64,000 nt of DNA, from positions 209,505,741 to 209,569,740 of the forward strand of contig CM041465.1 in the NCBI GenBank assembly GCA_023213395.1, given 5' to 3'. How positions within the stretch are numbered: the first letter of the stretch is position 1; the number at the start of each line of letters is the position of its first letter. Under the pieces are notes generated by a model. It saw only the letters and a program-made list of their open reading frames with translations. It had not been told where the DNA came from and ran no database searches. Of this stretch, positions 1 through 64,000 are shown piece by piece. The stretch is from Cycas panzhihuaensis. Lineage: Eukaryota > Plantae > Cycadophyta. The position numbers and the translations under genes are program-made.

Positions 1-10
1 ATATGAAAAA

Positions 11-107
11 GACAAATGATTAGTTATAATTAATGTTTTGTTATTGAAAGCTAATGGACACATGATTAATTATAATTAATGTTTTGTTATTGAAAGCCAG
101 TGGACAC
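11..107. repeat. Short tandem duplication (~47 bp x2)
   Basis: gacaaatgattagttataattaatgttttgttattgaaagctaatg is followed by the near-identical gacacatgattaattataattaatgttttgttattgaaagccagtg. Confidence 0.85.
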
Positions 108-279
108 TGTGAACAGTTGTAACATTTTGTCAAAATAGTCACCATTTTACGATATTTATAGGCCACTCTCAACTAGTTTTCAATGCGACACACCCTCACC
201 TAGTTATCAGTGTGACAACCAAAGTATCAAGCATGCCCAAAGATAAAAGGTTCATGTGCATTGTATATGACAATGTTTA

Positions 280-490
280 TGTTAGAATATTAATGTTTTA
301 TCCTAAGTCTTGTACTTAAGGGTCCCTTATGTAAATTGAGGGTTATGTGTCATAGTCCCTCTTCAATTTAAAAATGACACTTATCATACATGTACTGGGT
401 CTCTTATGTAAATCAGTTGTATATAAGAAAGAGAAACTCTCTCTCATCAATCAATGAAGATCATTCTCTTTCTAAATCTATTTTTCATCA
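280..490 (+). repeat. 5' LTR of Copia A
   Basis: TGTTAG...CATCA; aligns with 40290-40500. Confidence 0.92.
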
Positions 491-502
491 CGGTATCAAA
501 GT
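491..502 (+). promoter_or_regulatory. Primer binding site of Copia A (tRNA-Met-i type, degenerate)
   Basis: cggtatcaaagt versus consensus TGGTATCAGAGC, directly after the LTR. Confidence 0.8.
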
Positions 503-1172
503 AGGTCTAATAGTAAGCCAGGCAAGGATATCAAACACCAGTTTTTGGAGAAACTGAGTAAGGAACAAGGTGACAAAGTTTCTGAAGAAAGAAAACAACG
601 TTTTTAGAAGAAAGGATGATATTGTACAGATACGTACAACCTTGTACAATTAGAAATTAAAGTGCTCAGATTGATGCGAAATTTCACTAGCAGAGACATC
701 TTGAAGAGTAGATTATATTGTCTCAAAGGCTCATTTGCAGAATTTGCCTTAATAAGCAGAAAATCACAAAAAATTTAGGGCACGAATTTGGATCTTCTAA
801 TATTAATTTCTCTCAGTTTTCTATGTTTCAATCACAGTAATTGGTCTTAAAATCTTCCTTAGACCATAAGCTTTCTGTTGAGTATAAGATTGCATAATTT
901 TATTAGAGATTTGTTGAGTTATGAGCAAAAAGGTGAATTAAACCATAATCGCCCCTCTTGTTTTCGTGCTATTTTTCTCTCAATCCAAAAAAAGTTTTCA
1001 AAATCTAATTTCAGATTCCTATAGATAGTGGAAAAATCTAACTTTTGAGGGCTTCATCTTTCAAATCTATACACCTATACTTTTTTCGTACAACCATACA
1101 GTCGTATGGACTTGGTCTATCACAGACAAAAAAAGAATTATTTTTGCAGTCCTCTCTATAATTTGTCATAAA

Positions 1173-1414
1173 ATGGCTTTAATTTATTCATTGGGAGAGT
1201 CATACAAGTTGACTGATCAGAATTATGCAACATGGAAGATTAAAATGAAAGGACTTTTAGCTGTTAAAAATGTCTAGGACATTGTCAGGGGAAAAGAAAA
1301 AGGAACAATCGTTGGAGATACTGTAAAACTTGCCAGTTGGGAAGACAGGGATAGGCAAGCATTAGCTATTATCACTCTATCCATAAGTGATTCAGTCAAA
1401 AAAATGAAGCCCAT
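1173..1414 (+). pseudogene. gag: Copia A gag N-terminus, interrupted by element B
   Basis: MALIYSLGESYKLTDQNYATWKIKMKGLLAVKNV*DIV...; gag resumes at 24175 with IITLREQLYCLHL. Confidence 0.85.
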
Positions 1415-1875
1415 TGATAGAAGAATTAATGATTGATTTCATTAATTCATTGAGAATTCATTGCACTATATTTATGTAATGTTTGTACATAGTCTACATT
1501 GAGGGCTTCATTGTCATAAATGGGTTAAATCACAACTCAATGTTGTGAAACTAGGTGTGTGGGGGTTTATTTGCTATTAATGTTAAAATATTGTAAAGTC
1601 AATTTAATCATGCAAGGTGCCAAATGTCACCTTGCATGATCTTATGTTCAATGTTCCTCCTGCTTATTGTAACTGCCTCTTTTGTTCCTCATGCAAGGCA
1701 TTTTCTATGTAATGTATTATGTATGTACAATTTTGATATGAGATTAATGAAAGTTATTTTAGATTGGAGCCTATGAGAAACTCATCGCTTCTTTTGTGTC
1801 CATTGATTAAGTCTTTTAGAAGGTGTGCATGAGTCTTGAACCTGGGTTGAAACCCGGCACAACCCTCCCTTTTCA
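1415..1875 (+). repeat. 5' LTR of Copia B
   Basis: TGATAG...TTTCA; matches 23709-24169. Confidence 0.95.
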
Positions 1876-3350
1876 CTTGGTATCAGAGCTGATCTTTCAA
1901 CCTGCTTACAGAGCAAAGTCTCCAGTCTGTCTTCACAGCTTCCCTCATTGCAATAGTCGCCATTCAATGCAGCAATAACCTCTGTATTTTCAGCTATCAA
2001 ACAAGCAAATCTTGTGATAGTATTATGACGTCTTCCAAGTGAAAAATATGTGCAAAATCTGAGTCGCATTGGAGCTGTAATAAATATTATGGGCTGTAAT
2101 CAAATCATTTTTTTGCTTCGTTGAATAAACATATGGCTGGTTTTTATGTTTTGTTGATCTCTATGTTCCTCCGTTAAGTGATCCTCATTTCTTCTTGACA
2201 TAATTGTGTCCTCGCGTGAGCTACATCTAGCATCGTGTCTTCGGCTGCATTCTTTGTGAGATTCAAGAGATTGAGTGACGCCCATTTCTTCTTGACGTAA
2301 CTACGTCTTGCATTGGTTTCACCTGCGTTGGTTATCTCCACGTTCCTCTACGTACATAGCTTATCTCCATAGCTTTGGTGGATCTTTCTCTGTGTGAAGA
2401 CGCATTTCTTATGATTACACTCTTTGCATGCTGGCTTGGCGTCTACCCATTGTTCCACGCCTCTCATTTGATCGCCCACATGGCTATATTTTTTCTCCTT
2501 GGCTCCACGATGTGATGCCTGAGTGATACTCTATCTTCACGGCCTCTGCATTACGTGGATACGACTTTTGTTGCGTGGTTCTAGTGCGTGGCGAAGCTCC
2601 AGTATCTTTTTCTTACATTTGATTTCCAATTTTGATTTGCCTCTCTAGGTGTGAAACCGACAGAGATCCAGAGGCAAACAGAGAGTTTTATTGTTCAAAT
2701 TTGATTAGTTGGCTGCGAACAGAGGATTTGGGCAAAGTTGTTGGCTTCATTTCATTCCTGTACACTATGGGGTTGATGGAACTGCATCATATGGCCGCTC
2801 TAAATGATCCTAGTTGCATCCTCTCCTCACTGGAGAAATTAAATTGAAATTTCACAACTTCTACAGAGAGATCCAATCCCCTATATCCAAACAGTGTCGT
2901 CGTTTTTTTCAAATCCTGTCGTTTATTTTTATTTTTCATAAAGTTTAAAAACTTTATGTTATTAACATTAGCATATTCATAGAATATTCTATTTTTGATA
3001 AAGGCCCTTAACCTAACGTTGCTCTTTTATCTTCTTTTTTTAAATCATTTTTTAGTTTTTTAGGCCTGTTTTTCAATCTATTTTAGACAATTTTTCAATT
3101 TTTTTGAGATTTTTTTTTCTGTTCTTATTGCTTAAAACATTAAATTTTTTATTTTTAATTACAAAAATATTTTTAAATTAATCAAAAACATTAAAAAAAT
3201 AATATCTAACTGAACCACCCATTTACTAACCTTGCAAGGGGAACGGTTAGGACCCTTGAAGTTACCACTCTGCACACGCTAGTGGTCTTTCTCAAATTTT
3301 GTGGATATTAGAGAAGCCCATTAGCTATCAGGTGTATTGAGTGGCAGGCT

Positions 3351-4072
3351 TGTTGACTTAAAATCTGCTTTGTACTACAAGATCTTCACTTGTCAAGGTT
3401 CTCCACTATAGTCTAGGGTGTGTGCATATGGTCAACATACATATCTTTCATTCATTATGCCACATAAGTCCACAAATATGCTCATACACATAGAATCACC
3501 ATGCATTCCACATTAAATACATATGATATCCATGTAACTCTGTAATATTATTAGATAATAGTCAATACTTTATATCATATTCTGTCTGTACATGGCTGAC
3601 TGGTCAATAATACTAGGTCAGATCCCAAATAGATCACTTACTGGGCTCTCCATTGCTTCCCATGCATGGATGTGTTTAAATAACCTTTACGTCCCTACTG
3701 CAGAACGGTTGCAACTAACAGTCATAACCCTTTGCTTTCCCTAACAAATGTCTCTTCACTGTTAATCCATTCTTGTTATCTCCTTAATACGCCTATTAAT
3801 CCATACGATTGGGTCCATGTGTCTCTTTCCTTGTTTCATCCATTCTCGATATGTTCTTGACTGTGCAATATACGTTCGTTCTCTATTCGATGCGTTCCTG
3901 CTGTATAGTGTCCGTTCCTGTGAGGAAATGGTCCTATTTTCTGTGTATTTTCCATCTGTTCTTTTTCCTGAATGTATGTCAAACGGTGCCTTACAAAATA
4001 TCCACTATTTCATCTAGATTTTATCATATATTGCCCCTAACGGACGCACAGGAGTCAAATCTAACTGCAATA
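3351..4072 (-). repeat. 3' LTR of Gypsy C
   Basis: Homologous to 18166-18912. Confidence 0.93.
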
Positions 4073-4199
4073 TCTATTTGGGGTCAACAAAAATGGTTGA
4101 ACATCCGTGCTCAATTCTAAATTCTAAAAAAAAAAGAAAAAATTAATTTTGTCTTTCTCCTCCTCCCGTTTTGAGTTAGGACTGCTCTTGTAGTACCAA

Positions 4200-5267
4200 T
4201 TCCTTTGGTGGATCAGTGGCTCCCAATATGTCTTCATTGATTTGTGTTAATGTAGCTATAATTGCATCCTTTTCTTTAATTTTTTCTTGTAATTCTAGGA
4301 TTTGTATCTTGTACCCTTGTTCCAAGTCTTGTAGAAGTTGACTTATTTATGTACCCTTTTCACTTAAGGGTGATTGTGAAGAACCTTCCCCTGGTTCAGT
4401 AACCATCGGAAGTGGGGGTTCCATTTCCCATTCTTCTAGTGCCTCTTTTGTTTCTTGTTGTTCTCTACCCCTTTTTATGCCTCTCTTTATTACTTGTTTT
4501 TGCCTTGGTTAAAAGAGGGTCCCTAGTTTGTGTTGGATCCATTTTAACACCTTAGTCATTTCTAATTTGACCTACCTCTTTACACATGGGTCCTAAGTAC
4601 TGTTTGGCATAATATTCACCCATTTATTTATCATGGGCTCCCCGAGCCGAATATATAAGGAGGGAGGATTAATATCTAGACACTGCTGGAATAATAGTGC
4701 TAATAATAGCGATGGTTGTCTAAAGGGGTGAGTTTGAAGCTCCCCAAACTATTGCTCCATACGGTTTGCTAAAAATTCACACCAATTCATCTTCACTCCA
4801 TCCCGTGATGCTATAAGTAAGGGCATTAATCCTCCAAGAATGTATGTATGTATTTGTTTTGATAAAAATTTAGATACTAGAATTTTTGCGGCCCATTGCA
4901 GTTTTCTGTCCATGATATCTATAATCTTTATTCCGCCAGAATAAACCTGGGTGTCTGGAGCACATAATTCCCTTGTCCATATTTCCCGGTCTACTTCGAA
5001 TCTTTTCATGGCCATAGGGGTTTCACCCTCTTTGGACAATCCAATAATCTCATGAATAGCTACTGCATTTATTTTGACCTTCTCCCTATTAAATTTAACA
5101 GCTACAATAATTTGTTCCATGATTTCAGGCTCCCAATATAGTGGAGGCATTATCACAAAGTCCTCCCATCCTACTTGCTTGATCCTGGCTTTAAAATTTG
5201 CTAGTAATTCTTCGAATTCTCCCAGAAGTCTTGGCAAATAGGTCTCTTGTATCCCTGCAATTCTCAT
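4200..5267 (-). pseudogene. Extra ORF after integrase in C (Athila 'env-like'/plant transposon protein type)
   Basis: 172-aa ORF 4749-5267 (GWEDFVIMPPLYWEPEIMEQIIVA...MNWCEFLANRM) plus a broken coiled-coil-like tail, lying between integrase and the 3' LTR as in Athila. Confidence 0.6.
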
Positions 5268-5924
5268 CCTATGGCCGAAAGGGAATGTATGGAAAAAAAC
5301 AGATGTAACACTAGATTACTTTGAGGGACTTACACCTTCTTGCCTAAACATGCGTTCCCTGGTTCAGATGGCAATTAGGTGCCCTCTCTGCTCCAAGCGT
5401 TCTGCGTTTCCAACAATTATAGCCGACTGCTTCTTGGGAGAGTTGTATTACTTCTCTTTCTTCATATGTTTGATTGCCGAAATGATTCTAGGGTGTAGGG
5501 TTTTATATTTGTCCTTTTTTAATCCGTTCGGGTCGCATTCCTTTCTGGGAACACATGCATTCAACAATAGTCCATTATGTTCCCTTTTTGGAATGGTTCC
5601 GGTTCTAGCTAGCTTTATCTTGTCCTATTCCCTATTAGGAACGCATCTAATTCCGCTAAGTATCTTTGCTCTGCTTCCATTCCAATTCTGGAATGCAAGG
5701 TACAATTTCTTAGAATGATTGTTGGCTTTTGTCTAGATATATGATTTTGCAAGTTACGATTGGTATTTTTTCCTTTCTTTTTTTTTTTTTTTTAAGAGGG
5801 TTTTTGTGTTTATGCACCAATGTAGAGTCCTTGTTCTGGTACTAGGACAACTTTGGTTGTCTGCAAATATACATCCAGTTGACTATTACTGAAGAGGTAC
5901 TTTTTAATGGTAATATTTTTTTAA

Positions 5925-8478
5925 CTAATTGTCGTTAACTAGGGTGGGCAGCCAATGACTGTCTACCTCTTGTAACTTTATCGATCCGTTAGGATAGATA
6001 CATTCCACTTGGTAAGGTCCTAACCATCGCGGTTTCAATTTCCCGGGATGGGTGCAAAATTTATTGTCATACAATAGGACCTGTTCTCCTTCCTTGAACT
6101 GAGGGCATCTAAGGTGACGATCATGCCATGCTTTTTGTCTCATTTTTTCGATTTCTTGTAACCATTCTAATTTTTGTTTATCCTCATCCAGTTGGATTAG
6201 TTGCCATAATCGTTCTCGTAAGGATTTGAAGTCATCTAATCGGCAAGCCAAGGCGATTCTCAGGCTCGGAATTTGGAACTCGATAGGGAGTATAGCTTCT
6301 ATCCTGTACACCAACTTAAATGGTGTGTGTCTCGTAGCTTGCTTGTATGTTGTACGGAATGCCCATAAGACAAAGGGTAGTTTCTTTGCCCAATCTGCTC
6401 TGCCAATGTCACAAACTTTCCTTAAACAATTTTCCAAGATCTTATTGGAACTTTCTGCTTGCCCATTTGCACAAGGGTAATAACGCGTGGATTTGTTATG
6501 GGTGATCAGGAATGTTTCTATTAATTCCTTGATAACCTCATTAAAAAAATGGGCTCCTTGGACACTAATCAATTCGATAGGACATCTGAATCTTATGACG
6601 ATGATCTCATAGAGGAATCGGGCTGTACAAGTTGCATCTGTCTTACGTAGTGGTCTAGCTTCCACCCATTTCGTTGTATAGTCTGTAGCTACCAAAATAT
6701 AACGGGCTTGCATTCTTCTTGCAGCTGGCTTGATAGGTCCGATAAATTTGAACACCATTTTTCGAAGGGTGCCAGAGGAAGGATTGGGTTTAGGGGGTTG
6801 AAGTCCCTTCGATTGGGTTTCCCTACCCTTTGGTAATGGTTGCGCTTCTTACCCTATTAAACCTTATGTTTACATGTTAAGCCTATGTACTTTATTTTTC
6901 ATGTATTATTTGTACCTTTGTACTTTATGGGGTGACTTATCACTTAAGTGATAAAGTGCACACCCACATTCTTTCCTAATGACACAACATTGTCACTAAA
7001 GGGTCAAATGGACCCTCATGCACTTTTGCTCACTTGAAAACCCAAAGGACACATGTCCTACATGCAAGGCATGTACTTTGAATGTTTGACACTTATCAAA
7101 TATCCAATGCCTTAGGTCTCTTCTTTCACTCTATATATTGAGATCTCTTCTCATGGTTCTCATATAGAGTTGGAGTTGTATTGTTATGCTGCTAGTTTGC
7201 TAATCAAACTGCTATTCATTTGGAGATTGGGCCAAGTCCAACTCCTCACATTTGGTATCATTTTGCTCTCACTCTTTGTGCTTTGATCTTGCTTATGTTG
7301 ATCTCATACTTTCAGTGTTAGTCTAAATTATTTGCTTTCTAGAACTAGAGTGAATCTATCTCCTAGATCTTGGGTTTCATAGGCCTTTTGGCCCTTTCAA
7401 CATACCCAATTCTTCACATCTTCGAAAAGAGTCGGCCACCAAAATTCTGTTGTTAAGATTTTCCTCTATGTAATCCTGCATGTCCCCCTGCCACTCCTTC
7501 ATGAGCCTGAGATATCACTTGCTTCACCTTGTGGGGGTGAATGCACCATCGTAGAACATCATCTAGTCCTAATTAGTATAATTCTCCTCGGATTAGTTGG
7601 TAGGCCCCTGCTTTTCTTACTAAATTTCATTTTTGGGTCTTATCCATGGTTGGAGGACATTGTCCTGTGACCAAGAATTCGATTATATCCCGATACCACT
7701 TTATAGGAACTGATTCGATATTAAAGAGTGCTACATCCGGGAAGTCATCCAATACTCCTCTAGCCTTTTCTCCATTATGTATTCGAGAAAGTTAATCCGG
7801 GATGATATGTGCTTTCCTTGGTTTTACTATGATTCAGAAAGTGAATTCTTGGAACAACATAAGCCAACGACTGATACGTCCCCTTAACAACGGTTTGTTG
7901 ACCAAATACATGAGTGCCTGATGATCCACATAGAATATAAAGGGATTCGCCAATAAGTAATTGCAAAACTTTTGGAGGGCATACACCATTATGAGCCCTT
8001 CTCGTTCTCTTTTTGTATAATTATGTTCTGCCCTAGTTAATTTTTGGCTGGCAAAGTATATAGGCCGGTCCACATTGTTTTCGTTGGGCTGGGCTAGAAC
8101 ACAACCAATTGCATATTAGGAGGCATCAACATGCACATGAAATATTTTATTCCAATCAGGAAAATGTAATACAGGATCTGACACTATTGCTTGTTTCAGG
8201 GTTTCAAACATTTTTTGTTGTTCTGGCCCCCACTATCAATCTATTTCCTCTTTAAGGAGGTCTTCCAATGGTCTTGCTATCTCGGCATACCCTTTTACGA
8301 ATTTGCGGTAATATCCGGTTAATCCTAAAAACCCCTTTACTTGCCATTGGTTCTGGGTTGGGGGAAATGTAGGATGGCTACCACTTTTGCTAGGTTCGTC
8401 ATTAATCCTTTCTTACTAACCACGTCCCCGAATATTGCCGAAAGGTACCAAAAAAGTACATTTTTCTGCGTTCAAACA
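5925..8478 (-). pseudogene. pol: Gypsy C RT C-terminus, RNase H and integrase, split by solo LTR D
   Basis: LNAEKCTFL; RPIYFASQKLTRAEHNYT; GRISRWLMLFQEF; integrase core ORF 5925-6758 with a GPY motif (KLKPRWLGPY). Confidence 0.9.
6855..7402. mobile_element. Solo LTR D inserted in the integrase zinc-binding region of C
   Basis: Termini TATT(TGTT)...AACA; perfect TSD TACCC (6850-6854 and 7403-7407); integrase homology continues across it; contains a TATA-like ctatata. Confidence 0.88.
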
Positions 8479-9512
8479 TGTTGGAGGATAATGTTTAATG
8501 TGTACGTGTCCCATTGTATTTAGGAGTAATGCACATATGTGCAACCAAGTGGTCATTAAATTATTGGTCAATAAATAGGTGTTATGTGGTTGGTTGTGTT
8601 GGAAGTCATTTATCCCACATGTAACACAAGTCATACTACTCTCTCTCACTTATTTAGTATATAAAGGTGGTTGAGGTAGTATATGTAATCAAATCATCAT
8701 TAAGACTCATGTTGAGTCTATGATGCATGAATGTTCTGATATTATCTTATTTGTGTTATCTTAATACAAGCTTTGTTTTGTTCAATGATATTGTTGGATA
8801 TTGTTGGTGATGAATGCTTTTCATGTTAAAATCCAACATGGTGTCAAAGCAGGTTGCTGGTCAAACTTGTCATTGTGCAGGTTCGTTCCTTGGTTGTTGA
8901 TATGCGGCTCCATAAGAATTGAAGTGCTAGATTGAGGATTTATTTTTGGAAGGCGAAGTCCTATGGTCATCATTGCACCAAAACAGAATTTCCTTCGGGT
9001 AATATTGTTCCTTTCCTTGTTCCATAAAAAGGGAAATATCTATTAGGGTCTGAACTTTTTAAGATTTGGGTGGTGGAAACTTAAGTAAATTGCCAAGTTT
9101 TGGTTCTGCATGCATAAAGAAGTTAGCCACTGGTAAATTTGAAGCCACTCATATTCCTTGTATAATTAAGCAAAAAGGACCTCTATGTTGGAGATTATGT
9201 AAACCCTAAGTTAGAATGAGTAGAGCATGAATCACTCTCAGGGCTAGTGCTGGAAATAAACACTACAGAGATATTATATTTGGGCTGCTCCATAGCTGAA
9301 ATCAGAATGTAAAAGGCGAGCCATCTGCACAAACCGTGAGTGGCTACCATAAAAAGAAATCTGCAGCTCTCCACATCCTCAAAGGATTCCTCTGCATAGA
9401 AATTGAATTCCATAGCTATAATAAATTCTGAGAAGAAGAAAACCCTATTCTCTGTGTCCATTCAAATCCATATCAGGAGCTGCACATCCTGCTTGAAAAG
9501 AAGACTATACAA

Positions 9513-9599
9513 GAGGAATGCATGAACCACGTGATTGACCTCAATCAAGCTCTGTCCTGGTGGCTTTTTCAACCCTCTATCATTCATCATTGCTCTCAC
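9513..9599 (-). pseudogene. Captured PLS-class PPR gene fragment (E/E+ motif)
   Basis: Minus strand reads VRAMMNDRGLKKPPGQSLIEVNHVVHAFL, matching the E-motif consensus MxxRGxKKxPGxSWIEVxxxVHxF. Confidence 0.85.
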
Positions 9600-9980
9600 A
9601 AATTATTGCTAAACCCATTGAGCACCCCATCTAGATGGCCCATAAGCGAAATCGGTGAACTCTCGAGCGATGACCCTTTGAAATATCGCCAAGGAAAAGG
9701 GCGACAAGATCGATGACGATGATCCATCATTCAACCACCAGCTTATTGCTCCCATCGGTATAGCAACTGCGTCTCCTTGACGAATGCTCGCCAACTGTTC
9801 GGTCTCCATTTTAGGAATGACCATCCCCACAATTCCAGATCCTTCCAGTACATAGCAGAGCTTTGAAGAGTCTGAGTAGTGTGACAAAGCGAGGCCACGG
9901 TGGCTGAGAATGAGCTTGGCTGCACCCACCTTTGCCTCTGATAGCATGCTTACATCGGAGCTTTCCCAAACGTGATATAA
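9600..9980 (-). pseudogene. Captured 11S-globulin/glutelin-type cupin fragment
   Basis: HVWESSDVSMLSEAKVGAAKLILSHRGLALSHYSDSSKLCYVLEGSGIVGMVIP...IRQGDAVAIPMGAISWWLNDG, then EFTDF and GVLNGFS after frameshifts. Confidence 0.88.
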
Positions 9981-10206
9981 TCCAAAGTTCCTGAGCTTGG
10001 AGCTGATGGAATTGCCTAAGAATAGGACTGCATCCATTGTTGCTGATATTGGATAAACTTAATAGTATAGTTGCAAGCAAGGATTAACCTGCTGCTATAG
10101 TGAAGCGATATGTTGTTGCCCTTGGGACTGAGAAGCGCAACCGCTCATTCAAAGCGATTGGTTGTGCACTGTATTTGCCTTGGGAGGTGCTTTGCATTGT
10201 AGATAT

Positions 10207-10832
10207 TTGGTTAAGGGTCTGGACTCTTTTCGGATATTGGGAAGAAGGCCAAAGATCTTCTTACAAAGGACTACAAATATGACCGGAAATTACCGTGACT
10301 ACGTCTGACAAAGTTGGACTGGGATTTACATCAACTGGTATAAACAAAGGGGGATTTTTCTGTGGTGATACCAATACACAATACAAGTACCAGAATTCCA
10401 CTATTGATGTGAAAGTGGACACAAATTCTAATCACCATTGATGAAATTGTACCACGTGCAAAGGATTCTCGATTTGTTGCCGGATCAAAAGTCCGACAAG
10501 TTGGACTTGCGATGCCGCATGACCATGCCGACAGTTCAAGCATTGGTTTGACTCTAAATCCTATAGTTGACTTTTCTGGGACAATTGGAAGTGAGGGTTT
10601 TGCAGTTGGTGGTGAAGTAGGCTTTGATTACGCATCGTGAACATTCACAAACTACAATGCGAGGATAGGACTTACAAAGCCTAAAATAAGTGCTGCCATC
10701 ATATTGGTTGACAAGGGATACACCCTGAAAGCTTGATATCTGCATGTCGTGAATGCTATCACAAAGACTTCTGTTGTTGCTAAGATTTCTCAAAGGTTTT
10801 CAGCAAATGAAAACACTTTCATTGTGGGGGCT
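10207..10832 (+). pseudogene. VDAC: Captured, intron-less VDAC (mitochondrial porin) fragment
   Basis: (M)VKG.GLFSDIGKKAKDLLTKDYKYDRK, FTSTGINKGG, KYQNSTIDVKVDTNSN, SIGLTLNPIVDFSGTIGSEGFAVGGEVGFD, SAAIILVDKGYTLKA*YLH, SQRFSANENTFIVG; contains frameshifts and stops. Confidence 0.92.
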
Positions 10833-11135
10833 ATGGATAAAGCTATTACATAATGTATGAAAGAAATCAGATGCTGGCATGTAATAAGTTCTATATTAGA
10901 AGGCATAAATTATGGTCTTTTGTTTCTGTGATCACATTCTCAACGATATTCTTTGAAATAGTTAGACAACATTATTAATGCAACTACTTGGTCATCTCTG
11001 ATTGGTGTGTATTGCAAGGGCTTCCTATTACTCCTTGTTGAGAGTGAATTGTCTGCCCTTGGCCAGATTTTCTCTGAACTACTGTAGTTAGCTCTTCATT
11101 ATAACATGCCATCAGTTGTTTTATGTAATACCAAG
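10833..11135 (+). pseudogene. Probable captured P-type PPR fragments
   Basis: MDKAI..., NATTWSSLIGVYCKG and GQIFSELL*...MPSVVLCNT resemble PPR motif helices. Confidence 0.5.
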
Positions 11136-11397
11136 GCCCTGAGGTTGACATCGTTTCCAGGATAGTGGAGGATTAAGAATGCATTGTTGGTTTCATGACA
11201 ATTGGGTTTTCCAAATTTATTTGATATAAGAGATAGGGGCCTGTTGCACCAGATTCCCTTCTGCATCTACAACATGCAAATTTTTAGGAGTCAGTACTGT
11301 AATTTGAAGGATTGTGATTATTAAAGATCCAGTGCTTTCCATCTCTATTATAAGTCATGAAGTTCAGTAATTTTATGATCTGCATGAAGAAGAAGAG

Positions 11398-11481
11398 CAC
11401 TTGAGCCTGGCAAGTAAATTTTGCTTGCGCCTGATTGACTCCATTGAATCATCCTCTACTAGAAGGATAGTTAAAGATCTA
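11398..11481 (-). pseudogene. Possible response-regulator receiver-domain fragment
   Basis: RSLTILLVEDDSMESIRRKQNLLARLKC resembles receiver beta1-alpha1 (ILLVEDD/N...). Confidence 0.35.
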
Positions 11482-11631
11482 TTACACAGATGGTCTGAGG
11501 CATTTGAACCATACTTCAGAGACAGATGTTTTGGTATATGATTTGAGGTATTTTTCTGCTGATTTGACAGACTTTTTTCAGGTAGAAGTGGGTCCATGAA
11601 TCCAACATAATGCACTTTTGATCATCTCACC

Positions 11632-12552
11632 ATGGAGTTGAGTGACATCATAGTTTTTGTAACTGAAAAAAATGAATATTGGTTGTCGAATCTCCCTTTT
11701 CCTTTATCCAAATATGTTGGAACTCATTTTCGTTTTTGGGCAATTAAAATGGAATGCATTTTTATAGCCAAAAGACTATGGGAATTTGTTATTGGCACTG
11801 CATTGTTTAACAAAGAAGGGGAGGAAAATTTTAGGAAGAAAAACAAAGTAGCTATTAATGTGATGCATGCAACCTTTGACAAAGAGAATCTCCATCTTTT
11901 ATATCATTTTCTTATCTATGCGCTTCAGCATACTGATTTAGCAAAAGAGGCATGGAATTTGTTGAACGATGTGTACGAACGGAGTCCTGAAGAGGTACAA
12001 GAGGACCTTGAAAGGGCAAACATAGTTATTGATGATTGCAATACATATAAGGAAGATGATGAAGATTGTACCAGTGATGCAAATGAAAAGGTTTGTGAAG
12101 AAACTAATGAGATTACTGATTAAACTACTGTTGAGTGCATTCTTAAACTTGAAAAGCATATTGAACCTACTACAGGTGATTGTGATGAAGCAATTGAAAT
12201 TCCTCTAGATGAATTCATTGCTTCAAGGGAGGATGAAGTTGATGAAGTGAAATATGTTTCCATTCCTGATTCAGTTACTGGTTTTAATCCTAATTGCTCT
12301 CAATATGATGAAGACTTTCCACTTAAAGTTGAAGGAATTGTTGAGAAAGAACACATACAGGATGATGATGACTTACAAAATGTTGATGTTCATTCATCGT
12401 TTGATGACTTGTCTTCATATTTTGATGTTGACGATGTTGATTCTTCTCTTGTTGACTTATCTTCAAATGTTGACATTTGTTCAATAATTATTGATCAATC
12501 ATATGTTGAAGAAAATAAAAGCAAACAAGTGGTGACCAAAACATTGATTTAA
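11632..12552 (+). pseudogene. gag: Copia-type gag N-terminal domain with an acidic tail (element E)
   Basis: KYVGTHFRFWAIKMECIFIAKRLWEFVIG...AKEAWNLLNDVY is typical Copia gag; followed by a D/E-rich extension broken by a stop. Confidence 0.8.
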
Positions 12553-13308
12553 GACATACTTGATGTACACGTTAAAGATGCTTTTGATGAGTACATACAG
12601 GATCACCTGACAGGTCTACATTAGGCTCAAGTTGATTTGGTTGTGATCTACTACACATTTTGCATGACAAAGGATTCCTTATTGCATATGAAGATGAAGA
12701 AGGCAAAGTTCTAGGACCATCACTCTAAAGGACTACCTCAAAGACGACACTGCAGGAATGAAGACAAAGATCAAGGAGAAGACATTGTGTTCAAGACTAC
12801 TCCAAGATCAAGACACTGCAAATTCAAAGAATGCAAAATACATGTTGGTCAAATGTTTAATGTCGCAAGTCTAGTGTCAAGTGTCATATTAGTCTTTAGT
12901 ATTCAGTCTTTTTGTAGTCTTGACATTAAACATTATGGGGAGGTGTTGGAGGATAATGATTAATGTATACGTGTCCCAGTGTATTTAGGGGTAATGCACA
13001 TATGTGCAACTAAGTGGTCATTAGGTTATTGGTCAATAAATAGGTGTTATGTGGTTGGTTGTGTTGGAGGTCATTTATCCCACATGTAACACAAATCATA
13101 CTACTCTCTCCCACCTATTTAGTATATAAAGGTGGTTGAGGTAGTATAAGTAATCAAATCATCATTAAGACTCATGTTGAGTCTATGATGCATGAATGTT
13201 CTGTTGTTATCTTATTTGTATTATGTTAATACAAGCTTTGTTTTGTTCATTGATATTGTTGGATATTGTTCGTGATGAATGCTTTCCATGTTAAAATCTA
13301 ACAAAACA

Positions 13309-14060
13309 TAACTTATTCTCCCCGCAAGTTTGTAGCATTGTTCTTAAATTTTTTATATGGTTTTTCTTTATACCATATAGAGTCCAATCATCTAGGAATA
13401 TAGCGACTGTTTCCCTTACTAACTTCTTGAATATGTTAAAGCACAATTCTTTGGAAGGTTGTTGGGGCATTAGTGAGTCCAAATGACATAACTTGATATG
13501 CATAAGTTCCCCATTCGGTCACAAAGGGTGTTTTATGTTGATCTTCAAGTGCGATGCTCACCTGATTGTATTCGTTCAACCCATCCATGAAAGAATAAAC
13601 TTCCTTTCCTCCTACGGTTTCTGGGATGTTTTCTGTGAAAGGAATCAGAAAGGGGTCTTTCTTGGTGACTTTATTAAGTTGTCGATAATCTACACACTCG
13701 AATTTTCCCATTTTTCTTGGGTACTACCACTATGAGCTTACCCAGTCACTATATTCAATCTCATATATGTATCTTGCCTCTAGCATCTTGTCCAATTCTA
13801 CTTTAACTTTCTCCTTATATCGTGTGTTCATTCTATATGGTCTCTGCTTAACTGGTTTTGCCCCTTCCACTAGGTCGATATGATACATCCCAATCTCAAG
13901 TGGGATTCCTTTGAGATCTTTGTATGACTAGGCAAATACATCTTGATATTCCTCAAATAATGCTTGAGCTTTTGCTACCGTCTTCTCATCCCAATAATCA
14001 CTAATGGTAATATTCTTCGATTCCGTCTCTGTCCCAAGGTTTATTTGAGTAGTTATGGGT
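13309..14060 (-). pseudogene. pol: Gypsy C reverse transcriptase, N-terminal part
   Basis: CVDYRQLNKVTKKDPFLIPF; YSFMDGLNEYNQV; TEWGTYAYQVMSFGLTNAPTTFQR; IFLDDW. Confidence 0.92.
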
Positions 14061-14544
14061 TCTCCATGTTGTACTCCCTTTTTCGTTTGGTGGGCAGGTA
14101 TGTCTTCTACGTTTCATTGCTCGTATCTTAGTTCGGTGTACTCTGGAGGTAAATTTAGGATCTCTTTTTTCTCCCCCTCTTCTTCATTGTCGTTGATTTT
14201 TTGTAGTCTTAATGTTTTCAATTGACATTAGATGTTTTTCTACTTTTTTACCTATATCCCTTCTATTTTTTAGAACTTTATGTATTACCTAGTTATTGGA
14301 GGAGTATGAAAAAGCTTTGGTGAATGAACGTTCTATTTTTTCCCAAGCTGTTAATTTGGTTTGTTCTCGTTTCAAGAACCATGTTTTTGCTAACGTTCCC
14401 AGTGTATGGATAAATAAGTGCCTCCAGTGTAGTTTAGGGATACTCCAATGCTTCCAAAGATGTCTGCACCTAAGAAGATGTTTGTTAGGGCACTCTCCTA
14501 CCAAGAATCCTGAAATTAGTAGGTTTTGGGGTGGGTCAAACCTG

Positions 14545-14831
14545 AGACAGAAGGTTGACTGTAGACTGTCCCATGTTTGGAGGGTATAGTGGTGGGCTAT
14601 ACACCACTACCATGCGTGGTCTTGTAGGGTAGCTACGAAGTCACAGATCCATTGGGTTTTATCCAATATCCTATAATATAGCCAATGTTCCATACATTGA
14701 ATTAGATGATTCGTACCTTCCATTTTCTTTCCTTGGAATGAGGGCAATTGTTTTTGCCAATTTGTTCTATCTTCGGGTATGAGTTTAGTGAGGTAGATAT
14801 CTTCTGTTAACCCTTGGAGGTTATCATTCAT
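14545..14831 (-). pseudogene. Second capsid-like (retrotrans_gag-type) segment between protease and RT of C
   Basis: LPSFQGKKMEGTNHLIQCMEHW...FVATLQDHAW*WCIAHHYTLQTWDSLQSTFCLRF follows the gag-CA pattern (F..L...A..W......TW..L...F..RF). Confidence 0.55.
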
Positions 14832-15236
14832 TTCTTTTTCACTGAGGGGATTAACATAAAGGGACTTTGGGGAATCTAGAGGAAAAGTTTCGATAGGGAG
14901 GGGAATTTCTACCTCAACCTTTTAGTCTTCGGCAGAAAGGGTTATAGGGGTTTCCTTAGAGTCAAGAAGGAGATTGGCCAGATCTCTGAAATTGGCTCTA
15001 GGGAATGAGGGTAGGGATGGGGGGTTGGAAAGGAGGTAGGGATGAGGGTAGGATGGGGTCTTAGAAGTTAGTAAGTTTACGTATACCTTGTTCCTAATTT
15101 GGAACTCAACCTTTACCAAGTTATTATTATCTAATGATTCATTAGGATAAGTAACATCCATATAATCTAAATTATTATTTAATTCATTGTCAATTGAAGA
15201 ACATTTAGATAATAAATTACAGCAAAATGGGTGGGG

Positions 15237-15830
15237 TTATATCTCATACAAGTTATCCATCCAATACTTGATCATGTTGGTGGTTCCTTCCCCGTCTGAT
15301 GATGCTTCTGATGCCACTTCTCCATAGATGTTGGGTTCAAACTCCTGAGTATCATTCATATCGGCGGTCTCTTCTGTCATATGGTACAAGTTGGCTTCGT
15401 CGAAGGTTGAAGAAGTTTCCTGTGTTGCTATAGTGGTGTTGGATGCATTATCTGGAATCACTTCCACTGTATATCTTCCTTTCGTCAACATGGGAAGGAT
15501 GACCTCATTTCTTCCATCAGCAAGTGTAAAGGTCACGTCTCTCCAACTTTGCAAGCAGTCTATTTGGTATAACCACGGTCTTCCTAGTAATGTCGGATAA
15601 ATAACCATGTCCTTGACGGTATCAACGATTATAAAGTCTATGGGAACAATAATATCGGCTACGTTCACTTGTATATTCTCCAAACGCCCTACTGGTTTCA
15701 CTAATAGCTCATTTGCTAGTTTTAACGAGTAATTTGTGGGCAATAATCGTGGATTTCCCAATTTCTTCCATGTCTAGGTGGGCAATACATTTACCGTAGC
15801 TCCTCCACCCACAACAACATTCTTTAGGGT
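15237..15830 (-). pseudogene. Gypsy C aspartic protease
   Basis: VVGGGATVNVLP (mutated DxG site); LKLANELLVKPVGRLENIQV; YPTLLGRPWL. Confidence 0.85.
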
Positions 15831-16210
15831 TACCCCTAGAATGCTTATATCAACTGAAGAATCCAAGTCGCAAGAAGGTTTGATTTAATGTAAACTTTGG
15901 GAGGCTTCCTTTGGGTGAATCTTTCCTTCCTTTATCCAATCAATGACTTTTCCCAATGGGATGGTTAGGTCTAATTGTTTGACTAGGTCTTCCATAAGTA
16001 TCAACTTTTGTAGGAGCTCTTCCAACTTAGGTGCCTCCCCTAGGTTTTCTCCTAATGCTTTTTCTTCAATTTTCTTATTCCTTCTTTGATATGCTTGTTT
16101 TATTTCTAGTTTCTCCACTGGTAAGGTCTTGGTTGCTTCCTCTTTTGCAGTTTCCTCTAAGGCCATTTTCGCAGTAGCGAAATGGTCAATTTTTAGTCTC
16201 GAATTTGGGT

Positions 16211-17575
16211 TTAGTTTGTTTCTGTCTCATTTCTTTTGTTTTTTAAGTTGACATTTTTAGGGGATTCTGGTATAATTATTACCCTGTTTAAGACCTTGCC
16301 CTTGCCTTTCCATTCCTCTGTGGTATGTGTGCTTAGTCCACAATTCTTACATAGATAAAGATATTCTTTTTTTATTTTTGCGACTGGACAATCTGACTTC
16401 CAGTGTCCATAGTCCAGACAAATTAAACATCTTCCCAACGAAGGTTTCTTCCTTGGATTTTCAGGTTGTGTCCTTGTTGTGTATATCATTCGGGTATTTG
16501 GTTTATTTCTTCCTTGTCCTCTTCCTCTAGCATTGGTGCTTCTAGTGTTGAAATAACATTCCCGAGTGTTATGTGTTCCTTGGTCACAAATATGACACCA
16601 AATGTTCTGCTTACGAATTTGAGCATTACATTCGCACTCTTTTGTCATGTGAGTGTCCTCCTCACAAATATGGCACCATTTTTCTATTGGGGCTTCCTTA
16701 CTTCGATGTTTACCAAAGTCTTCCTTGGAGTTGTCTTGATATCTATGCTCTTGTAATTCCAACCTAGCCACTTCCTTCCTGAGGGCTTCGATTTCTATAT
16801 TTTCTTTTGTTTTGGCCATTTGAAATAAGGGCCCATTGAGGTTTTGTGCCTTCAACTCATTTATCTCTTCTTGCAATCTCATGACCAAAGGGTCATAGGC
16901 TATCCTCCTAGTGTCGATTTCTTTTTCGAAGTCCAAGGCTAACTCCCGTGCATGTTTGTATGATTTCAGGAGTTGTGATGTCATTGCATTCCTCAATTTG
17001 GAGTTCAAACCATTTACAAAGAAGATATGCATACTTAGGCCTATGATCTTCTCTCCTTTTATCATGGCAAAGGCGATCATGTCTATTCTACTAATATATG
17101 TCATTACGGATTCTCCAGGTTTCTATTGGATCTCCCTTAGGGTTAACTCTATAATATCATTACTGCAGTATTTCAAAAACCTTTCTTCAAATTCCTTTTT
17201 AATTTCACTCCATGATTTGTGTGGGTCCAATCGTTTGTACCAAGCTAACGGTATGCCCCTCAATGAATATGCAAATCTCTCCTTAATTTTAGTTTCATCT
17301 ATGATCCTTTCGAGATTGATTAACCTTTGGAATAGATAGATGTGTTCTTTAGCATCTGTAGAATCGTCAAAAATGAGTTTCCCAAACTCCTTCTGGTGTG
17401 CCATTGTCGAGTTGTTCCTCCTCTCCTCCCTTCGAGGTGGGGTTGTTTCCTTTCCTTCTAAAAACTTCTTGTAAGATCTTCTTAGTGGTGTTTCTTCCCC
17501 ACTATTCCCTTTCCCAAATAAGGGATTATGGATAAGTGACTTCAACTGTATTACCCCTGGTATTTCTGCCGCCAC
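16211..17575 (-). pseudogene. gag: Gypsy C gag with four CCHC-type knuckles
   Basis: SLRGIPLAWY...SWSEIKKEFEERF; knuckles CHICEEDTHMTKEC, CHICDQGTHNTREC, CLICLDYGHWKSDC and CKNCGLSTHTTEEW. Confidence 0.9.
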
Positions 17576-18165
17576 TGGAGTTGTTATTAAATATGATTGA
17601 TCCTCACTTTCCTCTGATGGATCTTCAAATAGTTATCTAATCAATCAATTTTCCCAATGTGCCTGGGGACCTCCCTCCACCCTTTCCTCGTTGCCACTTA
17701 GGTCCTTCGAAGTAGAGTCCAAACTGAATTATGTCTCAGGGTTGTTTTCCTCCTCAATATTCTTTCCTTTATGATATTTTTCTGGAGCAGGTGTGATTGT
17801 CATAGGCTCCCCTTGGCCTCTATTTTCTATCTCTTGTGGTGTCTCGGCGCCACTTGCCTTAGATCCTTCCACTGATTCATTTTGTTCCTCTTTTTTGTCT
17901 ATACTTAATCTCCTTGCTCTCCCTAACTTTTTCTCCTTGGACCATCTCAAGGCTCTCTACTTGCTTGATTTTGTTATCCCCTAAGGTTTCGTCTGTGACT
18001 CCTCTGCTTTCGAAGGCCGTTTAGGTTTTGGCATTGGAAGGTCCCCGTGGCTATCTAGGCTTAATCCGAGCCTACCATCACGATGACAGCCAAGGTGACT
18101 TGCCCTTTACACATAGAGTTCTAGCTTTTCTTCCCTTTGCTAGTGGACTTAGGCAACATAACCAA

Positions 18166-18912
18166 TGTTGACTTAAAATCTGCTTCCTTAAGATCTTCCT
18201 ACTGCAAGATCTTCACTTGTCAAGGTTTTCCACTGTAGCCTAGGGTGTGTGCATGTGGTCAACATACATATCTTTCATTCATTATGCCACATAAGTCCAC
18301 AAATATACTCATACGCATAGAATCACCATGCATTCCACATTAAGTACACATGATATCCATGTAACTCTGTAATATTATTAGACAATAGTCAATACTTTAC
18401 ATCATATTATGTCCGTACATGGCTGACTAGTAAGCCATACCAGGTCAGATCCCAAATAGATCACTTACTCAACTCTCACATCCATTCCCATGCATGGATG
18501 TGTTTAAATGCCCTTTACATCCCTGCTACGGAATGGTTGCAACTAACAATCACAACCATCTATTTTTCCTAATGGATGTCTCTTCACTGTTAATCCATTC
18601 TTGTTATCTCCTTAATACATTCGTTAATCCGTACCGCTGGGTCGGCATGTCTCTTTCCTTGTTTCATCTATTCTGCATCCATTCCCGATACGTTCCTGAC
18701 TGTACAGCGTACGTTCGTTCTCTGTTCAGTGAATTCCTGTTGTACAACATCCATTCCTGTGACGGAATGGTCCCATTTTCTATGTATTTTCCATTCGTTC
18801 TTTTTCTTAAATGTATGTCAAACAATTTCCCTGTAAAATATCCATTGTTTCATCTAGATTTTATCTTACATTCCCCCTAACGGACGCATAAGAGTCAAAT
18901 CTAACCGCAACA
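18166..18912 (-). repeat. 5' LTR of Gypsy C
   Basis: TGTTGA...GCAACA, followed by TSD AGGCT. Confidence 0.93.
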
Positions 18913-19251
18913 AGGCTGAGATGTTATACCCCAAACCTTGGGAGTTTGGAGACTAGGCTAGACCCAAAGGGGGTGAACGCCTTGGTTGTTAAGTGTGCCC
19001 TTAGACAAGGATCTATCATTCAGGCCGTAAATATGGTGCATGTAGGTCAATGGTGTTGGAGGGCAGTCAAGTCTTCTATAGCGCTCGCATACCTTCAGGT
19101 ATATTGGGTCCCCGAGCTGCCACTTGTGAACAAGTACCCCATCAGACAAAACAATTTCAACTACCAAGGGCTATCAGGATTAAAGACACTGAGACATAGA
19201 TATTAGATTAGCATACCCTTTTTCAGGTAGACAGGACACATGTCAGACATC

Positions 19252-22200
19252 ATGGCACTTCAAATGATTACAGCTAATACCATTACACTTTCTGGCAGTG
19301 ATAATTTTTTGGCTTGGATGAAATAAGTTAAAAACATATTGATAATAAACAAACTTTGGCCTTATGTTTCTAGAAAAAATCCTATGCCAGTTCCCACTCA
19401 AGAGCCTAATGATCCTCAGAATCTCATTCCTCCTAATCCTGATGTTGTAATTGCCTTTTAAGAGTTTGATGAAGTTGCCCTTTCCTTTTTACACCTATCC
19501 TATGAAGATAATGTCAACCAGAACATCAAACTTGCCCCTACCTCTGCTTATACTTAGAATATCATATGTGCGCTCTATGAAAGGAAGGGCAACACTAGGG
19601 CAATGATGCTCAAAGCCGAGCTTTACTCCATTCCATTTACAAGATCTATAGCAGCTCATTTGTCCCATATCAAGGTGACCTTGTATCTTACATAGTCAAT
19701 GTTTTGCCACTTGGTTATAACTCCCTCATATCCAATCTATCTCATACAAATCGACTTGCCACTATTGATTTCAATACATCTGAGGGTCTATTGCTCCGAG
19801 AAGAATGTATTCAAAACCGTTCAGGGAATCCAAGTGCTTTCTCTTTCATACCAGCATTTGCAGCCCATCATAGGAAGACAACAGTGTCCATAGTTGACAC
19901 ATCAATTTGGTTCAATGAATTTGAACCAACACCCATATCAACCACGTCAACCTCGACCACCTTATAATCCTTAGATTGTTTGTCACTATTGTGGCAAACC
20001 TGGACATATAGCACCTGATTGCAGAAAAAAGAGAACTGACCTCCAACAACAACAGTTTTAGAACCGCCCCAAAATCATGGACGTGGAAGTTATTAGGGAC
20101 CACAAAAACAAAACCAACCTAATTATCAAGGACTGAGGAGACAAAATTAAAATTCTCCTCAAAGGAACCAGCAGAATAGGAATCGTAACCAGAGACATAA
20201 TCAAGGAGGCCACATGGCCAACTCTCGAAATCTTTTCTTTGCTGCTTTATCAACTCATCATTCTGACATATCTCGATTGATTGATTTAGGTGCCTCTCAA
20301 CATATGACTGGTTCAGAAGAACTTCTCACTAATACAAGACCAATTCAAGATCAATCTATCACTTTTAGAGATGATGGTATTCTAGAGGTCGCCAAGATTG
20401 GCAACATTCCTATCTCAACAATGTTTTCTATGTACCTGGCATGACAAGCAACCTCTTATCAGTTAGCCAGATAAATAAACAAAACTTTGATGTTTTGTTT
20501 AGCCATCTTGGAAAATGCCTGATTACAAACTTGAATGGCAACCCAATTGCCTCAAAATATGAAGATCAAGGACTATACAAGCTTGATGTTGTAATCAGAC
20601 CATTGATCCAGTCACATGAATTTGGCTCTTGTAGCAATTCAGCTTCCACTTTTGATCCTTCTGCTTCAACATCAGATTTAGATGATCAATTTATTTCAAA
20701 GGCATTTGTTTCTCCCAGACTTCCAAAAGACTAGTTATGGCATCAATGCCTAGGTCACTTGAACATGAACAGCCTTCATCTACTTTATAAATTGAATATG
20801 GTGCATGGCATACCGAATATAAAGCAGACTAAATGCCCATTGATCCAGTCACATGAATTTGGCTCTTGGCTCTTGTAGCAATTTAGCTTCCACTTTTGAT
20901 CCTTCTGCTTCAACATCAGATTTAGATGATCAATTTACTTCAAAGGCATTTGTTTCTCCTAGACTTCCAAAAGACTAGTTATGGCATCAATGCCTAGGTC
21001 ACTTAAACATGACCAACCTTCATCTACTTTATAAATTGAATATGGTGCATGGTATACCAAATATAAAGTAGACTAAATGTATTTATGAGGCTTGTGTTAT
21101 GGACAAACATCATCGGGCTCCATTCAGATTAGATGGAAGAGCTTGGCGTGCCAAGGAACCTTTAGACCTGATACATTCAAATATTTGTGGCCCCATGTCC
21201 CAAGCATCCTTTGGACGCTATCATTATTTTATTACATTTATTGATGACTATTCCAAAAAAGTGTGGGTATATTTCTTGAAGCATAAATCAGAAGCCTTTG
21301 ATAAATTCAAAGAATTTAAGCATGGCATTGAACTTGAATATGGAAAGCCCCTCAAAATTCTTTGTTGTGTTAATGGAGGTGAATACACATCAAATGAGTT
21401 CACCCAATTTTGTAAGGATAATGGCATCAAATAGTAGTTTTCTACCCCATATATGCCTCAGCAAAATGAAGTTACTAAGAGAATGAATTGGACCTTGGTT
21501 AGTAAAGGCAAAGCCATGCTTGCCGCCAAGAATTTGGGACTTCAATTCTGGGTTAAAGCCCTTTATATAGTAGCATATCTCACAAACAAAAGTTCAACTA
21601 AGGCAATATTAAACATTATTCCTGAGGAGACCTGGTCAGGTCAAAAGCCTAGGTCTCACATTTGCGCACTTTTGGTTGTATAGCGTCCATTCTCATACCA
21701 GAAAAAACAAAGAAAAAAAATTTAGATGATAAGAGCAAGAAATGTATCTTTATTGGTTATCAACTTGGTTGTAAAGCGTATAAATTGTATGATCCTACCA
21801 CCAAGCAAATGTATACATCTTAGGATGTCATGTTTTTAAAAAGAGAACCAGGATTTGGATATCATACAGATTTCATTCTTTGATGATCAGTCTGATAAAG
21901 CACCTGTTGCTCCACCTGCTCCACAAAATGTTCCTGTAGAACATATGCCTCCTGCATCAGCATACACTCTTGGTACATCGTCTACACCACCTACCTCTAC
22001 ATCTACATCTACTCTAATCAACCCTTCAAAAGACATTCAGGATGAGGATACTTCAAAGCGGCTACCTAAATGGTACATGCAGACAATCTCTTATGCTCCT
22101 TCACCACCACAACAAGCAAAGAGGCGATCAAAATACAGATTATCTATTAACTTTGCCTTAATAGCAAAAATATTGTCAGCTCCAAAACCGTCCAATTTTG

Positions 22201-23711
22201 AGGAAGTTGTTGCAGATCCAAAGTGGCAAGTAGCAATGACTGAAGAAATGGATTCTATCCTACAAAATGATACATGGGAGCTCATTGAGCTGCTAGAAGG
22301 TAAGAAACCTATTGATTGTAGATGGATTTATAAAACAAAATTTCATGCAAATAGCTCATTCAACAACATAAAGCATGTTTGGTTGCCAATGGTTTCAAAA
22401 AGGTTGAAGGCGTTGATTATGATGACACATTTGCACCAATTGCCAACATGACCACTGTCAAGCTTGTTTTGGCACTTGCAGCTCAATTCACTTGGGTTAT
22501 TTACCAGATGGATGTAAAAAGTGCCTTCCTGAATGGCAACTTGCACGAGAAAATATATATAAATCAACCTCCTGGCTTTGTTGTTCAAGCAAATACACCT
22601 AGTCTGTAAATTAAAAAAGGCATTGTATGGCCTTAAGCAATCACCTCGTGCTTGGTACACGAGGTTTGATGAATACTTTATGGACTCATTTGCTCATCCT
22701 CATATCCAAATCTGTATATTAGAATCTATAATGGTTTGATCACTTTGGTTGTAGTTTACGTTGATGATTTATTGATAACTGATAAGGACACAAAGTGGAT
22801 TACACATCTCCAAGGAGTACTAAACAACAGCTTTAAGATGACTGACCTCGAGTTGCTTCACTATTTTCTTGGCATGGAAGTCTGGCAAGACCCAGGCCAT
22901 ATTTTCCTCTCACTGTCCAAATATACAAAGGAGATTCTTCAAAATCCAAGATGGATGAATGTAAACCATCACCAACTCCTATGGAGACAGGTCTCAAATT
23001 AGACATTGATGAACGTGGAAAACCTGTGGATCCTACCTTGTATAAGCAATATGTGGGAAAATTAATTTACCTCACCCATACTCGACCTGATATTGCCTAT
23101 GCCATTGGGATCTATTTAAGGTTCATGACACAGCCGGAGGCTTCAAAACAATGAGGACCCTGAGATATCTCCGAGGTACCCTCCAATATGGACTTGATTA
23201 CTATCATGTGGATAATCCTTTACTGGCAGGTTATACAAATGCAGATTAGGTTGGATGCAAAGATAGTCGTAGAGCAACTGCAAGTTACTGTTTTAACCTA
23301 GGTTCTACTTCAAGTTTACGGTGTTGCAAAAAGTAGCCTAATGTCACTCTATCTTCAACTGAAGCTGAGTATAAAGCCACCATTAGTGTTGTTGGTAGGC
23401 TTATCTAGCTTATGAGGATTCTTGAAGAGCTTGGAATCAGTCAAACACAAGCTACATCATTGTTTTATGACAATCAAAGTGTTCTTAAATTGACCAAGAA
23501 TCCTGTGTTCCATACTAGAACGAAACACATCGAGGTTCACCATCACTTCATCAGGGAGCATGTACAAGATGGTGAGATAGATTTGATCTATAAGCCTAAC
23601 GATGATTATATAGTAGATATCTTCACAAAGGCACTCTCTCGTGACAAATTCAAAAGGTTTTGGCTTGGCCTCGATGTCAGAATTAATGAATTCATCATTA
23701 AAGGAGGGTGA
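19252..23711 (+). pseudogene. gag-pol: Copia B gag-PR-INT-RT-RH polyprotein (decayed)
   Basis: CHYCGKPGHIAPDC; IDLGASQHMTG; LIHSNICGPM...FIDDYSKK; YQMDVKSAFLNG; VYVDDLLI; NPVFHTRTKHIEVHHHFIRE. Confidence 0.93.
20600..21079 (+). repeat. ~237-bp tandem duplication in the pre-integrase region of B
   Basis: ccattgatccagtcacatgaatttggctc...gactaaatg occurs at 20600 and again at 20837. Confidence 0.92.
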
Positions 23712-24169
23712 TAGAAGAATTAATCATTGATTTCATTAATTCATTAAGAATTCATTGTGCTATATTTATGTAATGTTTGTACATAGTTTACAATAAGGTC
23801 TTCATTGTCATAAATGGGTTAAATCACAATTTAATGTTGTGAACCTAGGTGTGTGGGGATTTATTTGCTCTCAATGTTAAAACATTGTAAAGTTGATTTA
23901 ATCATGCAAGGTGCCAATTGTCACCTTGTATGATCTTACGTTCAATATTCTTCATGCTTATTGTAATTGCCTCTTTTGTTCCTTATGTGAGGCTTTTTCT
24001 ATATAATGTTTTATGTATGTACAATTTTGATATGAGATTAATGAAAGTTATTTTACATTGGAGCCTATGAGAAATTTATCGCTTCTTTTATGTCCATTGG
24101 TTGAGTCTTTTAGAAGTTGTGCATGAGTCTTGAACCTGGGTTGGAACCTGACAAAACTCTCCCCTTTCA
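23709..24169 (+). repeat. 3' LTR of Copia B
   Basis: Matches 1415-1875. Confidence 0.95.
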
Positions 24170-24174
24170 CCTAT

Positions 24175-26088
24175 ATCATTACTCTTAGGGAGCAATTGTA
24201 CTGTCTTCACTTACGAGAGGGCGAACAAGTTTCTGATTTTATTACAAAATTAGTAGGAATTAAAAATAATATTACATCTACAAGTGAATCTGCATCTAAT
24301 ACAGAAATTGTTCGTCTAATATTAAATAAATTGCCAAAATCATTTAAGAATCTAGTAAATACACTTACTGTGGGAGGACAAACCAACAACATGTCATTTG
24401 ACACCTTATGTGGACATACTCTCCAACAAGAGCAGAGGATACAGAGGTATAACAAAGAAACTGAAGTTGAAGAGGCATTTCTCTCCAAACTCATAATTGG
24501 AGATGAGTAATAAGTAATGGTGTGTATCACAAGGGGAGTGGGTTTCCTCAATCACACGATTCATCAATAACCAACCCTTCTAAGCATTTGTTAGTACCAG
24601 GAAACAATGTATTTAGATATAACAATCAAGTCACAAATTTCAAGCTTTTTACCCTTGAAGGCTCTTTCCACATTGGCAAAGTTGTAGGGGTGTGTTTTGC
24701 TTTATAAACATGTGAGAGTACATCTGACTAATGAATGTGGAATATCAACCCAGTGATGGGGATCGCATTACATCCAATCAACCCAAGTGGCAATGGCTCT
24801 GACTGATAGTACTAATGAGTAGTAAGTAATGGTGCGTAGCATAAGGGGAGCGAGATTTCCTCAATCACATGATTCATTAGTAATCTACCCTTCTAAGCAT
24901 TTGTTAGTATTAGGAAGGAACGTGTTTAGATATAACAATCAAGTCAGAGAGGAAGATCAATAGATGTAAGAACTGACAAAGAAAGATCAAGATCTGGCAG
25001 AGAAAAATCAACAAACACTTGGTATGTTATCACTATGACAAACCAGGACACTTTGTTGTAGATTGTAGATCAGTTGAAACTCATCCTTATTATTACTGTG
25101 GTAGATATGGACACCTTTCAAGCAACTATTTCTACAAAAGAACTAAAATTTTAAAGGAAAACGTGTAGAAGGCAACTATAGTAATGAACAGTCTAAAGAC
25201 AAGGAAGAAGAAAAAATTGCTTTAGTTGTTGCCTTGGCCTCAGACGTTTATCATAATGAAGATTGGTTTATTGATTCAGGAGTTTCAAACCATGTAACTG
25301 GGAGAGGACCAGTTTGAAACTCTTCATCCATATCCAATAAATAAAATTGTTGAACTTGGTGATGATTTTTCTTTGAAAATTAAAAGTAAAGGAACTGTTG
25401 CAATCAAAATCAAGCAAGACATCAAAAAAATCGGCAATATTTTATTTGTCCCAGGATTGAAAAAAAAAATCTTTTTGTATCATAATTAAGGAGAAAAAAA
25501 GCTTTGAGTGGTATTCCATAAAGATGGAAAATGTTATGTTCATAACATAGAAAAGGAAAGTGAAATCATTGCTAAAGGTACAAACACTAATAATCTCTAT
25601 AAATTAGTTCCTACTACCATTCTCTCTTCTATAAAAACTTTTGTTGCCCAAAGTATTGATAATGAAGTTTGCCATTCTCGGTATGGACATTTTGCAAATG
25701 ATAGACTAAAACTGCTCAAAACTTTTGCTATGGTTGATGGATTGCCTGCTAACATTACAATAAATTCTTCTATTTGGAAAAGTTGTATGTTAGGCAAACA
25801 ACATAGAGCATCATTCCAATAAAGTAATTGGAGAGCACAAGAAAAACTGGAATTGGTCCATAGTGATATATGTGGACCAATTACACCAAATTCCACTAAT
25901 GGTGCTAGGCACTTTCCTACTTTTATAGATGACTTCACTAAAATAGCTTGGGTGTCCTTTATCTTCAATAACTCAGAAGCTCTTGATTGTTTTAAAGAAC
26001 TTAAAGCTCAAGTTGAATTGGAAAGTGGACACAATTTAAAATACCTAGTATAAATGGAAGAGAAGAATATGTTTTAAATGATTTGTTT
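24175..26088 (+). pseudogene. gag-pol: Copia A gag (two knuckles), protease and integrase N-terminal part; interrupted by the TRIM and truncated by F
   Basis: LILNKLPKSF; CYH.DKPGHFVVDC; WFIDSGVSNHVTG; LVHSDICGP...FIDDFTK. Confidence 0.88.
24504..24946 (-). mobile_element. TRIM (terminal-repeat retrotransposon in miniature)
   Basis: 130/131-bp direct repeats TGAGTA...AGTCA at 24504-24633 and 24816-24946; 182-bp non-coding core; degenerate reverse PBS (ggctctga...) next to the right repeat; GAGA on both flanks. Confidence 0.85.
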
Positions 26089-26928
26089 GGTTAACATAAT
26101 AGGAGTTTTTTGATATGTTTTGGTCATGTATTAAGTGGTGGCGTCCTTGAGTAAGTGTGTGGCCTTTTGTTTGCAACCGGATGGAAGAACAGTGGTTGGA
26201 TTTGGAGCGTATGTCGCTTGGATGAGTACTGGGCTATGTAGGTATTATCCAGTTGTAAGTCAGTTTTGGGGTTCATTGGAGCTCGGGCAACCTGCATGGA
26301 GATTGCAGCAGCCGCATCACATTTATAGTCGGCGGGAGAGATATGTGATATCAAACGATATCACTTTGATATATTTAACATATCTTAACCTTAATTGGCC
26401 AAATAAACATGTGCCTATTATAATTTAACGTGTGAGGTTAATAAAAAAGGCATGCGACTAGTGAGAAAAAGTCGCAGCTCTCAAAAATATGCCTTTTGGC
26501 ATATTCCTCACATAAAATAACTTTATAAAAGGCCTTTATACCATTGATATTTCATATTGTTCAGTTGTGAAGCTTTATGAAGCATTATGGAGGCCTATGT
26601 GATCATCATTGAGCCATTTGTTGTGTGGATCTGACTTGAAAGACCCTACACCTAGTATTGTGAAGTGATTCCTTCTGTTTGAAGCATATTCTAAGGCATC
26701 TTAAGTCATATTTGAGCCTTTTTTGGAGCATTTTATGGACTTTCTTGAAACATGTTTGTGAAGGGTAAACAGTTGGTAGGTCATTTTGGCATGCATAATC
26801 ATTGTTCAATGATTCCCAGTGAATGTGCCTAAAAAGGAGATTATCACAGTGACGTAGGTATTGTCCGGAAGATTATAAGTCCAGTAGTCTGGTGATATTA
26901 ACTCATTTGTTAAAGCTCATTTCTCAAG

Positions 26929-29132
26929 ATGGCTCGTGTGATGCCCAAAGTTATCTTTAATGGAAACAATCAACAAGTGGAAGGCCAACATGGACTTAGT
27001 GTTGATGGTGAATCAACTTTGGGCAATTACTAAGACCAAAGTGGACGCAATCTCTCTCTTGACCATAAAGAACGTGTACGACTTCAGGAGAAGTAGTTTA
27101 TGGCCATCAGATTGTTGAAACTATCATCGACGCCTGACCAGAGCGCATTGGCTCAAAACCTTGAACAACCAAACAAAGATTGGGCAAAATTGTGTGAAAC
27201 TTTTGAGAAGAGGAAGACGAATAAATGTCTGGCTTTAATGTTAGAGCTTCTCAATTCTAGAGCAAAAGATGAGATCAACATAAGTTCCTACCTGAATAAA
27301 ATCACTAACATGAGAAATAAGTTAGAAGAGTTGAAGCCGAATCCGATTGATGATGCGCTTTCATTTGCGATAATCATGTCAAAGTTGCCAGATACTTTTG
27401 CCACTTTTTAGACCATATGTGGTAGAGATGAGACGATGGAGATAGAGACGTTTGATGGCATAAAAAATCTTATTGTAACAAAGGATGCCAAGTTAAAACA
27501 TCAAGGGATGCTTGGAGGTTCCAAGTCAAGTCAAGCCTTAGTCATGAAGACACAGAGGAGAGAGGTTGTTTAGGAGGAGAAGTTCACACAAAGGTACACA
27601 CAAAGGTACGAGGAAGACTCTCGGAAGAAGAAGAAACTCACTTGTAAATGTAACTACTGCAAGAAGGAAGGCCACAAAGAAAAGAATTGTTCGTTCAAGA
27701 GATGGAACAAATGCAAAGTTAGCTAGGATGATAAAGGGAAGAGCTTAGCAGCACACTATGTCAGAGTGTCAACCTTGTTAGCCAAGTCAAGCCAGAGAGA
27801 CTATTGGATATTGGACTCTGGAGCGTAGAAACATGCCTCTTTCCAAAAGCACAACTTTGATGCATGGAGTGCAGATCATAGTGGTGCGGAGATCATCCTT
27901 GGAGATGCTCGCATGTTATTGGTGGAAGGTGTTGATGATATTTCCTTGGTAGGTGGTAAGTTTACAGGGGTCTATTATGTACCCAAGATGCAATTGAATT
28001 TACTTTCAGCCCGAGAAACCTACAAACATGGAATGAAGGTGGAGCTTTATAATGATAGATATTTGATTAAGGATCCTAAACAAAATTTCTCTGTTATTGC
28101 TACTGGGAAAGTTAGAGATAATTTTTTGGTGTTTGAAAAGTTTCAATCCCAAAAGAAGTCCTATGCTTTTGTTGCTAGTGCAGATGATGGGAATAGGCTG
28201 TGACATGATCGCCTAAGTCACCTTAATTATAGAAGCATTGCATTGCTCAAAAGGTTGAAAATGGTGGAAGGGTTACCATCTGTTTCATGTTCAGACAGTG
28301 TTTGTGAAGGTTGCATCTATGGGAAACATCATTGCTATCCTTTTGCTCGGGACAATGCCTAGAGAGCCAAGGAGAAGCATAAACTTGTGCATACAGACAT
28401 GATGGATCCACTCCCAAACCCTTCCATATCAGGAGCTCGGTATAGCTTAGTGTTTGTAGACAACCACACTAGGAAGCCCTAGGTATATTTCTTGGAAAAC
28501 AAGTCAGATGTGTTTGATCACTTCTGTGACTAGAAAGCGAGTATTGAGAACAAAAGTGATAAGAAGATTAAAACATTAAGAAGTGATAATGACAACGAAT
28601 ACGACAATCATACATTTAATCAGTTCTGCTAGGATCATGGTATAAAACGGGAGTTTACAGTCCTATATACCACACAACAAAATAGTGCAGAAAGGAAAAA
28701 TCATGCCATGATAGAGACGGCAAGGTGTATGATACACTCGAAAAACTTGCCACCGATGTTTTGGGTAGAGGCTATAGCAATTCTTGTTTACACTTTGAAC
28801 CGGGTACCCGCTCAAGCAATTCGTAGAATGAACCCTAAAGAGAAATGGACCAGTTGTAAACCTGTCATCAGCCATTTAAAAACTTTTGGGTGAATTGGAT
28901 ATTCACACATCCCTGGCGAAGGTCGCAAGAAGTTGGATTGCAAGAGTTTGAAGTGTATTTTTGTGGGGTATTGTGATCAAAACAAATCTTATAGATTATG
29001 GGATCTGCAGGGGAAATGAATTGTGATTAGTTGAGATGTCAAATTTGATGACTCATCAAGATATCATATCATTTTGAGAAGTCATTAGAAGAGCCTTTTT
29101 ACCCTCCACCACTTCCATTTTTGAATTCATCA
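26929..29132 (+). pseudogene. gag-pol: Copia F gag-PR-INT
   Basis: Copia domain motifs with stops and frameshifts. Confidence 0.85.
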
Positions 29133-30188
29133 TGATCCAGGAGGATCTACCATATGTTTACAGGATGCAGAAAATGCTAGGCATTGGCATAACTAAAAGA
29201 GATATGGCCAAATGATATCAAAATTCTATGAAATTTTGTGTAAAGGGAGAAGACACATCCCACTTGATGTGTACAAAAGGTGGGGTTCAGAAAATATCAT
29301 TTGATTAGAGTTTAAGCCTTGTCTTTGCATAAAAATTAATCCCACAGCTAGCAGAAAAAAAACAGAAAATATATATTATAATTATATGAATAGAAATATG
29401 GCCAAATGACATCCAAATGAGCTAAAATTTTGAGGAAGCGGAGGAGACATGCGTTTCTATACGTGTACCAAATTTGAGCTGAATTGGAGTCCGTTAAGGT
29501 CAGTTACAAGCCGCAACTTTTAAGACTTGCAGGAAGGCCACTTGGACAACAGAAAAACAGCAAATACATATTATTATCAAATGAATAAAAATGAAGCCAA
29601 ATGACATCCAAATGAGCTGAAAATTTGAGGAAGATGAGGGGACATGCGTTCCTATACGTGTACCAAATTTGAGCCAAATTGGAGTACGTTAAGATCTGTT
29701 ACAAGCTGCAACATTTTAAGAATTGTATGAAGGCCACTTGGACAACATGCATTCTGGTGGTTAGTGGTTATACTTGCATGATTGCCACTTGTTAAACATG
29801 CAATTCAGGTTTCTTTCTATAAATTGAGCCCTTCTACAGGTTGGAGAGGTGGTTCTTGGAGACTTGACTTGGGAAGCATCCTTGGAGAAGCATATGGAGG
29901 GTTGGAGTCCCCCCTTATGGTATACTTGTAACATTTATTCCTTGTAATTTTACCATTCTTTTGCTAGTTGATTTCTCCACCATTAAATGGAGATTTTCAT
30001 GGTTTAATAAAAGTATTACTCCTCATACTTTTGGATCAATGCCAAGAATAAATTATTTGTTGTAGAATTTTCCTTTCATGGGCTCATTATTGTTTTGATG
30101 TTATTGAGCTTTCTACACTAACTCCCAGGATCTCAAGGAGGACAAGTTGATAATTGATTTCTTCACCAACTAAGCTCTTTTGGGATCA
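29133..30188 (+). repeat. 5' LTR of G, with three ~195-bp internal subrepeats
   Basis: gccaaatga motif recurs at ~29207, 29401 and 29597. Confidence 0.95.
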
Positions 30189-30321
30189 TATTTTGGTATC
30201 AGAGCCTCTGATCTTTGTTGTAGGGACTTGAATGGTACAAACAAGGAAATGATACAAAGAGAAAGGTGAAGACTTTCTTGTGTTGCAATCACCAAGAAGA
30301 CAAAGAAAGAATCCAAGCACC

Positions 30322-33300
30322 ATGGCTGAAAAAGAAGATGGAGAAATTAGATTTGAAAGGCTTGAGAAGAATGTAGAAGCCTTGATGCAAATGATGACCC
30401 ACCTTCTACCTCTAGTCAAAGGAAAAGGGAAGGAGAAGGAATTTGAAGGAGGATCCACATATGACCACGACCATGAAGAGGAAGAGGAGGAGACCTTAAA
30501 GCACTCTTTTGAAGAAAGCAAGGGTACTTCATCTCATCAACCCTTCAAGGTGGAGGCAAAGTTGGATATTCCAACTTATGATGGAGAGGTAAATGCTGAA
30601 AAGTTGGACCATTGGTTGGATCAACTTGAAACCTACTTCACAATCTATGCTTATAGTAATGCTCAAAAGCTTTCATTTGCTAGGCTCAAGTTGTGTAAAC
30701 ATGCATTGACATGGTGGAATGCATATTTAAAGACTCATGATGTATTTTCTTTTTCATGGAGGGATTTTAAGAAAATAATAAAGAAGCAATTCTACCCCAT
30801 AGGTCATGAGGAAGACCAATGGGTTACTTGGTAATATTTACGCCAAGGGAGAGGTGTAAGTGTCCAAGACTATACTTCTTTATTTTTTAGGCATGGCATG
30901 CTACTTGGTATTAATATGGATGAACATGTTACTCTTATGAAATTCATTGGAGGATTACATGAATACATAAGGAAGGAACTAAGGCTTTTTAAGGTTCAAT
31001 CCATTGGAGAAGCAAGTAGGATGGCTATGGCAATAGAAAGTAAAAGTAAGAAATCTACATTCATGTCTAAAGATTCTACTTTTACTTCTAATAAGTATGA
31101 AAAGAATCCTAAATTGCACTCATCAAAAAGGCAAGAAGGAAAGAAGAAAAGAACTAATTTTGTTAAAAGTTCTAACTATTGTGAGCATTGTAATATTAGT
31201 GGTCATATTACAGCAAAGTGTTGGAAGTTGCATCCAGAACTAAAGCCGAAGCATATCAAGGATGTGGAATTCAGAAAGAAGGAAAAAGGGAAAGCACTAC
31301 TTTCTGAGATGGAGATTCAAAGTGAAGGAGAAGAAGAGAAGGTCACCCTACTTACAAATTATGAAGATGATGCTACAAGGGAGGAACTATTTCACTTGAA
31401 GCTTCAAGTAGGAAATAGTATGATTGGTGACATGACAGATCCGGGGAGCCAAAAGAATTTGATCTCAGAAAGTTTGGTAAGGAGCATTGGGTTGGTAACT
31501 ACTCCTCACCCTCACCCATATCCTCTTGGTTGGATCCATAAAGATGTGGAAATGCAAATATCAAAGCAATGTACACTTAAATTTTCCATCACTAATGAAT
31601 TTGTTGATGAAGTAATATGTGATGTGGTGCCACTGGATGTATGCCATGTTGTGCGCACTCTTCTATCGAAGGGAGAGAAAGTATCGATTGATGAAGGATA
31701 ACAAGGGCTTCATCATAAAGGCCACAAAGAAGCACTTGGATAAGATAGCATTAATTTCAGCTACTCAAGCAAAAAGGATGATTAATGCATGTGGTAAATT
31801 CATCATCTTAATGGTAAGGAGAAAAGAAGAGCCAAGAGATGAAGAAGGTCCTTCTACTCACACTCTTCTTATATCACCTAAACAAATGCAGTAAATTGAG
31901 GAGTTAAAGACAAGGTATGATATTCTATTTCAACATGTTGATGGGCTTCCACCAAAGAGAAAGATAGAGCATGAAATCACTCTTGTAGGAGATGCACCAT
32001 TGCCTAATGTTGCTTTGTATAGGCACTCCATTGTAGAGAACAATGAGATAAAGAGGCAAGTTGAGGAGTTGCTTGATCAAGGGGTCATAAGACCTTCATG
32101 TTCACCTTGTGGGTCACCAATTGTCTTGGTACCTAAGAAGGATGGAGGATGGAGAATGTGTATAGATTTTCGTGCTTTGAATAAAATTACAATTAAAAAT
32201 CGCTACCCTTTGCCTCGCATAGATGATTTGCTTGATCAAATTCAGCATGCTTGTTATTTCACTAAATTGGATTTGAAAAGTGGTTAACACCAAGTTAGGG
32301 TCAAGGAGGAGGACACATGGAAGACAGCCTTCAAAACAAAGCAAGGACTCTTTGAATGGATGGTTATGCCTTTCGGATTGTGTAATGCTCCTGCAACATT
32401 CATGAGGCTAATGAATGAAATGTTAAGGCCTTACTTGGATAATTTTGTTGTTGTCTATCTTGATGACATTTTGATTTTCAGCAACACATGGGAGGAACAT
32501 CTGCAGCACATAGAAGAAGTTCTAAAGACTATGGTTAAGCATCATTTGAAGCTTAATGTGAAGAAGTGTGAATTTGGCAAGGAGAACTTGATCTTCTTAG
32601 GCTTTGTGGTTGGAGGAGGAAAGTTGAGCATTGATCCACTCAAGACTCAAGCCATCCTCAAATGGCCTAGGCCAACAAACATCACAGAGGTGAGAAGTTT
32701 TTTAGGAGCTTGTCAATACTTGAGAAAGTTTATTCTTCATTTCTCACAGGTTGCAGTACCTCTACATGGATTGACAAAATCTAGTAGAAAGTTTACTTGG
32801 GGTTCCAAGGAGGAAGAAGCCTTTCTTCTTTAAAGAAGAAAATTTGTGAAGCAATCGGTTTTGGCAATGCCAAATTTGCAAAGGCCTTTTGAAGTAGAAG
32901 TTGATGCAAGTGGAAATGCGATGGGAGCTGTCCTTATTCAAGATGGGAAGCCTATTGCCTACCATTCGTAAGTCTTCACCCCTCAAGTGAAGAACTACCC
33001 AACATATGATCGAGAAATATTCGCACTTCATCAAGCATGCAAGCATTGGAGGTCATACTTGCTCTAAAAGAGGTTGTAGTTCATACCGATCATAAGCCTC
33101 TTCAATTTTACAAACTCAAAGTAAGTTACTGACCAAGCAAGACACATGAAGTGGATGAGTTATTTACAACAATTCAATATTGTAATTAAGTATAAAAGGA
33201 TCTAATAACAAAATTGTTGATATGTTATCTAGACCACCTTGTTCCACTTCTTCTTCTACTTTTGTTTGTAGTTCTCTTATGAGTTTGCAGGTGAAACCAA

Positions 33301-34748
33301 TGCATCATGAAGAGTACAAAGACTTGTACCATGAAGATGAAGCTTTGAAGGAAGAATTAGAGAACCTATCGAAAGGAAGACCTTCCCAGCTTGCTTGGAA
33401 GGATGGTCTACTTTTCAAAGGGGAGCAGCTCTATGTTCCATCAAAAGGAGACAAGATCAAGTGGCTTAGAGAAGCCCATACTTCTAAAGTAGCTGGTCAC
33501 TTTGGTATAGAGAAGACTTTAGCAAACTTGAGAAGATATGTTGTATGGACAAAAATGCAAAATGATGTAAAAAAATATGTAAAAGGATGTGTAATGTGTA
33601 ATACTTCTAAGCCTTCTTCTAGAAAATTAGGATTGTATACACCACTTCCTATTCCCACTAGACCTTGGGAAAGTATCTCCATTGATTTTTTAGGAGGACT
33701 TCCCATGACTAGAAAGGGACATGATTATCTCTTTGTTGTTGTAGATAGGTTTAGTAAAATGATATGTCTAATACCTTGTAAGAAGACAATCACAGTGCAG
33801 GGAGCAATGAATTATTCTTCGAGCATGTATGGAAGAATTTTGGCTTGCCTTCTTCCATCATTTCAGATCGGGACACTCGATTCCTTTCATCATTTTGGAA
33901 GTCACTATGGGAGATGATGGATACCAAATTGAAGAGGAGTACAAGTTTCCATCCTCAAAGATGGACAAACCAAGTAGTGAATGTAACTTTGGTACATCTA
34001 TTGAGGATACAATTCCAAGCATCCAAAGACTTGGGATGAATCATTGGCTTTTCTACAATTTGCTTTTAATAGAGCAATGCATGCATCACACTCTAAAGCA
34101 CCTTTTGAAGTTTGTTTGGGATACTTACCTCAAAGTCCATTTGACTTAGAGTTTTCCATGCAAGCTAAGGAAGGATCCGTCAAAGAGAAGGAGGAGCATG
34201 ACAAGGCTTTAAGATACTTGGAGAAGATCCAGAGAGTCCAAAAAGAAGTACATGATCAACTTCTAACGACTCAACAAAAGTACAAGGAAAGACATGACAA
34301 GCATAGGCAAGAGTGTACTTTCCAAGAAGGAGATTTAGTATGGTTATACTTGAGCAAGGAGAGGCTAAAAGGAGAAGGTAAGAAACTCAAACCTATAAGG
34401 TATGGACCATTCAAGATTTTGAGAAAAGTAGGTTGTAATGCTTTCCAACTTGATCTTCCACCTTATATGCAAATATATTCAGTAGTAAATGCTGAATACT
34501 TAAAGCTCTTTGAGCCCTCCATGCTAGATGAGGAACAAGACCAGTTCACTCTACCTTCAGTTGATGATTTGTATTTGGAAAGTGAGGAGCCTCTCAAGGA
34601 AGATTGTATCTTGGAGAGAAAATCTACCAAAACAAGACAGAAGACACATGAATCTTTCAGGATTGGAGTAGCAGGGCAATTGCCTAGTAAGGCCAAGTGG
34701 TTTAGTAGGCAACAAGGAGAACAACACTTCCCCCATCTCCAATTCTAA
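30322..34748 (+). pseudogene. gag-pol: G gag-pol (gag, PR, RT, RH, INT and a chromodomain-like tail), disrupted
   Basis: CEHCNISGHITAKCW; DPGSQKNLI; [12 protein letters not shown]; VYLDDILI; RPWESISIDF; YGPF; several stops and frameshifts. Confidence 0.95.
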
Positions 34749-34790
34749 GCCAAACAGGAGTTGGCTATTTTTCCAAGGAAGGGGGAGCCA

Positions 34791-35841
34791 TGATCCAGGA
34801 GGATCTACCATATGTTTACAGGATGCAGAAAATGCTAGGCATTGGCATAACTAAAAGAGATATGGCCAAATGATATCAAAATTCTATGAAATTTTGTGTA
34901 AAGGGAGAAGACACATCCCACTTGATGTGTACAAAAGGTGGGGTTCAGAAAATATCATTTGATTAGAGTTTAAGCCTTGTCTTTGCGTAAAAATTAATCC
35001 CACAGCTAGCAGAAAAAAAACAGAAAATATATATTATAATTATATGAATAGAAATATGGCCAAATGACATCCAAATGAGCTAAAATTTTGAGGAAGCGGA
35101 GGAGACATGCGTTTCTATACGTGTACCAAATTTGAGCTGAATTGGAGTCCGTTAAGGTCAGTTACAAGCCGCAACTTTTAAGACTTGCAGGAAGGCCACT
35201 TAGACAGCAGAAAAACAGCAAATACATATTATTATCAAATGAATAAAAATGAAGCCAAATGACATCCAAATGAGCTGAAAATTTGAGGAAGATGAGGGGA
35301 CATGCGTTCCTATACGTGTACCAAATTTGAGCCAAATTGGAGTACGTTAAGATCTGTTACAAGCTGCAACATTTTAAGAATTGTATGAAGGCCACTTGGA
35401 CAACATGCATTCTGGTGTGGTTATACTTGCATGATTGCCACTTGTTAAACATGCAATTCAGGTTTCTTTCTATAAATTGAGCCCTTCTACAGGTTGGAGA
35501 GGTGGTTCTTGGAGACTTGACTTGGGAAGCATCCTTGGAGAAGCATATGGAGGGTTGGAGTCCCCCCTTATGGTATACTTGTAACATTTATTCCTTGTAA
35601 TTTTACCATTCTTTTGCTAGTTGATTTCTCCACCATTAAATGGAGATTTTCATGGTTTAATAAAAGTATTACTCCTCATACTTTTGGATCAATGCCAAGA
35701 ATAAATTATTTGTTGTAGAATTTTCCTTTCATGGGCTCATTATTGTTTTGATGTTATTGAGCTTTCTACACTAACTCCCAGGATCTCAAGGAGGACAAGT
35801 TGATAATTGATTTCTTCACCAACTAAGCTCTTTTGGGATCA
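34791..35841 (+). repeat. 3' LTR of G
   Basis: Matches 29133-30188. Confidence 0.95.
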
Positions 35842-35846
35842 CATCA

Positions 35847-37624
35847 ACTAAAGAGGACAATGAGCCAATTGTTGGAATTCAAGAGGAAGCTGGACCGAGT
35901 GGAGCAATAGTGAGGAGTCGTCACATGAAGTACCTACAACACCAAGTTCTTCTATACTGTTATGGGCAAGGAAGACGATTGAGGATTTCGGATTGGCGAT
36001 GCACACCCTTGCTAATGACAAGAGAACAAGAAGTTAGCATGCCAGTCGGACTCCGCTAGTAGACACCACTAACTCCAGTGATCCTATTTCGTATGACGAA
36101 GCGAAGGATGATCCACGATGGAGAGTTGCAATAGAGGAGTATGGTTCACTCATGAAAAATGACATATGGGATTTGGTTCCGCTCCCTCAGAAGTAGAACC
36201 TTGTTGGATGCAAGTGCGTCTACAAGACTAAGTTATGCTCAGATGGAGAAGTAGACAAGTATAAGGCTAGGCTTATCACTCAAGGGTTTAAGCAAAAGGA
36301 AGGAATTGATAATGATGAGACATTTGCACCAGTCTCCAAGATAATGACAGTTTGGTTGATCATTTCCTTAGCAGTTGCATATGGTTGGGAATTACACTAG
36401 ATGGACATGAAGCCCGCATTTCTTAATGGGGATCTAAAGGAGGAGATTTACATGTCGCAACCTCTGGAATTCATTAAGAAAGGGCAGGAGCATCTTGTAT
36501 TCCGATTGAAAAAATCACTCTATGGCCTAAAACAAGCACTCCATGCTTCTCATGAGAAGATCGATGCCAAGTTGAAGGATGAAGGATTTGTTGTTTCAGA
36601 TCTAGACCCAAATCTGTATGTGAAAAGGAGAGGGACCTCAATAGTAGCTATTGTGTTGTATGTGGATGATTTACTCATCGGAGACAACTATAATAAGACT
36701 ATTGTAGGAGTTAAGTCCAATTTGAGAGCTACTTTTGATATGACAAACCTTGGGCAGCTTCACTACTTCTTGGGCATTCAAGTCAAGCAGATGGAAGATC
36801 AGATCATGTTGTTGCAGACATAGTATGTGAAGAACCTATTGGAAAAGTTCAGGATGCAAGATTGCAAGTCAATTGCAACACCATGTGCTAAGGGCACAAG
36901 ACTGCAAAATGATATAGCCAAATCCTCTGTAGATGGAACTATGTACCGTCAATTGGTAGGTAGTCTAATCTATTTGACTCATACCAGACTAGATATAGCC
37001 TATGCTATTGGATTGGTTTCTCGATATATGCATAAGTCTTAGGAACCACATTGGGTTACAACGAAGCAGGTTCTAAAGTAATTAAAGGGGACACTCAATC
37101 TTGGTCTCAAATATCATCGTGGTGAGGAGATAAAGTTGTATGGATACACTGATGTTGATTGGGGAGGAGACTCAGACGATTGAAAGTTCACTATTGGTAA
37201 TGGATTTGTTTCGTGGTAGTCGAAGAAGCAACAAACAATGGCGTTATCTTCTATAAAAGCAGAATATCAAGGACTCAGTGTTGGTGTGAAAGAAGTTGTA
37301 TGGTTGCAAGGTCTCTTGAAAGTTCTTGGAGTTTCAAATGGCCATCCAATTATTTTTGTCAATAATCAGAGTACCATTCACTTTTCAAATAATCTAGAGT
37401 TTCATGCTCGTACGAAGCACATTGAGATACAACACCACTACATCCATGAACAGATCAAGTCAAGGAAGCTACAAGTCGACTCTTGTTCTAGTGAATATCA
37501 GTTTGCGGACATCTTCACCAAAACGCTTACTAAAGATCAATTCACAAAAATGCATATTGAATTAAGACTCACAGATGTTATCCTTGAGGAGGGATGTATC
37601 AACAAGGATAAAGAAGCAAGATAG
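35847..37624 (+). pseudogene. pol: Copia F RT and RNase H
   Basis: MDMKPAFLNGDLKEEIYM; KSLYGLKQA; LYVDDLLI; FHARTKHIEIQHHY. Confidence 0.9.
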
Positions 37625-37690
37625 TCCCAACCTTTGTGATAACACAGCTGTTGTAGGTTGCAGGTTCCCCACATTTACATTAAGGAGGGA

Positions 37691-38037
37691 TGTTAACATG
37701 GAAGATGTTTGTTAAACCATTGGTTAATGCTAATGTGGTGGTTTAACTTAATTGTGATTAACGAAATAGTGTAAGTTATGCGAAGGGTCACAACCCTTAT
37801 TGGTCAACAACTCTTGGAAGAATACAAAATCCTAGAGCCCTTGTATATTCAAATCAAGCAAGTCGTGATCAATGTGATCTATTGATCTTTGTGGTGGGTT
37901 TCTTCCTAAAAGAGTTTCCCACGTAAATCCTGTGTACTATGCATCTGTTTTTTGTGTATATCTTGTTTGCTTGTTGTGTATATAGTAAAAGATTCTACGG
38001 ATATAAGCATGTATGCATTCATTCATGTTTCTTAACA
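37691..38037 (+). repeat. 3' LTR of Copia F
   Basis: Follows the PPT; TGTTAACA...TTAACA. Confidence 0.8.
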
Positions 38038-38042
38038 TTTTT

Positions 38043-40275
38043 ATTTCTATAAAATACATGGTATTTGTAAATAGATCACCACTCTATATACCCCACAGTC
38101 TAATGGGATAGCTGAAAGGTTAAACATAACTAATAGAAATGGCACAATGCATGATAAAAGAAAAAAAAGTTTCAAATGTATACTGGGCTGAAGTAGTTAA
38201 CACTATTATTTATCTCATAAACGCAAATCCCATAAGACAGGCAAGAAACTCAATGTAAGTCATCTAAGAATCTTTGGAAGCACTACTTATGTGCACATTC
38301 CAAATCAAAAAAGAACTAAATTAGATGAAAAAAGTATTAAATGTATCATGATTGGATACAATAATAAGTCAAAAGCCTATTATTGCATAGATTCAAAAAC
38401 TAATAGAATCTATGTAAGTAGAGAAGTAATTTTTTATGAAGAAGTAATTTTTTATGAAGGCACTCCAATCAGTAAAAATATCGGCTACACTCAAAAAGGC
38501 ATAATACTGGAAGAAAATATGGAGTCCTCCAATGAAGAGAATACAACTGGAGAAGAATCCATGTCTCATGATTAGGAAGAGATAGCATCTCATGAAGATC
38601 CAAAAACATTAGAATAGAAAAACAATAGAGTACTTATGAGAAAAGGCTACCTAAATGGTACTTAAAAATTGTAGAAGAATCAAAAGGAGATGTTTTTTAG
38701 CACAAAACCAGGTCTCAAACACATCAAGCATTAATTTGTTTAGTTGAGCCTCAATGTTTTGAAGAAGCTTGTCAAAAAACAAAGTGACTAGAAGCCATGA
38801 ACAAAGAGACAACCTCCATAAATCAAAACAATACTTGGGAGTTAGTTCCTCCACCCGAAAGTAAACCTATTGTAGGTTGCAAATGAATGTACAAGATAAA
38901 GGAGAAGTCTGACGGTAGTATTGAAAAGTATTATGCCAGACTTGTTGCAAAATGATATACTCAAACTACAAGTATTGATTATGAAGAAACTTTTACTCCA
39001 ATGGCAAAATTAATAACCATCTGCATAGTTATAGCTCTAGCAACACAATATGGATGGTAAATTGTGCAACTTGATGTGAAAGGTGCCTTTCTAAATGATG
39101 ATCTAAATGGAGAAGTCTATATGAAACAACCACCTGGGTATAGAAAGAACGGAGAGGAATATCTAATCTGCAAGTTAAAAAAGGCCTTATATGGCCTAAA
39201 ACAAACACCTTGAGCCTCGTATGCAACACTAGATCATCATCTCTGAATGAAAGATTTCAATAGATGTGAAGTTGATCCAAGTCTTTATATTAGGAAACAA
39301 AAGGACTTGATCACATAATTGTTGTGTATGTAGATGATTTGATTGTTACGAGTAGTGATTGAAAAAACATCAATTGGGTGCAAACATAGATGGAAAATAA
39401 TTTTGAAATGACCGATATGGGTGCACTTCATTATTATCTTAGTATAGAAGTTCATCAAGTAGGAAATGGCATCTTTATCTCACAATCAAAGTATGCCAAG
39501 AATCTTCTCAAGAAATTCAATGCGGGGGAATGTAATCCTTATGCCACACACATGGAAACAGGTTGTGTTCTAACAGTTGATGAAAAATATCATCAAGTAA
39601 ATGAAAATCTCTTCAGACAACTAGTTGGAAGTCTTATTTACTTGACAGCAACCAAGCTAGATATATCCTTTTCTGTAGAAGTTGTTTCCAGATTTATGCA
39701 CAATCCAAAGGTTACTCATTGGAATGCTATCAAACAAATCTTAAGATACACAAAAGGTACATTAGAGCTTGGGCTACAATATACTAAGATAGACAAACCG
39801 GGCTTAATTGGATTCAGTGACTCTAACTGGATAGGAGAGCTACAAGAACGAAAGTCTACATTAGCCTATTGTTTCAATCTTAGATCAGTTGTGACATTCT
39901 GAAGTAGTAAAAAACAACTAACAGTAGCCTTATCCTCAAAAGAAGCAAAGTGAAAAGCCATGGTCAGTGCAACCTGTGAAGTACTATGGTTAAGACAACT
40001 TCTCAGAGATTTAGCTCAGAGTTGCCTTAAAGCAACCACAATCTTCTGTGATAATCAAATTGTTATCAAACTTACTAAAAATCCCATCTTTCATGCAAAG
40101 ACTAAAGACATAGAAGTCCATCATCATTTTATCAAAGAAAAAGTCCAGAATAAAGAAATAGATTTGCAATACTACCACAGTGATCAACAAGTTGGAGGCA
40201 TCTTCACATAACCATTATCAAAAGACAAATTTCAACATCTCAAAGATCTATTAGAAATGAAAAACAAAGGGTAAA
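38043..40275 (+). pseudogene. pol: Copia A integrase C-terminal part, RT and RNase H
   Basis: YTPQSNGIAER; KRTKLDEKSIKCI; VYVDDLIV; NPIFHAKTKDIEVHHHFIKE. Confidence 0.9.
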
Positions 40276-40289
40276 ACATTAAGGGAGGG

Positions 40290-40500
40290 TATTAGAATAT
40301 TAATGTTTTATCCTAAGTATTGTACTCAAGAATCTCTTATGTAAATTGAGGATTATGTGTCATAGTCCCTCTTGAGTTTAAAAATGATACTTATCATACA
40401 TGCACTAGGTCTCTTATGTAAGTCAAATGTATATAAGAGAGAAAAGCTCTCTCTCATCAATCAATTAAGATCATTCTCTTCCTAAGTTTGTTTTACATCA
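40290..40500 (+). repeat. 3' LTR of Copia A
   Basis: Matches 280-490. Confidence 0.92.
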
Positions 40501-42752
40501 ATTTAATGGGATAATGGGTAATAAGAAAAACGTGTGTGTGATGTGTATAAGTATATTTGTTCAAAGTGTTTCCTTACATCAGTAAGCATTGATAAGGGTA
40601 GGAGAGCGAGCACAAACACTCCTCCTCCCCCACTCCTTCCTCCCTCTACCTAGGTTGGGCTAGGCTTTTGAGAGGGGGGCATACTTTTAAACTCTATGCA
40701 CTTCCTCATAACTGGGGAAAGACCATATTGATGACATGTGGAAATAGAGCAATAGTGGTTGGGAGATAATGCTTCAACCCTTTATCCTTTTGAGAACAAA
40801 TGTATGTAAGATCGTTCTTGCAGCTCATGACAATGTATTCCCTCATACGAGTGCTTATAAATGCAATGGGAATTGATGAATGCATGGCCCCATACCTAGG
40901 GCTAGGCAGCAAAAGAGATAGATATTAGTATGCATGACAACCTTGGTCTCCAAGCCTACGGCAGGCTCTCTAAAGGAGGTGGCATATGTCTCCATATCAA
41001 ATTGGTATGGCATCACCTTTTAGTTTGTTATGGACTCATTGTGGGTCTGATGGTCTTGGGGTTTTTTGATTGTTGTAGAGGCACTTTCCTTTTGGGTTTA
41101 CTACAATGTGGAAAAGCTTGAGCTAGGGGTTCTTCAATTCTGTGGCTAGGCTCTGCATTGATGGTACTTTTCTTTTGGTGCCTTCAGAGATGAGAACATT
41201 GTGGATGCATACCAACCACGGAGAATCAATAGTGAGATTCCACAGTATTGTTTTAACAAATTTTGTCGGTTGGTTTAATAATTTTTGCAAAAGTTGGATT
41301 CATATATGTGTGAAGACATATTTTGACTATTGATATGGAGTTTTGACTTGATCACAAGGATTTCTCCTTGCAATGGCAATGTTGTTCACGATTTTACGCT
41401 TTTGTCTTTGAGTTGGCTCATAGCGGATCTCCTCAATTCCCTATGGTGGCTAGTAAGACTATTGGTGCATGGTACAGGGTGTTGTGCCAACTGTCCATGT
41501 GGTGGTGAACCTTAGGCTTCTCACATGAGGATTCAAACATGCAGGCAACCTTTTCAATGGTCCATGCTTGGTCGAATATAGAGCCTCTTAGATTGATCTC
41601 ATTCCATACATGCAATTAGTTGTTTCAGCTCAGTTGTTTCAGTGGAGTGTTGCAAGTGGTGTGTGCAAGCATGCATACCTGCTTATTTTTGTGATACGTT
41701 GGTTTGTGCATGCTTTTTGGCAGAATTCATTTTCATGGGTATGACCTTTCGATTTCTGAAGATTATTCTTCATGCATGCAATCTTGTCAGTAACTGATTT
41801 AGGGTGCGATTTGGCCTTTTTTAGGGGTGTTTTTTTTCCATGCTTCTACATGTGGGTGTATCCATTGCCTTAGCGGCCACCAAAAAGCTCCAATAGGGTT
41901 TTAGAGGCAACCCTAGGTAGTTATTTGTGTCTAACTCACTTCCAACGCTAGAGCGAACCATCCCTGGCATTGTGTTTTTGTTAACGGTGATTATTATTTC
42001 CAACATTAGGGCTCGCCATCGCTGACATTGCATATCTGTTTACGATAAATACTTCACAACGTTAGGGCTAACTGTACCTAGCATTGGGTATCTTTCCACA
42101 GTAACAATTGTTGTTGTGGCCATCTTGCAACCTCTTAGGGTAGTGCACCATGTTTGCAGTAGACTTTGCTTTGTATGTCTTTAGAGTTATTGAGTAGTAG
42201 TGTCTATAGATATTGTTGTTTTTAAAGCTATAGAGTTGTAGTGTTGAACTTTCTAAGTTCGAGCTTACGGGAAGGCATTTTCCAGAGATGATGTAATCTT
42301 TTCCATTTTCATGCAATGAAAATGTTTTTTTAAACTGTAACAAAAAATTAAAAAAGGTATTTCCTTTGCAACAAATGTGTATGTGAGCACTAACATGTAG
42401 CAACAAGTCGACAAAGTGGTCAAGGCTAGACATGAAGAGGATGATATCAAACAGGAGTCGTCACATGACCAAAGAGCAATCTGGCAGCCTTGGGACAGCT
42501 GGCATGCTGATCTGCCAACAGATACTGGTTCTTCTTTATGGTGTTTTCGCTTGGTCTCCCTCCCGCCCCCCCGATATGCAACTGAGGGCTTTGGATACTT
42601 TTTAACGTTGATTGTTTAGTGTGTTTCTTGACCCCAGTTTCTTGGGCAATTCCTTCTCCTCACAAACCTCGTGTATCTAACAACGTTCGTTCATATTCTA
42701 GTTTCTGGATAAAATCAGTTTATCCTTGCCTCAATAGCACCCGGTATCCGAG

Positions 42753-43261
42753 TTAGGTTCTCGGCTCCAGCTCAACGCATTGCTTCGCTATTCCATATGT
42801 TTGGGTTGCACATATTCGTCTATAAGGGGAATTTCCTGCAGTAAGCCCCATATATTTCTCATGTGCTTCTCGATCCTATTCTCGCCTTAAAAAAAGTAAT
42901 ATTTTCATTGAAACCCCAATCATCAAAAACCCCAATTAATCAAAAACCCCGATTAAGCCAATTAAAATGCAGATAACATCCTCGCGAACCCGCTCAAATG
43001 TTGTAATAGATCAGAGGCCCCGATATTAGGATTCCCACGCAATCTTGTGAGTATTTGAACCATCTTGAAAGTTATTTCCACCGTCAAAATGGATAACATT
43101 AAAGCTATATGTACAGCAATAGAACAGGATATGGCCAAAACAAAGGTACAGAAAATGGTCTGACCTGTGGCTGTAACACCAGCGTAGAAGTTGCCCAAAA
43201 CAAACACAGCCACAGAGCAGTACAGGCTTAGGAGAGCCGAATTCGACCATCTTTTCTGCAT
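42753..43261 (-). CDS. Candidate two-exon small secreted peptide, 59 aa (exons 43261-43165 and 42835-42753)
   Basis: MQKRWSNSALLSLYCSVAVFVLGNFYAGVTAT|GNSPYRRICATQTYGIAKQCVELEPRT*; signal-peptide-like exon 1; phase-1 intron AG|GTCAGA...TGCAG|G (329 nt); region retains CpG. Confidence 0.45.
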
Positions 43262-44006
43262 GGCATCCTTTTTTGAATAAAACCTGTGATCCAGCCTCCG
43301 GTGTTTTTGGATCTATAACACCAAATGTTTTGGATTTACAGTATATGTTCGTGACAGTCTGATTGATGCTGGTTTTAAGATACGTTGAACCTTCGCTTCT
43401 CCTAGCTTTTAAGGAGCTCTTTGTGTGACTTACATGAATGGTCTCGCAGGACTAACGGGGTTTGAACGCGTATCATTTTATACGCGTATCGGGGACTGCA
43501 CGTATCATTTTGGTCCTTCGACACTCACGGTCGTCTATTATTTTTTTATATGCCGCATAAATGTGGCAAATAATTACCACCACCATTGTGTCGCAATTTT
43601 TGGATTTTCTAATAGTGGTCTTAAAAAAAAAAGGGGGATAACATGATGTCAAAATAATCCTCCTCTGTCCCCATAAAAGTTAGCTCTATAATATTATATT
43701 ATATTTGATATAAGTGAATCTTAGCATAATAAAATTTGCATTATTTGTATAAGGAATATCTTCCATGTTTTTATGTTATGAAATCTATTTCACACCCAAA
43801 AAAATATGCAACATAAGAGAATTGTTATTATGGTGATTATTTATTACAAATTTGATTTACTAAAATATGATATAATATAATCACATCATATAATGTAATG
43901 TAATATAAATTTATGGGTAATTAATTATCATAATGCTATCTCTTTAATGATGAGAATTTGTATGATGAAAATAGGTTTTATAACATTTATCCTCATAATG
44001 AATATA

Positions 44007-46492
44007 TGTTATGAATCAACATACCCTAGTTTTAATATATTTAAAAGGGCTTTAGCAAAGACAATTTGTCACGTAACATTCTTCAGAGCTTTAGCCTATT
44101 AGAGGAAACCCATAAGCTATAACAATCTTAAAGGAGTCTTTGCCTTAAAGAGGATTAATTATAATTAGAATCGCCCATTATTGTATTTGCTTATTGTTAA
44201 TTTATTAATATTTATGTCCACAAACTACTGTGTTTCCATTACAAATCATTGTTGACCATAATAAATGATATTAAAGCACAGGCTTATTTCGAGCACTTAA
44301 CTTTTTCAAAATAATAATGCCATAACACCATAACATAAATAATTATGGCTAAGAATATAGTAATAATAAAAGGCATAAAATGATTGATGCCCACTGAAAA
44401 GCAAATCAATTAGGCTAACCCAAGATCTAACAACAAGCCTTTTAATTGCAACAACTTAAATATATATTAGTGGTACTGCAATTGTTATAGTTGCCAACAC
44501 CTAACTTGCTCTCCAATGGATCCTTGTTAAGGGATTTAGGTTGTTCTCATTCCAATTAATAAACTCAATCAGCCTAGTATTATTACTTATTATCACTACC
44601 TCTGCATGTTAGGATCAAGTAATTTATGTGTATATTGCCTTCCTTATATATAATAGTTGTTTCTCATGCTCTCTCTTTGGAAGTGAACCCTAATTCTCTA
44701 TCACTCGTCACTACTATAATAAGCTTTTATCCTATTATTGAGGGTTAATAGGGTAAATATTTTAATAAAGTGTCATTTACACTAACGCTATGTAATTTGT
44801 TAATTTATCATGAATCATTAAAATACTGTATAAGCACACATTGGCCTTTTATGTAATAAATACACCCCTTCTAAAAGTTGAGATTTGGTGTAAATATTGA
44901 CTTTGAAATTACTACAATTATCCAAGTAGTAAGAACACCATTAAAGAAATTATAACTAATTTAATAAGCCATTCACAATTTCACAGTCTAAAAATAGTTC
45001 ATACTAATACATGTATGGCTCAATCTTTGAAACAAATATATAGTTGTCAATAAGATTAATCAAGTAGTGAATAATTAGAAGGAAAATTAGTTGAGATGTA
45101 AGGATTTGATAAGGTTGAAGCCACCAAGCAGATTGAAGAAAAACTTAAGCAACTTAAAGAAGAGCCCTGATAATTAAGCAACTTCAATAATATATCTCTA
45201 TCAAAACATATTTGCCATAAAAGAGCACATGGCTCTTATCCCCTATTCACCTCTTTAAAAAAATCATCCCCTATAATTGGTTATAAATCTTATGGCATTC
45301 ATCTTGCATTACCTAAGCCATCATTTTCATTATCTATATATTTCTCTTATTTACCACTTATCCATCCCTTACCTCATATCTCTAGTTCTCTAAACTCTCT
45401 ATATAGGCCATCCCTTAGCTTCATCTTTAACATGCATTACTTTATTCCCTTATCATTCTTATTTCAACCTTCAATCCATGTACCTTTCTCCTATATGCCT
45501 TTATTTCATCCTACTGATCCCTTACTGCCAACATCTTGCTCTTTATTTCTTATGCATCTCTTTTATATGGTTTATATCTATACTAGAAACCTACCACGCC
45601 CCCTACATCATTATTCTTATCCTCTTATTCCTTGTCCTCCCTACTTGTCTTATTACTTTATTAAATCATTTCTTTGATTCATGTCCCTAATTCTCATTCC
45701 CTTCTCTCTCTATAAATATTTATATTTCATTCCTACCCTTGATACACCTTCAATTTGCATCCTTAACTAAACCTCATATATATTACCTAATGTGCCTATT
45801 AATTCAAATCTCATCACTTACTTCATTGCCCCTTATATATCCTCTTAATTATTACACAACAAAGACACCTTAACTATATCCCTAAATTTATGCCCCTTGT
45901 CCACACCAATGTCATTCCCTTATTTCCCCTTTTAAGGACAACTTCCTATGGATAGAATGTGTAAGTAGGACTCAAGACCTATAACAACTAAAGTCTATAA
46001 CCCATAGGTCTTAAGACCATTCACATGTAAGGTCTTATACAAAAGTCAATTAAGATAGGATATTATTACAAATACAAATATTACAAATAGGGTTGTTATC
46101 TAAAGATGGCATAAAAATCATGAATATTAAGGCAATGCTACTCTAAAATAAACAAATCATGTAATTACTTGGTGAAATAGAAGAATATGGATCTTGTCAA
46201 TTACAATGCTTTAAGGGCAAAGCATTTTTCTCGAGGGGGACTTGTTACAAACTAGCATACCCCAATTGTATAGTATATTCAAAGGGACATTAGTAAAAAC
46301 CATTAATTATGGAATGTTCTTTAAAGCATTGGCTTATTAGAGGAAATCTATAGGTTGCAATGATCTTGGAGGAGCCCTCACCTTGAAAATGACTTGTTAT
46401 CATCAAAATCATCCATTGTTGTACTTATTTATTGTTAATTTATGCTGATAATTCAACCATAATAAATAGTGGTAACATTTAGGCTTGTTACA
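44007..46492 (+). mobile_element. Old chromovirus-derived LTR element H with 18S rRNA cargo
   Basis: Diverged LTR pair at ~44007-44291 and 46243-46492; PPT cgaggggga; chromodomain remnant YLVK*KN near 46165. Confidence 0.7.
44272..45066 (-). pseudogene. 18S rRNA: Heavily decayed 18S rRNA fragment (5' ~800 nt)
   Basis: Reverse complement follows 18S landmarks: 5' end (agattaatcaagta ~ ggatcaaccaggta), catgtatggctcaatctttgaaacaa, gaaccctaattctc, ccaatggatccttgttaagggatttag, aagccttttaattgcaacaacttaaatata; pervasive C>T/G>A changes. Confidence 0.9.
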
Positions 46493-47449
46493 ATTTCTTA
46501 TATTTATCCATCCCTATATAGAAATATTCTTAAAATAAGACTACAAGAGTACTCTCCCAATGGAGACTTAAAGGTTGTAAGGCTAATTAATTAATATTTA
46601 TCTAAACTATACTACATGAAACAAAACATGGTAATATGGGCTTTCTACATCTATAGTTTGAAACATAGAACTATATGTCATACCTCAAACTTGAGTTTAT
46701 CATAGAGGGAAGACATTAAGCCTTAGGTAGGATCATTGCAGCCATAATTAAATTCAAATTTTAATTTATAAGTCCTATTATTTAGTAAATATACAAGTTA
46801 TTTAAAATCTTTAAGTTACATGCCATTAATAGTTAAGATGATGAATCACTCATTTGCTATACTATCTATGTCTTCATTGAGGTTCATCTTTGACCAACCT
46901 CAATTTAAACTTACATGATAAATTACCTATCTATTATATTATATTTACCTTTGTTCTAATTTATGTTTCACTAATTTATAGTCAAACTTGTGATAAAGAC
47001 TCCTAAATGACTAAAAGATAATTGGTTGGCTAGGCTTATAAATTAATAATTAGTCAATAAGGAGAGTTAACATCTTCTTTCCTTCCATAATGGTAGATAT
47101 AGTAGTTTAACTCCTTCACCTATCATTCTTTAGATCTTTTCTTCAACTACACTCTTTCACATGTCATACATCAAAGATAAACCTACATCCTTTACATGAA
47201 TATTAATTACATAAAGATAAGATGAAGGTAATACACTTATAATTCATATCCATTACTAAGATACATAGATAACTAGTCCCTGCACTTATCACTTATAAGA
47301 AATTGTCTAAATATGAGGATTATTTTTTATGATACTTTAAAATGTTTGTAGACTAACACCTTTTTTTATTACTGCACTACTAATTTTTTTATAACTACAC
47401 TTATATTCAACTTTCATAACTTTTAACTATATTTTCACCTTATTAAGAA

Positions 47450-48200
47450 AATTTTTACTATTTCTTCCAACCTTGTAGTAAACATTATAAAGTTTTTTAG
47501 CCAACATTAAAAAAATAAGATAAGCATCATGGTACAATTGCTAGGTTATAAGCACAAAGTTCATCAAAACTTTAAATAGCATAATGGCATTACATAACAC
47601 ATGTATACAACTACCAAAATAATACATTGCTAAACGTAAAAATAAGCACTAATCTACACCATTCATTGCTTCTTTTTATGGTATGATTATGAAACTTATG
47701 TAACATTTATATTTATTTTTAACATCTTATTGAATAGTTGGTATCCTTCCTCATTGATGAATTTCATTGAACATGTCATTAACATGCCTAAAACTTCATT
47801 AAATTCCAACAAAATTAAGTCATTATCAGATTTATAGGTATCCAATAATATGAAATTAAAATAATTATTTTGAAAGAAAAATTAAAATTCTTCTAATAGC
47901 ACAGTAGATTTATTCTATACTTTAGTGGTAAATATGCCAATAGATGTTAAAAATGAGATTGAATTTTTAGTCTCTATTTATTTGGACCAGTGTTAATTTA
48001 GTTGGGATTTCTATCAAGTACTTAGCATTCATTATTCATTTGAACATTGCAACAAAAATTTTATATGTAGGGTTCTTTTGGCATTTTATGAAACAAGTGG
48101 CATGGAGTGTTATTGTTATACTATGTTTTGAGCTTTATTTTTACTTTAGTATCAAATTAAAAACTTTAAATTAACAAACTAAAGTACTTAGTTACCTTCA
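47450..48200 (-). pseudogene. Possible Mutator (MULE) transposase remnant
   Basis: NNTPCHLFH (CxxH-type) and YYFGSCIHVLC (SWIM-like) on the minus strand; very decayed. Confidence 0.35.
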
Positions 48201-51200
48201 TAATGCCACCTATTGGGATAATGCCCATTATTAGGATAATACCCAATCTTGATGTTTTGGCATAGTCAGTTCCACATGTGCTCTATTAACTTGATAATGA
48301 TAAGTTGGTGCTTGACCTTGAGGGGTGTGCCTATTACCTCTCAAATTTCCTCTATTTATCTATTACGATCAATGACCATAGTGTTCTTTAACTCCATCCT
48401 TTATTTATCTCTTGTTATCCTCTTTAAGGTTCCATTACATGTGTGTTATGATGGGCCAATCCCCAACATTTGGTATCAAGGCCATTAATGACTCTGATTT
48501 TGTTCTTAGTAGACCAACTACAAGGCACTTTTTATTAGTGGAAATTTGTTTAGAGGCCTTCTCATTTATTTACTATAATACTTGTTATTTTTTTAATTTG
48601 TTGTGATCTATAGGCCATAGTCTTTAGAATCCTTGTAGTTGAAACCATTCCTCCCCTATTTTATCTTAGATTTACACTACTTCTATCTACATTATATATT
48701 ATTTTAATTTACCATTTGTTTTATTTTTGTTGCTTTCTACCATTGGGTTATAACCTATTACAACCTCCATCCATCTATCCATCTCTTACCTAACATGCTT
48801 GACTCATTGTGAAACATATATGCTCTAACTACTATGAATGTATGCACAATTATATCCATCATTAGTGGTTTTTATTTTTGAATTTTTAACATCTAAAGGG
48901 TATATTGATACATGCTTCTATGTTGGCTTAAGTGGGCATCTCCATTAAAAGCACCATTATACTTAGTGTGGGTTTCTTATATTATATGAATTGTTCAACT
49001 CTTGCTTACCTAGCTTTTTACCTCTCAATCTCTCAATCTTACAAGATACTAAAGTGAAAGTAGTGTATTGAATGTAACCATAAATGAGGATGTGGCCAAA
49101 TCACACAAGTCACCATGATTCAATTTCAAATATATTTTAAATCAAGCTTGGGGTAGGATTTATTAATACCAAAATGTTGATATTTAATGTTTATTTGTGG
49201 CTTATAACCTTAGGTCATGAGCTTCACTTTTAATCTTTGTATTATGTTACTAGTTAGTATTCTAATATTTATGTGAGTTAATAAGTCATTGGAGGTTATA
49301 ACTCTCATCTCATATGTGTCAATTAATTAGGATTAATATTTCATTTTGCAGTTGTCTTTATGCACATATTATGCATTATAAAAATGTAATAAGAGATGGT
49401 TATGGAATGAGATTTATGTCATGCTTTGAAACTAATTTTCACTGTATGATATAATTAATCTTATTTTTGGATCTCCATTGAATGTTTAAATATTTTATAT
49501 AGTATTAGAGCAATTTTAAGGTGTAATATAAGTTGTAATTATTGGTTATTATACTAGTTCTAGGTTATTTGTAAATTAATCTTTGTTACATGCCTTTATT
49601 TATTTCTTAACTTGAGATATTTTTCTATTAGATAAGTTTTTATAATGCATGTTATAGGGTTTATGGAGCAGGTTCTATTATGTTCATTGATAGGTCTATT
49701 ATAGCAGGGGCACTCTCCCATAACATTTATTTTCAAACACAAACATCTAAGTATTGTCAAGTATACAAAATTAGTTATTATCTTCAACGAGGAGCTATTA
49801 TAGAACAAGCTACAAATGTTTGTTTTGATTTAATGGTACAATATGCAATAGGTTAAAGACACCTATTTATATACATAGTGTATGATTTTTTTTTAATACC
49901 TTGTATAGAAAAAAAAAAAACATATGAAAGTATACGAAGCCTACTAACTTATATGTAGGCTTAAACATATATTTTGTTATAGGAAAATAGCTCATTTAAT
50001 GAGCCTTTTCACAGCTACAAGAGACACCTACATGCAAGCAAACTAACACCTACTTACATTAGAATTTTGTAAGCTGTGAAAATACTCCTTCATCAAGGTA
50101 TAATAGAAAACACTTTAATACCTTCTAAACAGACATTAAAATTACACATTAGGCCATTAAAAAATAATATTATGATGACCTCCTATGAATGACAGTGTTG
50201 AAGTGTTGGACCCCACATTTAAATGTAGAAAAGAAATATTAAAAGAAGATATTAAAACATTGATGGTTGAGGTCTATTATTAAGAGGTGATAAAAAATGA
50301 CAAACAAAGGTATTAAAATATAATGTTTTTAATCTTTGGAGAAATGTCTTTTATTTAATATAGAATAATCTATAAAATATTCTAAAACACATAATTTAAA
50401 GTTTTAAACTTTAGACTTCAAAAATTTTATCTATGCACCTTTTCTCAAGTGGTAACTAATCTAAAGTTTGATCATGTAACATTAGCTTTTCGTTATTGTT
50501 TTAGGAGTTTGTGGATAAGTAGTAGTAGGGTGAGAAGATTTGCCTTTCTATTCACATGGGATCACCATCGAAACACCACAAAAGGGTGTTTTGAAGCAGC
50601 CATTAAAACATAAAAAACATTGGTCATGTCGATAGCACACTAATAAAGCAACCATAATATTGAGATATAGAATGTGATCGGAAAAATACCATTGTTAATA
50701 AAATAGAGGAAACTATATACCATTATAGTGTGAAATGCAAAAATGAGATGTCAACCTGCATTGAAGTGAGATGTCATATACAGAGGAAGACATTGAAAAA
50801 CACACACTTATAATGAAGCTTACAAAATAAAAAAGGAAACCCTACACATAGTGAAACCATTATAGTGAGGAGAACTCACCCAAACCCAATGAGGATGAGG
50901 AAGATGAAAAGGGATTTTTTGCATGCTTATGATTGATTTTTACATGTGTTGATATGCAAAAACTACCCACAACGATTTCTACTAACACCACAATAAGAAT
51001 CTTAAAGAGATACTCAAAAGCAATGAAAAAATATATTCTTTTAGAGATGTTGGAGCACCACCCAAGCTATTAGTGGAATATTTTAAAGGAATACTCTATG
51101 GTAGAGTTTGGACAAAATCTGGTTTTCACTTTTATAAGGTTGTTATGATATTAAAATGGATTGGATAAAATTTTAGAGTTCATGACGAAGCCCCCAATAT

Positions 51201-51514
51201 GTCAACTCCTGATCAAGTGATCTCTAGGGTGTTATGGTTATTTATGGTCAATCTAAAGTCCATCTTGGATATGTGAATATACCACAATGTTATTATTTTG
51301 ATATCTATAATTTCGCAGTGATCACATGTAATACTTCTGTATAATTTTTTGAAGAAAAATCAAAATTTTATGTTTTTTAACTTATTTTGGCTACCTGCAC
51401 TAAGGAAGTAAAATCTCACTTACTAGCTACCTACATGTAGACTGAAGATTTTCACAACTTTAGTACTTTATTTATGTGTTTGTTTAGTTACTTTCTATTT
51501 GTTATTTGTTTAAA

Positions 51515-54150
51515 ATGGCTAGTGGAGGAGGTATAATAGGTATAATTACTAAAAAATGTTAAGTCCTAATAATTATATTATTTGGAAACAACATATATTT
51601 AGTTTCATTCATTTGAATAATCTTTGGAAGTATGTAAATAATTTTGTAATGGAAAAAGTTGTAGCTAAAATCATTACTTTCCAAACAAAGTTAAATATTG
51701 ATACTAACTTTAATGTTGAATATCAATAAAAAATATGAATAACATTTGATTTTCTCAATATATCTATTAGTGGCAACATCATTTTATACATCAGGGGCAC
51801 TACTACATCAAAGAAAATGTGGGACATGGACATGAATCTATATGAGCATATGGGTTACATGAGAGCATTGAACTTACAGAGTCAATTGTATAGTTTAAAA
51901 ATAACAGGTAATATGATGGAATATATAAAAAATGTGAGATTAATATAGGATTAACTATTAACTATATGTAAAATCATTCCTAATTCAGAGATCATAGCTT
52001 GCATATTAAGGAGTCTACCACTCTAGTATAAGAATTTATTGACTATATTGACTTTATTTAATAAATTATCCATGTTATATATCAGTTCTTCATAATTACT
52101 ACTTATGGAACATGAGTAGAAACTAAAGCATATGTATGGTAAATCATCTAGAGCACTAGCATCTAGATCAAAGGGGAAGAAGCCCTTTATTCCAAAGAAG
52201 AATATGCCTTCTAAACCTATAATTCAAAAGGATAAATCAAGAGCTTCAAAGGGATAATACAAGCTAAAATATTATTATTATAAGAAGTTTAGTCATGTTA
52301 AAAAGGGTTGTTAGGAATGATAGGAACAATAATAATCACAATAGTTTTAAGATCAACCCCAACAACAGAAGCAATAATAATGACAACATTGACCACCTCA
52401 ATAATATGGTCATGTTATAAATAGAATAGAGGATACACCTATTGAAATTTTAATGTGTTTATTTGCTACAACATATAAGATGGGATATGACGTATATAAT
52501 GTCTGGTTTATTGATCCAAGTATATCAAGACACATGACTAGAAGATTGAAATGGTTTTTTTAGATGTGGGAGGTAAATTAGAAGGTCATCATTAGGGGCA
52601 ACATTGATTTAGAAACCATTGAAATTAGAGAGGTACCATTCATCATGCTAAATAGTGAACGATGTTATTTGGATAATGTTTTGCATGTATCAAATTTGAA
52701 GGTGAATCTTATTTCAATTGGTGAAATTAAACAACAAAATATGACTGTGATGTTTGCTTAAGGATAATACATAGTATGAGTCAAATAGAATAATGTTGTA
52801 GCCAAAGGACTTACAGAAAATTATTTATACAAACTATAAGCATACTCTAAAGTCCAAAGAGTGTTTCTTATTGTATGTCTAAAATAAAAGTTCTAGCATA
52901 AATGAATGGGTCATTTAAACAATAGCGATCTCTAATTAATACATAAGTTAAAAATAATACATGGGTCTTTTATGATAAATAATAAAGATTATTTACATAA
53001 ATCTTATATTTTTGGAAAATAATTCAAAGAAAAAAGCATGGAGAGCTAAACAAAAGTTAGGATTACTTTGCCCGAATATCTATGGACCAATATTTGTTAT
53101 CTTATTTGGTGGAGTGAGATACTTTATCGCATTCATTAATGACTTTTCACAAAAACTCTAGGTATTTCCACTTAGAAAAAAATCTCAAGCTTTCACTTGC
53201 TTCAAACAATTTAAGGAGTTGACAAAGAATGAAAGTAGATACAAGATTAAGGTCCTGTGAACTATAAATATAAAGAGTATATTTTCAATGAATTCACGTA
53301 GTTTTATAAGGAACATGGAATTCAAAGGCAATTTGCTACTATCTATATAGCCTGGTGATAAAAGACAAGGATGTTACAAATTTCTTATTTGTAGAAGTTA
53401 TGAAGATTACTACATATCTAATAAATAAAAGCACTATGAAGGTTGTTAAGAATATAACACCTAAGGAGGCTTGGTCAAATAGGAAGATAGTTGTAAGTCA
53501 TTTGAGAGTCTTTGGGTGCATAATATACATGCATATTCCCAAGGGAAAATGATGGAAATTATATGAAAAAAGCACAAAGTGTATCCTTGCTAGATGCTTT
53601 AATGAAAGTAATGCATATAGACTATATGGGTTGTCGACTTAAAATGTTCACACAACTCGTGATGTGATCTCCCATAAAGATGAGAGTCTTGATTTTGGTT
53701 CAATTGACGTTGAAGATCAAGTTAAGGAGCCATATAAATATAGTTCTTTATATGATCTTGTTCAACCTAAATATGAGTTGGAATCCTTTTATTATTAGAA
53801 GTTAACTTTAAGTAGGATCCAGAGATTGAGTTGAAGTTAAAGTTAAAGCCAGAGTTAGAAAAACTATCTGATATTTTATCTTTATCTTTGAAGAGGAAAC
53901 TTCTAAAATAATATTTAAAAACTATGGAGGATGCTAAAAAGTTGTTATCTAATTCTGAGAAAAAGTGAAAGTAAAAAATATGACCTTCTAAATAGGTGAA
54001 TATGGCTCTTACGACATAAATGTTAGATGCTAATAAACCATCTATCGTTGAAGAAGAAATCAAAAAGCAAAAGTGGAATGATAGTATGGATATTAAAATC
54101 TAAGTTGGGAAACCTAAATGTGGGATTTGGTCAAATTGCTTATTAAAAAG
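51515..54150 (+). mobile_element. Highly decayed Copia gag-PR-INT-RT start
   Basis: WFIDPSISRHMT; FIAFINDFSQK; TPKEAWSNRKIVVSHLRVFGCIIYMHIPK; LTR boundaries not resolved. Confidence 0.8.
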
Positions 54151-56244
54151 TATTCACTTTTATTTTTGTACCTTTTAAAAATGGATTGATAACAAGACCT
54201 AGTTTGTAAATTGTATAATAGCCCAAAAGTACAAAAATAGAGAGATAATGACTGAATGTTCACCTAACATCCCATTAAATGGTTTGGTAAACACATACAA
54301 AAACTAATATATAATATTTATAAGAGAAAATTGTTTAGTGATTTTTTTTTTATGAATAGTTTATCCCTTATTTATTGTTTTCTATTTCTAGGAAAAAAGT
54401 TAAAAAGAGAAGTATAATAAAGAAAAGAAATTATTAAAGCAAGTTGTTGAATATTATTGTCATCCTTGGTCTCATGGAATTAAAGGCATTGTTGTAGTGT
54501 AAGAGTTATTGGGTAATCTAGGCAACTTCTCTTAAGCGATGGCATAAACTACTCAACAACAAATAATATTTTATATTGGATACACCTAACATAAGCCTAT
54601 GAGTTGCTAAATAGAAATTTTTTGATAAATAATAAATCACAAACATTGAAGAACCAAGTTTTATGTTTTTAATTCACTAAGAAAGTAGAGTTTCAAAATA
54701 GATACATATCAAAGCCAAAATATATAAAGAATATAAATTGTATCTAAACTCCAAATACCCTAGATTAGCTATGGGAGTCTATTCCATAAAACATTCAAAT
54801 GTATCATAACATTTAGCTTAAAATAAAGTGAAATATTTGCCAGAACTAATAAAAAAAATTCATAAGAAAAAATGAAGAGAGAGAAAGAAATACAAAAAAA
54901 AAAAAAAAAAAGAGATGAAAAACCTAGAGCCTTGATTATGAACTCAAAGGTCAAGTCTACAATCATGTAATCCTTTTGTCTTTGAAGTTGTTCCTTTTAA
55001 AGACAAATCTCCATTATAATAATCACTCGTTTACAAGATCATTCTTCCAACTGTAACTAAATAGGAATTATATATTCAAATAACTAAAAATCTATGAGAT
55101 CATGGCCTGTTAATTTGGGGTTATCAAATGACTACTGTATTTTTGGGAGGTAGGTGGTGACTTCAATATTAATGACCATCATTGTGGTTATTTGAATTAA
55201 TTTCTTTTATCTCTCCTAATTATTAAATGTTTTTGTTTTACATGGAGGAGGAGTCATTAAAGATTTGGGTAAGGTGGTCGACGAAAGTTCTTATCTTTAG
55301 TTATTTGTCAACCATTTTGTCCCATTGTTATTACATGGCTAAGATGGCACATTGTTTGGATAAACGATAATGAAAACAAACATGAAAATTTATATAATTT
55401 GATGCTTACCATGATCTTAGGCATTTGCTAGTGATTAAAAGGTGAATATTTGGTTCCTTAATGTTAGTCAACAAGTCTATGGTTTGCATGAGAGGCTTTA
55501 TACACTTAAAAAAATTACAAAAGTACTTCAAAGAGTATTTTAGGAGCTTTTATATAAGTTTGGTGAAGCATTAAGTATCCTCTAAGTGCCACACTATGAA
55601 TGGTGAATAATATCCTTTATAAGAGTTCCATGTGAGAAGAAAGTTGACAGGTTTAGTGGGCCCCATAGCACTTTAAATCTTCTGTTACATATATTTCACA
55701 ATCTCGAGAATGCAATTCGCCTTAGAATTTATCCATTTATAGGGAGATAAGTGATATAATATAAAGGCTTTGTATTATTCCTCACATTTCACATTTACGG
55801 TGTTAGGTCACTTTCCTTTGTAGAGTCTTCCATAGAATCCCATGAAATAAGTAGCTAACCTTCCTTCAATCATATTTTCACTTGAAGAAATATAAAATAT
55901 CATCTAGAAAACACTCCAACAACCCTTAAAATATAAACTATTACATTAAGACACTTACACATTAGAAATAATGTATTGGAAGTGTCTCGATCTAATGTAA
56001 CACTAACACTATAACTCCTCATTACATTTATGACTGAGTACATAGCCAATCATACCTACATATGAGTTCTTATTATAACTTTTTTAACGTAGGCATGAAA
56101 AAGGCCTAACATCTAGCCTCCTTGCTTTTGGTTAACCCTTAATAGTTTAAGTAAATGTAATCGTTGAAATGAAAATAAAGCCATAACAAAATGTGAAGTA
56201 TGTACAATTATTTATAAAGAACACAAAAAGTATAAAATTAAGTA

Positions 56245-62305
<6,061 letters not shown>

Positions 62306-64000
62306 TATTGAGATTTGAGTAATATTACTGCCCTTCCAAGGCTTGTAATGGATTAGTTGGTGGTAGCACAATATATATTTCAAGACCATTTGGGTTAAAA
62401 GAGAAAAAGTAAGGTGGACCTAGTTTACTTTCAACATGATTGATATGCCTTTGTTTAACTATGAGATCCTTCCTGTAAGGTGTTAGAATATAATGTCTTA
62501 TTCTAGGAACATTATAAAAAGGGGTCAATATGTTTAAGACCCTCATTACATTTAATCCATATGTTTAATATTACAACCATGTAACGATTACAAAGTTTGT
62601 CATATATAAAGGAGGTTTCCCTCTATCAATAATCAAGAGAGTGATTCCATTCTTTCTCACTGTTGAGGGTTTGATTTTCTACATGGTATTAGAGCAAGGA
62701 AATTTGCTTACCTGAAAAGGAATAGTCAAAGAATTATTGAAGGAGGATAATAATACTCGAAGACAAAGGCTGATTTAAAATGTTGAGACAAAGATCAAAG
62801 TTTAGAAGACCAAAAGGTTATAGAAACTCCATTGTACGAAATCGTATGGACTTGTACGGATCAATTTTTAAAGGTTATCAGACTTCGATAAAACTTGGCT
62901 AGATTGAAGATCTCATCGAGAGCATCATTTTCTTCAACTAGGTTGAATTGATCTGAAGTTGTCTTGAGGTCATTTTTCCCCTTTGAATAATTCGTGTAGA
63001 TTTAGGACTCTTATAGCAAATTTCTCTTAAATTTCTTTGAGTTGTTGGGTAATATCTATTATGAACTTAATGTTTATGCCTTACTAAGATACCAAGAACA
63101 ATTTCCAAGAGTATCTCTCCAAATTTAAAGTTTTTTTAGCACTTTTCTAAAAAACCCTAGCTGTCAGTTTTGCCATATGAGGCATGTTTTCACCCAAATG
63201 AGAAATTGTCTCTAAAATCTGACTGCAGAGCTGAACTCGACTTAAGACTCTCTTTGATTTGACATACTCATTTCTTCAATATGTACACTTCAATTTTTGT
63301 ACGAAAATTCGTATGACCATACATTCTAGCACTGTTCATAGGCATCAAACCCTCTAATATTCATTCTTTTGACTCTGTTAGCCCTTTTGGATCTACCCTC
63401 AATAAGTTCATCATGGCATCCTTAATTTCAAGCCTAAGTGACACTTATAAATTGACCGAGAATAACTATAATGTATGGAGGATTAAAATTGAAGCCCTCT
63501 TACGTGTAAAAAATGCATGGGAACTGACCACAAAAGGAGAAAAAATGCCTAATGTTGAAGGAGATGCTCAAAAGAATTAGAAAGAAAGAAATAATGTAAA
63601 AGCAATAACATTAAAACTATTTGTTTCTGATTATTTATTGATATATATAGACAAATTCAATACTTGCTCTTAAATCTGGAAAACCCTAGAAAATCTCTAT
63701 GCCTGAAAGAATAGAGTAAGGGTTATTATTATGAAAGAAGAACTATTTAAACTAGTTATGAAAGAAACAGATATTATAGCTGACTTCATTCACAAGGTTA
63801 CCACTATCTGAAATAAACTTCTGAGTACCGGAGAAGAAATTTTAGGAAAAAAAATTATTGAAATGGTAGTGGGAAAACTTTCCAAGGTCTTTGATGTGAC
63901 CATTAATACCATTACCAATATCAACATAATTGAAGAAATATCACTTGATGATCTGACTAGCATGTTGATGAGATAGGAACAAAGGAACAAAAGATACAAG
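62306..64000 (+). mobile_element. Copia J (same lineage as A): 5' LTR, PBS, leader and gag start; runs off the window
   Basis: LTR 62306-62683 ending ...CTACA; PBS tggtattagagc at 62684-62695; gag at 63413 (MASLISSLSDTYKLTENNYNVWRIKIEALLRVKNAWE) resembles the gag of A. Confidence 0.85.

Follow-up and report, generated by a model that had tools for sequence, protein, structure and literature searches.

A defective copia-type LTR retrotransposon of Cycas panzhihuaensis holding a mosaic of decayed host-gene fragments, probably captured during reverse transcription

How did broken pieces of several host genes, in both orientations, come to lie between the primer-binding site (PBS) and the short gag-like ORF of a plant LTR retrotransposon? 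Our study addressed this question in a 64,000-nt stretch of the Cycas panzhihuaensis genome (GCA_023213395.1, contig CM041465.1, positions 209,505,741 to 209,569,740), which is referred to here as the window and to which all coordinates below refer. Gene capture by plant LTR retrotransposons is well known, and detailed dissections are, to our knowledge, few (Bs1, Rider/SUN, Veju and BARE-2); in the family described here, the position between PBS and ORF may be a variable cargo slot. The best explanation for the locus, to which we assign a probability of roughly 0.68, would be a copia-derived, non-autonomous element in which a subfamily carries a mosaic of host transcripts captured by reverse transcription.

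The whole element is a defective copia-type plant LTR retrotransposon of 4825 bp (~4.8 kb). LTR comparison placed the 5′ LTR, with TG..CA ends and a TATATAAA box near 8660, at 8479–8838 (+) and the 3′ LTR at 12944–13303 (+); both are 360 nt long, and the pair is 94.4 % identical, with 20 differences over 360 nt and a K2P distance of 0.058. Insertion is placed at roughly 2–4 million years ago. The 5′ LTR is adjoined by a PBS-like stretch, TGGTGTCAAAGCAGG, of a degenerate tRNA-iMet type (8839–8853, +), recovered as TGGTGTCAAAGC at 8839 in the PBS test, and its first 12 nt show two mismatches to what we take to be the usual copia tRNA-iMet site. At the other end, a short polypurine tract, GGGGAGG (12937–12943, +), abuts the 3′ LTR. 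The target-site duplication AAACA flanks the element at 8474–8478 on the left and 13304–13308 on the right, and an empty-site joint from 8473 to 13304, which skips 4830 nt (4825 + 5), was present in all four sequencing runs. The insertion hit a gypsy element within its pol gene, represented by reverse-transcriptase ORFs (13291–13711, −) and an RNase H part (7834–8073, −) that were read by eye from ORF translations, and the contigs of the runs show the gypsy element to be continuous across the empty site. An earlier reading of the letters alone (the sequence-only reading) had described an intact architecture of LTRs, PBS, polypurine tract and target-site duplication; all four parts were found, and the empty site adds to them. 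No further copies of the element were found in the 64,000-nt window, an Rfam search gave no match within the element, and an exact 23-nt LTR word had no match in metagenome contigs.

The ORF of the element, at 11632–12123 (+), encodes 163 aa, comprising a probable copia-type gag N-terminal domain followed by an acidic tail. Its match to DUF4219 (4.4e-4) is below the Pfam cut-off and hhalign gave an E-value of 9e-4; only the N-terminal domain was matched, spanning DUF4219 and the first ~75 positions of Retrotran_gag_2. A search of 1.84 billion proteins returned seven relatives. Five are short ORFs from Logan contigs (P0001–P0005), which share the acidic tail, and one of these, P0001, adds positions 1–76 of the 172-position Retrotran_gag_2 profile at 0.007. 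The remaining two, P0006 and P0007, are true DUF4219 plus Retrotran_gag_2 proteins and were matched at 3e-5 and 3e-4, respectively. Among proteins of 0.55–1.75 times the query length, no relatives of similar length were found for this ORF or for the cupin frame described below, and when metagenome and viral contigs were scanned at the protein level for family members, no match emerged. The CCHC zinc knuckle (C-x2-C-x4-H-x4-C) is absent from every frame of 8839–12943, and neither an ORF nor a Pfam match for pol (protease, integrase, RT or RNase H) was found between the LTRs. The 3′ internal region (12124–12936, +) was shown by frame reading to lack both pol and the knuckle and has no Pfam match; the ORF frame runs on through it, single stops aside, to about 12552 and is rich in D and E. 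The sequence-only reading had stated that the element carries only gag. This is overstated, in that what the ORF encodes is a truncated N-terminal domain of gag and not a full Gag. The family is a high-copy one, defined by its LTRs and by a right arm encoding this short gag-N/acidic protein. Since the family has no pol, it would have to be mobilized in trans, and the element is accordingly non-autonomous.

The cargo lies in the leader, which spans 2.8 kb from the PBS to the gag-N ORF. One part is an 11S-globulin-like cupin fragment at 9612–10058 (−), a single open frame of 149 codons, which corresponds to the N-terminal cupin domain (Pfam Cupin_1, 7.4e-15, residues 24–119) and matches 11S globulins in the PDB down to 9.3e-10. 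A Met at 10037 lies ~4 residues before the expected start of the cupin profile, and the homology fades near 9640. Within about 10–40 nt, the cupin piece is abutted by a second minus-strand fragment (9465–9602), which is probably a PPR E motif, as suggested by the signature GLKKPPGQSLIEV at 9537–9575. A single occurrence of the pattern G-[LVIM]-[KR]-K-x-[PAS]-G-x-S-x-[IVL]-E-[VILM] was found in the window and none in 3000 shuffles, although the pattern was chosen after seeing the match. PPR genes are usually intron-less. Directly downstream on the minus strand lies an 88-aa open frame (9198–9461, −), which is covered by just 1–2 contigs per run and had no match in Pfam, PDB or Atlas; these three were likewise blank for a DYW/E+ continuation of the PPR piece that had been guessed here by eye. 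At most, it could be guessed that this frame is a decayed PPR C-terminal region.

The third fragment, of VDAC, the eukaryotic porin, occupies 10207–10850 (+) and extends over ~205 codons from its start position without introns. Three stop-free pieces match Porin_3 at profile positions 3–23, 27–76 and 106–156, in order but in three frames, within 10221–10637 (417 nt) and with E-values of 6e-5, 5e-4 and 2e-5; the match continues by eye to about 10850 (~codon 205). The fragment is decayed: its start position reads TTG, the frame changes several times and in-frame stops are present. Plant VDAC genes have 5–6 exons (PMC12300895), and ~205 colinear codons leave no room for introns; judged against plant VDAC genes generally, derivation from a spliced mRNA is likely, and the piece would represent the 5′ three quarters of such an mRNA. 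Contigs of run X7 break at 9728, 10432 and 10627/8, where the window runs straight on. The alternative that all pieces derive from one contiguous genomic locus with introns does not hold for VDAC, which shows none over ~205 codons.

Taken together, at least three host genes contributed decayed pieces to the cargo, with the PPR among them graded as probable, and host-gene homology between the LTRs is present as Cupin_1 (7.4e-15), Porin_3 (three times at 5e-4 or better) and the E-motif signature. The cupin (−) and VDAC (+) assignments of the sequence-only reading were confirmed, by Cupin_1 and the PDB 11S globulins (9.3e-10) for the former and by three colinear Porin_3 matches for the latter. 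Its PPR E motif gained a signature that is unique in the window (0/3000 shuffles), but the Pfam E_motif score is just 0.18. Two further proposals were not upheld: a P-type PPR (+) amounted to an 11-residue Pfam match (E 0.08) at 10986–11018 and was not accepted, and a receiver domain (−) at 11376–11621 received no support, with no Pfam match at E≤1, a best PDB match of 1.2 to an unrelated protein and nothing usable in Atlas. The description of the leader as tiled almost end-to-end was also overstated, as the identified gene-derived sequence amounts to ~1.2–1.4 kb of 2.8 kb, or about half.

The remaining ~1.4 kb of the leader was matched to no known gene. It includes a part shared, as judged by contig depth, with some of the family (8854–9150, +; no Pfam match), a stretch (10855–11131) at whose two ends a repeat search placed an imperfect 33-nt inverted repeat, 76 % complementary, and a cargo stretch without a gene match that was nonetheless matched by a contig of run X7 (11295–11554, +). 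A rival reading is that the cargo arrived as DNA, either when a Pack-MULE, CACTA or Helitron entered the leader of some master copy or as filler DNA from double-strand-break repair, and was then retrotransposed. In its favour are the half of the leader without a gene match and the inverted repeat around 10855–11131, and Pack-MULEs and Helitrons typically carry mosaics of several genes in both orientations (PMC13317346). However, Pack-type capture copies genomic DNA, and the VDAC piece has no introns over ~205 codons; neither terminal inverted repeats spanning the whole cargo nor a target duplication around it was found; and the cupin and VDAC pieces each extend as far as the start position, which run-off cDNAs would be expected to do. 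We consider arrival as DNA to be unlikely.

Capture during reverse transcription, the preferred reading, would proceed as follows. In a non-autonomous Ty1/copia-derived element, of which this copy and a minority subfamily hold the mosaic between PBS and ORF, fragments would have been incorporated as the reverse transcriptase switched from one co-packaged nucleic acid to another, leaving one mRNA at its 5′ end and continuing at the 3′ end of another cDNA. The cupin (−) and VDAC (+) pieces, each complete to its start position, face apart and are separated by 169 nt (10038–10206), an arrangement that fits such a run-off and jump; the spacer presumably consists of the 5′ UTRs of the two transcripts, joined head to head. 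The mosaic would then have been copied along with the element, its broken or partial fragments being passengers. We infer this template switching, as well as the UTR identity of the spacer and the neutrality of the cargo, from the arrangement and state of the pieces. The mixed orientation requires switches onto both RNA and cDNA, or antisense transcripts, and is more elaborate than classical transduction.

One part of the leader is more complicated. In run X7, a contig (record 30) differs from the window at 7 sites in 260 nt across 11295–11554, and ~11448–11493 corresponds to sequence lying immediately upstream of an intact VDAC start, with a joint from 11493 to 10219 and 9 letters between. 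No similarity was found between 10090–10206, upstream of the VDAC start, and the VDAC-5′UTR-like 11375–11500. This link between 11493 and the VDAC start suggests that something beyond the simple model took place, either a rearrangement or a second capture.

Contigs from four other taxa (runs including X1, X4, X5 and X7) were used to ask how widely the mosaic is shared; the summed depth is not a copy number and includes donor genes and paralogues. The LTRs and the ORF side were 10–100 times deeper than the cargo. Summed depth reached thousands or tens of thousands on the LTRs (~10^4) and on 11604–12944, and was 400–1300 on the leader part 8854–9150 and 50–300 on 9150–11430 (~10^2 on the cargo); it jumps to about 12,500 at 11604, the start of the high-copy right arm, and is 3000–15,000 on 12124–12936. 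Distinct contigs per site numbered 43–69 in the ORF region compared to 1–9 in the cargo. Contigs 87–92 % identical to the window, with several variants per site, cross the cargo junctions: one from X4 (9988–10182) passes from the cupin start into the spacer, and three (X1 10684–10958, X4 10663–10927 and X4 10793–11076) pass from the VDAC end into the next stretch, whereas X5 9607–9787, near the cupin/PPR junction, starts too close to count as bridging under the 31-letter rule. At the level of contigs, sequences of this kind were recorded in three runs from three organism labels (X1, X4 and X5), in line with propagation of the cargo along with the element. The depth contrast and the junction-crossing contigs together indicate that the mosaic is a property of a multi-copy subfamily and is absent from most members of the family, so that the one-off rearrangement that the sequence-only reading had named as a counter-case is contradicted by contigs from other taxa. 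At the family level, the data are consistent with a variable region between PBS and ORF.

A stronger version of this reading is that the family is a dedicated vehicle for recurrent gene capture (a ‘Pack-LTR’), with a constant LTR-PBS part, a constant gag-N ORF and 3′ region, and a slot holding different host-transcript mosaics in each lineage. The 10–100-fold drop in depth coincides exactly with the interval from the PBS to about 11600; the loose ends of contigs just before 11631 are heterogeneous (22 contigs in X4, agreement 0.68); the number of contigs along the cargo varies from 1–2 to 9, which suggests that copies share different subsets; and two contigs (X4 record 10 and X7 record 27) match part of the cargo and then run on unlike it. 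However, the depth sums also contain donor genes, and in other copies the leader may be short or diverged, or may hold nested transposons in place of host genes. This possibility is accordingly held only tentatively. Equally tentative is the broader suggestion that a fixed slot between PBS and gag-N ORF has been filled repeatedly, and differently from lineage to lineage, with mosaics of spliced host transcripts in either orientation by end-to-end template jumps, which would make the family a retro-element counterpart of Pack-MULEs, and that the gag-N/acidic protein might favour the co-packaging of cellular RNA.

The mosaic might instead have been selected for function, as a multi-target source of siRNAs or a decoy, making it costly to the host to silence the element, or as a new gene expressed from the cupin frame of 142–149 codons. 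The cargo fragments could feed siRNAs against their donor genes, and this siRNA/decoy idea corresponds to the published ‘epigenetic conflict’ hypothesis (bioRxiv 10.1101/777037; PMC13477047), a concept that has general support from maize TEs (bioRxiv 10.1101/777037). The cupin frame is open over 149 codons, whereas VDAC is riddled with breaks. However, an intact frame of this length is not unlikely at such divergence (chance ~0.1, a rough estimate), no RNA run contains the element stretch, and in a conifer, TEs with captured fragments gained no methylation advantage (PMC13477047). Selection for function is therefore regarded as highly improbable.

With at least three donors (the PPR probable), one of them apparently spliced, and with two presumed mRNA 5′ ends head to head, the mosaic would offer a concrete footprint of a reverse transcriptase stitching cellular RNAs into an element. 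If a family-wide variable slot proves true, it would supply many independent junctions from which the rules of retro-capture could be derived and would permit tests of epigenetic conflict on defined donors; the single locus alone is an instructive yet ordinary example.

Among known systems, maize Bs1 is similar in that a defective LTR element keeps a gag-like part and carries several cellular gene pieces that derive from processed transcripts and were amplified with the element (PMC13317346). Its three transduced host-gene segments form one expressed hybrid sense ORF, whereas here the pieces lie in both orientations, are mostly broken and have no gag fusion, and the element belongs to a high-copy family. 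TR-GAG elements (Chaparro et al. 2015, PMC4350172) likewise have LTRs, PBS, polypurine tract and a gag-related ORF as their sole coding sequence, without pol. The reference elements are, however, <4 kb and encode a full GAG of 433 aa that includes UBN2 and a zinc finger, compared to 4825 bp here (about 2.1–2.4 kb minus the cargo) and a 163-aa ORF without a knuckle that covers Retrotran_gag_2 at most to ~76 of 172 positions. Pack-MULEs, Pack-CACTA and Helitrons share constant ends, variable cargo and multi-gene mosaics in either orientation, but they capture genomic DNA with introns and move as DNA, whereas this element has LTRs, a PBS, a polypurine tract, a 5-bp target-site duplication and an intron-less, apparently spliced VDAC piece, with no inverted repeat spanning its cargo. 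Tens of thousands of capturing TEs have been reported per angiosperm genome (PMC13477047), and maize B73 holds 425 LTR elements with gene fragments, from at least 189 captures (Baucom et al. 2009, PMC2774510). These also carry host exon fragments within ordinary LTR elements, although no single LTR element in B73 has fragments of more than one nuclear gene (PMC2774510), compared to at least three (PPR probable) here. Veju_L, BARE-2 and retroviral oncogene transduction acquired foreign sequence by co-packaged template switching (PMC13317346), in each case as a single sense segment, whereas the Cycas element has several segments, and their head-to-head 5′ ends would imply jumps onto cDNA in addition to RNA.

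Our analysis identified pieces of host genes on both strands of the ~2.8 kb leader (8839–11631) that lies between the primer-binding site and the 163-aa ORF of the 4825-bp LTR retrotransposon at 8479–13303. A single open frame of 149 codons on the minus strand (9612–10058) matched Pfam Cupin_1 at 7.4e-15 and, at up to 9.3e-10, the 11S globulin N-terminal domain, which confirmed the 11S cupin named by the sequence-only reading; as a Met at 10037 lies ~4 residues ahead of the expected start of the cupin domain profile, the fragment probably begins at or near the start of its donor. The VDAC piece on the plus strand was borne out by three Porin_3 matches in three different frames and in profile order (10221–10283, 10289–10432 and 10488–10637, at profile positions 3–23, 27–76 and 106–156, respectively), and by eye the colinear match begins at 10207, where a TTG occupies the start position, and extends to ~10850, or ~205 of ~276 codons. 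This piece contains several frame changes and stops and leaves no space for an intron, while plant VDAC genes have 5–6 exons (PMC12300895), which argues that it derives from a spliced mRNA. The PPR E motif at 9537–9575 (−) is probable: the Pfam match was weak (0.18), but the hallmark GLKKPPGQSLIEV was the sole signature match when the whole 64 kb was read in all six frames, and 3000 shuffles of the region gave none, using a pattern picked after the match was seen. It adjoins the end of cupin homology (~9640) within ~10–40 nt. A ‘receiver domain’ (11376–11621, −) found no support in Pfam, PDB or Atlas, a ‘P-type PPR’ (+) was rejected as an 11-residue match at E 0.08, and an 88-aa frame (9198–9461, −) received no identity from Pfam, PDB or Atlas. 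Because just ~1.2–1.4 kb of the 2.8 kb was identified as host derived, the earlier description of a leader tiled almost end to end was overstated. An imperfect 33-nt inverted repeat (10855–10887/11099–11131, 76 % complementary) around 277 nt of cargo may represent a small insert of foldback or MITE type, or have arisen by chance.

The element boundaries were examined using contigs aligned to 8279–13503 from four public sequencing runs of differently labelled organisms (X1, X4, X5 and X7). A joint from 8473 to 13304 was present in all four, and the 4830 nt skipped equal the element plus one target duplication, which fixes the boundaries exactly and identifies the insertion as true transposition. 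The LTRs (8479–8838 and 12944–13303) are direct, 360 nt each, carry TG…CA termini and differ at 20 positions (94.4 % identity); their K2P distance of 0.058 gives an age of ~2.2 My (1.3e-8 substitutions per site per year) or ~4 My (7e-9). AAACA occupies both flanks (8474–8478 and 13304–13308), a degenerate primer site, TGGTGTCAAAGC, presumably of tRNA-iMet type, directly follows the 5′ LTR, and GGGGAGG adjoins the 3′ LTR on its upstream side, completing the LTR/PBS/PPT/TSD architecture that had been proposed. Contigs of X1 and X7 also joined 8509/8510 to 12991/12993 with 7–25 other letters between; these are variants of the family LTR, or forms resembling solo LTRs, in which a stretch close to the LTR start differs. 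The insertion interrupts the pol gene of a minus-strand gypsy element, with ORFs judged by eye. Further direct-repeat pairs (3368–3984/18195–18823 and 1415–1714/23709–24008, 82–92 % identical) suggest nested LTR elements, the inner pair probably belonging to the gypsy element that the studied element entered, and both lying inside the outer pair. Elsewhere, an (AT)n microsatellite of 2.65 kb (57671–60325; ~660 copies of ATAT, 91 % matches) accounts for a 4 % GC bin and long spurious ORFs there. A match to Rfam eukaryotic SSU rRNA (44165–45066, −; 211 bits, E 8e-60), covering model positions 1–1831 within ~900 nt in a stretch of 31 % GC, is a degraded 18S-like fragment with internal deletions. 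Local tandem duplications were seen at 20622–21079 (214-nt units, 96 % identity) and 29358–29716 (164-nt units, 87 % identity).

Summed contig depth, which reflects contigs only and is not copy number, was 3000–50 000 in the LTRs and 3000–16 000 across 11604–12944 (ORF and 3′ region), compared with 400–1300 at 8804–9150, 12–350 (mostly 50–300) at 9150–11430 and 280–1170 at 11429–11603. Distinct contigs per single site numbered 43–69 in the ORF region (run X1) versus 1–9 at cargo sites, and 22 contigs of X4 aligned rightwards from 11632, their leftward sequences being unlike the window and mutually different. Together, this indicates that the LTRs and right arm (11604–12944) are common to most family members, and that most lack the cargo of this copy. 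The cargo is nevertheless not private to this locus, as contigs 87–92 % identical to the window bridged internal junctions under a 31-letter rule: one from X4 ran from the cupin start into the spacer (9988–10182), and others from X1 (10684–10958) and X4 (10663–10927 and 10793–11076) ran from the VDAC end into the next stretch. An X5 contig (9607–9787) near the cupin/PPR junction started too close to it for bridging. Since orthologues of a 2–4 My insertion would be more similar than this, and several contig variants occurred per cargo site, the mosaic is a property of a multi-copy subfamily spread by retrotransposition. X4 record 10 and X7 record 27 match part of the cargo and continue unlike it, and could represent other mosaics, donor genes or introns. 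We regard a recurrent ‘acquisition system’ as a possible but less likely reading of the family.

The cupin (−) and VDAC (+) pieces both extend to their start positions and diverge, with 169 nt between (10038–10206). Template jumping could account for this arrangement: on reaching the 5′ end of one mRNA, reverse transcriptase would jump to the 3′ end of a cDNA whose own synthesis had likewise ended at the 5′ end of a different mRNA. The RNA-copied and cDNA-copied pieces would end in opposite orientations, so that sense and antisense pieces would be found together on either strand view, and the spacer would be putative joined 5′ UTRs. Entry of the cargo as a Pack-MULE or CACTA-type insertion is argued against by the spliced VDAC piece and by the search for terminal inverted repeats around the cargo, which found none. 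An X7 contig joins 11493 to 10219; its read-through gives an undamaged N-terminus of VDAC, ahead of which at least 46 nt match ~11448–11493. Because of this placement, part of the 11.3–11.5 kb stretch, downstream of the VDAC coding piece, looks like VDAC 5′ UTR; it was unrelated to the sequence preceding the VDAC piece in the window. Other breakpoints of X7 contigs (9728, 10432 and 10627/8) fall where the protein match of the window is uninterrupted, and may mark the sites of donor introns. The earlier observation was largely right, and a mechanism of host mRNA capture during reverse transcription, followed by amplification as a subfamily, is plausible and has partial support, namely from the spliced VDAC piece and the junctions in other contigs.

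The 163-aa ORF (11632–12123) is the sole sizeable sense ORF of the element, and Pfam returned DUF4219 alone (4.4e-4, under the Pfam cut-off). When 1.84 billion representative proteins were searched in full with HMMER, just seven relatives emerged: five short ORFs (72–139 aa, 38–63 % identical), each from single Logan contigs, and two annotated plant DUF4219/Retrotran_gag_2 proteins (3e-5 and 3e-4). The closest relative reaches Retrotran_gag_2 positions 1–76 of 172, and six family ORFs as a profile aligned to P0006, an annotated relative, at E 9e-4. These matches point to homology with the copia Gag N-terminal domain and nothing further. The acidic tail, including the motif DANEKVC, is common to the Logan ORF P0005 and the frame is open to ~12552 except for single stops, which indicates that the short ‘Gag-N plus acidic tail’ design is characteristic of the family and did not arise by decay of a single copy. 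Neither pol (ORFs, Pfam) nor a CCHC knuckle (every frame) was found between the LTRs; ‘only gag’ was an overstatement, the ORF being confined to the Gag N-terminal domain and acidic tail. A second copia gag-like stretch lies at the window edge (63386–63598, +; 28 % identical to ORF residues 9–73, tblastn E 0.012).

Gene-fragment capture by plant transposable elements, LTR elements included, is widespread (PMC2774510; PMC13477047; review PMC13317346), and captured fragments entangling host silencing with donor genes is a published and tested idea (bioRxiv 10.1101/777037; PMC13477047). A siRNA or decoy role of the cargo is putative and not novel as an idea; among the listed runs with the stretch, none was recorded as RNA. 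The element resembles TR-GAG, but lacks the complete GAG with zinc finger that defines it (PMC4350172). Less common are an odd short Gag-N protein in a high-copy family, the placement of cargo in the leader, its mixture of orientations, in which two 5′ ends meet head to head, and the presence of at least three donors in one LTR element. LTR elements with three or more donors were not found in maize B73 (PMC2774510), and Bs1 is the classic exception in carrying several donors within one LTR element.
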